A DNA stretch of 64,000 nt from Spirulina sp. (GCA_044070495.1 JBIPSI010000025.1:1-64000); one strand, 5' to 3'. Shown: positions 1 through 64,000, counted from the first letter of the stretch. Notes: generated by a model from the sequence alone, not told the origin. A program made the numbers and translations.

Positions 1-58
1 GTTGTTCTGCCTGGTAGAAATGTTACTGGTTGGGAACACTAAGTCCACTTACCAGGCA

Positions 59-143
59 CACCAACTCTTCGTTGGAGCCGACGAACGCGTTAGCCCGACG
101 ACGCTGGCTAAGCGGCGTTCGCGGCTCAACTTCGTCATTAGCT
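59..143 (+). mobile_element. attC: attC-like integron cassette recombination site (R' core altered)
   Basis: CACCAAC (59-65), 5-nt spacer, GTTGGAGCCGACGAACGC (71-88) pairing with GCGTTCGCGGCTCAAC (115-130) apart from two extrahelical bases (G, A), 6-nt spacer, then ATTAGCT (137-143) where GTTRRRY is expected. Confidence 0.75.
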
Positions 144-194
144 GGCAAACACCTTTCCTCCACATACTTGCTACCTTTTGGAGATGTTAGGGAT

Positions 195-446
195 GTGCAA
201 CTCAAACTCACAGATGAAGAAATGCAAGAAGTTTACAGAATCTCAGTAAATTGCACTGAAAGCGTAGAAAGGTTGTGCCAACGCCTTGAGATGCTGACTT
301 GGGGAGACGGATTGTTGGAATTTAGAATGCAGGCAAGCGTTGGGCTTTTACCTTGGATGGAGCAGCTTCAGGAGTTGAGTAATCAGGTTAACAAGAGGCT
401 TCAGGAAGCCGGAATACCTTTTGGGCCTAGCTTAGAATATTATTAA
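195..446 (+). CDS. small orphan protein (83 aa), probable cassette ORF
   Basis: 3' part of ORF 30..446; GTG at 195 with GGAGA at 180-184; the upstream part of the long ORF overlaps the attC-like site. Confidence 0.5.
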   Translation: MQLKLTDEEMQEVYRISVNCTESVERLCQRLEMLTWGDGLLEFRMQASVGLLPWMEQLQELSNQVNKRLQEAGIPFGPSLEYY

Positions 447-583
447 AAAAATACAGGTAGACAAGAGGCACACAAACTAGATGAATTCTTTTAATACTAA
501 CAAAATGATCAGAAAATAAAGGCATCAACTTCGTAGGCTTTCTCTATTGAGCGAACTGAGTAAAAGTTAAATGGGCAGATCTC

Positions 584-1789
584 ATGAAATCAGAAATAGA
601 GAAAAGGGAAGCTCTTGAGAGATTCGTTATAGATAATAAAAATTTAGAGGAATTAGAGCAGAAAATTTCTAGATTTAATATTTTTGAAGCTATTGGAATG
701 GTTAGACAAGAGATCAAACATTCAAACTTTATCCAATTCTTATTAAGCCCGTCTGAGAAGCATCGCCTTGGAGAACACTTCTTAAAAAATCTACTGATGC
801 AAACTTTACGTAATTCAGAAAATGCGCCATTAAATACCTTGGAGCTTGCTATCTCAAATTTCAATGATGCTGAAGTGAGACGTGAATGGAAAAATATTGA
901 TTTACTTATTTATTCACCAAGTAATCATTTCATTTGCGTCATTGAGAACAAAGTTGATTCTTTGGAAGGTTTCAATCAACTTGACAGATATGAGTCAATC
1001 ATTCAAAAAGAATTTCCTGACTGCCAAAAAGTATTTATCTTCTTGACAAGGGATGGTGTCCCCGCTTCAAGCTCCAGATGGTTATCGCTGAGTTACGCCA
1101 GTATTGCAGATATTTTAGAAAAAATCTGCGAAGAGCAAAAGTCAAGCATTGGCAATGATATTTATGTTTCGATACGTCACTATATTGATTTAATTCGGAG
1201 GCATATCATGAGTGAGTCTGATATAGCACAACTATGTCGGGAAATATATAAACAACACCGACAAGCTATCGATCTGATTTATGAACATCGGCCTGATCTT
1301 AGATCAGATATTGAAGAGATGCTAGGGAATATTATAGAAGAATACTCAGAATCTATGAATCTTGAAAAGGATGGAAGTAATCAGCGATGGATTCGATTTG
1401 CACCTAAAGAATGGGATAACTTGGTTGTCCAAAAATCCTGCTCTGGATGGACAAATAGTAAACGAATCTTGCTTTTTGAGTTTTGGAATGAGCCACAGAG
1501 TCTGGAATTAAGACTAGTTGCTGGCCCTGGAAGCATCCAAGTAAAGCAAGAGATTTATGTAAAGCTTAAAGAAATATCTGTATCAGGAATTAGGAAATGT
1601 AAAATTAGTGAATCAGGATTTAATCAGCTTTGCATTATTCCAGTTCTTGATTCTCTGGACTATGAAGACGGAACCCTCGAAGATATAAAAGAAAAGATTA
1701 AATCGTTCTGGATCAATTATTCTAGTGGCGATATGAAAAAAATCCGCGAGGCCATTTTTAACTCATTTGAACGAAAGCAGATTAGTTGA
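584..1789 (+). CDS. PD-(D/E)XK nuclease superfamily protein (PDDEXK_4-like)
   Basis: FNIFE...EIKHSNFIQFLL, REWKNIDLLI, VIENKV, QLDRY motifs; AT-rich. Confidence 0.8.
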   Translation: MKSEIEKREALERFVIDNKNLEELEQKISRFNIFEAIGMVRQEIKHSNFIQFLLSPSEKHRLGEHFLKNLLMQTLRNSENAPLNTLELAISNFNDAEVRREWKNIDLLIYSPSNHFICVIENKVDSLEGFNQLDRYESIIQKEFPDCQKVFIFLTRDGVPASSSRWLSLSYASIADILEKICEEQKSSIGNDIYVSIRHYIDLIRRHIMSESDIAQLCREIYKQHRQAIDLIYEHRPDLRSDIEEMLGNIIEEYSESMNLEKDGSNQRWIRFAPKEWDNLVVQKSCSGWTNSKRILLFEFWNEPQSLELRLVAGPGSIQVKQEIYVKLKEISVSGIRKCKISESGFNQLCIIPVLDSLDYEDGTLEDIKEKIKSFWINYSSGDMKKIREAIFNSFERKQIS

Positions 1790-1831
1790 TCTATTCTAGA
1801 TTTAGGATCATAGGGATAGGAGATGTAAGAT

Positions 1832-2056
1832 ATGCCAACAGCAATTCAGGAAATTTATAATCATGTTCTCTCTGCTCTATCGCCTGCTGAACGCTTACAA
1901 CTAGCGACTCTGATTCTTAATAGCCTGGTTCAGGCAAATATGTCTGTTATGGATGATAGCGGTACTTGGACAGAGCAAGATCAACTCGATCTAGCTGCTT
2001 TTTCTCTACAGTACGCGGTGTCTGCTTTCCCTGAGGATGAGGAGATTGCTCAGTGA
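1832..2056 (+). CDS. putative antitoxin
   Basis: 74-aa acidic protein overlapping the downstream toxin gene (GTGA). Confidence 0.65.
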   Translation: MPTAIQEIYNHVLSALSPAERLQLATLILNSLVQANMSVMDDSGTWTEQDQLDLAAFSLQYAVSAFPEDEEIAQ

Positions 2057-2394
2057 ATTTTAGCCCAGGCGATATAGTAACGGTTGATTTCCCTGGTGTA
2101 ACAGGTGTTAAACGTCGCCCAGCAGTTGTGCTGTCTTCAACCGAGTATCATTCCATTCGTCCTGATGTCATTATTGGCCTCATCACCTCACAAACAAAAG
2201 GGTTAAGTGTTACAGATTATGTACTTCAGGATTGGCAGACAGCAGGGTTGAGAGTGGCATCTGTTTTCCGCAGCTTTATTGTGACGCTGCCCCGTTCAGC
2301 GAACTTGGTCTTGATTGGGCGATTATCTGACCGGGACTGGAAAGGCGTTAGGACTTGTGTCAAAACTGCTTTAACCGATTTGGATGACTCTTAA
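2053..2394 (+). CDS. PemK/MazF family toxin
   Basis: GDIVTVDFP...KRRPAVVLS, IIGLITSQ, W..AGL...S..R motifs. Confidence 0.85.
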   Translation: MNFSPGDIVTVDFPGVTGVKRRPAVVLSSTEYHSIRPDVIIGLITSQTKGLSVTDYVLQDWQTAGLRVASVFRSFIVTLPRSANLVLIGRLSDRDWKGVRTCVKTALTDLDDS

Positions 2395-2437
2395 TCTTTA
2401 TCGCTTAAAAAAGCATTAGGACTCTCGCTGAACAGCC

Positions 2438-2523
2438 AGCTAACCCTACGTTGGTGCGGACGGTAAAGGGGTTGTCGGTAAGAGTTCAAGGTTAACTGCC
2501 GCCGCACAACTCCACCGTTATGC
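2438..2523 (+). mobile_element. attC: attC-like integron cassette recombination site
   Basis: AGCTAAC (2438-2444), 5-nt spacer, GTTGGTGCGGACGGTA pairing with TGCCGCCGCACAAC apart from extrahelical G and A, 6-nt spacer, GTTATGC (2517-2523). Confidence 0.8.
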
Positions 2524-2625
2524 CACCAGTTCTTGGTTCTGAGGGGCCTTAAAGTTTATTGGTTTGTTGGATCAATTGGCCTCTGCGTGGGGTATGGCCG
2601 TAAATTCATTGATTAGCTAGGGTGA

Positions 2626-3621
2626 TTAACCCCATTTCACAATGGCGGAACCCCAGGTTAGCCCTGCGCCAAAGCCTGCGGTGGCGATGGTGTCGCCCGG
2701 TTTAATGTGGCCAGCGCGTACCGCTTCATCCAGGGCTAGGGGCACCGAGGCGGCGGAGGTGTTGCCGTGTTGGGCCATGTTGCTGATCACCCGTTCACTA
2801 GGCACCTTGAGCCGCTGGGCCACGGCATCGAGGATGCGCTGGTTGGCCTGGTGCATCACCAGCCAGTCGATATCGGCAGTGGTGAGGTTGGCCCGGAACA
2901 GAGCTTTTTCAATGACTTCTGGGACGCGGCTGACGGCAAACTTGTAGACCTCGCGCCCGTTCATGGTGATGGGGGTGAAGGTGCCCTGCTGGATGGTGGT
3001 GCCCTCAGTGAGGGGGGCGGATTGGGCCTGGTAAGGGAGCCGCAGGACGCCGTTCATGGAGCCATCGCTGCATAGCTCAAAGCCCAGCAGGTTGTCCTGT
3101 TCGCTGGCTTTTAACACGACAGCCCCAGCCCCATCGCCAAATAGCACGCAGGTGGTGCGGTCGCTCCAATCTGTCCAGCGGGAGAGCACATCGGCCCCAA
3201 TCACCAGCACCGTTTGGAAAGCGCCGGTACGGAGATATTGGGCGGCAGTAACCAGGGCAAACACAAAGCCCGAACAGGCGGCAGTGAGGTCAAAGGCGAC
3301 GGCACGGCTGGCCCCCAGTTCCGCCTGCACCTGGCAAGCACTGCCAAACAGGTCATCAGGGGTGGAGGTGGCCAGCAGAATCATGTCTACCGATTCTGGG
3401 GCAATCTGGGCCATTTCCAATGCGGCGCGTCCAGCCTGGGCGGCAAGGGAAGCCAGGGATTCCTCTGGGGCGGCAAGGTGGCGTTCGCGGATGCCCGTGC
3501 GGGTGCTGATCCACTCGTCGGTGGTGTCCACAACGCGGCTGAGGTCGTCATTGGTGAGCGTCCCCGGCAGGCGGGCTGAGCCACTGCCTACCAGAGCGAC
3601 ACCGGGCATAAACTTTTCCAC
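2626..3621 (-). CDS. fabH: beta-ketoacyl-ACP synthase III
   Basis: AACSGF, HQAN, GNTSAAS catalytic motifs; downstream of plsX. Confidence 0.97.
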   Translation of the reverse strand: MEKFMPGVALVGSGSARLPGTLTNDDLSRVVDTTDEWISTRTGIRERHLAAPEESLASLAAQAGRAALEMAQIAPESVDMILLATSTPDDLFGSACQVQAELGASRAVAFDLTAACSGFVFALVTAAQYLRTGAFQTVLVIGADVLSRWTDWSDRTTCVLFGDGAGAVVLKASEQDNLLGFELCSDGSMNGVLRLPYQAQSAPLTEGTTIQQGTFTPITMNGREVYKFAVSRVPEVIEKALFRANLTTADIDWLVMHQANQRILDAVAQRLKVPSERVISNMAQHGNTSAASVPLALDEAVRAGHIKPGDTIATAGFGAGLTWGSAIVKWG

Positions 3622-3624
3622 AAG

Positions 3625-4659
3625 CTATTCTCCGTCTGCGGCGGGCATGGCCACCCGCTGATACTGGGCCTGAATGCGGTCTAGGACTTGGTTATCCACG
3701 GCTTCCTTAGCTAGGCGCACGGCATTGAACACCGAGGGAGCTTGGGAACTGCCGTGGCTGATCACCGTGACCCCGGCCACGCCGAGCAGCAAGCCGCCGC
3801 CGTGTTCCGCGTGGTCTACCCGCTGCTTAATCCGGCGCAGGTTGGGCTTGAGGATGGCGGTGCCAATCTTGCCGCGAATGCCCTGGGGCAGTTCTTCCCG
3901 CAAAATTTGCAGCACCGATTCGCCCACCGCCTCGGCAAATTTCAGCAGCACGTTGCCCACAAAGCCGTCGCACACCACCACATCGAACTGGCCCGAAAGA
4001 ATATCGCGCCCCTCGGCATTGCCCGCAAAGGGAATGTTGGGGTTGTCCTGCAAAAGCTGATGGGCCTGGAGAGAAAGCTCGTCGCCCTTGCTGGGTTCTT
4101 CGCCAATGTTGATCAGGCCCACGTTGGGATGTTCGACGCCCAGCACGTAGCGGGAGTAGATGGTGCCCATCATGGCGAACTGCTCTAGGTACTTGGGCCG
4201 ACAGTCCACGTTGGCCCCCACATCCAGAATCAGCACGGATTTGTTGGCGATCACCGTGGGGAACACCGCCCCAATGGCCGGACGATCAATGCCCTTCAGC
4301 CGTCCTAAACGCAGCAACGCCGCCGCCATCGCCGCCCCAGAGTGCCCCGCCGAAACCACCGCATCAGCCCGCTTCTGCTTCACCATGTCCATGGCCACGT
4401 TGATGGAAGCCTGGGGCTTGCGGCGCAGGGCACTGAGGGGTTCCTCATGCATTTCAATGGTGCCTTCGGCAGCCACCAGTTCAATGCCCTGGAGGTGTTC
4501 GGGGCTAGCAACGGAGGCGCGAATTTGATCCAGATCGCCCACCAGGAGCACATCTACGTCTAATTCGGCCTTGGCTCTAATGGCCCCTGCTACGATTTCC
4601 CCAGGGGCATAGTCGCCCCCCATTGCGTCAATGGCAATTCGTGCCCGGTTGAGCCCCAT
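3625..4659 (-). CDS. plsX: phosphate acyltransferase PlsX
   Basis: IAIDAMGGD, LDVGANVDC, VVCDGFVGN. Confidence 0.97.
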   Translation of the reverse strand: MGLNRARIAIDAMGGDYAPGEIVAGAIRAKAELDVDVLLVGDLDQIRASVASPEHLQGIELVAAEGTIEMHEEPLSALRRKPQASINVAMDMVKQKRADAVVSAGHSGAAMAAALLRLGRLKGIDRPAIGAVFPTVIANKSVLILDVGANVDCRPKYLEQFAMMGTIYSRYVLGVEHPNVGLINIGEEPSKGDELSLQAHQLLQDNPNIPFAGNAEGRDILSGQFDVVVCDGFVGNVLLKFAEAVGESVLQILREELPQGIRGKIGTAILKPNLRRIKQRVDHAEHGGGLLLGVAGVTVISHGSSQAPSVFNAVRLAKEAVDNQVLDRIQAQYQRVAMPAADGE

Positions 4660-4707
4660 CTGCTGCATCTCAAAAACCTTAGGAAATTCTAGCAGACTAC
4701 CCTACCG

Positions 4708-5436
4708 CTACTCTTCCCCCGGTTCCACAATCCGCTGGAACAGGTAGCCTGTGCCCCGTGCGGTGAGGATGAGTTCGGGGTTGCTGGGGTCGTCCTCTAG
4801 CTTGGCTCGTAGGCGGGAAATGTGCACGTCCACCACGCGGGTATCCACATGGCGTTCGGGGGTGTAGCCCCACACCTCTTGCAGAATTTCGGAGCGGGAG
4901 AAGGGTTCGCCGGAGCGGCTGACCAGCAGTTCTAGCAGGCTGAATTCCATGCCCGTGAGGCGGATCCGCTCATCGCCCTTGTAGACTTGGCGTTTGTTGG
5001 TGTCGATGCGGATGGTGTTAACGGATATCACGCCAGAGCTAGGAATGCCAGACATTCCGGTTTTATCGACCCGACGCAGCACCGAACGAATGCGGGCCTC
5101 TAGCTCCTTGGGAGAGAAGGGCTTCACCACATAGTCATCCGCGCCCAGTTCCAGACCCGTAATCCGGTCGGCCACGTCGCCTAGGGCGGTGAGCATGATG
5201 ATGGGAATGTCGGACTCTTTGCGGAGTTCTTGGCAGACACCATAGCCGTCCAGCTTGGGCATCATCACATCCAGCACCACCAGGTCGGGGATTTCCTTGC
5301 GGAAGGTGTCGAGGGCTTCCTCCCCATCGGCGGCGGTGACCACGTCATAGCCAATCATGGACAAACGGGTTTCGAGGATGCGGCGAATGCTGGCCTCATC
5401 ATCGACAACGAGAATTTTTTCTTTGTTGCTTTCCAA
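4708..5436 (-). CDS. rpaB: OmpR-family response regulator RpaB (Ycf27)
   Basis: KEKILVVDDEASIRRILETRLSMIGY and WGYTPERHVDTRVVDVHISRLR; TTG start inferred. Confidence 0.95.
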   Translation of the reverse strand: MESNKEKILVVDDEASIRRILETRLSMIGYDVVTAADGEEALDTFRKEIPDLVVLDVMMPKLDGYGVCQELRKESDIPIIMLTALGDVADRITGLELGADDYVVKPFSPKELEARIRSVLRRVDKTGMSGIPSSGVISVNTIRIDTNKRQVYKGDERIRLTGMEFSLLELLVSRSGEPFSRSEILQEVWGYTPERHVDTRVVDVHISRLRAKLEDDPSNPELILTARGTGYLFQRIVEPGEE

Positions 5437-5691
5437 GGTTCTCAAGGCTCCCTACATAACGCCCTATTCTATAAAGAAATCCAACGTTTAATTCGTTGTT
5501 TTGCCAGGTTTATGACGCTGAGCTTCACATCCTAGGCGATTCTATGGTACCCAAGCCGACCCGCCGCAGCCCCCCAACAACCGACTGGGACGACATTCCC
5601 CCTATAATCGCTATTAATCCACGGTTAACAAGCGTAACGGCATCATTTCAAGGTTTTTTAAGGTTTATTGCGCGAAACCAGGGCGTTTGCT

Positions 5692-7224
5692 ATGGCTAAA
5701 TCCCGTTCCATCTTTGTCTGCAACGAGTGCGGGGCCGAGTCCTCTCAATACTATGGCCGCTGCCCGGTATGCGGTAGCTGGAACTCTCTGGTAGAGCAGG
5801 CTTTGCCTGCCAAGGAGTCCGCTTCAGCTCGGTTGCCGGGGGTGTCCCGTGGGCGCAGTGCCACCACCGCTAAAACCACCCAGCAGCCCCGCCTCGCCCT
5901 CACCCTAGCCCAAATTCAAGACCATCCCCAAATGCGCCTACCCTCCGGCTATGGGGAATTGGATCGGGTGCTGGGGGGCGGCATTGTGCCCGGTTCCCTG
6001 GTGCTGCTGGGGGGCGATCCGGGCATTGGTAAATCGACCCTGCTCTTACAAGTGGCGAACCAGTTGGCGGCGCGACAGCGGGTGCTGTACGTGTGTGCGG
6101 AGGAATCGGGGCAGCAGGTGAAGTTGCGCTGGCAGCGGCTTGGGCAGGGGGATGGAAGTGGGGAGTCGGGAGTCGGGAGTCGGGAGTCGGAAAACAAGGC
6201 AAAGGGCAAAGGGCAAAAGGCAAAAAGGGGGGGGAATGCGGATTTGGAGGATTGGGAATCCCCTGGGTTAGAAGCGGTCTCTGGAGGAAAGGGGCAGTTG
6301 TATTTGCTGCCAGAGATTGATTTAGAGACGATTTTGATGGAATTAGAGTCGCTACAGCCGACGGTGGCGATTATCGACAGTATTCAGGCGCTTTACTACG
6401 CTACGCTGACCTCGGCTCCGGGGTCGGTGTCCCAGGTGCGGGAATGCACCTCGGCGCTGATGCAGTTGGCCAAGCGAGCGAATATTTCTCTATTTATTGT
6501 CGGCCACGTCACCAAAGAAGGGGCGATTGCTGGCCCCAAGGTGCTGGAGCATTTGGTGGATACGGTGCTGTACTTCGAGGGGGATCGCTTTGCCAGCCAT
6601 CGCCTGCTGCGGTCGGTGAAAAACCGCTTTGGGGCCACCCACGAACTGGGCGTCTTTGAAATGGTAGATCGGGGGCTGGCGGAAATCAGCAACCCCTCGG
6701 CCCTATTCCTGGGCAATCGCGATGAACAAGTGCCCGGTATCGCCACCATCGTCGCCTGTGAAGGAACGCGGCCCCTGGTCGTAGAACTGCAATCCCTGGT
6801 CAGCCCCACCAGCTACAGTTCGCCGCGCCGGTCTACCACGGGAATTGAGTTCAATCGGCTATTGCAAATTTTGGCGGTGCTCGAAAAGCGGGTGGGCATT
6901 CCGCTATCGAAACTCGATGCCTACGTGGCTTCTTCCGGTGGGCTAACCGTGGCCGAACCCGCTGCGGATTTGGGCGTGGCGATTTCCGTGGTAGCCAGCT
7001 TTCGGGATCGCCTAGTGGATCCAGAGTTGGTACTGATTGGCGAAGTCGGTCTTGGTGGCCAGGTGCGGCCTATTTCTCAGTTGGAATTGCGCCTCAAAGA
7101 AGCCGTCAAACTCGGTTTCAAAAAAGCCATCGTCCCTAAGGGCCAAAACGTGAAGGTGGAGGGACTAACCATTGTAGAAGTGTCGCGGGTGGTGGATGCC
7201 ATTGCCCATGCGCTGAAGGGGTGA
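5692..7224 (+). CDS. radA: DNA repair protein RadA/Sms
   Basis: C4 zinc finger, GDPGIGKSTLLLQ, KNRFG, Lon-like C-terminus; carries a low-complexity insertion. Confidence 0.97.
   Translation: MAKSRSIFVCNECGAESSQYYGRCPVCGSWNSLVEQALPAKESASARLPGVSRGRSATTAKTTQQPRLALTLAQIQDHPQMRLPSGYGELDRVLGGGIVPGSLVLLGGDPGIGKSTLLLQVANQLAARQRVLYVCAEESGQQVKLRWQRLGQGDGSGESGVGSRESENKAKGKGQKAKRGGNADLEDWESPGLEAVSGGKGQLYLLPEIDLETILMELESLQPTVAIIDSIQALYYATLTSAPGSVSQVRECTSALMQLAKRANISLFIVGHVTKEGAIAGPKVLEHLVDTVLYFEGDRFASHRLLRSVKNRFGATHELGVFEMVDRGLAEISNPSALFLGNRDEQVPGIATIVACEGTRPLVVELQSLVSPTSYSSPRRSTTGIEFNRLLQILAVLEKRVGIPLSKLDAYVASSGGLTVAEPAADLGVAISVVASFRDRLVDPELVLIGEVGLGGQVRPISQLELRLKEAVKLGFKKAIVPKGQNVKVEGLTIVEVSRVVDAIAHALKG
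6161..6225. repeat. heptamer tandem repeats (STRR-like) inside radA
   Basis: (GGGAGTC)x4 at 6161-6188 and (ARGGCAA)x4 at 6196-6223. Confidence 0.9.
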
Positions 7225-7245
7225 TGCGGTGAGGGCGTGGGGTTG

Positions 7246-7269
7246 GGGCGCACCGCAGTGTGCCCGTAC
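7246..7269 (-). repeat. REP-like hairpin
   Basis: GGGCGCAC-CGCA-GTGTGCCC followed by GTAC. Confidence 0.55.
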
Positions 7270-7321
7270 GAGGAGCGGGTGGTTTAGAATATGAAGAATT
7301 ATGAATTGCGGAGGTATCGCC

Positions 7322-7594
7322 ATGTCCCCCACCGTTGAAATCTACACTTGGACTTACTGCCCCTTCTGCGTTCGCGCCAAGGCATTGCTAGACCGCAAGG
7401 GCATTGAATACACCGAATACTGCATTGACGGCGATGAAGCCGCCCGCCGCGAGATGGCCAAACGCGCCCATGGTCGCCGTTCCCTACCGCAAATTTTCAT
7501 CAACAATCACCACGTTGGCGGCTGCGACGATCTCCATGCCCTGGAGGCCCAAGGCGGTATTGAGCCTCTGCTGGAAGCGGCCCCTGTGGTTTAG
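7322..7594 (+). CDS. grxC: glutaredoxin 3
   Basis: CPFC active site, SLPQIFI, GGCDDL. Confidence 0.95.
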   Translation: MSPTVEIYTWTYCPFCVRAKALLDRKGIEYTEYCIDGDEAARREMAKRAHGRRSLPQIFINNHHVGGCDDLHALEAQGGIEPLLEAAPVV

Positions 7595-7723
7595 GTGCAT
7601 CCCAAGCTCCGTGGTTAGAGCCGTCATTGTCAGGCGGCTCCCTCCCTGAGCAGGTTGGTTAGAATGTTTACGTTGATGAGATCAATCGCGAAAACACCAT
7701 CGTCACGATGGCAAAAAGCTTCC

Positions 7724-8125
7724 TTAGTCGCTGCGTTCCCTGGGATAATCTCTGACGACAAAAATTGGGCTTTGGGCCTTGGGCTGATTTTGCTTTTGCA
7801 CTCGTATAAGGCGGTTTTCCATTGTGTGCCCTAGGTTTTCTAGGTAATAATGCAGGATCTCAGCCTGCCCTCGGTAGTCGCGGTCTTCTTTGCAGATAAT
7901 GATGCCTCTGTGGAAAGTCCCACTACGGTGCAGCGCTATAAAATCTTGTCGGTTAAGGGTGATGACGCTACGGTAATCGCCCACAGCAAAGGTAAGTACG
8001 TCATGGTCTGGAATATTTTGATTCGCCCGTCCGGCTTCGTAGGAAGTCAGTACATCGTGATGGAGTTGACGTAGAGCTTTCACTAGCTCAATCGGCAGAT
8101 TTTCATTGGAATAAAGCCTAGCCAT
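7724..8125 (-). CDS. DUF5615 PIN-like toxin (VapC45-like)
   Basis: MARLYSNENLP, IPDHDVL, VITLNRQDF, HRGII; overlaps the DUF433 gene. Confidence 0.85.
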   Translation of the reverse strand: MARLYSNENLPIELVKALRQLHHDVLTSYEAGRANQNIPDHDVLTFAVGDYRSVITLNRQDFIALHRSGTFHRGIIICKEDRDYRGQAEILHYYLENLGHTMENRLIRVQKQNQPKAQSPIFVVRDYPRERSD

Positions 8126-8447
8126 CGAGATCATCCTCGGCCAGATCAATAATTGCATGGTCAACCTCTTCAGGGTGGCTGGCATAGTAGGCCCGTGCCA
8201 CGATCAGATCGAAGGGAGTGAGTGCAGGAAAGTTGTAGAGTAGTTCGTTGTCGTCGGCCCCTTGATTTTGTAGGGAAATGATTGTCCAAATGGGGATGCG
8301 GGTACTGCGAATGCGGGCGTGACCACCACAAATTCCAGGCGTTTTTTGTACGCTGCGGGTGGTGAGTTGTGACTGAAACAGAGCATAGTCCTCAGGGGGC
8401 AAGGACTCGATCACTTGTACCAAAGATTCAACTAGTTTCACGTTCAT
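8118..8447 (-). CDS. DUF433 family antitoxin
   Basis: TPGICGGHARIRSTRIPIW...YYASHPEEVD. Confidence 0.88.
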   Translation of the reverse strand: MNVKLVESLVQVIESLPPEDYALFQSQLTTRSVQKTPGICGGHARIRSTRIPIWTIISLQNQGADDNELLYNFPALTPFDLIVARAYYASHPEEVDHAIIDLAEDDLDG

Positions 8448-8589
8448 CGGTACATAGCCCAAGTTAAACGACTTCCTAGAAGATCCTAGCGCTGGCTAGC
8501 CATGTTTGAAAGGATACCAGTCTATGTCTAGACTATTCCATAGGGTATACAGCTAAGGCTCAAGATTCCCTCTTTTCAAAGGACTACAC

Positions 8590-9381
8590 TTAATCTGTAG
8601 GATTGGCACGAATGTAGCGAGACAGATGATAGGCCGTCAGCTTTACATCCTCTGCTGAAATGCGCTGGGGTGCGTTTTCTAGAAATTTTGGTAGGGCCTT
8701 AGGATTAAGCACCCAAACCGAAGAGGATTTGGCTCCAGGTGTCTTTTCAATAAACCATCCTGGAAAAACGATAACGGGCCTTACAGGCAAATCGCGGCCT
8801 GTGCTTTCTTGAAGCAAATCGTGGAGCCATTTAGCCTGAGCTTGGGCTTGTTGCAGGGCATCGTTTTGTAGCGGCTTGCCATTGCAGGTAATTTGATTGC
8901 CGTCAAATACCAGCGTGGGACGGCCTGATGAGGGTTTGCTGTAGGTTTTTGTTTCGACGGTGAAAATGCCTCGATCACTCACAATGACATGATCAATATT
9001 GAAGTTTTTGCCAATGATGTCATGATAAACTCGATGACCTTTTTCTCGTAGATCTGACAGGTATTGCCCGACAGCTTTTTCGCCATCACGGGCCATTTTC
9101 AAGCGTTTCCTTAACTGCTTAGATTTACGAAGTTTAAAAATTGAAAAAATCATCCAAGGGATAAGGCCAAGGGTTAGTAATAGAGGATGAGGATTAATCT
9201 TGAATAGCCATTGAAACCATTCGTAGACGAGTAGGACAAAGGTGCATACTAATGCACCCCCGGATTCAAAGATATCTTCTTCCCAGATTCTCTGTAGCTC
9301 TTCGTCGAGGGACTGGCCTGGGTTGCGGAGAAGGTTGTCTGTAATGGGAGAGATTCGGGCAGGCGGACGTTTTTTGAACAT
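8590..9381 (-). CDS. membrane-anchored NERD-domain nuclease-like protein
   Basis: two N-terminal hydrophobic helices, GEKAVG..L, NIDHVIV..RGIFTVETK. Confidence 0.85.
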   Translation of the reverse strand: MFKKRPPARISPITDNLLRNPGQSLDEELQRIWEEDIFESGGALVCTFVLLVYEWFQWLFKINPHPLLLTLGLIPWMIFSIFKLRKSKQLRKRLKMARDGEKAVGQYLSDLREKGHRVYHDIIGKNFNIDHVIVSDRGIFTVETKTYSKPSSGRPTLVFDGNQITCNGKPLQNDALQQAQAQAKWLHDLLQESTGRDLPVRPVIVFPGWFIEKTPGAKSSSVWVLNPKALPKFLENAPQRISAEDVKLTAYHLSRYIRANPTD

Positions 9382-9593
9382 GAAATAGACTACTGGCAGA
9401 TAAGATCTACGACTAACGTGCCCAGGAGAGTAGTTGTAATCCTCGGCTTTTACATTTGTTGATATTCTACGTATCGTAAAGACTTCTACTAGAGATTTGC
9501 CCTCTCTGCAATGAAAGAATCCCTGAATTACTGTGTTGTTTGCAGAACTTTAGGGAGTCTTGGTGTTAACAGAGCCTAAATCATCACGGTAGC

Positions 9594-10179
9594 CGTTGTG
9601 CCAACCATTGTTGTTCGGCTTCGGTTAGGGGTGGCGGTGGTGGGGGTTGGCGATAGTCTATGCGGCTGAAATAGCGGCCTCGCTGATAGATTCCGGCAAA
9701 AATAGCCTGGAGATCCAGCCCGATGGGAGCATCGTTGGGGCGCAGGGGAATCGGTAGATGGAGCAGTGGATCGCGTATTGAAAAGGCATAGAGGTCGGCC
9801 CTGGGCGTTGGGGGCTGGCGCTAACCAAAATGCGGTAATCGCTATCGACCACGTTACCCACCATGGCCATGGGTGCCCCGGTTCGGAGTAGGTCAATTTC
9901 TACTAAATTCGTCAAACTACCGAGTACCTGACGCCGCTTTGCTTCGTAAACTTGGCGACCTTGTCCAGGGCGCTTATTGGTGGGAGAAAGCACCTCAAGG
10001 GCCGTTACCACATCCCCGGTAGCCAAATCCCGAATGTCTAAATACCGTTCCGTCACGTCCTCCAGCATGGGCACCTGCACCGATTGAGGCCGTACCTGCG
10101 TAGCCACACCTCCCCCCCCCGTTAGGCTTTCCTCCTACTGATCCAGACAAGGATCCATGCCCGGAAAGAGTGCCGTCAT
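9594..10179 (-). pseudogene. DUF4058 family pseudogene
   Basis: MTALFPGMDPCLDQ then TAG (10135-10137); core EVLSPTNK...VEIDLLR in ORF 9658..10107; frameshift near 9800 to RADLYAFSIRDPL...IDYRQPPP..LTEAEQQWLAQRLP*. Confidence 0.85.
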
Positions 10180-10285
10180 CGAGAAAACACGCCCCAGTAA
10201 CACCCTAATCCCATCATAGAAGACTTCTTAGAATCTCCTAGCGTTGGCTAACTGCTACGGAGGGCATGTCTTTGGCGTGCCGTTC

Positions 10286-10510
10286 ACTACGGTAGCCGTT
10301 GCACCACCCATTGTTGCTCGGTCACGGTTAGAGGGCGTTTGAAAAGGGTTGCCTCAGGTGCGATTGGTCGCTAGATCGGTGCGAATCTACGGGATTTTTG
10401 ACGACTGAGGCTGACCTCATCGGTATAACTTGGGACAAGCTTCGGCTTTTCAAACGTCCTCTTAGGGCGAGCGGTGGTGGATGTTGGCAAGAGTCTATAT
10501 GGCTGGATAC
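10286..10510 (-). pseudogene. second DUF4058 3' remnant, interrupted by a MITE
   Basis: encodes ...LTVTEQQWVVQRLP*; colinear with 9594-9675 once 10331-10464 is removed. Confidence 0.75.
10331..10461. mobile_element. 131-bp MITE, IS5-family-like ends
   Basis: 16-bp TIRs GAGGGCGTTTGAAAAG / CTTTTCAAACGTCCTC (1 mismatch); TTA duplicated on both sides. Confidence 0.9.
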
Positions 10511-10550
10511 CCTTGTCATCTGGCTTATCGGATGGCAAGGGTATCCAGCC
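10501..10550. repeat. 20-bp inverted repeat with a 10-nt loop
   Basis: GGCTGGATACCCTTGTCATC / GATGGCAAGGGTATCCAGCC, one G-T pair. Confidence 0.85.
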
Positions 10551-10977
10551 TGCTAAAAGTTCACATAAGCTGCCCCTTTGATTATCTTCCCATAAAGAAT
10601 CGATGGGAAGAGGTCAAGGTGCTAAGGGAATTTGCTTAACTTGAATTTGAAAGATTCAGAGCATTTACCATTTCAATAGCTCTAGATATTCAGGGAATGA
10701 GCGACCGCCAGAAGCATCTAACTATTTTATTTTGGCGAGCATCTCACCACGTCTAATTCTTCAATCCATCGCCAGAGCATCTGACTTTTCAGGTTTGCAG
10801 GGTGTTTTGGGGCTTTTAGTAGCACAGACTATAGCTGGGCTGCTGAGGCTGCTATGCACCAATGGGTGATGGAATATTCGCATAACTCCGGTGGCATCAC
10901 TCAGATAGATGATGCCTACCAAAGGGTGCCTGCCAGATTGATTAAAAGCACCAAAAAACTTTAAGGAACTAATCGCA

Positions 10978-11673
10978 ATGATGAAATCTCTGACCACTAA
11001 AGCTGCTGTTGCTGCCGTTGCAACGGCGACAGCCTTAACGCTAGGAAGTACTGCTGAAGCAGCCTCAATATCTACTGGGGGCGTATGGACAACGGCCACC
11101 CCAAATGGTGCTATTTCAGGTGTTGGTACCAATACAATTTCTTGGGGTACCCCAGCGGAGAGTGGCGGCCAAAAAAGTTCCTACGTCTTTGCAGGTCGCT
11201 CCACTTTCACTGCACCAACCGATGGAACTAAGTTTAGCCTAGGCGAGTTCACCCATAACAACTTCCCTATTACAGGAACGACTCTAAGCGAAGCTAACCT
11301 CGAGGTCAGTCTAACAGGTGACATTAGCAAAGTTTTCAACTTTGTATTCAAGCACATTGAAACACCCAACAACGCAAATCCCTGCGCTGAAGGTGGTGAT
11401 CAGCCCTGTCCTGACCGGGTGTTCTTGCCTTCCCTATTTTCCCAAGAGACGGTCAACATTGGCGGTCAGGACTTATTCCTGAAAATCTCTGGTTTTGAGG
11501 TAGATGGAGTGACTACACAGTCCTTCCTAACCAAGGAAAACCAGGCTAACACCGCCTTCCTGGTGGGGCAGTTTACCCCCGTGCCGACTCCGGCTCTGCT
11601 GCCCGGCTTAATTGGCATGGGTATTGCTGCCCTGCGCAAGCGCAACGGTGAAGCCGACGAAACCGAGGCATAA
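10978..11673 (+). CDS. PTPA-CTERM sorting-domain surface protein (THxN / choice-of-anchor K-like)
   Basis: signal peptide ending AEA, FTHNNFPI motif, C-terminal VPTPALLPGLIGMGIAALRKR. Confidence 0.88.
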   Translation: MMKSLTTKAAVAAVATATALTLGSTAEAASISTGGVWTTATPNGAISGVGTNTISWGTPAESGGQKSSYVFAGRSTFTAPTDGTKFSLGEFTHNNFPITGTTLSEANLEVSLTGDISKVFNFVFKHIETPNNANPCAEGGDQPCPDRVFLPSLFSQETVNIGGQDLFLKISGFEVDGVTTQSFLTKENQANTAFLVGQFTPVPTPALLPGLIGMGIAALRKRNGEADETEA

Positions 11674-11831
11674 CCTCCCGAAGGGTGAGCCCTGCTCACC
11701 TGATGCTTTCAGCCATCACCCAGTTATACCTAAGACGAAGGCCCAGCACTTTGGCTAGTTGGGTGTTAGCCCACACAATCAGAGGCTCTGACGCTGGTGG
11801 GATCATGTTCCATTTCTAGCGCTTTTATAGT

Positions 11832-11871
11832 CGCGACCTTGCATTAAATCAAGGTCGCGCTTTCATTTTTT
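11832..11871 (+). terminator. intrinsic terminator-like hairpin
   Basis: CGCGACCTTG/CAAGGTCGCG stem followed by a T-rich tract, between convergent genes. Confidence 0.6.
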
Positions 11872-11987
11872 ACAGCAGCGGATGATGCACCAAAAGTTTT
11901 TTCCAAGTCTAAATAGCTAATATGATTGCGCGGTTCATAACAGCACTAGCCAGGATATGAAGCAGCAACAGGTGAAGTGTGTTTACC

Positions 11988-12602
11988 CTAGCGGGGTTGG
12001 GATCCCGTTGGCACTGAGGAAAACTCGGTCATTCGGGTTTGGGTGCGCAAATTTTGGCAGCGCAGCAATTCATCTTTGGTTAGCACGCGGCGACCCTCTA
12101 GGGCAGGTACCGCCTCGATGGCGCGAATCAGGGCGTTGGCGGCATCGGTTTGGGTGTAGCCTCGGCGTTGGGCCACCTGCACCGCCCGATCATCGGCAGC
12201 GATGTCGGTTTGGGGGCCATTGACCCGCCGCCAGAGTTGCCAGCCTGCCAAGGCGGTGACGCCCCCTGCTGCCAACACCCCAACGGCGTCCCCCTGCATG
12301 AGTTCTAGCAAGCCTCCGGCTACGCCAGCCCCGGCCAGGAGTTGATACCCGTTGGGCTTCAGCAGGTTGGCCAGCATTACCCAGCTAATGGTGCGTAGGA
12401 AGATCAGGTCTCGTTCCGCGACCGAGAGGTGTTGCCACAGATCCATATTGAGGGTGACGCAGTGGCTACGTTGCCAAGGACGCGGGAATTCTGCCTTGAT
12501 GACTGGAATCTGGCGGTCATTGAGGATGAGCTTAATTTTCATGCGGGCCGAAGCCGGCATTAGTTCTTTGAGGCGTGTAACTTCAGTGTTGGGGTTAACC
12601 AC
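11988..12602 (-). CDS. DUF3318-like cyanobacterial membrane protein
   Basis: RLKELMPASARM, ERDLIFLR, ADDRAVQVAQRRGY, LLRCQNLR. Confidence 0.8.
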   Translation of the reverse strand: MVNPNTEVTRLKELMPASARMKIKLILNDRQIPVIKAEFPRPWQRSHCVTLNMDLWQHLSVAERDLIFLRTISWVMLANLLKPNGYQLLAGAGVAGGLLELMQGDAVGVLAAGGVTALAGWQLWRRVNGPQTDIAADDRAVQVAQRRGYTQTDAANALIRAIEAVPALEGRRVLTKDELLRCQNLRTQTRMTEFSSVPTGSQPR

Positions 12603-12734
12603 AGCAAGGCCTATCCCGACAAAATTAACCCTAGCCTACCACAGCTTCCTATCCTCGCATTTTGGAGAATCCTAGGGGGCAGAAGTCCCGCGCGGTCTGG
12701 GTTATCTCGGTCTCCAGGCTCCGGCAAACGGCCC

Positions 12735-13868
12735 TTATCCTGGGGGAAACGGTGCGATGTCAAGCCGTTGTTCGCAGAGGTCGAGCAGGTGGGGAGTGAT
12801 GGTTTGGCGGCTGGGCATCTGGTGGCTGATGGCAATATGACGCACCAGGGTAAGGGTTTTGTAGGCGGCGATGGCATCGGGGTGCAGGGCGGGATTGAGG
12901 CGACAGGCCCTATTGACAAAGGCTTCTTCCTGGGCAAGGTAGCCGTCAGGATAACCTAGGATACGCAGGCTTTGCTCGGTGAGGTGGGCGATGAAGTTGC
13001 CGATATCGAGGGCCGGATCCCCGGCGCAGTAGAGGTCAAGATCCAGCAAATATAGGTAGCTGGGCTGATCCGACTGGCCTGATTTGTCCGCAATCAGCAC
13101 TTGGTCGGGGTAAAAGTCGCGATGAATACCCGTGGGGGTGGCAGGGGACAGAGCATTCGCGAGGACGGTGCAGCGTTCTAGCAGACGATGAAGGCGATCC
13201 TGCCAGTGGGGATAGGCGAGGGCAACAACGGGTAGGCGTTCGTGGAGAATTCGCAATTCGTCCTCTAGGGTGTGGCGCTTGGTGGGGGAGATGTTGGCGC
13301 GATGCAGCTTGGTGATGGCGGCGGCGATGTGATCCCACAGAGCCATGGGATAGGGTTGTTCTGACACCTCCGAGACCATCCGTCCTGGCACCCATGCCTG
13401 AAACCATAGGTGAAAATCCGGCACCATGCCCAGGGGTTCTGGCACCGCAATGCCGTCGGGGCTGTGGTCGCTGAAGCCTTGCTGCCAAAGCTGTTGCTGA
13501 AGGCGATAGGTGCGCTGGTCGGCCCCACGGGATCGGCCTTTGCCGAGCAGGGTCACTTCACCACCATCAGCCAGGGTGACATCGTAGGCTATCAACGCCC
13601 GCCGACCAGGTTTATGGCGCAGTAATCGAATCGCCCTAATCGACACCATCTGCCCCAACATGGCCGCTAGGCGAGGAGTCATTGCTGTCGTATTCAAGGC
13701 AGGCGCAAGGGCGGCCAGGGCAACGTCTTGGGAAAGATCAGTAACCATGGGCAGGACGGCGAAGTAGGTGATGTCAACACGTAACGACTCAGGCTGTGGC
13801 AGGGGTAATGTGCGTAACTGGCCTTGCAGGTCTTTGACCTCAGCTTCCAAGCGGTTCAGACGCTCCAA
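12735..13868 (-). CDS. aminoglycoside phosphotransferase (APH)-family kinase; start uncertain
   Basis: RHKPGRRALIAY, HRDFYPDQVL, LDLDLY..GDPALDIGNF. Confidence 0.8.
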   Translation of the reverse strand: MERLNRLEAEVKDLQGQLRTLPLPQPESLRVDITYFAVLPMVTDLSQDVALAALAPALNTTAMTPRLAAMLGQMVSIRAIRLLRHKPGRRALIAYDVTLADGGEVTLLGKGRSRGADQRTYRLQQQLWQQGFSDHSPDGIAVPEPLGMVPDFHLWFQAWVPGRMVSEVSEQPYPMALWDHIAAAITKLHRANISPTKRHTLEDELRILHERLPVVALAYPHWQDRLHRLLERCTVLANALSPATPTGIHRDFYPDQVLIADKSGQSDQPSYLYLLDLDLYCAGDPALDIGNFIAHLTEQSLRILGYPDGYLAQEEAFVNRACRLNPALHPDAIAAYKTLTLVRHIAISHQMPSRQTITPHLLDLCEQRLDIAPFPPG

Positions 13869-14221
13869 TCACTTACTCACCAAGCTCACAACAGCGTCTT
13901 CCCCCTGCACATAGCCCCCCCGGTTCTCGGCGTCACTCAACGGTATCGAAGGCTTTGGATGGCTCACGACTAGACTCACGCTACTCGATTGGGCTTAACT
14001 TATCAAATACCAAGGCCTATTCTCAAAAAGCAGCGACTTTTTTAAGCCTGAGTAGTTACCCTTCTGTAAACAATTACTGCAAAACTCTGTTCCCCCAGAA
14101 TTTTGTAGCGCAATAGCCTACGCCCAGGGAATCCTAAAGGGCATCGTAGGCCAGTGGCGGAGTCAGCCCGACCCCCACGGCCAATTCTTTCATCCTGGGT
14201 AGTGTGATCCAGCCAACAACT

Positions 14222-15016
14222 ATGGAACGACGACGAGTTTTGCAAGTGCTGGTCTGGGGCAGTGCCGGAACCGCCCTCGGTTTAGGGGCAACATCGGTGT
14301 ATCAGGCCATGGCTGGGGAAACCGGACACCACTGGGGCTATGTGGGCGAAGCTGGCCCCGACCATTGGGGAGAGCTTTCCCCAGAATTTCAGGTCTGTGG
14401 TCTGGGCCGAGAACAGTCTCCCATTGACCTTAATTACCCTATCTCCGCCGACCTTAGTCCCCTCACCCTGGCCTATCAACCCGTGCCGCTGAAGCTGCTG
14501 AACAACGGCCACACTATCCAGGTCAACATCGCCGGTGACAGCGACAACGGCGGCAACACCCTAGACCTCGATGGCAAGCCTTACACCCTAAAGCAGTTTC
14601 ACTTCCACCACCCCAGCGAACACACGGTAGCGGGGGCGGCTTTCCCGATGGAAATTCACTTTGTCCACACCCACGAAGACGGCAGCATTGCCGTGCTAGG
14701 CGTTTTTATTAAAGAAGGGGCCGAAAATCCTGTGCTCCGGCCCATTTGGGAAGCCATGCCCTCCCACGAAAGCGAGGTACTGACGGTACGTAACGCCACC
14801 ATCAACCCCAGCGACCTACTGCCCAGCGAGGGCGACACCTTCCGCTACTTCGGCTCCCTCACCACGCCGCCCTGCTCGGAAATTGTCTCTTGGCTGGTAT
14901 TCCAAAGGCCCATAGAAGCCTCTAGGGCGCAAATTGAACGGTTTAGCCTGATTTTTGCCCACAATGCCCGCCCGGTGCAGCCCCAAAACCGCCGCATCCT
15001 GCTGGAGTCGCTTTAG
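14222..15016 (+). CDS. ecaA: alpha-class carbonic anhydrase, Tat-exported (EcaA-like)
   Basis: MERRRVL twin-arginine-like leader, QSPID, QFHFHHPSEH, EIHFVH, GSLTTPPC. Confidence 0.92.
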   Translation: MERRRVLQVLVWGSAGTALGLGATSVYQAMAGETGHHWGYVGEAGPDHWGELSPEFQVCGLGREQSPIDLNYPISADLSPLTLAYQPVPLKLLNNGHTIQVNIAGDSDNGGNTLDLDGKPYTLKQFHFHHPSEHTVAGAAFPMEIHFVHTHEDGSIAVLGVFIKEGAENPVLRPIWEAMPSHESEVLTVRNATINPSDLLPSEGDTFRYFGSLTTPPCSEIVSWLVFQRPIEASRAQIERFSLIFAHNARPVQPQNRRILLESL

Positions 15017-15068
15017 ATCCCTTTATGCCCTAATTGAGGGCCATCTGACTGACACAAGATTCTGCATC

Positions 15069-15128
15069 GGGCGCGAAAACCGCGCCCCTACAGCATTGGT
15101 TTCATGTAGGGGTCAGGTCTCCTGACCC
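15069..15128. repeat. inverted pair of GTAG-type REP-like hairpins
   Basis: GGGCGCG-AAAAC-CGCGCCC-CTAC and GTAG-GGGTCAGG-TCT-CCTGACCC, between convergent genes. Confidence 0.7.
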
Positions 15129-15162
15129 TTTGACCGATATGGGTTCTAGCAAGTTTTGTCAG

Positions 15163-16479
15163 TCAACCAGGATTGAGGGTGTCCAGAATTTCCCGAAACC
15201 TTGGCCGTTGGTCGGGCTGCATACAGCGCTGTTGAAGCTGGCGCAGTTGGGCGTAGGTGGCGGTGGCGGCATCGTCGGCGTCGGTCATTGGGCAGCGATC
15301 TAGCAGATCTTCTAGCAAACAACCAAAGGCGCGAACCTCTAGGCGCTCCAGGGCTTGGCCCAGGGCAGCATCCTCCACGGGATAAAAAGAAGCCGCGCCA
15401 AAGTCCCCCAGTTTGGCATCGCCGCTGCCGTTATAGAGGGTGTTGTGGGGATATAAATCACCATGTAAAAGACCCCGCTGGTGCAGGTGATGGGCGGCGG
15501 CAGCGACACTGTGGGCAATGCGGATCGCCACGGGGAGGGTAAAGGTGCGGTCGGGGGGGTAGGTGTCGCGGGTGCAGCTTTCTAGGCTGGGCGGGCCACC
15601 CAGAACCTGGTAACTGTCAGGAATCAGCGGAAACACAAGCCCCTGTTGACCCTTGGGATGGTTGTCCACCTGGCCGATGGGGCTGACGATCTGATCGTGC
15701 TTTCCGGCGGCGAGACAGGCCCGGATTTCGGCATTGGGATAGCCGTCGCTGGTGATGTCCCCTTTGAAAAACTTGATCGCGACTTCCCGATCCCCATGCT
15801 CCGTTTTCCATACACCCTTGGAAATCACCCCCGACGCGCCCTGGCCCAGCACCTCGCCTTTGACCAGAGCGGCCCAGTCAATCACGGGTAGGTCGTCGCT
15901 GGAGAGATCCGATCCCTCGCTACAGAAGGGATTGCCCGCATAGGCCAGCCAAGAGAGCCGGGGTAGGGCTAGCAACCAAGGGGGCAGTTCCGTCAGTTGG
16001 TTGGCGGCGAGACGGATCAGTTCTAGATTGCGACAATGGGCCAGTTCTGGGGGCAGGGTTTGGAGGCGATTTCCGGCCAGCATCAGCTTTTGCAGATTTT
16101 TTAGGGAACCGATGGAGGCGGGCAGGGCTTCTAGTTGGTTGTCGGTCAAAATCAGCCAGCGGGTTTGGGGCGGCAGGGCATTTTCTGGCAGGTGGGTGAT
16201 GCGGTTGGACTTGAACCCCATCATTGCCAACTTTGGACAGCGGGCCAATACCTCCGGCACCGTCTCGAACCAATTATTGCTGAGGAAAATCACCTTCAGC
16301 CGATGCAGCCGGGGCAGGTCCTCTGGCAGGGTGCTGAGCTGATTGCGCGATAGATCCAGCACCTCCAGCGAATCGGCCAGATCAAAAATTTCCGGGGGAA
16401 AGGTCGCTAGATTGGCGGACAGGTTCAGCCGTTGGAGGCCCGCCAGTTGCCCCTGGCGCAGTTGGTCGAGGGTGTGCAT
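15163..16479 (-). CDS. leucine-rich-repeat protein kinase
   Basis: LxLxxNxLxxLP repeats; GQGASG, VAIK, HGDLYPHN, GDFG. Confidence 0.9.
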   Translation of the reverse strand: MHTLDQLRQGQLAGLQRLNLSANLATFPPEIFDLADSLEVLDLSRNQLSTLPEDLPRLHRLKVIFLSNNWFETVPEVLARCPKLAMMGFKSNRITHLPENALPPQTRWLILTDNQLEALPASIGSLKNLQKLMLAGNRLQTLPPELAHCRNLELIRLAANQLTELPPWLLALPRLSWLAYAGNPFCSEGSDLSSDDLPVIDWAALVKGEVLGQGASGVISKGVWKTEHGDREVAIKFFKGDITSDGYPNAEIRACLAAGKHDQIVSPIGQVDNHPKGQQGLVFPLIPDSYQVLGGPPSLESCTRDTYPPDRTFTLPVAIRIAHSVAAAAHHLHQRGLLHGDLYPHNTLYNGSGDAKLGDFGAASFYPVEDAALGQALERLEVRAFGCLLEDLLDRCPMTDADDAATATYAQLRQLQQRCMQPDQRPRFREILDTLNPG

Positions 16480-16757
16480 CGTGGGTTTTCGGGGATACTC
16501 TGCCCACTGTGCCATGACTTGGGGCGACGGTGATCGCGGCTTCTGTGGTGCGTCCCAACTGAGTGGATTGCCAACCCCAGCGGACGTGGACGGAATGGAT
16601 CAGACCCGTCAGGGCAAATTAGCGTAGGGTAACCCATGGGGAAATGGGTGAAACCCTATTGATCGGGAAGCCGGGGAGGGAATTCGCTAAAATCGGGGCA
16701 GCGTTATCCAAGCGCTTTGTATAGGGTTCAGGGCCTCCTGGGCCGCCTTCAGCCGCC

Positions 16758-17201
16758 ATGATTCCCTCTGCCATGAGCCATGATGTCCCTCAACGGCCAC
16801 CCTTCCAGGCCCATCAAATTGTTTATCTGATCTGCGAACAACATCGCCTCTACACAGAGGTGATTGAAATTCTATCGGAGCGGCAACTGGCCTGGGTGAG
16901 ACCCCTAGCCCTAGTGACACCGGAGAACGTGCTACCCCTATCTGCTAGCATCGCCTGGGGAGAGATGCCGTCAAGGGCTGACCAGCCGACGATCCCAGAT
17001 TTGCTCTGGCCCCTAGACCAGTTTTACCCTGCCCTGGATACCGACTTTGTGGCCCTATGGGCGATGATGCCTACTTCACCGCACAAAGGGGAGTCGGTCG
17101 CTCACAGTGCCATCGTTTCCCAATTTACCCGCCGCCTATGGGAAACAACCCAGGGAACAGCCCGCCGCCCCGCCTCTGGGGCTGGGGGAAGTGAAGCGTA
17201 G
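16758..17201 (+). CDS. conserved cyanobacterial hypothetical protein
   Basis: RLYTEVIE...WVRPL, DLLWP...F.PALDT motifs. Confidence 0.65.
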   Translation: MIPSAMSHDVPQRPPFQAHQIVYLICEQHRLYTEVIEILSERQLAWVRPLALVTPENVLPLSASIAWGEMPSRADQPTIPDLLWPLDQFYPALDTDFVALWAMMPTSPHKGESVAHSAIVSQFTRRLWETTQGTARRPASGAGGSEA

Positions 17202-17329
17202 TCCGTATTTTCACGATCAGGGTATTTTCGATAAATTTTCCGTGAAGATCCTACTGCTTCCGCTGGCCCAAACCTGACCCAGCGGAAAATAGCAACCACG
17301 TTTTCACCAAAAATGTCGCTACGGGGAGA

Positions 17330-17510
17330 TTTTGCCCAACCTGAGCGGTCTTCGAGCCTGGAACGGGAACCTTTCCCGCAGCACGAACGTCTCACAGGCG
17401 TCGGTATATTTCTGGATCACAACTCACTCCACCTATTAAGGCAAGTATCATTAGCTACCTTGATGTATGGGGTTTTCTTGGTCGGCCATGCTGCCGAGAA
17501 GCTTGGCAGC
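17330..17510 (-). ncRNA. ssaA: 6S RNA
   Basis: minus strand carries CAGAAATATACCGACGCC and CCCGTTCCAGGCTCGAAGACCGC, which I recall from cyanobacterial 6S RNAs; about 180 nt with pairing 5' and 3' ends; ends approximate. Confidence 0.8.
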
Positions 17511-17774
17511 TTAAGGTCTATTCGGAGAGAGTCCCCCTAGAGCCATGACGATAATAAAGCTCAAAACAAGTGACTTAAGTCACAGTCATAATCATTTCCT
17601 TGGGCTATATTCGGTGAATCTACGGATGAGTTGTGTTGATGATGCCTAGATGTACATCAAGATATGACCAACTCCCAAGTCTAGGGTGGTCAATGTTGAG
17701 GCAGGGCGCGTACCTTCGTAGATGTCAAAGCTACGTTTTACACTCATTAAAATCACGTAGGACACACCAGGAGT

Positions 17775-18113
17775 ATGTCGGGTATGCAAACTATGACTAA
17801 TGCTATGGCAATTGTGCAGGCCCAAGGATCCCTCAATGCCTCCAATGCCCAAGATTTTCACCTCAGCTTGGTGGAGCGTCTCCAGTGCGATAAGTCGGAT
17901 GGGCTGGTCGTTGATATGAGCCAGGTTGAGTCTCTGGATAGCGCTGGTCTGATTTCCTTGGTGTCTGCCCTAAAGCAGGCTCGCCAGCGCAGCAAGCGCT
18001 TCTGTCTCTGTGCAGTGCCCCCCACCATTCGCATCATTTTTGAACTCACCCAGCTAGATCGGGTCTTTGAAATGGTGGAGGACGTGTCCCACACCACGTT
18101 GTTAGCGGCCTAG
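17775..18113 (+). CDS. STAS-domain anti-sigma-factor antagonist
   Basis: VVDMSQVESLDSAGL, IIFELTQLDRVF. Confidence 0.9.
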   Translation: MSGMQTMTNAMAIVQAQGSLNASNAQDFHLSLVERLQCDKSDGLVVDMSQVESLDSAGLISLVSALKQARQRSKRFCLCAVPPTIRIIFELTQLDRVFEMVEDVSHTTLLAA

Positions 18114-18170
18114 TCAGGCTAACCATTCACGAGCGCCTAGACTCGCCTCTGGCAATTTATAGCCCTTACA

Positions 18171-18206
18171 GCCTTCACCGTGGCAGAGACCACCGTGGAG
18201 GTTTTT
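18171..18206 (+). terminator. intrinsic terminator-like hairpin
   Basis: imperfect GC-rich stem followed by TTTTT after the STAS gene. Confidence 0.5.
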
Positions 18207-18294
18207 GCTTTTGGGAGATTAGCCACCAAAGGGCGGAACTCCCCCGCTATAGTAGGAAGGGCCTGTTGTACTGTGATGATCTGGAGTCCCTACT

Positions 18295-20973
18295 GTGCCC
18301 GTTGCTGTTGATACCCTGCTAACCCCAGACATTAATAAGCCTGCTCGCTACCTGGGTAACGAACTAGGGGCCGTGCATAAACCCTGGGATCAGGCGGCGG
18401 TGCGTTGGGTGCTAACCTATCCCGAAATTTATGAAGTCGGTGCTTCCAACCTAGGGCACATCATTCTCTACAGCATTCTCAATACCCAGCCCCGGCAGCT
18501 CTGTGATCGCGCCTACCTACCTGCCGCCGACCTAGCTGCCAAGCTGAAGGAAACCCAAACGCCCCTGTTTGCGGTGGAATCCCAGCGGAATCTGACGGAT
18601 TTTGACATTCTGGGCTTCAGCCTCAGCTACGAGCTGGGGGCCACGAATATTCTGGAAATGCTGACCCTGGCAGGGGTTCCCCTTACCTGGCAGGAGCGGG
18701 ACAGCGCCGGGGCGTTCAGCACCGAGGGTGGATCTTGGCCACTGATTTTTGCTGGGGGACAAACCGCCACCTCGAACCCCGAACCCTACGCTGATTTCTT
18801 CGATTTTGTCGCCCTGGGCGATGGCGAAGAACTGCTGCCGGAAATTGGTCTGGTGATCGAAGAGGGCAAGGCGGCGGGCCTCAGCCGAGAGGAATTGTTG
18901 TTGGACTTGGCCCAGGTGCCGGGGGTCTACGTGCCCCGGTTCTACGACATGGCGGCGGATGGATCGGTGCATCCCAATCGACCTAATGTGCCAAAGCGCA
19001 TTCTGCGGCGGGTGGCCACGCCGATTCCGGCCTATGCCATGGGTCTGGTGCCCTACGTGGAGACCGTCCACGACCGCCTCACCGTGGAAATCCGCCGGGG
19101 TTGTACGCGGGGCTGTCGGTTTTGCCAGCCGGGGATGCTCACCCGTCCGGCGCGGGACGTGGAACCGGAGGCGGTGATCGACGCCATCGAAACCGGAATG
19201 CGAAAGACGGGCTACAACGAGTTTTCTCTGCTGTCCTTGAGTTGTTCGGATTACCTGGCCCTGCCTGCGGTGGGGGTGGAGGTAAAAAACCGCCTCAAGG
19301 ACGAGAACATTTCCCTGTCGCTGCCCAGCCAGCGGGTGGATCGCTTTGACGAAAACATCGCTAACATCATCGGCGGTACGCGGTTGACCGGGTTGACCTT
19401 TGCCCCAGAGGCAGGCACCCAGCGGATGCGGGACATTATTAACAAGGGACTGACCAACGAGGAACTGCTCCAGGGCGTCAAAACCGCCCACGAACAGGGT
19501 TGGGACAAAGTGAAGCTCTACTTCATGATCGGCCTGCCGGGGGAAACCGACGCCGACGTAATTGGCATTGCCGAAACCGTGCGCTGGCTGCGGCAAACCT
19601 GCTACATCAAGGGCCGCAAGCCGCTGTCCTTTAATATCACCATTTCCAACTTCACCCCCAAGCCCCACACGCCCTTTCAGTGGCACACGGTGTCCACCGA
19701 GGAGTTCAATCGTAAACAACGACTCCTGCGGGCCGAGTTCAACACCATGCGCTGGGCCAAGGTGAACTTCACCGATGTGCGAATTTCCGCCATGGAAGAC
19801 TTTGTGGGCCGAGGGGATCGATCCCTCTCCGCCGTGGTGCGCCGCGCCTGGGAACTGGGGGCCGGGATGGATTCTTGGTGGGAAAGTCTGGATAACGCCT
19901 TCAATGCCTGGGCGCAGGCCATCGATGAAGCGGGCCTAACCTGGAAGTATCGCCAAATTGCCCAGGGCGAATGGAACGTGATGACCACGGATGGGGACAA
20001 TCCCCACGCCAATTTAGACGCTGCTCTGCCCTGGGATCATTTGGATACCGGGATTGATAAGGAATGGCTGAAGCAGGATTTGATTCGCGCCCTGGAAGCC
20101 GCCACCGTGCCCGATTGCTCCTTTGAGGGCTGCTCCCACTGCGGGGTCTGTGGGCCAGACTTTGGCCACAACGTCGTGGTGCCACCGCTGCCGATTCCCG
20201 CCTTCGTGGGTCACGGCAAACCGGATTCAGAACGGGTGCAGCGGTTGCGGATCACCCTAGGCAAGCTGGGCACCATGGCGCTAATTGGCCATTTGGACTT
20301 GGTGCGCCTGTTTGACCGGGCTTTGCGGCGGGCCAGTCTACCGATTTCCTTCACGGGCGGATTCCATCCCGGCCCCAGACTTTCCCCCGCCAACGCCCTG
20401 CCCCTGGGGGCCACCAGCAGCGGTGAGGTGGTGGATTTTGAGCTAAAAGCTCCCATGGATCCCGCAGAATTTCTACAACGGTTAACCCAGGAACTACCGC
20501 CAGAAATTCCCCTGTACAGCGTGGAAGAAGTGCCCATCGACAGCCCTGCGGCTACAAAATTGCTAGAACGGGCGGAATATTACCTGCGGGTCGGCCTCGA
20601 AAATCCCACTCCGGCGACACCCGCTTGGGAGGCTTGGGTTAACCAGGTGCTCAACCAGTCCGAAATCCTCTGGGAGAAAACCACCAAATCCGGCAAGGTG
20701 CAGATGGTCAACCTGAGGGAGCAGCTCTACGAACTCGATTACATGGCCCTGAACCAAGTTACCGATGACGGATCCCTAGCCCCAATGCCAGAATGGAAGG
20801 TGACGGAACTGAAACTGGAACCTGGCGAAGCCCTGATTCGCGTGGTGGGTAGCTGCCGCAACGACGGGAACCTTCTGCGTCCCGAACAGGTCGTTTGGAT
20901 GGTAGAACAGGCTGCTGGGCAATCCTTACAGCTTCGCCATAAGCACCGTTCCCGTCTGTACCTCGCTGATTGA
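18295..20973 (+). CDS. TIGR03960-type radical SAM protein fused to a DUF2344/TIGR03936 domain
   Basis: KPARYLGNE, RGCTRGCRFC, C-terminal HLDLVRLFDRALRRASLPISFTGGFHP. Confidence 0.92.
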   Translation: MPVAVDTLLTPDINKPARYLGNELGAVHKPWDQAAVRWVLTYPEIYEVGASNLGHIILYSILNTQPRQLCDRAYLPAADLAAKLKETQTPLFAVESQRNLTDFDILGFSLSYELGATNILEMLTLAGVPLTWQERDSAGAFSTEGGSWPLIFAGGQTATSNPEPYADFFDFVALGDGEELLPEIGLVIEEGKAAGLSREELLLDLAQVPGVYVPRFYDMAADGSVHPNRPNVPKRILRRVATPIPAYAMGLVPYVETVHDRLTVEIRRGCTRGCRFCQPGMLTRPARDVEPEAVIDAIETGMRKTGYNEFSLLSLSCSDYLALPAVGVEVKNRLKDENISLSLPSQRVDRFDENIANIIGGTRLTGLTFAPEAGTQRMRDIINKGLTNEELLQGVKTAHEQGWDKVKLYFMIGLPGETDADVIGIAETVRWLRQTCYIKGRKPLSFNITISNFTPKPHTPFQWHTVSTEEFNRKQRLLRAEFNTMRWAKVNFTDVRISAMEDFVGRGDRSLSAVVRRAWELGAGMDSWWESLDNAFNAWAQAIDEAGLTWKYRQIAQGEWNVMTTDGDNPHANLDAALPWDHLDTGIDKEWLKQDLIRALEAATVPDCSFEGCSHCGVCGPDFGHNVVVPPLPIPAFVGHGKPDSERVQRLRITLGKLGTMALIGHLDLVRLFDRALRRASLPISFTGGFHPGPRLSPANALPLGATSSGEVVDFELKAPMDPAEFLQRLTQELPPEIPLYSVEEVPIDSPAATKLLERAEYYLRVGLENPTPATPAWEAWVNQVLNQSEILWEKTTKSGKVQMVNLREQLYELDYMALNQVTDDGSLAPMPEWKVTELKLEPGEALIRVVGSCRNDGNLLRPEQVVWMVEQAAGQSLQLRHKHRSRLYLAD

Positions 20974-20999
20974 TCACCGCCCTAGGGCAAGAGGCCTCC

Positions 21000-21815
21000 A
21001 TGATTCCTGCTAGTCCAGTTGGTTCAGTGTCATCCCGATCTGGGGTACAGGAACGATGGCGGTGGGCCACGGTAGGGATGGCTGTCGCCGGGGTCAGCAG
21101 TTTGGGGTTAACCTTGACCCCTGGCTCAGTGCTGGCCAACGAGCTATGTCAGGGAGATCTCAGAAATAGCACAGCGGTATCGGGAGCCATCCCCAACCTG
21201 TCTGCCAGCTTTGCTGAGGATGTCTGCCAAATTTTGACCATGCCCACCGCCAGTCGCTCCGAGGGTGAGGCTTTTCTCGGCCAAGTTCAACCTGGCTCAT
21301 TGCTCACTCACACCTCCGCCTCCGCCGAAACCATGACCCTGCCGAGCATGTGGTGGGCACGGGATTCGATTCCGCCGCAGTTGGGCCGCCATCGTTTGAT
21401 TGATTCCTGGCTGTCCTACACCATTCAGGGGGCAGAGGTGCGGGTGGTAGATGTGGTGATTAACGGCCAGTTTTGGCGAGCGTTGACCATGCCTCAGCGC
21501 TACGGCGTTCTGGCCCAGTTTGGCAACTCGGCTCAGGAGTTTGGCTATCACCTGCGGTTTTTCCAAAGTAATGGCTATTCCGCCCGGATGATTGGGGTCT
21601 ATGCCTGCGAAACCTCTGCCAGCGACACGCTGCCGACGAATGCTGCGGCCCATTGCCTAGTTACAGTAGACACCCCTCGTATTCTTCAACTTCAGCAGGC
21701 GATGCAGCCCCCGCCGTCGGTGCAAACCGCCACTGAACCTGGATCGACCAACTCCACCCCGTCTCTAGCCGATAACCCCAGATCGCTTCCCGATCTAGCT
21801 GACCTGCCGGAATAG
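21000..21815 (+). CDS. hypothetical exported protein
   Basis: long ORF with hydrophobic leader; start uncertain. Confidence 0.6.
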   Translation: MIPASPVGSVSSRSGVQERWRWATVGMAVAGVSSLGLTLTPGSVLANELCQGDLRNSTAVSGAIPNLSASFAEDVCQILTMPTASRSEGEAFLGQVQPGSLLTHTSASAETMTLPSMWWARDSIPPQLGRHRLIDSWLSYTIQGAEVRVVDVVINGQFWRALTMPQRYGVLAQFGNSAQEFGYHLRFFQSNGYSARMIGVYACETSASDTLPTNAAAHCLVTVDTPRILQLQQAMQPPPSVQTATEPGSTNSTPSLADNPRSLPDLADLPE

Positions 21816-21905
21816 GGCCGCTGTTCTAATCCACCGCCTAGCCTGAAGATTTTGAGGCCCACAGTTAGACCCATCGTAGCCCAGGGATCTAAGATGTCCG
21901 GCTAG

Positions 21906-23450
21906 CTACTCCGATAGGTTAGATCCCGTATCCACGTAGATAGATTCTAGGCGCTGGAGCACCTTAGCCTTCAGATGTGTCTTCAGCTCATTGCGGAGCA
22001 GATCGCGGCTGGTCACCATCGCCCCTAGATCCGGGCGGCTACGGGCGGTGACCACCCATTCTTTCAATAGTTGGCACTGGGGATCGGCGATGGTGCAAGA
22101 CAGCACATGGGCACAGCGGCGGGGATTTTCTAGGGCAAACAGCAGCAATTTGTAGGATCCAGTGGTGCCCAGCAGCCCCGCAATTTCCTGGCCTAGCTGG
22201 GTTTTGAGATCGATATAGCAGGGCAGCCAGCGCGCCCCGTGGGTGCTGCTATACAACACCGTCAGCCACAGCATGACGGGATGGGGCGACATGGTGCAAA
22301 TAAATGTGTTGTAGCGGGTGCTAATTAGGCGACGGTTGATTTCCTCCTCCGGCATCATGGCCCACAGGGTGGCGAGATTGCCTCGGCTGGTGGGTACCGC
22401 GTGGGGAAAGACAATTTCGGCAATGGGCTTGCTGGGGGGCCAAACCATCAGCCGACAGACTTGATCATCGTCAACGACAGCCTTGTTGAGCGTCGCCTGT
22501 TTGGCGACGGGCACCCGGTTTAGGGTGGTGCTAATCCGCTGACTAATGCGAAAGCCATTGACATAGCGGCTTTCTAGGGGTTCTAGGGTGGTGAGGACAT
22601 CCTGGATGGTCTGGGGCCGATCCTCCGGGCGCTTCGCCATACAGCGCAGAATCAGATCCTCTAGCAGCCTCGGTACCTTAAGTTGGCTAGCGACATCCTC
22701 AATGCGCTTGGGGGATTCGCTCTGGTGTACCTTATACCAACCGCCGAAGGTGTGGCTGCTGGATCGCAGCGGCAGATGCCCGGTCAGCATTTGAAACATC
22801 ATGATGCCGAGACTGTAAATGTCGGATCGGCCATCCAGTTCTCGCCCGTCCATCTGTTCGGGGGAGGCATAGGCAAGGGTGCCCATGAAGCAATTAGTTT
22901 GGTCGCTGCCCGCCTGCATCAGCTTGGCGATACCAAAGTCCAAAATTTTGGCCAGTTCCCCCAGGGTCGGATCCTGGACGATCATAATGTTGCTGGGCTT
23001 AATATCTCGGTGAATGATGGGAACCGGTTCCGCCTGGGTTTTGAGGGTAATGCCATCGTGGGCAGCCTGAAGCCCCAGGCAAATTTGCCGAATTAGCCCT
23101 AAAAATCGAGGAATGGGTAGGGGTTGCAGGTTAATCATCTGGCTCAGACTTTGACCCTGGAGGTATTCCATCACGTAGAAGGGAACCCCCTCTTCGTTCA
23201 CCCCATAGTCGGTGACGCGCACCACATGGATACTTTTTTGGCCCAGTTGGGCGCAGGTCATCGCCTCCTGCATGAAGCGATCCCGCATCTTGTCGTTCAT
23301 CATCGTCTGGGACAAAAACTTGACCGCCACCTTGACGCTGCCCAGCAAGACATCCTCCGCCAAGTAGACCCGTCCCATGGATCCTTGGCCTAGGGGTTGA
23401 AGAAGTTCGTAGCGATTGGCAAGCTTGGTGCCTAGGTTTGAGTCAGCCAT
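21906..23450 (-). CDS. Ser/Thr protein kinase, SpkA-like
   Basis: GQGSMG, VAVK, HRDIKPSN, DFG, YASPE; cyanobacterial C-terminal domain (WLPCYIDL). Confidence 0.92.
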   Translation of the reverse strand: MADSNLGTKLANRYELLQPLGQGSMGRVYLAEDVLLGSVKVAVKFLSQTMMNDKMRDRFMQEAMTCAQLGQKSIHVVRVTDYGVNEEGVPFYVMEYLQGQSLSQMINLQPLPIPRFLGLIRQICLGLQAAHDGITLKTQAEPVPIIHRDIKPSNIMIVQDPTLGELAKILDFGIAKLMQAGSDQTNCFMGTLAYASPEQMDGRELDGRSDIYSLGIMMFQMLTGHLPLRSSSHTFGGWYKVHQSESPKRIEDVASQLKVPRLLEDLILRCMAKRPEDRPQTIQDVLTTLEPLESRYVNGFRISQRISTTLNRVPVAKQATLNKAVVDDDQVCRLMVWPPSKPIAEIVFPHAVPTSRGNLATLWAMMPEEEINRRLISTRYNTFICTMSPHPVMLWLTVLYSSTHGARWLPCYIDLKTQLGQEIAGLLGTTGSYKLLLFALENPRRCAHVLSCTIADPQCQLLKEWVVTARSRPDLGAMVTSRDLLRNELKTHLKAKVLQRLESIYVDTGSNLSE

Positions 23451-23706
23451 AGCGATTGATAACCAGCCATTGTGCGCGTTGCCCAGGGGACGACCTAACC
23501 GGATCTGGGGGTGGGGAACAAAGTAACGACGACCAACGATGAACCTTTTGCCCTAGGGGCCACAATTCCCTTCCCATTAGGGCCATATCCCTAGGTCACC
23601 GAACCCGATCCGGATAGGGCCGGAACCAGGGCAGAATCTTTACCAAGGTTCGATGGACGCTAGGGTGATCTTAATATGCCCACTTTAGTCAGAAATCACT
23701 CGACCG

Positions 23707-24168
23707 CTATCCCCCCAGGGGAGGTGCCGCCTGAAGTTGCAGGGTCGCCTCCATGGCGCTGGTGAGGTAGTGACCCGTCATGATGCCACTGGACATGTGA
23801 TAACGGCCATCATCGAGGCGGTGCAGGGTTTCAAATCCGGTGCGACGCTGGCGATCCCCTAAGGCCCAATATCTCTGAATAATAGAGTCTGGGGCCACCC
23901 AGCCCTCACCCTCCACCCGGCCCAACTGGCTATGCTGGAGCACAAACGTATATTGGCAGTCGCCGCTGGCGAGTCGTCCGCGATATTGCAGGGCCATTTC
24001 GGCGGGGGTGGCTTCCGGGATGACCAGTTTCATCACCATGGTAAACCAGTCATCCCGGCTCCAGGCAATCAGAATTTTGCCCTTCACCGGAGTGGGGAGG
24101 CGATCCCGCTCTAACCAGCTTCCTTGTAATGTCCAGCGTCCTGGTTCAACCAAAAAACTGTGAACCAC
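23707..24168 (-). CDS. conserved cyanobacterial hypothetical protein
   Basis: GTG start with GAGGAG RBS; HSFLVEPGRW, GRVEGEGW, QRYW motifs. Confidence 0.7.
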   Translation of the reverse strand: MVHSFLVEPGRWTLQGSWLERDRLPTPVKGKILIAWSRDDWFTMVMKLVIPEATPAEMALQYRGRLASGDCQYTFVLQHSQLGRVEGEGWVAPDSIIQRYWALGDRQRRTGFETLHRLDDGRYHMSSGIMTGHYLTSAMEATLQLQAAPPLGG

Positions 24169-24325
24169 TGGTTGCTCCTCAAACCATGAACCTAAGGGCC
24201 GCTGATCAGGGCTGATAGCCAGCATCCCTAGACCAGTAAGCCACTCTCACTCCAGCATACGCCCTATTCCTAAGAGTGGGATCTCCGGGGGGCTGATTGA
24301 TGCGAACCGTAAAACCTCCACCGCT

Positions 24326-25468
24326 CTAGGGATAGTGGATGTCGCCTAGGAGCGTGGCTGAGGTGGCTCCAGTTACCGTCGGCAGGTTGCCCGGAAACCG
24401 CTGCCAGCGCCAATAGCCCAGCACCGCAAAGGCCATGGCTTCTTTATCATTGGCGGGCACTCCGGCCTCGTCGGTGGGAGCGACGGGAATATCGGGGAAG
24501 TGATCCTGGAGGTAAGCCATGAGGGTTGGGTTACGACTGCCGCCGCCGCCCACCAGGATGGCATCGGGCAGGGCGGGTAAAAAGGTGCGGTAGGACTGGG
24601 CTATGGTGGCCGCCGTAAAGGCGGTCAGGGTTGCCACGAAGTCCATGGTTCCCAACCCACGCCCCTGGGCCTGCCGCTGGCACTGCTGGAAATAATCCCA
24701 GCCAAACAGTTCCCGCCCCGTGGATTTAGGCGGCGGCTGGTGCAGATAGGGGTGTTGCAGCCAGTCGTGAATCAGATCGAGGCAAGGGATGCCCTGGGCG
24801 GCCCAGGCTCCATCCACATCATAGGTAAGGCTGCCCTCGGAGAGGGTGGCCATGGCGATGTCAATGAGGGAGTTTCCTGGTCCTGTATCCCAGCCCAAAA
24901 TGGCCGGGGGCTGCGGCGATGGGTGACGATCCCAAGTAGGCAAGTAGGTGACGTTGCCAATGCCGCCGATATTTTGCACACAGCGGCGCATCTGGGGATG
25001 ACTCAGCAAACAAAGATCGACAATCGGCACCAGGGGCGCACCCTCTCCCCCGGCCTCAATGTCGGCCTGTCGGAAATTACTGACCGTCGGTATCCCCAGA
25101 TGCCGGGCTAGGCTAGCCCCCCGCCCCAACTGCACGCTATAGGCCAGTTGCCGCCCCTGCACCGGACGATGAAACACCGTTTGACCGTGGGAGGCCACCA
25201 AATCCACCGCCCCGGATTGATCGATGGCCTGCTGGGCCACCTGGGCAAACTGCTGGGCAATGGCCTCATCCAGATCCGCTAAGTCCGCTAGGGATAGAGG
25301 GTTTCCAGCGCAGGCGGCCAAAATTCGCTGGCGCAGGTCATCGGGGTAGGATTCGGTAAACCCCGCCACTAGGCAAGCCTCCAGGCCGTAGCCCTCGCCC
25401 TCAAGATCGACGACCGCCACATCAATGCCATCGGCAGAGGTGCCGCTTATTAACCCAATCACCCGCAT
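24326..25468 (-). CDS. anmK: anhydro-N-acetylmuramic acid kinase
   Basis: GLISGTSADGID, SHGQT, GGEGAPL, NIGGIGN, DTGPGN, PKSTGRE. Confidence 0.96.
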   Translation of the reverse strand: MRVIGLISGTSADGIDVAVVDLEGEGYGLEACLVAGFTESYPDDLRQRILAACAGNPLSLADLADLDEAIAQQFAQVAQQAIDQSGAVDLVASHGQTVFHRPVQGRQLAYSVQLGRGASLARHLGIPTVSNFRQADIEAGGEGAPLVPIVDLCLLSHPQMRRCVQNIGGIGNVTYLPTWDRHPSPQPPAILGWDTGPGNSLIDIAMATLSEGSLTYDVDGAWAAQGIPCLDLIHDWLQHPYLHQPPPKSTGRELFGWDYFQQCQRQAQGRGLGTMDFVATLTAFTAATIAQSYRTFLPALPDAILVGGGGSRNPTLMAYLQDHFPDIPVAPTDEAGVPANDKEAMAFAVLGYWRWQRFPGNLPTVTGATSATLLGDIHYP

Positions 25469-25623
25469 AACAGCGCCTCGTTTCTTGGTTTTGCTAGATT
25501 TCTAGGGTTGCAGATGTCTAGACTCGGTAGAGTTCTAGGCTCGGCCAATGGTCATCGGAACAGGGGGGCTTAGCTATGCTGGCAAACGACGTCCTCCTGT
25601 TGAGGGCGACCTGGGCTAGCGGG

Positions 25624-26328
25624 CTAAACAGGCAAGTGCTCTAGCCCCTTGTTGCTGCCAATCACCACCATCAGCCCCCCCGCCTTCAGTCGAGTAACGG
25701 GGCTGGGGTTAATTTCAAACTTATCGGGCTGCTGGTCTTGGCTAACGGCCAGCACGGTTAGCTCGTAGCGGTTGCGCAGATCCAGATCAATAATCGTCTT
25801 CTGATCAAAGGCCTTGGGCACGATGATCTCAGCAATACTGTGGTCAGGATCAATTTCAAACCGATCTAAAATTCCTGGCGTGGTGAGGGAACGGGCCAGT
25901 TCACAGCCCATTTCATGCTCTGGGAAGACCACATGATCTGCCCCCACGCGGTCTAGCAGCTTGCCGTGGATCTCTGAAGACGCCTTAGCGACTACGTTTT
26001 TCACCCCCGCCTCCTTGAGATTTAGGGTGGTGATGATGCTTTCTTCCACATAGTTGCCAATCGCCACAATCACCGTGTCAAACTCGGTGATACCCGACTC
26101 CTTGAGGGCCGTGGGCTGGGTCGTATCGAGCTGTACCGCGTGGGCCGCGATCTGATCGGTGAGGGCTTGGCTGACGCGGCGCTCGTCTTCATCGGCGGCC
26201 AAGACCTCGTAGCCGAGACTGTTTAGGGTGGTGCAAACGGCCCGCCCAAAGCGTCCTAGCCCAATCACCGCAAACTGGCGGGTCGAGGAACGCATCTTGC
26301 GCAAAAAAGTCAACGATGTCAGATTCAC
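25624..26328 (-). CDS. ktrA: TrkA/KtrA potassium uptake regulatory subunit
   Basis: FAVIGLGRFG, RCK-N and RCK-C domains. Confidence 0.9.
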   Translation of the reverse strand: MNLTSLTFLRKMRSSTRQFAVIGLGRFGRAVCTTLNSLGYEVLAADEDERRVSQALTDQIAAHAVQLDTTQPTALKESGITEFDTVIVAIGNYVEESIITTLNLKEAGVKNVVAKASSEIHGKLLDRVGADHVVFPEHEMGCELARSLTTPGILDRFEIDPDHSIAEIIVPKAFDQKTIIDLDLRNRYELTVLAVSQDQQPDKFEINPSPVTRLKAGGLMVVIGSNKGLEHLPV

Positions 26329-26490
26329 AGACCGACTTCCAAACGGAGGACAATTGTTTAGGCGGGACGCTGACCCCTTTCATCCTACCTATTACTGCCC
26401 TCCAGGCATAGCATCGCCCCAACAGAATTTCTTTAGCGGCGGGAAGTCTTTTTTGCTACGCTAGCTTAATGACTTTTAAAGGATAGGACT

Positions 26491-27648
26491 ATGCAACTTG
26501 GTCGCGGCAAAACCGCCCGCAGGGCCTACGGCATTGACGAAATCGCCCTCGTGCCCGGCCTGAGAACACTGGATCCCTCTCTAGCGGACACGCGCTGGCA
26601 GATTGGCGGCCTTGATCGGGAGATTCCCATTATTGCCAGCGCCATGGATGGGGTGGTGGATGTCACCATGGCCATTCGCCTGTCGCAGTTGGGTGCCCTA
26701 GGCGTGCTCAACCTAGAGGGCATTCAAACCCGCTATGCCGACCCCAATCCCATCCTCGATAAAATTGCCTCGGTAGGTAAGGACGAGTTTGTGGGATTAA
26801 TGCAAAGCCTCTACGCCGAGCCGATTAAACCCGAACTCATTACCCAGCGGATTCAGGAAATCAAGTCTGGGGGCGGGATTGCAGCGGTTAGCGTCACCCC
26901 CGCTGGGGCGGCCCGCTTTGGCCAAACCATTGCCGAAGCCGGAGCAGATCTGGTCTTTGTTCAGGCCACCGTGGTCTCCACCGCTCACCTCTCACCGGAA
27001 AATATTGAACCGCTAGATTTAGCAGCGTTCTGTGCGGCCATGCCCATGCCAGTTATCCTGGGCAACTGCGTCACCTATGACGTTGCCCTCAACCTGATGA
27101 AGGCCGGGGCCGCTGGGGTGTTGGTGGGCATTGGCCCCGGTGCCGCCTGCACCTCCCGTGGCGTGTTGGGCGTCGGGGTACCCCAAGCCACCGCCGTCTC
27201 CGACTGCGCCGCCGCCCGCGACGACTACTTCCACGAAACCGGACGCTACATCACCATCATTGCCGATGGTGGTCTCGTCACCGGGGGCGACATCTGTAAG
27301 TGCATTGCCTGCGGTGCCGATGGCGTCATGATTGGCTCTCCCTTTGCCCGCGCTGCCGAAGCCCCAGGCCGAGGCTACCACTGGGGCATGGCTACCCCCA
27401 GCCCCGTACTGCCCCGGGGCACCCGCATTCGGGTTGGCACCACTGGCACCCTAGAGCAAATTCTACGTGGCCCCGCCCAATTAGATGACGGCACCCACAA
27501 CTTTCTAGGAGCTCTGCAAACCAGCATGAGCACCCTAGGGGCCAAGGATCTCAAGGAAATGCAGCAGGTCGAGGTGGTGATTGCCCCCTCTCTGCTCACG
27601 GAGGGCAAGGTCTACCAAAAAGCTCAGCAGCTTGGCATGGGCAAATAA
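26491..27648 (+). CDS. guaB: IMP dehydrogenase-related protein (GuaB3 type)
   Basis: RRAYGIDEIALVP, GIGPGAACTSR, ADGG, WGMAT. Confidence 0.93.
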   Translation: MQLGRGKTARRAYGIDEIALVPGLRTLDPSLADTRWQIGGLDREIPIIASAMDGVVDVTMAIRLSQLGALGVLNLEGIQTRYADPNPILDKIASVGKDEFVGLMQSLYAEPIKPELITQRIQEIKSGGGIAAVSVTPAGAARFGQTIAEAGADLVFVQATVVSTAHLSPENIEPLDLAAFCAAMPMPVILGNCVTYDVALNLMKAGAAGVLVGIGPGAACTSRGVLGVGVPQATAVSDCAAARDDYFHETGRYITIIADGGLVTGGDICKCIACGADGVMIGSPFARAAEAPGRGYHWGMATPSPVLPRGTRIRVGTTGTLEQILRGPAQLDDGTHNFLGALQTSMSTLGAKDLKEMQQVEVVIAPSLLTEGKVYQKAQQLGMGK

Positions 27649-27745
27649 AGGCCCTCCTACCCCTATTTCTAGGGCCGCAATAGGTAAGGTGACGGATCTT
27701 AAACTGTCCACCGGTTGAGGGTGGTAATTTCTGGGTTGTCCGCTG

Positions 27746-27751
27746 TACAAT
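27746..27751 (+). promoter_or_regulatory. -10 box of the Yfr1 promoter
   Basis: TG-TACAAT about 7 nt upstream of the Yfr1 5' hairpin. Confidence 0.6.
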
Positions 27752-27758
27752 GAAGAAA

Positions 27759-27832
27759 AGCGGAGACGAAAGTTTCCGTTCACTCCTCACACCACACTCC
27801 GCCTGGGCCTTTGGGTTCAGGCGGTTCCTTTT
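27759..27832 (+). ncRNA. yfr1: Yfr1 small RNA
   Basis: ACTCCTCACAC (27782-27792) between two hairpins; known guaB-trxA position. Confidence 0.92.
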
Positions 27833-28037
27833 GGGCACAGGTTGGACAAGACAAGTTTTAGGGGTTACCCGTATGGACTGGGCTGGTGGCTAACTGGGGA
27901 CTGGGGAGCCTTGCAGGTCGGCTGGTCTTCGGCTGGGGCGATAAAATTGTGTCCTATTGTATGGCCAGCGGTTAAAGGGGGCAGTTTTTGGCTATGGTAG
28001 GATGGCGTGTGTTTAAGAAAGGCAAGGAAGACTAGGC

Positions 28038-28373
28038 ATGGCAGCAGCCTCTGAAGTCACAGACTCTACATTTAAGCAAGAAGTCCTCGAAAGCAGCGTT
28101 CCCGTTCTGGTAGATTTTTGGGCTCCGTGGTGCGGCCCCTGTCGGATGGTGGCCCCTGTGGTGGAGGAAATTGCCGCTCAATACGTCGGCACAGTGAAGG
28201 TAGTCAAGGTGAATACCGATGACAACCCTCAAGTAGCCAGCGCTTACGGTATTCGCAGCATCCCTACCCTGATGATTTTCAAAAACGGGGAGCGGGTTGA
28301 TATGGTGGTTGGGGCCGTCCCCAAGACGACCGTGGTCAACACCCTAGAAAAGTACCTAGAGAAAAGTACCTAG
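28038..28373 (+). CDS. trxA: thioredoxin (m-type)
   Basis: WAPWCGPC. Confidence 0.97.
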
Positions 28374-28552
28374 ATCCTGGCTAATTACGCTGGATCTCAC
28401 TAACTCCAACGGTCTTTTGATCCATCCCCTGAACACCTGTTTCTCCGCGAAGCAGGTGTTTTTGATGGACGATGTAGCCACAGACGAGAACAACCTCCGG
28501 CCCGATAACAATTCTCGGTAGAATAGGGTACTGCCCATTTATTTCCAAACCT

Positions 28553-29617
28553 ATGGTTGCTATTCCCTCGAATCTTCCGTCCAGTATCCAGGCAGATATG
28601 GAGGTCTTACTCGATCACCTCCCTACCCTGGAGCATGGCAAGCTGATTCGGCAGGTGCTAGAGACCATTCTGCGCATGATGAGCCGCGAGTCGGATCGGC
28701 TGGACTGGAAGATCCTCAACTACGCGCTGCTGGATATGGAGCAGGGGTTTCAGATGTTCCATCCCTATCGCCATACCCGCAAAGTCACGATCTTTGGTTC
28801 CGCTCGCATGGGAGCCGACAACCCCGACTATATTTTGGCCCAGCAGTTTGCAGAACAGGTGACCCAACTGGGCTTTATGGTGATGACCGGGGCCGGGGGC
28901 GGCATTATGGAGGCCGGAAATGCTGGGGCGGGGCCAGAAAACTCCTTTGGGCTGAATATTCAGTTGCCCTTCGAGCAGGGGGCTAATCCGGTGATGACCG
29001 ACAACCCCAAGCTGATCAACTTCAAGTATTTCTTTACCCGCAAGCTCTTTTTTATTCGTGAAAGCGATGCCCTCGTGCTGTTTCCCGGTGGCTTTGGCAC
29101 CCAGGATGAGGGATTTGAGTCCTTGACGCTGATCCAAACCGGAAAAGCCGACCCGATGCCCGTGGTGTTGATCGATCATCCCGGCGGCAACTACTGGAAA
29201 GACTGGGACACCTACATTCGGGATCATTTGATGGAGCGAGGGTTGATCAGCCCCGACGACCCCAGCCTCTATACCATTACCGACAATGTCGATGACGCCT
29301 GCCACGCCATCAGCAGCTTTTACCGGGTCTATCACTCCTGCCGCTACGTGGGGGATCGACTGGTGATTCGGCTGAAATGCGAACTGCCCGATGCGGCGGT
29401 GGCTCTGCTGAACGAAGAGTATGGCGATATTTTGTCGAAGGGGCAGATTGAAAAATCGGCGGCCCTGCCGGAGGAAAAAAACGACGAAACCATCCCCCTG
29501 CCGCGTTTAGTCATGCACTTTAACCACCGAGATTTTGGCAAGCTACACCAGTTTATTCGGCGGCTGAATGATCTGGGGGATAGTCGTCCTGAACTGGAGC
29601 ACCCAGAACAGAAGTAG
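28553..29617 (+). CDS. LOG family (TIGR00730-like) protein
   Basis: IFGSAR, TGAGGGIM, FKYFFTRK, PGGFGTQDE. Confidence 0.9.
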   Translation: MVAIPSNLPSSIQADMEVLLDHLPTLEHGKLIRQVLETILRMMSRESDRLDWKILNYALLDMEQGFQMFHPYRHTRKVTIFGSARMGADNPDYILAQQFAEQVTQLGFMVMTGAGGGIMEAGNAGAGPENSFGLNIQLPFEQGANPVMTDNPKLINFKYFFTRKLFFIRESDALVLFPGGFGTQDEGFESLTLIQTGKADPMPVVLIDHPGGNYWKDWDTYIRDHLMERGLISPDDPSLYTITDNVDDACHAISSFYRVYHSCRYVGDRLVIRLKCELPDAAVALLNEEYGDILSKGQIEKSAALPEEKNDETIPLPRLVMHFNHRDFGKLHQFIRRLNDLGDSRPELEHPEQK

Positions 29618-29718
29618 CCCACCGACAGGGGGTCTCCCTACCCGCCGGTGACTGAAGGAGTGATTGAGTGTGAGGGGCCGTTCCCTTGCCTGATGATCAC
29701 TATAACTCGATGCGATCA

Positions 29719-31509
29719 TCACTCTGGGTTGGATAGGAGGGCTGTCACGTCGTCGCGATCACCGCATCCCAGGGCTTCCATCGCCCCATGGGTGGAGAGG
29801 AAAACGTGATCCTGTCCGAGATGTTTGACAAAGCCAATCTTCTCCAACCCATCCATCACCGGGCCTTTTACTTCCGCAAGATGCAGTTGAACGCCCATGC
29901 TCTTTAATTGATCGATGAGGCGCTCTAGGGTTTCTAGGGCACTGCCGTCAATAAAGTTGATGCCGCTGCACGTCAGCACCAAATGCTCAACCTCTGGATT
30001 TTGGGCCACGGCGGACAGCAGGTAGTCTTCCAAGGCCCGCATACTGGCAAAGTAGAGGCTTTCGTCTACCCGCACCGTCAGCACATGGGGGCAGGTCAAC
30101 ACCGGATGGCGCTGGACATTGCGGAAGTGTTCGGTTCCGGCAATGCGCCCCACAATGGCCATGTGGGGACGGCTGGTGCGCCAGAGGTAGAGCAGGATGG
30201 AGGCGGCGACCCCGGCCAAAATCCCTGCGACCACCTCCACCGACAAAACGGTGATGAAGGTAACCAAAAAGGCGATGGCGTCGGCTTTGTTGTAGCGCCA
30301 GAGTTTAGCAAACCCAGGCCAGTCTAGGAAGTTGGAAACGGCCACGATAATCATGGCGGCTAGGCAAGCCTGGGGCAAAAAGTAGAACAGGGGGGTGAGA
30401 AACAGCACCGTCAGCGCCATCAGCGTCCCCGTAATCATCAGCGCTAAACAGGTGTTGGCCCCCGCCGTAAAGTTCACTGCCGAGCGGCTCACGCCTCCGG
30501 TGACGGGATAGGCTCCGGTGAAGGCGGCCCCCAGGTTGGCGGCACCGAGGGCAATCAGTTCTTGGTTGGCATCCACCGACTGCCGCCGCCGACTGCCTAG
30601 GGCTTGGGCCACCGCAAAGGCTTCGGTAAAGCCCACAAAGGCAATGGTTAGCACCACGGGCAAAACCTCTTGCAAGCTGACCAGGGAAAGGTTGGGCATC
30701 TGGAGGGTGGGCAACCCCGCCGGAATCTCGCCGACCACTTTGATGCCTGCGGTTTGATCCAGGCGCAGACTCCAGGTCAGCAGGGTGCCGATGGCAATGG
30801 CCACCAGGGGCGCACTTTTGGCAATGGGCACCACCGCCGCCGGACTTAGCCCCCGCCGCTGCAACCACGGAGCCAGAATTTTTTGGAACCCCAGGATGAT
30901 GACCCCGCTCCCCAAGCCCAACGCCAGGGCCACCGGATTCAGTTGGGGCACCCCCCGCACCAGTTCGGCCAGCAGCGGGAAGAAATGCTCTCCACTGGCC
31001 ACCTGAATCCCCAAAATATGCTTAACCTGGCTGAAGCCAATCACCAAGGCCGCCGCATTGATGAACCCAGCAGTGACGGCATGGCTGAGAAAATTGGTAA
31101 TAAACCCCAGCCGCAGCAACCCCAACACAATTTCCACAATGCCCACCCCCAGGGCCAACACCGCCGCCAAGGCTAGGTAATTGGGGTCATCGGGGGTGCT
31201 GAGGCTGGTGAGTCCGGCGGCGACCAAGAGGGACCCGACTGCCTCTGGCCCCACCGCCAAAAAGCGACTGGTGCCAAACAGGGGATAAATTAACAGGGGC
31301 AAAATGCTGGCGTATAGCCCCGCTTGGGGAGGCAGGCCCGCCAGTTGGGCGTAGGCTATGCTCTGGGGCACCAGAACGCTGGCGACGATAATCCCCGCCG
31401 TAATGTCTCCGGCCAAGTCAGCCGATTTGTAATTCAGGCCCCAGTCTAGAATCGGCAAGTAACGACTGAACCGGGATAACCAAGAACGATCCAGGGACGA
31501 GGATGACAT
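29719..31509 (-). CDS. SulP family anion transporter with STAS domain
   Basis: GDITAG..VPQSIAYAQLAGLPP, NQELIALG, C-terminal STAS. Confidence 0.93.
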   Translation of the reverse strand: MSSSSLDRSWLSRFSRYLPILDWGLNYKSADLAGDITAGIIVASVLVPQSIAYAQLAGLPPQAGLYASILPLLIYPLFGTSRFLAVGPEAVGSLLVAAGLTSLSTPDDPNYLALAAVLALGVGIVEIVLGLLRLGFITNFLSHAVTAGFINAAALVIGFSQVKHILGIQVASGEHFFPLLAELVRGVPQLNPVALALGLGSGVIILGFQKILAPWLQRRGLSPAAVVPIAKSAPLVAIAIGTLLTWSLRLDQTAGIKVVGEIPAGLPTLQMPNLSLVSLQEVLPVVLTIAFVGFTEAFAVAQALGSRRRQSVDANQELIALGAANLGAAFTGAYPVTGGVSRSAVNFTAGANTCLALMITGTLMALTVLFLTPLFYFLPQACLAAMIIVAVSNFLDWPGFAKLWRYNKADAIAFLVTFITVLSVEVVAGILAGVAASILLYLWRTSRPHMAIVGRIAGTEHFRNVQRHPVLTCPHVLTVRVDESLYFASMRALEDYLLSAVAQNPEVEHLVLTCSGINFIDGSALETLERLIDQLKSMGVQLHLAEVKGPVMDGLEKIGFVKHLGQDHVFLSTHGAMEALGCGDRDDVTALLSNPE

Positions 31510-31786
31510 AGGAAATCGGCAGATGATAGCGAGAGGACGTTGACCAATCCAGCAGGCGCACCAACACCCCAAAGCCTGACGCTCTAGGCCCAGGAAAGCC
31601 CTTGCACAGATGTAGCTAAGTTTACTTTAGTGCCATATGGGAATATGGTTGCAAGAAATAATCTGCTCCATGGCCACGCCCCAATCCTAAAGGGATCGGT
31701 AGTCATTGGCGGTCATGGGTGGGAACTAACGGTAATTTAAGACAACAATTTAAGACAACGTTGATGATTGACGGTGAGGAGAACCT

Positions 31787-32149
31787 GTGGCAGCAAAACG
31801 ACTGGTGATTGAAATGGGGATGGGGGTAGACCAGCACGGCCAAGACCCCACGGTGGCGGCGGCGCGGGCGGTGCGAAATGCCATTGCCCACAATGCCCTG
31901 CCGGGAGTGTGGGAGGTGGCGGGGCTAAGCCATCCCAACGAGATGCTGGTGGAAGTGCAGGTGGCGGTTCCCTTCCCTGACCAGGTACGGCAGGAGGAGG
32001 TGCTGGCGGTGCTGCCCTTTGGCCAGAAAACGCTGATCCTGAAAGAGGGCGGCATGGTGGTGGCGGGGCGGGCCATCCCCGAATTGGACGACAAAAACGA
32101 CGATATGTACGTGGCCATCGCCGCCGTCACGGTGTCGATTCCGGCCTAG
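31787..32149 (+). CDS. Lin0512 family protein
   Basis: IEMGMGVDQHGQDPTVAAARAVRNAI. Confidence 0.88.
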   Translation: MAAKRLVIEMGMGVDQHGQDPTVAAARAVRNAIAHNALPGVWEVAGLSHPNEMLVEVQVAVPFPDQVRQEEVLAVLPFGQKTLILKEGGMVVAGRAIPELDDKNDDMYVAIAAVTVSIPA

Positions 32150-32241
32150 GGCATCGGCGGCGCAGAATGGTTTAATGGTAGGGATTCCTGGGGATGCCAC
32201 GGCCATCCGTGGCCCCACGCCAGCCGTTAGGAGAACCCGTT

Positions 32242-32814
32242 TTGTACCAATGTCCCAAAGAGGGGAACGTGCCCCTGCAAGACAGTGAGTTGGCCCCAGG
32301 TCTGATGGCCAAGGCTTGCCCCAGTTGTGGCGGGTCTTGGATTCCGCCGGAGATCTACGAGGAGTGGCAGAAGCCCCAAATCGACCCCGATGCGCCCACC
32401 CAGGTGGCGGTGCTGCCGCTGTCTTTGGATGTGCCCTTTCAGCCAGCGGGGCTAGATAACCGAGCCGCCCTTTGCCCCGACTGCCGCAGCTACCTGGTGC
32501 GGGGGCGCGTCAGCCTCAAACACACCGCCTTTTATGTGGAGCGCTGCCCCAACTGCAAAGGCATTTGGTGCGATGCCGGAGAGTGGGACATTCTGCAAAA
32601 GCTGAGCTTGGATACCCACATTGGCTATCTGTTTTCCGCCGAGTGGCAGTCCCAGGTGCGGGAACAGGAAAACATTGCGCGGGAACAGCAGGCCATCCGC
32701 GACAAACTGGGGCCAGACATTGCTGAGCGCATCTTTGCCCTAGCGGAACTGCTAGAAGACCACCCCAACGGCGACTTCGGCGTGGCCTACCTAATGCGCC
32801 GCTTCGATCAATAA
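32242..32814 (+). CDS. zinc-ribbon (zf-TFIIB-like) protein
   Basis: CPSCGGSW, CPDC, CPNCKGIWCDAGEW; TTG start with AGGAG RBS. Confidence 0.8.
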   Translation: MYQCPKEGNVPLQDSELAPGLMAKACPSCGGSWIPPEIYEEWQKPQIDPDAPTQVAVLPLSLDVPFQPAGLDNRAALCPDCRSYLVRGRVSLKHTAFYVERCPNCKGIWCDAGEWDILQKLSLDTHIGYLFSAEWQSQVREQENIAREQQAIRDKLGPDIAERIFALAELLEDHPNGDFGVAYLMRRFDQ

Positions 32815-32815
32815 C

Positions 32816-32880
32816 CCCATCCCTCCTTCACCCTTCACCCCTTCACCCTTCACTCCTTCACCCCCTCCCACCCCTTTCAT
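32816..32880. repeat. degenerate 7/8-mer tandem repeat (CACCC(C)TT)
   Basis: direct inspection. Confidence 0.8.
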
Positions 32881-32900
32881 CGCCGCCCCTAAATCCCCCC

Positions 32901-34538
32901 ATGGCTGAAACCCTGCTCGAACTGGATAACTTCTCCGTCACCTACCCAGGCCAGCGTGATCCAGCGGTGGATGATATGTATTTGACCCTGGCGGCAGGAG
33001 AAAAGCTGGGCCTGGTGGGGGAGTCGGGTTGCGGCAAAAGCACCCTAGGGCGGGCCATACTGCGGCTGTTGCCTAGGGCGACGGATTTGCGGGGGCGGGT
33101 GTGGTTTAAGGGCGAATCGGTGCTGGATTTTACCCCTCGGCGGCTGCGGGAATTTCGGGGCGAAGCCGTGGCTTTGGTGTTCCAAGACCCGATGACGCGG
33201 CTGAACCCGCTGATGACCATCGGCGATCACTGCATTGAAACCCTGAGGGCGCATCGACCGGAGATTTCGGCGGCGGCGGCGAAGGATCGGGCCATGGAAG
33301 TGCTGGAAAAGGTGAACATTACCGCCAGTCGGTTTGGCCAATATCCCCACGAATTTAGCGGCGGGATGCGGCAGCGGGTGGCCATTGCCCTGGCGATGAT
33401 CCTAGAGCCAGATCTGATCGTGGCGGACGAACCGACGACGAGTTTGGATGTGACGGTTTCCGCTCAAATTTTGGAGGAACTCACCTGCCTCTGCGATGAC
33501 CTGGGTACGGCGCTGATTTTGATTTCCCACGATTTGGCCCTGGTGGCGGAATACTGCGACCGAGTGGCGGTGATGTATCGGGGCGAGAAGGTGGAGGAGG
33601 GCAAGGCGCTGGAGGTGTTTCAGCATCCTCAACATAAGTACACCCAATCCCTGGTAGACAGTGCCCGCCAGCTTCAGCAGGCCGAGGGGTTTGTCTACAC
33701 GCCCCCCGACCCCGCCTCGGAACCCGCCCCCCTGCTGCGCCTCGTCGATGTGCAAAAGCACTACACCCTAGAGGCCAATCCCATCGCCCGTCTGCTGGGT
33801 AAGGAACAGCCCAAGGCGATCAAGGCGGTGGACGGGGTTTCCTTGGACATTTACCCCGGCGAGATTTTGGGCCTGGTGGGGGAATCGGGCTGTGGCAAAA
33901 GCACCCTGTCGCGCACGATTTTGCAGCTCATCAAACCCACCGCTGGCCAGGTGATCTTTGACGGCACCGACCTCACTACCCTCTCGCCCCAGGCATTGCG
34001 GCGACAGCGGCGGCAGTTGCAAATGGTGTTCCAAGATCCCCACGCCTGCCTGAACCCGATGATGACCGTGGGCCAAAGCATTGCCGATCCGCTGATTATC
34101 CACGGCCTCGCCAGCCCCGACCAGGCCGAAGTTCAGGTGCGCGAAATGCTGGCCCGTGTCAGCCTCATCCCCGTGGATGACTACCTTCACCGCTTCCCAG
34201 GAGATCTCTCCGGTGGTCAACAACAACGGGTGGCCATTGCCCGCGCCCTGATTACCAAGCCCCAACTGGTAATCTGCGATGAACCCGTGAGTATGCTAGA
34301 CGCCACGGTGCAAACCCAGGTGCTGGATCTGATGCTGGCCCTGAAGCAGGATTTCAACCTGACTTACCTGTTTATCACCCACGATCTTTGGGTGGCGCGG
34401 TTTATGTGCGACCGCATCGCCGTCATGCAGGGGGGCAGCATTGTGGAGTTGGCCCCCACCCAGGAACTCTTTGCCCATCCCCAGCATCCCTATACCCAAA
34501 CCCTGCTCCAGGCCGCCCCAATGCTAGCCAGCGCTTAG
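32901..34538 (+). CDS. peptide/nickel ABC transporter ATP-binding protein with two NBDs
   Basis: two GESGCGKST Walker A motifs, FSGGMRQR and LSGGQQQR, HPYT. Confidence 0.93.
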   Translation: MAETLLELDNFSVTYPGQRDPAVDDMYLTLAAGEKLGLVGESGCGKSTLGRAILRLLPRATDLRGRVWFKGESVLDFTPRRLREFRGEAVALVFQDPMTRLNPLMTIGDHCIETLRAHRPEISAAAAKDRAMEVLEKVNITASRFGQYPHEFSGGMRQRVAIALAMILEPDLIVADEPTTSLDVTVSAQILEELTCLCDDLGTALILISHDLALVAEYCDRVAVMYRGEKVEEGKALEVFQHPQHKYTQSLVDSARQLQQAEGFVYTPPDPASEPAPLLRLVDVQKHYTLEANPIARLLGKEQPKAIKAVDGVSLDIYPGEILGLVGESGCGKSTLSRTILQLIKPTAGQVIFDGTDLTTLSPQALRRQRRQLQMVFQDPHACLNPMMTVGQSIADPLIIHGLASPDQAEVQVREMLARVSLIPVDDYLHRFPGDLSGGQQQRVAIARALITKPQLVICDEPVSMLDATVQTQVLDLMLALKQDFNLTYLFITHDLWVARFMCDRIAVMQGGSIVELAPTQELFAHPQHPYTQTLLQAAPMLASA

Positions 34539-34759
34539 CCGCCCATAATCCGCCAATAGGCGCACCTAGAGTAGACAGCGGTTTACAGGGGTTTACAATG
34601 GGAAAAGCAAGGGTACTAGACTGGGTGCATTTGCCCAACAAGGTGCCAGATTGAAGATTCGTCCCAGTCAGCTTTTCAGCCCTAGATTTCCATCATCCCA
34701 TTTAGGATCGGATTGAGGATCAGAACCAGAAGCCAAGGCGAGGACAGCGCATTGAACAG

Positions 34760-37018
34760 TTGCGATCCCGGTGTCCCGTGGTAAATCGACCTTTACTTCC
34801 TCTGATACTGGGGAGCATGGGGTTAATCCTAGGCTGGGGCCAAGGGGCTGGCCTAGGGCAAGATGGCCCCAGGGAGGACGTGCTACGGGTTGGTATCTAT
34901 GACAACCCGCCCAAGGTGTTTTGGGATGCGGAAACGGGCCAACCCAGAGGCTTTTTCCCTGAAATTTTAGATGCCATTGCCGAGGAAGAAGCCTGGGACA
35001 TCACCTACGTGCCCTGCCAGTGGGCCGACTGTTTGGCCGACCTAGAGGCGGGTCGCCTGGATTTGATGATGGATGTGGCCTATTCCCAGGAGCGGGAGGC
35101 CCGGTTTGACTTTAACCGAGTGGTGGTGGTGCCCAGTTGGTCGGTGGTGGTGGCAAGACGCGGGGTGAAGCTCGATTCGGTGCTGGATTTGGACGGCAAA
35201 CGGTTGGGGGTCTTAAAGGACAGCATCCAGGCCAATGCCCTAGCTAGCACCAGCCAAGGGTTTGACATCCGTCCCGACCTTGTTCTGGCCAATACCATCG
35301 ATGATTTGGCCCGTCTATTGGAGGCAGGAGAGGTGGATGGGGTGCTGGTTCACCGATTTTTTCCGTTCCAGGAACGCCTGCCCCAAGGGGTGCAGACCAA
35401 TATCTTGATCCAGCCCACCCAACTGCACTTTGTCTCGCCCAAGGGTCGCCATCAGGAGATCCTTGCGGCCTTAGATCGCCAGTTGACGTTGCTGAAAAAT
35501 AACCCGGATTCGGTGTACTACGAACTCAGCCAGCACTGGCTGTTGGGGCTGGAGGTCTACAAAACCAACTGGCCGCTGCTGCGTCGCATCATGGCCGGGA
35601 TTGCCCTAGGGGTAGCGGCTGTGGGAACTGGGCTATTAGTGATCTGGAACCGTAGCCTGCGCCGGGAAATGGATCAACGCTTGGCGGTACAGGCCCAACT
35701 CAACCATGAATTGCTCCACGATAGTCTCACAGGACTGCCCAACCGTAAGTATATGATGGCCCATCTGGAGGACTGTCTAGGCCAGGTGTCGCGTTCCGAA
35801 TTGGCTGGGTTTATCGTTCTGTTCCTCGATCTGGATCGGTTTAAGGTGGTAAACGACAGTCTGGGGCACCTACTGGGCGATCAACTGCTGCTGGAAATGG
35901 CTGAGCGCCTGCGCCAAACCACCTACTGGGTGGCTCGTTTGGGGGGCGATGAGTTTGTCATGGTGCTCGAACACACCGACGATGTGCAGCGGGCCATCCC
36001 CATTGCCGAACAAATTCTCACCATTCTGGGGGTGCCCTGCCACCTGGAGGGCCACGATATCACGGTGGGGGCGAGTATCGGCATGGTGCGGGCCTCCAGG
36101 GTCTACCAAGCCCCCATGGAACTGATCCGCGATGCCGACATTGCCATGTATAGCGCCAAGGCCAAGGGCCGCAACCGCTACGCCATTTTTGAGCCGGATA
36201 TGCACCTGGCCGCCGCCCAACAGCTCACCCTAGAAACCGACCTACGCCATGCCCTGGCCCAGCAGCAGTTTGTGCTCTACTACCAGCCGATTGTGGATTT
36301 GCGATCCGGGCGAATGATGGGCCTAGAAGCCTTGGTTCGTTGGCAGCACCCCACCCTGGGGTTGCTACCGCCCGGACGGTTCATTCCCCTCGCTGAGGAT
36401 ACGGGATTGATTGTGCCCCTGGGCTGGTGGGTCTTGGATACCGCCTGCGCCCAACTGGCCCAATGGCGACGGCAGCAGCCCTACCTCGGCCACCTGACGG
36501 TGAGCGTGAATGTGTCGGCCTCCCAACTGCGGGAACCCCATTGGCTGGATCGGGTCAACCAGGCGTTGCACCACACGGGGCTGGAGGGTTCCAGCCTGAT
36601 TTTAGAAATCACCGAAACCCTGCTGCTGCAAAATATGAACCTCACGGCGAGCCTGATGCAGCAGTTGCAGCATGGGGCAGTGGGCATCAGCATTGACGAC
36701 TTTGGGACGGGCTACTCCTCCTTCAGCTATCTGCACCAGTTGCCCATCACCTCCTTCAAGATTGATCGGCTGTTTATTACCGACCTCACCACCCAGCAAA
36801 AAAATCAGGACATTGTGAAAACCATGCTGGTGCTGGCCCGCCAAATGGGGGTTAGCGTCACCGCCGAGGGCATTGAAACCCAGGCCCAGATGGATCTACT
36901 CCGGCTCATGGGCTGCAACCTCGGCCAGGGCTACGGGTTTGATCCGCCCCTGCCCGCCGACCAAATGTTCCAGCGCCTTCAGGCCCCGGTCTACGCCCTA
37001 GCGTCTGTGAACCCCTAG
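34760..37018 (+). CDS. periplasmic substrate-binding domain + TM + GGDEF + EAL protein; start uncertain
   Basis: SBP family 3-like N-terminus, RLGGDEF, EALVRW, IDDFGTGYSS. Confidence 0.92.
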   Translation: MRSRCPVVNRPLLPLILGSMGLILGWGQGAGLGQDGPREDVLRVGIYDNPPKVFWDAETGQPRGFFPEILDAIAEEEAWDITYVPCQWADCLADLEAGRLDLMMDVAYSQEREARFDFNRVVVVPSWSVVVARRGVKLDSVLDLDGKRLGVLKDSIQANALASTSQGFDIRPDLVLANTIDDLARLLEAGEVDGVLVHRFFPFQERLPQGVQTNILIQPTQLHFVSPKGRHQEILAALDRQLTLLKNNPDSVYYELSQHWLLGLEVYKTNWPLLRRIMAGIALGVAAVGTGLLVIWNRSLRREMDQRLAVQAQLNHELLHDSLTGLPNRKYMMAHLEDCLGQVSRSELAGFIVLFLDLDRFKVVNDSLGHLLGDQLLLEMAERLRQTTYWVARLGGDEFVMVLEHTDDVQRAIPIAEQILTILGVPCHLEGHDITVGASIGMVRASRVYQAPMELIRDADIAMYSAKAKGRNRYAIFEPDMHLAAAQQLTLETDLRHALAQQQFVLYYQPIVDLRSGRMMGLEALVRWQHPTLGLLPPGRFIPLAEDTGLIVPLGWWVLDTACAQLAQWRRQQPYLGHLTVSVNVSASQLREPHWLDRVNQALHHTGLEGSSLILEITETLLLQNMNLTASLMQQLQHGAVGISIDDFGTGYSSFSYLHQLPITSFKIDRLFITDLTTQQKNQDIVKTMLVLARQMGVSVTAEGIETQAQMDLLRLMGCNLGQGYGFDPPLPADQMFQRLQAPVYALASVNP

Positions 37019-37046
37019 TATCCTGGAGTCCGTGAAACCTTCGCGC

Positions 37047-40000
37047 CTAGCTCTCCTTCAGGCTAATCATGGTTTCGCCCTTCAACATCCGCTGGGCCGC
37101 ATCCAGGAGCATTTCCTCCAGGTAGGGCTTGGTGAAGTAACCCTTCGCCCCCAGTTCAACGGCCATTTGACGGTGGCGGTCGGCCCCCCGTGAGGTGAGC
37201 ATGGCGATGGGAATTTGGCTGAGGATTTCATCCTTTTGCAGCCGAGACAGCAGCTCTAGGCCATCCATGCGGGGCATTTCGATGTCGCAGAAGACCAGGT
37301 CGCAGGGGAGACCCGAACGCAGTTTGTCCCAGGCTTCCTGGCCGTCGCGGGCCTGTTCTACTCGGTAGCCCACCTTGTTGAAGCTCATGGACAGCAGTTC
37401 GCGGACGGTGATGGAATCGTCTACGATCAGCACGGTGGGTTCGGTATGAACCGTGGTATCTTCGGGCTCCTCGATCTCCGGCTGGTTCCACAGCGAGGTG
37501 GGGGCTTCGCGCCGCACCCGTCCGGTGGCCATGTCGATCAGCTCTAACACATCGGCAATGGGCATGACGCGGCCATCCCCCAGCACCGTGGCCCCCGCGA
37601 TGCCCGTGGGCTTGGGCACCGGGCCTTCGAGCTGTTTAATCACGATTTCCTGCTCGCCAATCACCTGATCCACCTGGAGTCCGATGAAGGAGTTGGCGCT
37701 GCGGAGTACCACAATGGACATCATATCCTCATCGTGGGATCCACCATAGACGCGGCCTCGCCCCAGGATGCGGTTAAACTTCAGCAGGTCGCCCAGGGGC
37801 CGCAGGGGCAGCAGGGTATCCCGCCAGAGGATGCTGGTATGGCCCTGATCATCGGTCTGCACCCGTGCCTTGGGCACATCAAACATATCCTCAACCCCAT
37901 CAATGGGGAAGGCAATGCGAGCCTGGTTGTTAATACAGCTCAAGGCCTTGGTAATACTGAGGGTGAGCGGCAGGCGAATGGTGAAACTGGTGCCCTTGCC
38001 CACCTCCGACTCGATGGTGATGGATCCCCGAATATCCGCTAGGGCGGTACGCACCACGTCCATACCTACCCCGCGACCGGAGAAATCGTCGGCCTGGTCG
38101 CGGGTGCTAAAGCCCGGTTCAAACAGCAGATCGTAGACCTCGATGTCGCTCATGGTCTGGGCTTCGGCGGCGGTAATCAACCCCTTCGTCAGGGCCTTGG
38201 CCTTAACGATGGCCGGATTGATGCCACCGCCATTGTCGGCAATGTAGATCACCGTTTGGTTGCCCTGGTAGAAGGCGCGAACGGTAATCATGCCTTCCCG
38301 CACCTTGCCTGCGGCCAACCGTTCCTCCGGGGTTTCAATGCCGTGGGTGATGGCGTTGTTGACCAGGTGGGTCATGGGATCGTAGAGGCGCTCTAGGATC
38401 ATCTTATCGACTAGGGTGTCGCGCCCCTCCACCACCAGCTTGGCTTCCTTGCCGCATTTGATGGAAATATCGCGTACCGCCCTGGGCAGACGATCCGCCG
38501 TTTGGCCAAAGGGCACCATGCGGGCCTTGTTCAACCCTTCCTGGAGTTGGGTGGTGACTTGGCGGAACTGGCGGGCAATCTGATCCGTTGAGTCCACAGT
38601 CATTTCAATGTCGGAGGAGGCCTCTCGCACCCGCACAATCAGCTCAATCATTTCCTGGGAGAGGGTGTGGAAGCCCGTAAATCGGTCCATTTCCAGGGCA
38701 TCGAAGGTGGCCCCGGTGGCGTGGCTACCGCTGTCGTTGCCGCCGCCCCTACCCCCAGATCCGCCCAGGGCAAAGGCTTGGCGGTTGGCCATCAGGGAAC
38801 TTTCCAGCAGGGATCGCTCGTACAGATCGCGCATCCGCTGCCCCACATCGTTGAGCTGCTGCACCTGGTTAAGCAGGTTATCGAGGGACTGCCGCAGTTG
38901 CTCCTGATCCTGTTCGAGGGAGTTGCGGTTAACCACCAGTTCCCCCATCAGGTTGTTGAGGTTGTCTAGGTGGCTGACAGAAACCCGCATGGTCTGATCG
39001 GTCACCGCTGCCGCCCGCCGAGGGGCACGACCGCTGGCCACCCCCGCCCCCCGACGGCCTACCACCGAGGGAGCCGATCCCCCTAGCTGGTCTGCGCCCT
39101 CCAGGAGCTTTTCTAGGTCGTCAAAACTATCCTCATCGGCGATAGCCGGAGCTGGGGAGCGAGGGGGGGCAGAAACCGGGGGGGCGGGCGGTGGGCCGTC
39201 ATCCTCCAAAAGCGCCTCTAGATCGCTAAAGTCGTCCAGGTCGAGGGCATCGGTGGCGACGGAACCATTGCTAGCGGATCCATTGCTAGCGGATCCATTC
39301 GCGATAGCCCCTGGGGCCGGGGGCATATCCATCACTAAATCGTCTAGCTCCGTCAGCCAATTATCTTCCGGTTCCTCCTGGGCTGGTGCTGGGGAGGGTG
39401 GAGGCTCGGCAGCGGATGCCTCTAGGTCACTGGCAACATCTGCCCCAAAATCTGCCCCAAAATCTGTTCCTAAATCGACCTCTGAGGCCAGATCGGTTTC
39501 CTCGGTGAGTAGATCTAGACTATCTAGGTCAATGCCGCCGAAGGGATCGGTGATGGCTTCTCCCTCGGCTTCTCCAGAAACAGCGTCCGCCGGGGGGAAC
39601 GTATCCGCATCGAGGGTGAAATCCAGATCTAGGCTCAGGTCATCGTTGGAGGAGAGGTCAGCGGGGGCGAGGTCACCCTCGAAATCGAGATCAGCGTCCG
39701 GATCATGGCCTAGATCAAAGTCCAGTCCAAGGTCGTCCGTCAGGGTTGCTTCGCCAAACCCGATGCCGAGATCGTTGGAGGTGGGCTGGGGATCCGCATC
39801 ACCAAAGGCCAACTCTAGATCGTCGGCAAGGGCAAAGGGATCGGTTTCGGCTGCGGTAACGTCCTGGGTCAGGGATTGGGTGAGATCGGTGGTATCGGGA
39901 TCAACATCACCCGTGAGGTCTTGATCGAGTTGGTCAAAGAGTAGATCCAGCTCACTCTCCACGGGGGCGGCAGCGCGGGGCACATCCACCGGAGTAGCCG

Positions 40001-41804
40001 GGGAACCTGCCGGGGATGGGGCAGCGGAATCCTCGGCTACGGCAGCTACCGGCTCTGGGATGGCAGAGGTCGGGACGGAAGGGGCGAGGGGTGTCGAGGA
40101 GGTCGCGGTGGGCGGCTGGGGGGCGGCGGACGACGAACCCTGAACGACTGCAGGTGGTGCCGAACGGGCGGGCGCTGATGGCAGATCCGCAAAGAAATCA
40201 TCCACATCCGTGGCAATCCCTTCGGCCTGGGGATGAACCGGAGCTACCGTGTCAAAGAAGTCGTCTACCTCAGGGCCGGGGGGCGGAGAGACGGGGGCCG
40301 CATCGGCACTATCAAACAACTCGGCGTCAAAGGCTGGGGTCTCAGGCGCAGCGGTGGCAGAGTCAGGGTCAGTCCTAGGGGGTTCGGGTTCTGCCAACGG
40401 CCCTCCGTCCTCCGTTCCATCGTCTGCGGTTAAGTCGATCTCCAGGGCATTGCCAAACAGACTGACCATGTCATCGTCGAGGTCTTCTGGGGCAGCGGCG
40501 TCCCCGGTTTGAAAGAGATCCGCAAATTCGCTGTCAATGTCGTCGGCACCGAGATCCGGGCTGAGATCACCAACCTCTCCCTCCCCAGCGGGATCCTCTT
40601 CCCAAATATCCCCTAGGCCAATTTGCTCACCCTCAAACAAATCCGCCAGGGTATTGAGTTCATCGGGGCCAACCTGGGGGCCAATGCCCGGATGATGCTG
40701 GCCACTAAAGCCCGATGCCGATCCGACAGTCTCGGCAACCCCATCGAAGTCACTAAACACCGACTCAAGTCCCGCGTCATCGAAGGTGGTGGCATCGGTG
40801 TCGGTAATTTGTTCCAGCCAACTGTCGTCTGACTCTAGACCTAGATTAGCGCTGGGATCAGCCTCGGCGGTGGCAAAGAGATCGGCTAAATCCTCCCCAT
40901 CGCGGCTGTCGGTCAGGGCTTCGGCCAACAGGGCATCGAGGGCAGAATCATCCTCCAGGGTCGAGGGCAGGGGTGGTAGCAAGGCCAACAGCGCCGCCGA
41001 GGCGGCGACCTGACTGACTTGTCCAGCCAGTACCTGATCCTGGGCCTGCTTGAGATCCTTGATGATAATTGGGGCCAGGGAGCGGTAGGTTTCGTCGCGA
41101 TTACCCGCCGCCTGCCCCACCGTTTGCGCAAGCTGACACCACTGGGGCAGTTCTAATTGTTCCCCCAGGCTATACAGGCGTTGGCAAATCTGCGCCAGTT
41201 GCTGACGGGAGGACTCCCCGTCGGCCTGCTTAAAGGTGGCGAGCATTTCCCGCAGCAGTTCTGGGATATCGCTGCGGAAGACGAGCTGAAGGGCGCTGGT
41301 CTCCGGATGGCTGGCGGCCTTGGCGGCGGGGGCTGTAACAGGGGCGGCGGGGGCTGTAACGGGGGCAGCGGTAGGGGCTGTCGTGGCGGCAATGCTGGTG
41401 AGATGGGCCTCGGTTTGGGCAAAGATCGGTTCCAGGTTAGCTAGGATAACTTGCCCCTGCTCCTCGGTTAGGCCGTAGGGACTTTGTAGGTGCTCCAACT
41501 GCTCCTGCAAGCCATCAAAGATTTGCAACAGCATAGACTCTAGGGTTTGGTCGGGGGTGAGGGGTGACTCCTTCATCACCTTGAAGAAGTCTTCCATGCG
41601 GTGGGCAGTGCGCTGCATACTGTTAATCCCCAGCATGGCCGCGCCCCCCTTCACCGAGTGGGCCGCCCGAAACACCTCGTTCGCCATCTCCGTATCGTGG
41701 ATGGTGGCATTGAGATTGAGCAACCCCTGCTCAATGGTGTTGAGGTGATCCTTGGCTTCCTCAATGAAGTACCCTAAGATTCGCTTTTGATCTTCAGGCA
41801 GCAT
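37047..41804 (-). CDS. hmpE: CheA-like hybrid kinase (Hpt-linker-HATPase-CheW-REC), HmpE/PilL type
   Basis: FRAAHSVKG, HLVNNAITHGIE, GRGVGMDVV, C-terminal receiver. Confidence 0.92.
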   Translation of the reverse strand: MLPEDQKRILGYFIEEAKDHLNTIEQGLLNLNATIHDTEMANEVFRAAHSVKGGAAMLGINSMQRTAHRMEDFFKVMKESPLTPDQTLESMLLQIFDGLQEQLEHLQSPYGLTEEQGQVILANLEPIFAQTEAHLTSIAATTAPTAAPVTAPAAPVTAPAAKAASHPETSALQLVFRSDIPELLREMLATFKQADGESSRQQLAQICQRLYSLGEQLELPQWCQLAQTVGQAAGNRDETYRSLAPIIIKDLKQAQDQVLAGQVSQVAASAALLALLPPLPSTLEDDSALDALLAEALTDSRDGEDLADLFATAEADPSANLGLESDDSWLEQITDTDATTFDDAGLESVFSDFDGVAETVGSASGFSGQHHPGIGPQVGPDELNTLADLFEGEQIGLGDIWEEDPAGEGEVGDLSPDLGADDIDSEFADLFQTGDAAAPEDLDDDMVSLFGNALEIDLTADDGTEDGGPLAEPEPPRTDPDSATAAPETPAFDAELFDSADAAPVSPPPGPEVDDFFDTVAPVHPQAEGIATDVDDFFADLPSAPARSAPPAVVQGSSSAAPQPPTATSSTPLAPSVPTSAIPEPVAAVAEDSAAPSPAGSPATPVDVPRAAAPVESELDLLFDQLDQDLTGDVDPDTTDLTQSLTQDVTAAETDPFALADDLELAFGDADPQPTSNDLGIGFGEATLTDDLGLDFDLGHDPDADLDFEGDLAPADLSSNDDLSLDLDFTLDADTFPPADAVSGEAEGEAITDPFGGIDLDSLDLLTEETDLASEVDLGTDFGADFGADVASDLEASAAEPPPSPAPAQEEPEDNWLTELDDLVMDMPPAPGAIANGSASNGSASNGSVATDALDLDDFSDLEALLEDDGPPPAPPVSAPPRSPAPAIADEDSFDDLEKLLEGADQLGGSAPSVVGRRGAGVASGRAPRRAAAVTDQTMRVSVSHLDNLNNLMGELVVNRNSLEQDQEQLRQSLDNLLNQVQQLNDVGQRMRDLYERSLLESSLMANRQAFALGGSGGRGGGNDSGSHATGATFDALEMDRFTGFHTLSQEMIELIVRVREASSDIEMTVDSTDQIARQFRQVTTQLQEGLNKARMVPFGQTADRLPRAVRDISIKCGKEAKLVVEGRDTLVDKMILERLYDPMTHLVNNAITHGIETPEERLAAGKVREGMITVRAFYQGNQTVIYIADNGGGINPAIVKAKALTKGLITAAEAQTMSDIEVYDLLFEPGFSTRDQADDFSGRGVGMDVVRTALADIRGSITIESEVGKGTSFTIRLPLTLSITKALSCINNQARIAFPIDGVEDMFDVPKARVQTDDQGHTSILWRDTLLPLRPLGDLLKFNRILGRGRVYGGSHDEDMMSIVVLRSANSFIGLQVDQVIGEQEIVIKQLEGPVPKPTGIAGATVLGDGRVMPIADVLELIDMATGRVRREAPTSLWNQPEIEEPEDTTVHTEPTVLIVDDSITVRELLSMSFNKVGYRVEQARDGQEAWDKLRSGLPCDLVFCDIEMPRMDGLELLSRLQKDEILSQIPIAMLTSRGADRHRQMAVELGAKGYFTKPYLEEMLLDAAQRMLKGETMISLKES

Positions 41805-41870
41805 GTCGGTTCCCTTCTAAACACTATGCTCGATTTCCCGGAGCCCAAACCCATCAGGGCCAAGGCTTCC

Positions 41871-44534
41871 TCACCCCTCACGTTTGTCCACCTTAAACCG
41901 ATCCACCGAGGTCAGTAGATCGCGGGCAACCCCCACCAGATTTTGCAGCGAAGCCGACACCCGCTGGGCCTCCTGGGAGGTTTCCTGGGCCGTTAGCTCC
42001 ACCGATTGCATCACCTGGGCCACGGCTCTAGAGGTCTCCGTTTGCTCCACGGTGTCGGCGGTAATAGATCGCACCAGCACGTCAATGCGGTTCGACACCT
42101 GAATGATGTCCTCCAGAGATCGCTTGGCCTGTTCCGCTAAGCGGGTACCCTCAATCACCTGCTGGGTGCCCTCCTCCATGGCGGTCATCACGCCGCCGGT
42201 TTCACTCTGAATCTGCAACACGATCTGCTCGATTTCCTTGGAGGCCTTGGCGGCCCGGTCGGCCAGTTGTCGCACCTCATCGGCCACAATGGCAAAGCCC
42301 CGGCCCGCTTCCCCGGCCCGCGCCGCCTCAATGCTGGCGTTGAGGGCCAGTAGGTTCGTCCGGGAGGCAATCTGGGAAATCAAGGCCACAATCTTAGAAA
42401 TTTCCTGGGAGGATTCCGCCAGTCGCTTCACCTTGCGGGTGGTTTCCGCCACCGTTTCGCGGATTTCGAGAATACCGGCCACGGTACGCTCCACCGATTC
42501 CCCGCCCTTGAGCGCGGTGGAGGACGCCGACCGCGCCACTTCCTCGGCCTCGCGGGCGCTCTCGGCCACCCGCTGAATTGAGTCGGTCATCACCTGTACC
42601 GAGTTGAGGGTAACGGCCAGTTCCTCCGCCTGGCGCAGGGCGTCCGCCGATAGGCCTCGGGCAAAAATCTCGTTTTCGGTGGATCCCTTACTCACCTGGC
42701 GCGCCGCCACACTCACCTGTTCCACAATTTCCCGCAGGTTTTGAATGGTGAGATTGAAGGAGTCGGCCACGGCCCCTAGCACGTCGGCGGTTACCTCCGC
42801 CTGCACGGTCAGGTCGCCCCGGGCCGCCCCTTCCACATCGTCTAGGAGCCGGATCACCTGGCGCTGTAGGTCTTCCTTGGCCTGCTCCTGTTCCTGGGCC
42901 TTGCGTTGGGCCTCACTCGTCGTCGTCAGCACCACTCGCGCCATTTTGTTAAAGCTGCTGGAGAGATGGCCAAACTCGTCCTCCGAGAGCACCGTGGCCC
43001 TAGCGGACAGGTTGCCCTGGTGAATCACGGAATCAAACTGGTGCTGGAGATCGCTAATGCTGGCGCGCATCCGGCGCTGGGCCAGATATCCGGCTCCGTA
43101 GGCTGCGCCAAAGCCCCCCAGTCCGGCCCCTAGGGCCATGGCCGCATGAACCACCTTGGGCATTTCGCGGTTGGGCAGGAGGGTGGAGGCGGTAAAGTTC
43201 ACGATGCCCACCGTGAGGGCAGAGGCGACCCCAGCGGTAACAGCAACGATCAGATTTTTGCTGGGCAGGGGGGCGTTGTCTAAAAAGGCGAGCCAGTCTT
43301 GTTCTTGGGTGGCGGCTACCTCATCATCGTCGGTTTGGGTAAACACCGGCAGGCTATCGGCGGATCCCGCAATGCTGAAGATCTCGTCGTCGCTGAGGGA
43401 GGTTTGATCGTTGACGCCACTGATATCGAAGGCGGAGACCCCCGCACTGAAGTCGGCGGCATCGTCGGTGGAACTGAGCCCAGAAGCCCCCACGGAGGGA
43501 GTCGTAAACCCCGCCGAGCTATCGGACAGTTCGAAGTCTGGCAAGCTACCGAGGTCGTCAAATTCGCTGAATTCATCCAGAAAATCGACGTTATTCGTCG
43601 CTCCATCCTCCCGATCTAGGGTGGAGGCGGTGCCAAATCCGTTCTGGTCAAAGTCTCCATGGCCGGAGGCGCTGCCAAACCCAGGGTCGCCCAGGCCCGC
43701 ATCCGGGGCAAAGACCGTCATATCATCGCTGCCATCGTCATCCACCATGGCTGGCCAAGACTCTTCTATCCCCAAGCCGTCCTCGTCATCGTCAAAGCTG
43801 ACAAACACCGAGGCATTGCCCGCTGGTTCACCGCCTGGGGCGGTATCAAAACTCAGATCTTGATCGGCGGTGGCAAAGGGATCTTGACGGCTAAAGCTGA
43901 GGGGATCGTCCTCCTCCTCAAAGGTAAAGTCTCCCAAGTCGTCGTCCGCTGGGCCAAAGCCGGACTCGCCTCCTAGAAAGGGGTTATCGGCCAAACCGCT
44001 GGAACCCAAATCGCTACTGTCAACGGGGGCAAAGGGGTTAGACGCTGCGTCCGCCAAGGATCTATCTACCAAGCCCGTGGCTTCGTCTTCCTCCATGGAA
44101 AAGGCCCCCAGATCGAGATCCTCATCCCACTGGTCATCCCCATTGAGGGCGTTATTGTTGCCCAGGGTATCAAAGCCGTCGTTCCCCGCCGCATCGAAGA
44201 AGGTCTTGTCCGTTGTATCGCTGCCGTCAAAACTGACGCGGCCTGGGCCAGCATTACCCAAAAACTGACTGACGTAGTCTAAGCCGCTGGTAGCGTAGTC
44301 CACAAACTCGGAATCGGAGGTGCAGGCCAGGACGTTGCTATACTGCTCACTGGCTACCTCATACTGTTGTAGGCCGTAGCAGTAGATGTGGCCCCGCAGC
44401 AGCAGCACGCTAGGATCCTCGGGATACTCCTCTGCCAACGCGTCGATAACAGCAGCGGCATCCTGATAGTTGCCTTGGATATAGGCCCTCTCAGCTTTCT
44501 GATAAGCTTGAGAGTAATCAATGCCTGAAGCCAT
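41871..44534 (-). CDS. hmpD: TPR-HAMP methyl-accepting chemotaxis protein, HmpD/PilJ type
   Basis: N-terminal TPR, two TM helices, [34 protein letters not shown]. Confidence 0.93.
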
Positions 44535-44595
44535 AACCTTCTCCTGCCAATGCCATTGCTATAAGGATGAAGAGACGCCCGAACTTCCCTAGGGG

Positions 44596-45126
44596 CTAGG
44601 TGGCCCACCGGGCCGAGCGAATCACCGCCACATGATCCAATAATCTCAGGGTTTTGTTGTCCTCGGCGGGCAATACCCACTCACCCCGCAGAAAGGGGGC
44701 CATGGTGTCGGGGCTGGTGCTAGACACCCGAGTTTTATCGGGATTGAGCCAGCGAGTACCCACAATCCGGTTGACGGCTAAGCCTAACATAGTTCCTTGA
44801 TCCTCAACCGCTATCACGGAAATCTCAGGACGATCCGTATTGAGCAGAGAACTATAGCCCAAAAACTGGCCCAGATCAGCGACCCAAACCACTCGCCCCT
44901 GTTCATTTAGGGTACCCAATAGCAGGTGGGAAACGTTAGGAATCGGGGTAATCCGGTCGGGGGGTTGCTCAATAATGCGGCGAATGCCGGTGGCGGGTAG
45001 GGCAAACTCATCCTCAGCGGTGACGAAAAATCGGAGAAATAACTCCCCTTCCGGCGTTTCAAGCTCTTGGAGTTCCGGATCTTGATCCTGTCCGGCCTGG
45101 GTTAGAAAATCGGGATTGCCTACCAT
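44596..45126 (-). CDS. hmpC: CheW, HmpC/PilI type
   Basis: ITPIPNV..LLGTLN.QGRVVWVADL; cluster context. Confidence 0.9.
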   Translation of the reverse strand: MVGNPDFLTQAGQDQDPELQELETPEGELFLRFFVTAEDEFALPATGIRRIIEQPPDRITPIPNVSHLLLGTLNEQGRVVWVADLGQFLGYSSLLNTDRPEISVIAVEDQGTMLGLAVNRIVGTRWLNPDKTRVSSTSPDTMAPFLRGEWVLPAEDNKTLRLLDHVAVIRSARWAT

Positions 45127-45174
45127 GGTTTCGCCTCGATACGTCGATCTCACCTCAATGCGTTGCGGTCTTCG

Positions 45175-45540
45175 CTATCCTCGCAGCAGTTGTTTAACGG
45201 TGCCCACCAGTTCGGCAGGCTGAAAGGGCTTAGCAATATAGGCATCGGCCCCCTGCTTCATGCCCCAATAGCGATCAAACTCCTCCCCCTTGGAGGAACA
45301 TAGCACCACCGGCACATGCTGGGTTGCGGGGTCTGCCTTTAGCTTACGGCACAGTTCATAGCCATTCATACGGGGCATGACGATGTCCAGCACAATCACA
45401 TCCGGGAGTTGGCGCTGAATGTGATCGAGGGCCTCCACCCCATCTCCGGCGGTGGACACTTTCAGGCCAATGCCCCGCAGTAGATCCGTAATCATTTCCC
45501 GCTGCGGCAGGCTATCCTCTACCACCAACACTGTGCTCAT
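45175..45540 (-). CDS. hmpB: CheY-like response regulator, HmpB/PilH type
   Basis: LDIVMP, DRYWGMKQGADAYIAKPF. Confidence 0.92.
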   Translation of the reverse strand: MSTVLVVEDSLPQREMITDLLRGIGLKVSTAGDGVEALDHIQRQLPDVIVLDIVMPRMNGYELCRKLKADPATQHVPVVLCSSKGEEFDRYWGMKQGADAYIAKPFQPAELVGTVKQLLRG

Positions 45541-45827
45541 AGTCCGAATCCATCCGAGGCCCACAAGGGGGTAAGGGTATACCCAGGGAAGGCCATGGGC
45601 CGAAGACCAGCCAAGCTCTCCTCCGCATCCACAGCACCCTACTTATAACGTACCCGCAAACTCCCCAAGCGGATGCACCGGCTTAGCATGACACCGCCCC
45701 TAACCTAGGGCCGATGGTTCAAATTATGGCGAATCTTGATGAACTTGACGGGCCTAGGCAATAAATACTTATGAAACCCCAACAAAATTCCCGGTGCATT
45801 CCGACCATGGCGGGGTGAGATAGGCTC

Positions 45828-47102
45828 CTAACGGGAGACCGGAATGCTGCTCAAGTCGAGATCCATATCTTCCTCCAGGGCATCGGCCAGGAGCTTGTCG
45901 GGGCGGGGGCGATCCGGATCTCCGGGGCCGACGTATTTTTCCACTAAGGCCAGCAGTTCACCGGGGCCAAAGGGTTTTGTGAGATAGTCGTTGGCCCCGA
46001 CCATGCGGGCCTTGACGCGATCTAGAAACCCATCTTTTCCGGTGAGCATCACCATGGGCGTTTGCCGAAAGGCGCTGGCATGGCGCAGCATGGCGCACAG
46101 TTCGTAGCCGTCGAGTTCCGGCATGGCAATGTCGCAGAGGATCAAGTCGGGCTGAAGCTGAAACAGCAACCCCAGGGCCTTGAGGGGATTGCCAATGGAG
46201 GTGGCTTCGTAGCCTTGGCCGTCTAGGATGCGCTCCACGGTTTGGCGAATGGTGGCGCTGTCATCGACGCAGACAATGCGCGGCAACCGCTGGGGCCACA
46301 CTCGCACCACGGGGGTCTGGGATCCGCTGCGGCTGGCGGGCTGCACTAGGGTGACATAGCCCTGCTGCATGGAGGGCACCAGCAGACGGGCTACGGTCAC
46401 CAGATCGCGGTTGAGGTAACGGGCGATCTGCCGCAGGGAGGTTTGCCCATCTAGCCAGGGCTGAAGCCGCCGATAGGCTGCCTCGGACAGACTGGCCCGA
46501 AAGGCCTCAGGATCGACGAGCAGCGGGCATTGATCGGGGGATTGCAGTTGGGGATGGAGCTTGTGCCAGGTTTGGATTTGTTGGGTTAGCCCGGTGACCA
46601 AGGAACTCACCTTGTGGGTCATGAGCTGAGGACTGAGGGCAGAGCTAAGCTGAAACACAAAGGATCCCTGACGCAGGCTGAGCAGGTCGAAGAGGGTTTC
46701 TCGCACCATGTGGCTGAGGATGGCGCGGCCCTGGTCGGGGGTCAGCAAATGCTGCTCTAGCATGGCCCAGAGGGTGCCATACTCTAGGGAATTAAGGGCG
46801 GCAATGGCCGAAATCGTGCTGGGATCGGGCAGGGATTTGTCGATGCCGTAGCGGTGGAGGTGATCCTTCAGGCGATGGAGATTGTTGTCGGTGGTGCCCG
46901 CATACACGAGGCGACCATTGGCCAAAAACACTAGCCAAGACTGGGTGGCTTCCGCCAAATCAGGGCCACCATCCGCACTCCGGCCTAGATATTTAGAAGG
47001 ATTGGCCGCATAGCTCTCTAGGTACAGCTCTCCGGTGCGCTGCCCCAGTTCGATAAGCTGCAAAATGCTGCGAATATCAATTTCAGACAAATAGCCCTGC
47101 AT
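45828..47102 (-). CDS. hmpA: PatA-family (PATAN + REC) response regulator, HmpA/PilG type
   Basis: MQGYLSEIDIRSILQLIELGQRTGEL and C-terminal receiver. Confidence 0.9.
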   Translation of the reverse strand: MQGYLSEIDIRSILQLIELGQRTGELYLESYAANPSKYLGRSADGGPDLAEATQSWLVFLANGRLVYAGTTDNNLHRLKDHLHRYGIDKSLPDPSTISAIAALNSLEYGTLWAMLEQHLLTPDQGRAILSHMVRETLFDLLSLRQGSFVFQLSSALSPQLMTHKVSSLVTGLTQQIQTWHKLHPQLQSPDQCPLLVDPEAFRASLSEAAYRRLQPWLDGQTSLRQIARYLNRDLVTVARLLVPSMQQGYVTLVQPASRSGSQTPVVRVWPQRLPRIVCVDDSATIRQTVERILDGQGYEATSIGNPLKALGLLFQLQPDLILCDIAMPELDGYELCAMLRHASAFRQTPMVMLTGKDGFLDRVKARMVGANDYLTKPFGPGELLALVEKYVGPGDPDRPRPDKLLADALEEDMDLDLSSIPVSR

Positions 47103-47768
47103 GCAGCAACACGGTGTAGGGAGGTTGAAGGCGGGGGCTAGGGGAACGGGAGAAACTTCGATTCAGCGATCTTCAAGGATCCATAGGGCATCCACGGGTG
47201 TTAACCCCAGCTTCCCTAATAGTATAGGTCTGATACCGGTTTGGTGCACAGTTTTCGTGTTTCGTGACCGTCGCTTTGCCTCCCCTGCGGAACAGCGTTC
47301 ACCGTTTGGCCAATCTCGACGCACCGAACGGAGTCAGCAACCCAGCCCCATGGACGGCTCCAGGGAGAGGACGTAGGGAATTACGGTTGCTCCGGCCAAA
47401 ATTGGTTAAGATCCAGAGTGTGTGTTCGACTGGTCTCGGCGATTCCTCCGGATGTCCTGCGTCCCAATGGTCTACTAGAGATATATTTGGACATAGGTTA
47501 CCCGCCGCCGCCCCAGTGGCCTACGGTTCACAATAGGCTGACCCCAGCGTGAGGTTCCCCTTCATCGATTGGGATCGCTCTATATTAAGACACTAAGTTT
47601 CTGAGGCCGAGGCGTTATGGTAGCAGTGGGGGCATGGCCCTTCCCCTAGCGGATTCAAGTCGGCCCCGCCCAGACAGCCCGCCCCTACCTTCGTTACCTG
47701 TGTGACGGCCAACGGTCGCTTCTTTAGATTAAATGCTTCACGGTTAAAGTTAACGAGGATCAAGCAGC

Positions 47769-49529
47769 GTGCTGTACTTAGCAGAAGTTCAGAAAAAGGC
47801 CGGATTCATTGGTAGCGGCAAACCCGAATTTAAGCTGCTAGCGTGCCAGCGCAACGAGTACAGTTGGAGCGCCGTGACCGGGGAGGAAACCCTTATCGCC
47901 CCCGACGATGCCTCCTACAACGCCGGAGCCTTGGTGATGGTAGAGGTGAGCGGCAGTCGCCAGGTACAGCGCCACTACGAAGCGGGGCGCACCCTCACCA
48001 ACATTCTGCAAACCTTTTCCAACCTCAGCAAAAAATCGAAGACCCAGGAAGAGGAAATTGAGCAGTGGAAGCAGTCGCTCACCTTCCAAAGCCAGGAACT
48101 GAATCGGCGGGAAATGGAAATTGAGGCCCGCCAGGAACAGCTCGAACAGGCCGAGGCCGACCTAGAAAAAGTAGAGGCCCAGCGCCAGGAATTGGAGACC
48201 CTGCGCCAAAGCCTCGCCCAGCAGCAGGAGGAACTAGAGCGCAAAAATAAAGACTTAGAGGGAGCCTGGGCACAGCTCAATGGAGAGATGCGTCGCCTGG
48301 AGGAGCGGAAGGCGGAGGAAACCCCAGCGGCGGGGCTGGATCAGGCCCAGGTGGATCAGATTCAAGGGGTGCTCAACCGCCTGACGGAAGCGGTGATGCC
48401 CATGGAGGCCCTGCGGGAGCCTTTAGCCAACGCCAATGACGGCCTATCGTACCACCAGGGTCTTCTCAGCGACTATCGTCAGGCCCTAGAAGGCCAGCGC
48501 CAAGGCCTAGAGCGTCAGCAGCAGGAAATCGATCAGCAGCGCATTGAGCTGGCCCAGCGCTGGGCCGACTGGCACCAATCCCAGGCTGCTCTCGGCGCTC
48601 AGCGGGAGGATCTCAAGCTGCGTCAACAATCCCTGAAGCAGCAGCAGGAGGACATTGAGCGGTTTTCCAAAACCCTTCAGGCCCAGGGCAACCTGCACCA
48701 GCAACTCTACGATCTGCTGAACACCAGCGATAAGGTACGCCTCAGCAAAAAGGTGGATGTGGCGGCCCTAGAGGCGATGCCCCTAGATGGTTTGGCCACC
48801 CTGGTGGGCGACTTAGAAAAGGACATGGAAAAGGTGTCTCGGTTTGTCTCGGATCAAGAGGAAGAATTAACCCTAGAACGCCAAGCCATCGACGAAATTA
48901 AGGTACGCATGGAGCAGGCCAACGAGTTCGAACGCCTGCAAATTGAAACCGAACTCGAAGAAGAGCAGGATCGCTACCAAATGCTGAACGAAACCCTGGT
49001 GGGCCAGCGGCGCAACCTGCTAGAGCGGGAGGAAATTCTCAGCCAGCACCAGGCGGTGCTGCGGCGGCGGCAAGGGCTGGCGGTGGAGGAGGCCCCCGTT
49101 AATGCCGTGGACTTGGAACCCCTGCTGAACACCGTGGATGAGCAGCGCCAACAGACCGTTGATACCCTCCAAGCCCTAGAAGCGGCGGCCAAGCAAACCC
49201 AAGAAGGCATCGGCCCCTTGAAGGAAGCCATTGCAGCCCAGGAGGCCGATCTCGCCAATCGCCGCAGTGAGATTGAAACCTTTGAGGCCGAACTGAATCT
49301 ACGGCAGCAGGAATTGGCGGCCCTGACGGGCAAGCTAGCGGTGTGCGAAGAGCTGCTGAACCCCGCCCAGGACAGCAGCAACGGGCTGCGCCAATCCCTT
49401 GAATCGATGGCCGCAGGGGTGACGAAGGTACAAGAATTCAACGACTATCAACTCCAGGCCATTGCCGAGCTGCGCCAGACCGTGATGAATGCAGTGGACG
49501 CAGCGACGCATCAAATGGCGGCTTCCTAG
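47769..49529 (+). CDS. hmpF: coiled-coil pilus motility protein HmpF
   Basis: MLYLAEVQK, KLLACQR, EEIEQWKQSLTFQSQEL; divergent from the che cluster. Confidence 0.9.
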   Translation: MLYLAEVQKKAGFIGSGKPEFKLLACQRNEYSWSAVTGEETLIAPDDASYNAGALVMVEVSGSRQVQRHYEAGRTLTNILQTFSNLSKKSKTQEEEIEQWKQSLTFQSQELNRREMEIEARQEQLEQAEADLEKVEAQRQELETLRQSLAQQQEELERKNKDLEGAWAQLNGEMRRLEERKAEETPAAGLDQAQVDQIQGVLNRLTEAVMPMEALREPLANANDGLSYHQGLLSDYRQALEGQRQGLERQQQEIDQQRIELAQRWADWHQSQAALGAQREDLKLRQQSLKQQQEDIERFSKTLQAQGNLHQQLYDLLNTSDKVRLSKKVDVAALEAMPLDGLATLVGDLEKDMEKVSRFVSDQEEELTLERQAIDEIKVRMEQANEFERLQIETELEEEQDRYQMLNETLVGQRRNLLEREEILSQHQAVLRRRQGLAVEEAPVNAVDLEPLLNTVDEQRQQTVDTLQALEAAAKQTQEGIGPLKEAIAAQEADLANRRSEIETFEAELNLRQQELAALTGKLAVCEELLNPAQDSSNGLRQSLESMAAGVTKVQEFNDYQLQAIAELRQTVMNAVDAATHQMAAS

Positions 49530-49618
49530 CCGTTGACTGCCCTATCGGGGGTTTGGGGCTGTGCCCGTGGTACCGTTAAACCGCTGTCCTACGCTTTTTT
49601 GAAGGGGTTTTCCTGCCC

Positions 49619-52095
<2,477 letters not shown>

Positions 52096-52125
52096 GCTTT
52101 TTCTCAAGGACATTCTCTGGGTGGT

Positions 52126-52200
52126 GCATTGCTTCGTGTTGGCGTCAGCCTCGCCCCGGCGTTATGCACCCTACGGCCCATCCCCCCATCCCCCCATCCT
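52126..52200. repeat. REP-like hairpin plus (CCCATCCC)x3 tandem
   Basis: GGTGCAT...ATGCACC-CTAC, then octamers at 52177-52200. Confidence 0.6.
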
Positions 52201-52204
52201 CCCT

Positions 52205-53008
52205 ATGAACCCATCACTCTGGCAATGGGCCGATTTCAATGGCCATCCCTTCCTCACCTGCGACCTGCTGAGCCCTTGGCACCACGGCTTTTTTACCCGC
52301 AGTTTTTGGCCCCAGGTACCGGAGGATTTAACCCCGGTGCTCCATCCTGAGGCGGCGGTGCAGCGGGTGAAGCAAGTCCACGGTAATCGGGTATTGACCC
52401 CGACGGATATGGCCCAAATCGCACCCGAATCAGGCCATCCCGAAGCCGATGCCCTCATGAGTGACGGCCCCAACCAGGCGCTTTGGGTCTGCTCGGCAGA
52501 CTGTAACCCCGTGCTGATTGGCGATTGTGCCACGGGCCACACGGCGGCAATCCATGCCGGATGGCGCGGCACAGCCCTGAAGATTGTGCCCCAGGCGGTG
52601 GCGAAAATGCAGGCCCAGGGTAGTCGGCTAGAGGATCTACGGGTCGCGATTGGTCCCGCCATTGATGGGGAAGTGTACCAGGTCGCCACGTCCGTTGCTG
52701 CCGAGGTGGGCCGCACCATTATTCCGGCAGATGCAGTCCCGGTTGATCCTGACTCCGATGAAGCCCTGGTAGACACCCTGCAATCCCTAGAAAATTCCCC
52801 CCTTCTACCCGATGAGGAACCCGGTAAGGCGCGGCTGGATGTGCGTCAGGTGAATGTCTGGCAGTTGACCCAACTGGGCCTCAGTGGAGCACAAATTGCC
52901 GTCGCCCCCCACTGCACATTTCAGGAACCGGAACGATTTTTTTCCTACCGCCGCACAGGGGAAAAGCAGGTGCAATGGTCGGGCATTGTCAGCCAAGGGA
53001 TGGCCTAA
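52205..53008 (+). CDS. pgeF: PgeF/YfiH multicopper-oxidase-like protein
   Basis: QVHG, ADAL, ADC.PVL, AAIHAGWRG, CT....FFSYRR. Confidence 0.93.
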   Translation: MNPSLWQWADFNGHPFLTCDLLSPWHHGFFTRSFWPQVPEDLTPVLHPEAAVQRVKQVHGNRVLTPTDMAQIAPESGHPEADALMSDGPNQALWVCSADCNPVLIGDCATGHTAAIHAGWRGTALKIVPQAVAKMQAQGSRLEDLRVAIGPAIDGEVYQVATSVAAEVGRTIIPADAVPVDPDSDEALVDTLQSLENSPLLPDEEPGKARLDVRQVNVWQLTQLGLSGAQIAVAPHCTFQEPERFFSYRRTGEKQVQWSGIVSQGMA

Positions 53009-53640
53009 GCCTTCTGCGCACGGTGGTTAGGCCGACTTGGTTAGGACGCTTTACGCCAACTCCATCAGCGACTTCAACTGGGCAAGCTCCCGATCAACCA
53101 GGGCGGCTTGCTCCTCAAAAAAAACTCCTGGGCAACCGAAGGGATCTGAAAGAACATCATCATAAACACACCACCCCGGACGTTGAACGGATTGACAAGC
53201 GGGGGTACCAGTCCACGAATTTGGGATTAGCCGGTGGACGGTACGTGATTTTACGCAAGGATCGAAACAATTTTGTTAAGCTTTGAGTCAAATAGTCTGT
53301 CCTAGGGCGATCCCTAGGGGCAAAATCCCCAAACCTTGGGAGTCATCACGCTTTATGTTGATTGCCGTTGTTTAAGGATTACGTAAATCCTCGGAAAACG
53401 GTACGGCTAGTCCTATTCATTAGGAGTTAGCCTGTGTAGAGCCTTATGTCAACCTTGGCGAGACCCCTCTGGCCAACGCTGATAGATTTGCGCTTTGACG
53501 TTTGGGCGAGTTGTGGGCGGCCATAGGTGACTAAACCCCTGCAACGGATCCGCCGTAAGGAATCTACCCAAGATCCTGGGGCATCCATGACCGCAACGAC
53601 CGTCGCCATCGATTTCATGGCTAGTGAGAAGGCTAACACG

Positions 53641-54510
53641 ATGAACCTAGGGTGGGGAGCAAAACTTATCGGCTTAGTCACTGCGCTTAGTGCGGGGCTT
53701 TGGCCTGGGCTAGCGTCGGCCAGTGCTGAGAGTCACTGGATTGACCTCCGTGACGGCAACTCAATCTATCGCACCAATCCCTTCACGTTTTTGGAAAACC
53801 AGGCCTCCTGGTGGGTGGATGGGGTCAATCATCAGTTTACGGATCAGTACTTTTTAAATTTGGGAAATAGCCCCACCCAGGCCTCCCTAGAGTTAGGCGA
53901 TCTCAGGCTGCTGTCCCTCACCCAGCCCAGCCAAAATCGTTTCTTGGCCCAATTTTCGGCCTTGAATGGTGGATTAAGCCTCTCCCTAGAATCGTCCCTG
54001 CAAGGATTTAGCAATGGCAGCCGCCGATCCTTTCGAGACGAAACCATCACCCTTGTCAACACAGGAAATGCGGATCTAGACATCACCCTATTTAGCTACA
54101 TCGATTTTGACCTGCTGGACTTCGATATCCCCCAAGTCAACACCTTTAGCAACGACACCACCGCCTTCCAGCACAATCTGCTGACCCAAACCGACCCCTC
54201 CGGCACCATGGCCCTCGTGGCGATGAACGAAACCCCTAACCTCGTTCAAATTGTTGAATATCCCTTTCTCATCACCCAACTAAAGAGTGGGCGTCGGCCC
54301 CAGTTGGCGAATACCCCAGGCCCCCTCGTCAATAGCGATGGCTCCGCAGTGCTCCAGTTTGATCGCCGCGTGGCCGCTGGAGAAGCGGTAACCTTTCGGT
54401 TTTTGAAAAAAATTGAGCAAATCCCTCCCTCGACGTCAGTGCCCGAACCTACGCTGCTGCTGTCCCTGGGGGTCGTGGCCGGGGGGCTGATGCTGCTACG
54501 ACGGGGCTAG
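53641..54510 (+). CDS. PEP-CTERM surface protein
   Basis: signal peptide ending ASA; C-terminal SVPEPTLLLSLGVVAGGLMLLRRG. Confidence 0.88.
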   Translation: MNLGWGAKLIGLVTALSAGLWPGLASASAESHWIDLRDGNSIYRTNPFTFLENQASWWVDGVNHQFTDQYFLNLGNSPTQASLELGDLRLLSLTQPSQNRFLAQFSALNGGLSLSLESSLQGFSNGSRRSFRDETITLVNTGNADLDITLFSYIDFDLLDFDIPQVNTFSNDTTAFQHNLLTQTDPSGTMALVAMNETPNLVQIVEYPFLITQLKSGRRPQLANTPGPLVNSDGSAVLQFDRRVAAGEAVTFRFLKKIEQIPPSTSVPEPTLLLSLGVVAGGLMLLRRG

Positions 54511-55835
54511 GGCATGGGGCTGAGGCGATTCACCTGCGCGGCAAAGTAATCTTGGCGGTGGCTGATTTGTTTGGCCAGCGCTAGCCCCTCCTGGTAGGCC
54601 TGCATGGCTCCATCCAGATTGCCGCTTTGTTCGTAGAGTTGGCCGATCTGGTCGAAGGTTTCCATCAAGCCATAGGCATCGAGGGCCTGCCGTTCCACGG
54701 CGAGCAGTTGTTGGTAGAGGTAGTCTACATCGGGCCATTGCTCTAGCTGGCGGTAGAGGCTGGCGAGGGCATTCAGGGTTTGGGCGGCAATTTCCAACTG
54801 GCGGCTACCGATGGCGTTGGTGTAGGCGAGTTGGTATTGGCGCGAGGCCGTTTCTACATCCCCAAGCCGCTGATGGTTTTGGGCCATGGCGTACTGAAGC
54901 GCCGCCATTCGGGGCCAGAGGGCTTCGTTGGATCGGTAGCGGAGCAGCAATTGTTGCTGGGCCTCTAGGGCGGCCTCAAACTGCTGGGCAAACTCTAGGT
55001 TTTCAATCTGTCTCACCCAAAAGCCGAGTTCATCATTACCCTCTCCCTGGGCTAGGGCCACCAGTTCGCCATAGGTGGCGGCGGCCTCTGGGAAATAAAA
55101 CCAGTCGGCATAGAGCGTCGCCAGGGCCTCTAGCTGTGCCCGATGTTCATCGCGGTCGCCTCGGTCTAGGGCTGCGTCGGCCAGGGTGCGGCGCAGGGTG
55201 GCGGCAGTTTCCACGTTGCCGAGGGTGGTGTAGGTGTTGGCCATGGCCGCCAGTTGCGCCCGATCCCCAGGCTGGGCGGGGTCTAGGGTGGGAAGAATTT
55301 GATCCAACCGGGCCGAAAGGAGCTGCAATTCTTGGGTGGCACTGGTGTCTCGCAACCATTGGGCCACCCGGTCGATGGCCCCCAGTTCTGCCTCAATGCC
55401 CAACACCCGCCGCAGTCGCACCTCCCGCATCCATAGTTCCTTCGCGGCCTCCGGTTCATCGGCCTCCGCTAGGGACTCCGCCTCACGGGCCAACTGGTTG
55501 AGATCCTGCTCTAGCGTGTATTGCTCTAGGGGGCTGAGGGGCCGATCTACCAAGGGCGTTGGCAGCAGCGGATCACGGGGATCATCCGCCAGGGGATCCG
55601 CCAAAAAGGGATCCCTAACTCCAGGCCGCAACACCTGGGCCTGGGCAGAAGTCCCCAATCCCGCTGGGTTAGGACTGATCACGCCCACGAATCCGCCTAA
55701 TCCCAGGGCCACCACCCACAGCCCCATCCGGCCAAAGGCTGGTTTGGATAGCTGGGTCTTGGCCCAACGGGAACGCTGGCACACCAATCGATGGAGAACG
55801 TATCGATGGAGAACGTAGGACACAACAGAAACCAT
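54507..55835 (-). CDS. TPR-repeat exported protein; start probably downstream of 55835
   Basis: helical TPR-like repeats, hydrophobic leader. Confidence 0.75.
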   Translation of the reverse strand: MVSVVSYVLHRYVLHRLVCQRSRWAKTQLSKPAFGRMGLWVVALGLGGFVGVISPNPAGLGTSAQAQVLRPGVRDPFLADPLADDPRDPLLPTPLVDRPLSPLEQYTLEQDLNQLAREAESLAEADEPEAAKELWMREVRLRRVLGIEAELGAIDRVAQWLRDTSATQELQLLSARLDQILPTLDPAQPGDRAQLAAMANTYTTLGNVETAATLRRTLADAALDRGDRDEHRAQLEALATLYADWFYFPEAAATYGELVALAQGEGNDELGFWVRQIENLEFAQQFEAALEAQQQLLLRYRSNEALWPRMAALQYAMAQNHQRLGDVETASRQYQLAYTNAIGSRQLEIAAQTLNALASLYRQLEQWPDVDYLYQQLLAVERQALDAYGLMETFDQIGQLYEQSGNLDGAMQAYQEGLALAKQISHRQDYFAAQVNRLSPMP

Positions 55836-56103
55836 AATCAGCCCTCTAATCCTAGTACGCCGCAGGGGTAGGCAATGAGGAACGAGCCGAGGACTAGAAG
55901 TCCTTGGCTCAAGGCCAAAATCCTCTGAAGCAAAGGAGGATTGGGATCCGAGTTGTCCAGTCTGCTTCAGCAGACTTTCGCGATCAGCCAGGGAGTGGTT
56001 GTGGTCGGGGAGCCAAGGGCTGAACGGCCAATATCCACCGCCGCAATCCTCTGAAACGAATCAGAACACAGGACAAAGGCTATCGTGAATGTCCTGGCTG
56101 AGG

Positions 56104-58002
56104 CTATCGGCCCCCGCCCTGGAGGTAGTCGAGGATGCCCTGGGCGATGGCTTGGCCCATCTGGGCTTGCCACTGGGGGTCGCGCAGCTTGGGCGCATCT
56201 AAGGCTCCGGTGACAAAGCCAATTTCAATCAGCGCCGAGGGCATGGTGGTGCGACGCAACACAAAAAATCGGGCCTGCTTCACCCCCCGGTCGTTCATGG
56301 CCATAGTGCCCATCACCCGCCGATGGATGGCGTTGGCTAGGGGCAGGCTGGCATCCGCGAAATAGTAAGTCTCTAGGCCATTGACCTCCGGTCGCTGCAT
56401 GTTGATTGCATTGGCATGGATGCTGACAAAAATGGTGGCGTTGGCCGCCTCCGCTCGGTCTACCCTGGGCTGGAGGTCGAGGGTTTCGTCGCCCTGGCGA
56501 GTCATCTGTACCGAAATGCCCTGGCTGCGAAGAACGTTGGCCGCATGGTGAGACACCGCAATCACCACGCCCTTTTCCTGCAAACCGCCAATGCCGATGG
56601 CCCCTGGATCGGCCCCGCCATGGCCCGGATCGAGCATCACCACCACCTGCCCCCGCTGGGGTAAAGGGGTCGTGGCCTGGGCCACCGACTGAGGAGCCAC
56701 CCCTGGGTAGGTAGATTGGGGGTAATTTTGGGCGGCAGGAGCAGCGTGAACCACCGGCAGCACCACCGTGGTTGGAGCCGTGGCAATTTGTTGGGCCGCC
56801 ACGCCGATGGGGGTCATCACCAGCCCCCCCGCCACCAGGTTCACCTGCCAATCGGGGCTAACGTTGTCCAAATTTAGGGTGATGCGCACCGCCGGGGGCA
56901 GGGTAGGAAATTGCGTCACCGTCCAGCGGGCAATGCCGTAGCGGGAGGGGGGCAGGGTATCGGGGGTCATCTGCGGCGGAATGGCGGCATTCAGCACATC
57001 GATCACAATTTGCCGCATCTGGCTGGCATCGCGGGTGCGGTAGATCTGCACCTGGGGCGTGGCCCCCGCCAAGGGCATAAAAAAACCGTGGGGCGTGGTC
57101 TGAATGGCCTGGATCACCGTGGCCGTGGGGCTAACGGGGGTATAGCTCACCTGGTTGCGGCTGAGCAAGGGCGGCAAAGGATTGGGGCTGGAACGGGGGG
57201 TCAAATGAATGGTAGGCGGTGGGGCGGCGGGCAGTTGGTCACTGGAGGGCGGAGCCGAGGGGTAGGGAAACGGACGAATCGCCGCTAAAGCGGATCGAGG
57301 GGGAGCGGACAGGGATGGGGGGACAGTCGCGGAACTTCGACCCTGGGTTCCGCCCGTCTGAGGCAAGGGAGGACGCACAGGCAGAGGATTTGTCGGCCAT
57401 GCCCTAGCGGCTGGGGAATTCATGGAATAGGAAGAGGAAGGTTCCCCGTTGGCCTTGGTGAATTCCGCCGCGAATTCCGTCGTCAAGTCCGTGGTCGTGG
57501 GATGCGCCGCTGTGGGATGTCCCACCGCAGGATAGGCGGCTGTGGGATCGGTAACGGTAGAATTTGTGGCGGTGGCATACCCTGGCTCTGGGCTAGGGTC
57601 AGGCGTCAAGCTGGGCAACTGCACCACCCACTGGGATTCCGTCAGCCCCCATACCCGCACCTGCTGGGGGTCGATGGTGTAGTTGGGGTCAAGCTCTAGC
57701 ACCATGCGGGTAGAGCGGGCATCGGTCTGCATCACCTTCACCGCCCGCACCGCGCCGCCAATGAACTGATCGGCCACCGCCTCATCGGTAATAATGCCGG
57801 GCAGGTCAATAATGAGTCGATTGGGATTTTGACCTAGGCTCACCTGGGGCTGCACACCGCCCTCCGTGGTGAACATAAACCGATTTTGGCCCGTGTCGAA
57901 CTGCCAGGTTTGCAGGCGAGGGCTGGCCTTGGCGGGCATTCCCCCAAAGAGGCAGGCCCCCATCACCCCCACAACCCCCGTAAATACCTGTTGAATGCGC
58001 AA
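56104..58002 (-). CDS. amiC: N-acetylmuramoyl-L-alanine amidase with AMIN domains (AmiC-like)
   Basis: two AMIN-like segments (PNRLIIDLP; RQIVIDVLNA), DPGHGG, EK, SIHAN, IEIGF. Confidence 0.92.
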   Translation of the reverse strand: MRIQQVFTGVVGVMGACLFGGMPAKASPRLQTWQFDTGQNRFMFTTEGGVQPQVSLGQNPNRLIIDLPGIITDEAVADQFIGGAVRAVKVMQTDARSTRMVLELDPNYTIDPQQVRVWGLTESQWVVQLPSLTPDPSPEPGYATATNSTVTDPTAAYPAVGHPTAAHPTTTDLTTEFAAEFTKANGEPSSSYSMNSPAARAWPTNPLPVRPPLPQTGGTQGRSSATVPPSLSAPPRSALAAIRPFPYPSAPPSSDQLPAAPPPTIHLTPRSSPNPLPPLLSRNQVSYTPVSPTATVIQAIQTTPHGFFMPLAGATPQVQIYRTRDASQMRQIVIDVLNAAIPPQMTPDTLPPSRYGIARWTVTQFPTLPPAVRITLNLDNVSPDWQVNLVAGGLVMTPIGVAAQQIATAPTTVVLPVVHAAPAAQNYPQSTYPGVAPQSVAQATTPLPQRGQVVVMLDPGHGGADPGAIGIGGLQEKGVVIAVSHHAANVLRSQGISVQMTRQGDETLDLQPRVDRAEAANATIFVSIHANAINMQRPEVNGLETYYFADASLPLANAIHRRVMGTMAMNDRGVKQARFFVLRRTTMPSALIEIGFVTGALDAPKLRDPQWQAQMGQAIAQGILDYLQGGGR

Positions 58003-58269
58003 GCGACCTGGCCTCCCACACGCACGAAAACCTGTTCGACAGTGCCATAAACCCCACGTCCACCCTAATGTTGCTCCCAGATTTGAACCACGGGAACATT
58101 AGGGCGGTCGCGTCGCTCGGCACCAACCGCAGCCATCACTCAAATCGGCTTAGATATTAGCTCAGTTTGCAAAATCCGCGACAGTTGCTGCCTACCATCA
58201 GCCAATTTCGCCTAAACGCAGGTGGGACAGCCCACCGTCCCATCCTACGGGGTCTTACCTTGCCACGCT

Positions 58270-58299
58270 TTATTGAATTATTGAAATTGAATTATTGAA
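58270..58299. repeat. TTATTGAA tandem repeat downstream of hetR
   Basis: TTATTGAA TTATTGAA ATTGAA TTATTGAA. Confidence 0.8.
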
Positions 58300-58327
58300 G
58301 CGTATACACAAGTCCTATTTCACGGAA

Positions 58328-59332
<1,005 letters not shown>

Positions 59333-59496
59333 TTAGGGAGAGGCCCCCCTTGGGGTGGAAGCCCCCGACGCTATGACCTAGTTCCACGAAGAAGTGGAAT
59401 CTATCGCTCCCGATGGTCGAATAGTTGGTGAAACAAAGGCCACCTTCAGGCAGTTTAGCCTGTTCTTGACCTGAGAAGGATGAAATTCAGCCGAGA

Positions 59497-59826
59497 CTAG
59501 GCCCGAGCGGGGTCAAGGGGCTGAATGCGCCCACTGCCGCGATAGGCCACGTCTGCAGTCCGAGATGGGGGATTTGGGCGTTCTCCCCGGTCGGAATCGA
59601 CTCGTCCACTGCCGCGAAAGCTAACCCACGGGGCAGAGGAACGATGCCGCAGACGACCGCTGCCACGATCATCTTCCTGGGCTGAGAGAAGGGACTGAAA
59701 GTGATCCGACTGGGGGCTGTGGTTTCCAGCTAGGGCGGAGAAATCGGCGCAAAGGGCTGAACCTAGGGTGAGCCCCGCAACACCGACCAAGCAAAGCTGA
59801 ACGGAAAAGGCGGAGAAAGATTGCAT
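59497..59826 (-). CDS. patX: PatX-like HetR inhibitor precursor with three RGSGR motifs
   Basis: hydrophobic N-terminus; RGSGR at aa 54-58, 71-75 and 96-100; immediately upstream of hetR. Confidence 0.88.
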   Translation of the reverse strand: MQSFSAFSVQLCLVGVAGLTLGSALCADFSALAGNHSPQSDHFQSLLSAQEDDRGSGRLRHRSSAPWVSFRGSGRVDSDRGERPNPPSRTADVAYRGSGRIQPLDPARA

Positions 59827-59952
59827 AGTGGTTGACTTCTTAGCGCTTCTAGTCCTAGTTACAGCCTTGGCCCACCCGGTCAGGAAAACTCTGGATCGGT
59901 AAATATGCTTAACTTCGCCACGGTGGGCTACGGACGAATACTAAATCAACCT

Positions 59953-60012
59953 GGCTTGCCCTCGCGATCGGCTTGCCCTCGCGATCAATGGGCGAGGAGA
60001 CCTCACCCCTAC
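59953..60012. repeat. 17-bp tandem duplication plus REP-like hairpin
   Basis: (GGCTTGCCCTCGCGATC)x2, then GGGCGAGG-AGA-CCTCACCC-CTAC. Confidence 0.7.
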
Positions 60013-60268
60013 AGTTAGTCGGGTTGGGAATCAGGATTTTCCAATTCGGATTGGGTATAGGGCTAGTCCGTTGTCCGTGGTCAACCCGTCGTCTGTGGGT
60101 GAAATGCAGCACGGTCACCGATTGGGGCCATCCATCCTAGGCTAGGTGGCCATGGTGTTCTCTGACACCGACTAATCGACCACTTCAATGGTGGAAATGT
60201 CATGAAAAAAGCCGTTAGAAATAGCCAGAACGATCTACCCTAGGTGGAATGTTGGTTTATCTACTGCT

Positions 60269-61447
60269 GTGGCCATGCCTTCGCTTGCCCTTGCCAGCCG
60301 CGTAATGCGCGTCACCCCTTCCATGACTCTCGCCATCGCGGCCAAGGCAAAGGCGATGAAAGCCGAAGGTCTGCCGGTGTGCAGCTTTAGCGCTGGGGAA
60401 CCCGATTTTGACACCCCCGACCATATCAAGGCGGCGGCGAAGGCGGCCCTCGATCAAGGCAAAACCCGCTACGGCCCTGCCGCCGGAGAACCCGCCCTGC
60501 GCCAGGCCATTGCTAACAAGCTGCAACGGGATAACACCCTCTGCTACGGCCCCGAAAATATCATTGTCACCAACGGCGGCAAGCATTCCCTCTACGGCCT
60601 GATCATGGCCCTAATTGAGGAGGGCGACGAGGTGATTATCCCGGCCCCCTACTGGGTCAGCTATCCCGAAATGGTGCAGCTAGCGGGCGGCACCCCGGTG
60701 ATTGTGCCCACCACCGCCGAGCAAAACTACCGCATTACCCCCGACCAACTGCGGCAGGCCATTACCCCCAAAACCAAGCTGTTTGTCCTCAACTCCCCCT
60801 CCAATCCCACGGGGATGGTGTATTCTCCTGCCGAGATTGCGGCCCTAGCTGACGTGGTGGTAGAAGCCGATATTTGGGTGGTTTCCGACGAAATCTACGA
60901 AAAAATTCTCTACGATGGGGCCACCCACCTCAGTATTGGGGCGGTGTCAACCGCGGCCTTTGAGCGCACCATTATCAGCAACGGCTTTGCCAAGGGCTAT
61001 TCCATGACCGGCTGGCGACTGGGCTACTTGGCGGGGCCAGAACCCATCATCAAAGCCGTCAGCACCATCCAAAGCCACAGCACCTCCAACGTCTGCACCT
61101 TTGCCCAGTATGGGGCCATCGCCGCCCTAGAAGGCCCCCAAGACTGCATCGAGATCATGGGTAAAGCCTTTGCCGAGCGCCGCAAGGTGATTATCGAACG
61201 CTGCCGCCAAATTCCAGGGCTAAGCTGTGGTGAACCAGAAGGAGCCTTCTATCTCTATATTGATATCCAATCCCTAGGAATTCCCTCCCTAGAGTTCTGT
61301 ACCCGCCTCATCGAAGAAAAATACGTCGCCGCCATCCCCGGCGTTGCCTTTGGGGCCGAAGGCACCATCCGCCTCTCCTACGCCACCGACATGGACACCA
61401 TCCTAGAGGGCATGGATCGCCTCGCCCAATTCGTGGGTGGGTTATGA
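60269..61447 (+). CDS. aspC: class I PLP aminotransferase (aspartate aminotransferase)
   Basis: [39 protein letters not shown]. Confidence 0.93.
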
Positions 61448-61658
61448 AGGCTAGTTCTCGTCGGGGTAGTGCATTAATCTACGGGTCAGAGAAAAATCAG
61501 CCAGAAACAGCAATCTACTGCCGTAAGGTCTTTAGGGTCGCCTGATTATTCTCTAGCCTGTACGAAATAGGACTACCCTCGTCGGTTGGGTTGAGTTAAT
61601 ACCGGACTTGTACCGTAAGGCATCTTATTGAGTGTCTATTAGCTGATATCTAAAGGGA

Positions 61659-61970
61659 TTACGCGCCATCGCTGGCCTCAGTGTCGAACCAGAGATCGGC
61701 ATCGAGTTCCACCAGATCGAGCAGCGCTTCGTGTAGGGTGGCGGCGCGGCCTTCCAGGGCGAGGTCAAACCAGCCATCCTCTTGGCCGTTGGTTCCTAGT
61801 AGGGCACCCACAATGTTGACCTTGAGGCCGTGGCGGTGGATGAGGTTGGAGATCACGGGATCGGGGTAGCGGTCTTTGGGGATGCGAATTTTTACCTGGG
61901 TTTGCACGAGACTATTTGGATCTCTATGCTGTAGGGCATCGAGACTATAGGCTGGGAAAATTAACGCCAT
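61659..61970 (-). CDS. stand-alone NIL-domain protein
   Basis: RIP...PVISNLI..HGLKVNIVGA....GWFDLALEG. Confidence 0.8.
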   Translation of the reverse strand: MALIFPAYSLDALQHRDPNSLVQTQVKIRIPKDRYPDPVISNLIHRHGLKVNIVGALLGTNGQEDGWFDLALEGRAATLHEALLDLVELDADLWFDTEASDGA

Positions 61971-62031
61971 AGTTGATCTTCTTAATGGATATTGAAACGA
62001 TTCTCAAACTCTAAATCTGTCCCTAGACGGA

Positions 62032-62910
62032 TTAGTGGGCTTTGTGTTGTACTCCGGCATAACGTTCTAACAGGAATTTCAACACTAGGGTGACAATGGC
62101 CAACCCAGCCAAGAGCAAAGCAGCGGTATAAGCAGCTTGGGAGTTGTATTGAATGTGGGCTTCTTCGATAAATAGGGGCAGGGTTTGGGTTTTGCCAGCG
62201 ATGTTGCCGGATACCACGGCGACTGCCCCAAATTCACCCATGGCTCTCGCATTGCAGAGGATCAAGCCATACAGCAAACTCCATTTTATCGATGGCAATG
62301 TTACACGCCAAAAGGTCTGCCAAGGTGTTGCGCCCAGAGTGGCAGCGGCCTCTTCTTGTTCAGTGCCAGCCTCTTCGAGAGCGGGGAGAACTTCGCGGGC
62401 AATAAAAGGCATCGTGACAAAGATGGTCGCCATCACAATGCCCGGCATAGCAAAGATAACTTTGATACCTTGAGCATCCAGCATTGGCCCAAACCAGCCC
62501 CGATTGCCAAACAGCAGTACCAGCATTAGTCCCGCAACAACGGGCGAAATTGAGAAGGGTAAATCAATAATGCTGATGAGAAGGGATCGGCCTGGAAAGT
62601 TCTTATTCGCTAGGGAAATGGCCGCACAGAGACCAAAAATGGTGTTGAGCGGTACGGTAATCGCCGTTGTGATAACGGTTAGCTTGACGGCATTTAAAAA
62701 ATGCTGGCTGGTAAAAGTCTCGACTAAATTGGGCCATCCCCCCTTAAGAGCTTGGATGACAACATTAAAGGAAGGAATTAACAGGACTAGGGCGAGATAG
62801 CCAATCACAAAGGCAATCAATCCCCATTTATTCCACAAAATCTTGGTCGCTGACGATCCATTTTTAAACTGAGTTTTAGCCGCTATTTTTTGGCGAGATA
62901 AATTAGCCAT
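62032..62910 (-). CDS. cysW: sulfate ABC transporter permease CysW
   Basis: DLPFSISPVVAG, ARAMGEFGAVAVVSG. Confidence 0.95.
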   Translation of the reverse strand: MANLSRQKIAAKTQFKNGSSATKILWNKWGLIAFVIGYLALVLLIPSFNVVIQALKGGWPNLVETFTSQHFLNAVKLTVITTAITVPLNTIFGLCAAISLANKNFPGRSLLISIIDLPFSISPVVAGLMLVLLFGNRGWFGPMLDAQGIKVIFAMPGIVMATIFVTMPFIAREVLPALEEAGTEQEEAAATLGATPWQTFWRVTLPSIKWSLLYGLILCNARAMGEFGAVAVVSGNIAGKTQTLPLFIEEAHIQYNSQAAYTAALLLAGLAIVTLVLKFLLERYAGVQHKAH

Positions 62911-63748
62911 AGATTCGTCTACCTCGTGCTTGAATCAGGTTAATCACTAACAACACCGCTAGGGAAATCAGCAGCAGCACCGATCCAATTACGGTCGCTC
63001 CAGCGTAGTCAAACTGCTCTAGGCGCTGAATAATCAACACAGGCGCAATTAGGTCTTGAAAGGGGATATTTCCGGCAATGATCACCACCGAGCCGTATTC
63101 CCCCACCGCCCGCGAAAAGCCCATCGCTACCCCGGTGAGAATAGCGGGCATCAGCGGCGGCAAAATCACTCGCCAAAAGGTTTGCCATGGGGATGCCCCC
63201 ATCGACCAGGCGGCTTCTTCGGCTTCGGATTCTAAATCTTGCAGGACGGGCTGCACTGTGCGCACCACAAAGGGCAGTGAAATAAAGATCATCGCCACCA
63301 GTACCCCCAAGCGGGTGAAGGAAACCTTGATGCCAAAGGGTTCGAGGAAGCCGCCAATCCAGCCGTTGGTACTGTAGATGGTGGAGAGGGTGAGGCCTGC
63401 CACCGCTGTGGGTAAGGCAAAGGGAAGATCAATGATGGCATCTAAAAATCGCTGACCGGGAAACTCGTAGCGCACCAGCACCCAGGCGATGATCAGCCCC
63501 GCCACGCCGTTGATCAGCCCTGCCACTAGGGCGGTGACAAAGGTGACGTTGTAGGTAGCAAGGGCCACAGGATCGGTGGCAATGCGCCAAATTTCTGCTG
63601 GGTTGAGGGTTAGCGCTTTGAGCAACAGGGCCGTCATCGGCAAAAACAGCAGCAGTGTTAGATACAGCCAGGTGATGCGCCAGGGCCAAGAGGCATGGCG
63701 AAACTGGGGCCAAAGGTGGGATGGGGATAGGGGTGGGGAGGAAGTCAT
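62903..63748 (-). CDS. cysT: sulfate ABC transporter permease CysT
   Basis: DLPFALPTAVAG, PFVVRTVQPVL, SRAVGEYGSV. Confidence 0.95.
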   Translation of the reverse strand: MTSSPPLSPSHLWPQFRHASWPWRITWLYLTLLLFLPMTALLLKALTLNPAEIWRIATDPVALATYNVTFVTALVAGLINGVAGLIIAWVLVRYEFPGQRFLDAIIDLPFALPTAVAGLTLSTIYSTNGWIGGFLEPFGIKVSFTRLGVLVAMIFISLPFVVRTVQPVLQDLESEAEEAAWSMGASPWQTFWRVILPPLMPAILTGVAMGFSRAVGEYGSVVIIAGNIPFQDLIAPVLIIQRLEQFDYAGATVIGSVLLLISLAVLLVINLIQARGRRIYG

Positions 63749-63783
63749 GGGTTGCAAAAAGCGATGTGGATAAGCCATGTAGA

Positions 63784-63888
63784 GGGAGATCCCCCCTAGC
63801 CCCCCTTGGTAAGGGGGGAACCGGAGTCAAAGTCCCCCTTTTTGGAGTCAAAGTCCCCCTTTTTAAGGGGGATTTAGGGGGATCTCCC
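63784..63888. repeat. composite cyanobacterial dispersed palindromic repeat
   Basis: GGGAGATCCCCC...GGGGGATCTCCC termini; internal CCCCCTT..AAGGGGG hairpins; 21-bp tandem GGAGTCAAAGTCCCCCTTTTT x2. Confidence 0.8.
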
Positions 63889-63924
63889 AGGCTGTACGTG
63901 AGAAAGTCAGGCTACAGAACGTAT

Positions 63925-64000
63925 TTACTTGCCGACTTTGGCTTGAATTTGGTCAAAAATGGCCCCATCGGCGAAGAATTTCTGATCAAGGGCGTCCCAG
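63925..64000 (-). CDS. sbp: sulfate-binding protein, 3' end (partial)
   Basis: WDALDQKFFADGAIFDQIQAKVGK*, upstream of cysT. Confidence 0.8.
   Translation of the reverse strand, partial: WDALDQKFFADGAIFDQIQAKVGK

Follow-up and report, generated by a model that had tools for sequence, protein, structure and literature searches.

The usual picture of an integron has a single integrase, a single attI site and a single array, and stray arrays are regarded as passive leftovers. According to published accounts, cassette excision by IntI acts on the folded bottom strand of attC and follows a replicative route; insertion is at attI, and excised cassettes can also enter the attI sites of other integrons (PMC12614218, PMC4889954). 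The closest described systems are the chromosomal integrons and CALINs (Cury et al. 2016, PMC4889954); in the text of that survey 83% of the CALINs have fewer than six attC sites, integrons are recorded in Cyanobacteria, several integrons per genome are counted in 36 genomes, and it is proposed that CALIN cassettes are mobilised by an integrase located elsewhere. Cassettes of one, two or no ORFs are described in reviews (PMC8618304), and many gene-less cassettes of Vibrionaceae superintegrons are reported to carry promoters (10.1101/2023.11.21.568050). Gene-less cassettes, defence cassettes, decay of intI with extra arrays, and cyanobacterial integrons (PMC8618304) are already in print. A literature search, mostly of open-access main texts, returned no account of cyanobacteria with numerous conserved solo attI sites and none of multiple attI sites loaded in trans, although the genome tables of PMC4889954 may include such genomes.

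The stretch of DNA analysed here, called the window, is 64,000 nucleotides long (G000:C25:1-64000; JBIPSI010000025.1:1-64000), and its base 1 is the first base of contig C25 of the host assembly (G000). Quite probably it opens with a short array, complete from attI to fabH and composed of a 136-bp and a 2,380-bp cassette (Table 1), which would be one of at least seven arrays loaded in trans by a single intact integrase. The attC geometry, the tyrosine recombinase IntI and the short arrays are like those of Cury et al. (PMC4889954). However, in the text of that study attI could not be searched for and distant arrays figure as cassette donors, whereas here the distant arrays keep a conserved attI (seven in the host genome, 14 in its relative G063) and bear sequence signs of receiving cassettes. 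Frequent truncation of intI and extra arrays at other chromosomal loci are also described in Xanthomonas (10.1101/2025.06.18.660453); there, in the text consulted, intI is fixed downstream of ilvD, while here intact intI lies at different loci in the host genome and in G005, and the extra arrays start with attI. The 136-bp unit resembles the gene-less Vibrionaceae cassettes (10.1101/2023.11.21.568050) in having no ORF, but it is multi-copy across loci, takes the first position wherever its context is assembled, and showed no consensus promoter. As in the phage-defence cassettes known as BRiCs (10.1101/2024.07.02.601719), the cargo matches a candidate defence system, here PADLOC PDC-S26, but four genes are combined in one 2.4-kb cassette, the defence candidate together with a toxin-antitoxin (TA) pair. 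A cyanobacterial lineage here keeps 7-14 conserved attI sites around its chromosome.

Table 1. Features at the left end of the window. Positions are counted from its first base; R1 is the covariance model described in the text, and ↓ marks the break within a core motif.
Feature	Position	Strand	Evidence or remark
Probable right half of attI (R box, G↓TT crossover); rest of attI probably beyond the contig edge	1..7	+	Same sequence follows attI on C33, C60 and C17
ORF-less 136-bp mini-cassette (cassette 1)	2..137	+	Unit between attI and attC crossovers; copies on C33, C60, C17 and C43
attC site 1, non-canonical A↓TT core, recombining strand minus	59..143	+	Model R1 28.6 bits, E 5.5e-5
Four-gene cassette (cassette 2), 2,380 bp	138..2517	+	No internal attC; travels as one block
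83-aa gene of unknown function, GTG start	195..446	+	35 homologues, no Pfam
Protein of the PD-(D/E)XK nuclease family, match to candidate anti-phage system PDC-S26	584..1789	+	Pfam PDDEXK_4 E 8e-33
Putative antitoxin, 74 aa, overlaps toxin start	1832..2056	+	Position; weak Unstab_antitox match below cut-off, E 0.018
PemK/MazF-family toxin, probable bacterial type II TA pair	2053..2394	+	Pfam PemK_toxin E 2.8e-11, over cut-off
attC site 2, canonical G↓TT, recombining strand minus	2438..2523	+	Model R1 78.3 bits, E 7e-18
Decayed array tail and spacer to fabH: putative start of a lost cassette and attC-loop-like remnant	2518..2625	+	Resembles cassette starts at C4/C6
fabH (3-oxoacyl-ACP synthase III), flanking core gene	2626..3621	-	Pfam ACP_syn_III and ACP_syn_III_C

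The two attC sites claimed by the first-pass annotation were recovered at exactly its positions, by geometry and by covariance score. In both, AAC is followed by a 5-nt spacer, the left arm carries one additional G and one additional A in the top strand, and a 6-nt spacer precedes the right core, which is ATT in site 1 and GTT in site 2; cores, spacers and imperfect arms agree with the attC definition, in which the arms measure 16-20 nt. A strict geometry scan of the 64-kb window returned two sites, namely these, and among dinucleotide shuffles of 1-2600 one site occurred in 1/2000 and two sites in 0/2000. The covariance-model check that had been proposed was made with our own model, R1, which was trained on 14 attC-like sites from other contigs and from relatives, the window sites and the site-1 family being left out; the training sites were picked by a loose geometry scan of relative loci, the output of which was mostly noise. 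In the R1 alignment 91% of the cells pair and 9 of the 16 pairs changed on both sides, a count inflated by related sequences. Both sites were scored by R1 (Table 1), which genome-wide picked out 20 places among 150 scored candidates (six being training sites) and, with filters off, gave no attC match inside 144-2437. A faint attC remnant near 488-540, seen by eye, was unsupported, and Rfam showed no family over 1-2523. When the bottom strands were folded, all 16 modelled pairs of the recombinogenic fold formed in both sites, exclusively by Watson-Crick pairing in site 2 and with two T-G wobbles, one at the crossover, in site 1. By minimum energy, the bottom strand of site 1 folds well (z -3.3), but that of site 2 does not give the attC hairpin (z +0.55), which speaks against it. 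By their structure both are real integron attC sites, and two such sites by themselves are ordinary.

Recombination of the two sites by IntI is suggested indirectly by unit boundaries that fall at the crossover points. Across 52 R1 matches, the first base of R' was G in 48 and A in three, and two of these three belong to the 136-bp cassette. For IntI1, recombination was reported to fall 1,000-10,000-fold when the two partners differed at the first base, both attC strands being changed in that experiment (PMC2811028); because of this effect and its A↓TT core, the mobility of site 1 is not obvious. The mini-cassette and its A↓TT core would allow a simple recombination test.

The co-oriented, AT-rich ORFs noted earlier between the sites are indeed four ORFs of the same orientation, with 39% GC (138-2517) versus 59% over 2626-8000. 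The two attC sites flank them, and they form one multi-gene cassette, not several. The start of this cassette (138-146) is the exact complement of 2435-2443 at its end, a 9-base stretch that stops just short of the last C of R''. As a single block it was present in metagenome runs from two studies: a contig of run X1 (freshwater by record) matched 144-2520 with 73 differences and only 27 bases of left flank, and one of run X3 (hot spring by record) matched 124-2520 with 148 differences and long, other flanks. In 52 other genomes of the genus the complete cassette did not turn up; seven had parts of it, with no attC match at these seven loci; in G002 its first two genes stand together, again with no attC detected. 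Of the sequencing runs listed, each covered at most 35% of the stretch, and none was of RNA. All homologues of the first gene with a named organism are cyanobacterial, and related copies have ATG at the place of its GTG (G>A at 195 in X1-X3). Its product was predicted as a four-helix model (pLDDT 76), for which no fold match was found and Atlas matches stayed below 0.9; with the query used, the gene was not found in 300 genomes of the phylum. The nuclease matches the PADLOC profile PDC-S26 at full length (E 3e-145, residues 3-394 of 401 aa) and is a candidate defence cargo, its anti-phage role being predicted. The last two genes probably encode a type II TA pair, MazEF/PemIK-like, in agreement with the TA module claimed before: the PemK-family toxin passes the Pfam cut-off and is preceded by a small, overlapping putative antitoxin gene.

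The integron that had been proposed in a cyanobacterium, with an IntI search as a check, is accompanied by one intact integrase gene in the genome (C33:338-1309, 323 aa), which is the sole match over the TIGR02249 cut-off (465.9 bits versus 265). Six other integrase matches are fragments on C28, C60 and C23; the intI of C60 is internally deleted, its middle being missing, and C17 has no intI. On C33 the repeat with which the window begins lies 214 bases before the start of the intact gene, and the DNA between the two has 41-bp direct repeats in three copies and a core whose last bases are A↓GTT. At least seven such attI platforms (C33 twice, C60, C17, C53, C43 and C4), each with two to three 41-bp repeats and a shared core, occur in the genome, a feature that the first-pass annotation had missed. 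Homology among the attI copies ends at GTT and the first cassettes beyond it differ; attI was defined empirically by this shared break. Among 66 loci fetched from relatives there were 48 matches to the crossover pattern, of which 46 were kept and two dropped as implausible. In G063 all 14 loci picked had the crossover, each with a different first cassette, together with two full-length integrases and 26 attC matches; since these 14 loci lie on a single contig, the multiple attI sites are not an assembly artefact. DNA of the attI region was found in 18/24 same-genus and 5/16 other-family genomes (E<=0.001, weak matches included), and IntI over the cut-off in 21/41 genomes. G019 and G050 have several attI sites and no IntI over the cut-off was found in either, so platforms also persist without an integrase, which is a caveat for the loading in trans. 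The conserved attI region, roughly 160 bp, is a search handle absent from current tools. Many first positions would let many cassettes be expressed at once, and they may seed rearrangements.

Several minor observations were made on the platforms. Each 41-bp repeat (e.g., L008:140-265) contains CCTAA and TTAGG in inverted arrangement at a distance of 17 bases; they resemble two half-sites for the integrase set one helical turn further apart than in the core. One such repeat is lost in C43 and in one copy of G018. In G031, which belongs to another family, a platform (L114:5300-5435) is 93% identical over 136 bases to that of the host genome, and this suggests a transfer of the platform itself. 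Remnants of the 5' end of intI are present at both ends of C28 (L143, L144), behind near-identical flanking genes, and at C23:35092-35346; judging from the C28 ends, more platforms are probably hidden in collapsed repeats. At C4:179903-180109 (L135:7904-8110) there is an attC of 207 bp whose loop is unusually long; an insertion seems to have split the site. Two attI copies of G012 (L116:6922, L117:11488) are followed by almost identical first cassettes and may be another example of a cassette shared among platforms.

The cassette of which site 1 is part has no ORF and exists in several copies, which had also escaped the earlier annotation. Besides its own attC this mini-cassette has only about 57 bases; bases 1-16 and 50-65 of the window form a 14/16 inverted repeat, and 1-140 folds with z -5.5. 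The ends of C33 and C60 are identical to 1-124 of the window (0 differences over 124 nt), an internal stretch of C17 is identical to 1-140 (0 over 140 nt), and the C43 copy differs at 12/140 positions (92% identical). The unit stands first behind four of the seven attI sites of the genome. A frame ending in TAA at 40-42, which had been suggested as a previous cassette, is not a gene: in the three existing upstream contexts 14-15 codons are open and a start codon is lacking. The mini-cassette was found in 2/41 genomes and at one locus in the genome-contig collection; six metagenome pattern matches had no BLAST similarity and were taken as chance. A promoter consensus scan of the C17 platform gave one match against 0.6 expected, none in the mini-cassette and none facing the array, and LexA and NtcA boxes did not fit.

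The identity of these copies can be compared with the divergence of the attI sites before them. While the mini-cassettes of C33a, C60 and C17 show 0/124 differences, their attI regions differ at 7/120, 15/119 and 16/119 positions (Fisher p for cassette identity versus attI divergence 0.006, 1.4e-5 and 6e-6, respectively); for the ends of C33a and C60, the overlap of the assembly accounts in part for the identity over 141 nt, and differences between near-identical repeats can be levelled out by assemblers. Identical mini-cassettes behind diverged, partly integrase-less attI sites point to recent loading in trans, and the window would serve as a sequence-level clock of it. In the mechanism proposed, the IntI of C33 would excise cassettes as circles through recombination of folded attC bottom strands, and the circles would be inserted at the G↓TT of any attI copy. 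As the reaction is replicative, a cassette can be copied from platform to platform, which would account for the identical mini-cassettes.

The same pattern could also have arisen if the platforms are relics and the mini-cassettes were made identical by homologous gene conversion, segmental duplication or assembly homogenisation instead of IntI in trans. Such an origin has a low probability in our estimate. The assembly is from short reads, remnants of intI, widely varying in length, lie beside the platforms, several of which (C43, C12, C23) are degenerate, and decay of intI is described as common (PMC4889954, 10.1101/2025.06.18.660453). However, the stretch identical to C17 starts 1 nt ahead of the attI crossover and stops at the attC crossover, and the attI alleles remain distinct to within 2 nt of the crossover. 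Moreover, the attI region is conserved although the flanking intI DNA has decayed, and the first cassette has changed in orthologous truncated platforms: next to one and the same core gene, the platforms of G000, G005 and G019 share one truncation point of intI, yet three different first cassettes follow. As to what lies before base 1, the first-pass annotation took 1-2523 for the tail of an array continuing upstream, which is probably wrong. Window base 1 is most likely the G of an attI crossover, because 1-124 or 1-140 recurs identically right behind attI on C33, C60 and C17; 1-2523 would then most likely be the whole array, head to tail, since every other copy with assembled upstream DNA directly follows attI. 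Neighbouring contigs have 141 bases in common, as is usual in an assembly with k=141. Three ends (C33, C60 and the left side of C17) enter the repeat and only two leave it, and the upstream partner of the window may be C33, with the intact intI, or C60, with the deleted one. The ilvC-like and TPR flanks gave no platform in matched relatives and the fabH neighbours vary, so synteny did not indicate the upstream contig.

It is improbable, given these copies, that a longer array precedes the mini-cassette on an unassembled piece. The window does begin at a contig edge, contigs below 3.1 kb are absent from the assembly, so a missing piece could lie upstream, the numbers of ends entering and leaving the repeat are unbalanced, and the array of G019 at fabH is longer. 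On the other hand, the mini-cassette is directly behind attI in 4/4 other close copies of the genome, no contig ends in attC plus mini-cassette sequence, and the ends of C33 and C60 stop inside the same repeat. A true CALIN, with cassettes inserted by IntI at a secondary (attG-type) site beside fabH and with no attI of its own, is very improbable. Insertion at secondary sites is one proposed origin of CALINs (PMC4889954), and in 15/20 fetched same-genus loci fabH is followed by fabD-plsC instead; but the first bases of the array match the attI-linked copies, and cassettes or attC remnants at fabH are also found in G019 (two attC) and in G067, there as a weak attC behind a degenerate platform-like region. 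The sedentary integron of Cury et al. occupies the same locus in all strains or has >19 attC; the present array, with two attC, does not fit this, one genome per species being compared. The CALIN of that scheme has >=2 attC, the number found here with R1, and no intI nearby. In its workings the array would be like a chromosomal integron, and the name complete integron or CALIN depends on which contig adjoins it upstream.

A further reading concerns the role of the mini-cassette. As a minimal selfish cassette, the 136-bp unit could have been copied by one IntI to the first position of many attI sites and then have plugged them: it would give attI the R box GTTGT and form a terminal hairpin, and its A↓TT core would hamper excision. 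This R box occurs in 0/46 other attI junctions. Mini-like copies of graded identity are known (100%; 92%, C43; 82%, G007; 77%, C12 and its orthologue in G067), all at or near an attI or what is left of one; the platforms of the older copies have decayed, the contexts of the last three being degenerate as judged by eye. With short arrays and a small sample, this reading is kept as an unlikely one: if true, the unit would be a parasite or an off-switch of a distributed, multi-attI integron. As a separate observation, the end of C33, which stops at attC, is continued both by the start of C39 and by that of C23 (L139, L138), with different next cassettes; this fork points either to duplication of a cassette or to alternative arrays in a mixed population.

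The array ends at the GC-rich fabH locus, as had been claimed, with a fabH-family gene next and 59% GC from 2626 to 8000. The comparison of this flank across relatives, also suggested earlier, revealed variable gene content. In the closest relatives (G005, G019, G050 and G067) the neighbour of fabH is different in each: TA-like genes (judged by eye) in G005, a single gene in G050, and the cassettes and remnants given above in G019 and G067. Matches to attC at fabH were found in 1/20 relative loci scanned. Bases 2575-2625 are common to the window and G019, where a degenerate attC adjoins their counterpart. At the G019 locus (L068:2586-2680, 3640-3869, 4476+) the 3' end of fabH is present in three tandem copies, between which small modules resemble TA pairs and a repeat element; these look like repeated insertion at the gene end with duplication. 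In the host genome fabD-plsC lies on C23 (L146:1119-2825), apart from plsX-fabH, although the two are together in 15/20 fetched loci of the genus. Further into the window, short GGGAGTC-type tandem repeats at 5900-6220 run in frame within a radA-like gene. The cyanobacterial host assumed from the beginning is borne out by the Yfr1 small RNA at 27760-27826 (Rfam RF01116, 56.4 bits).
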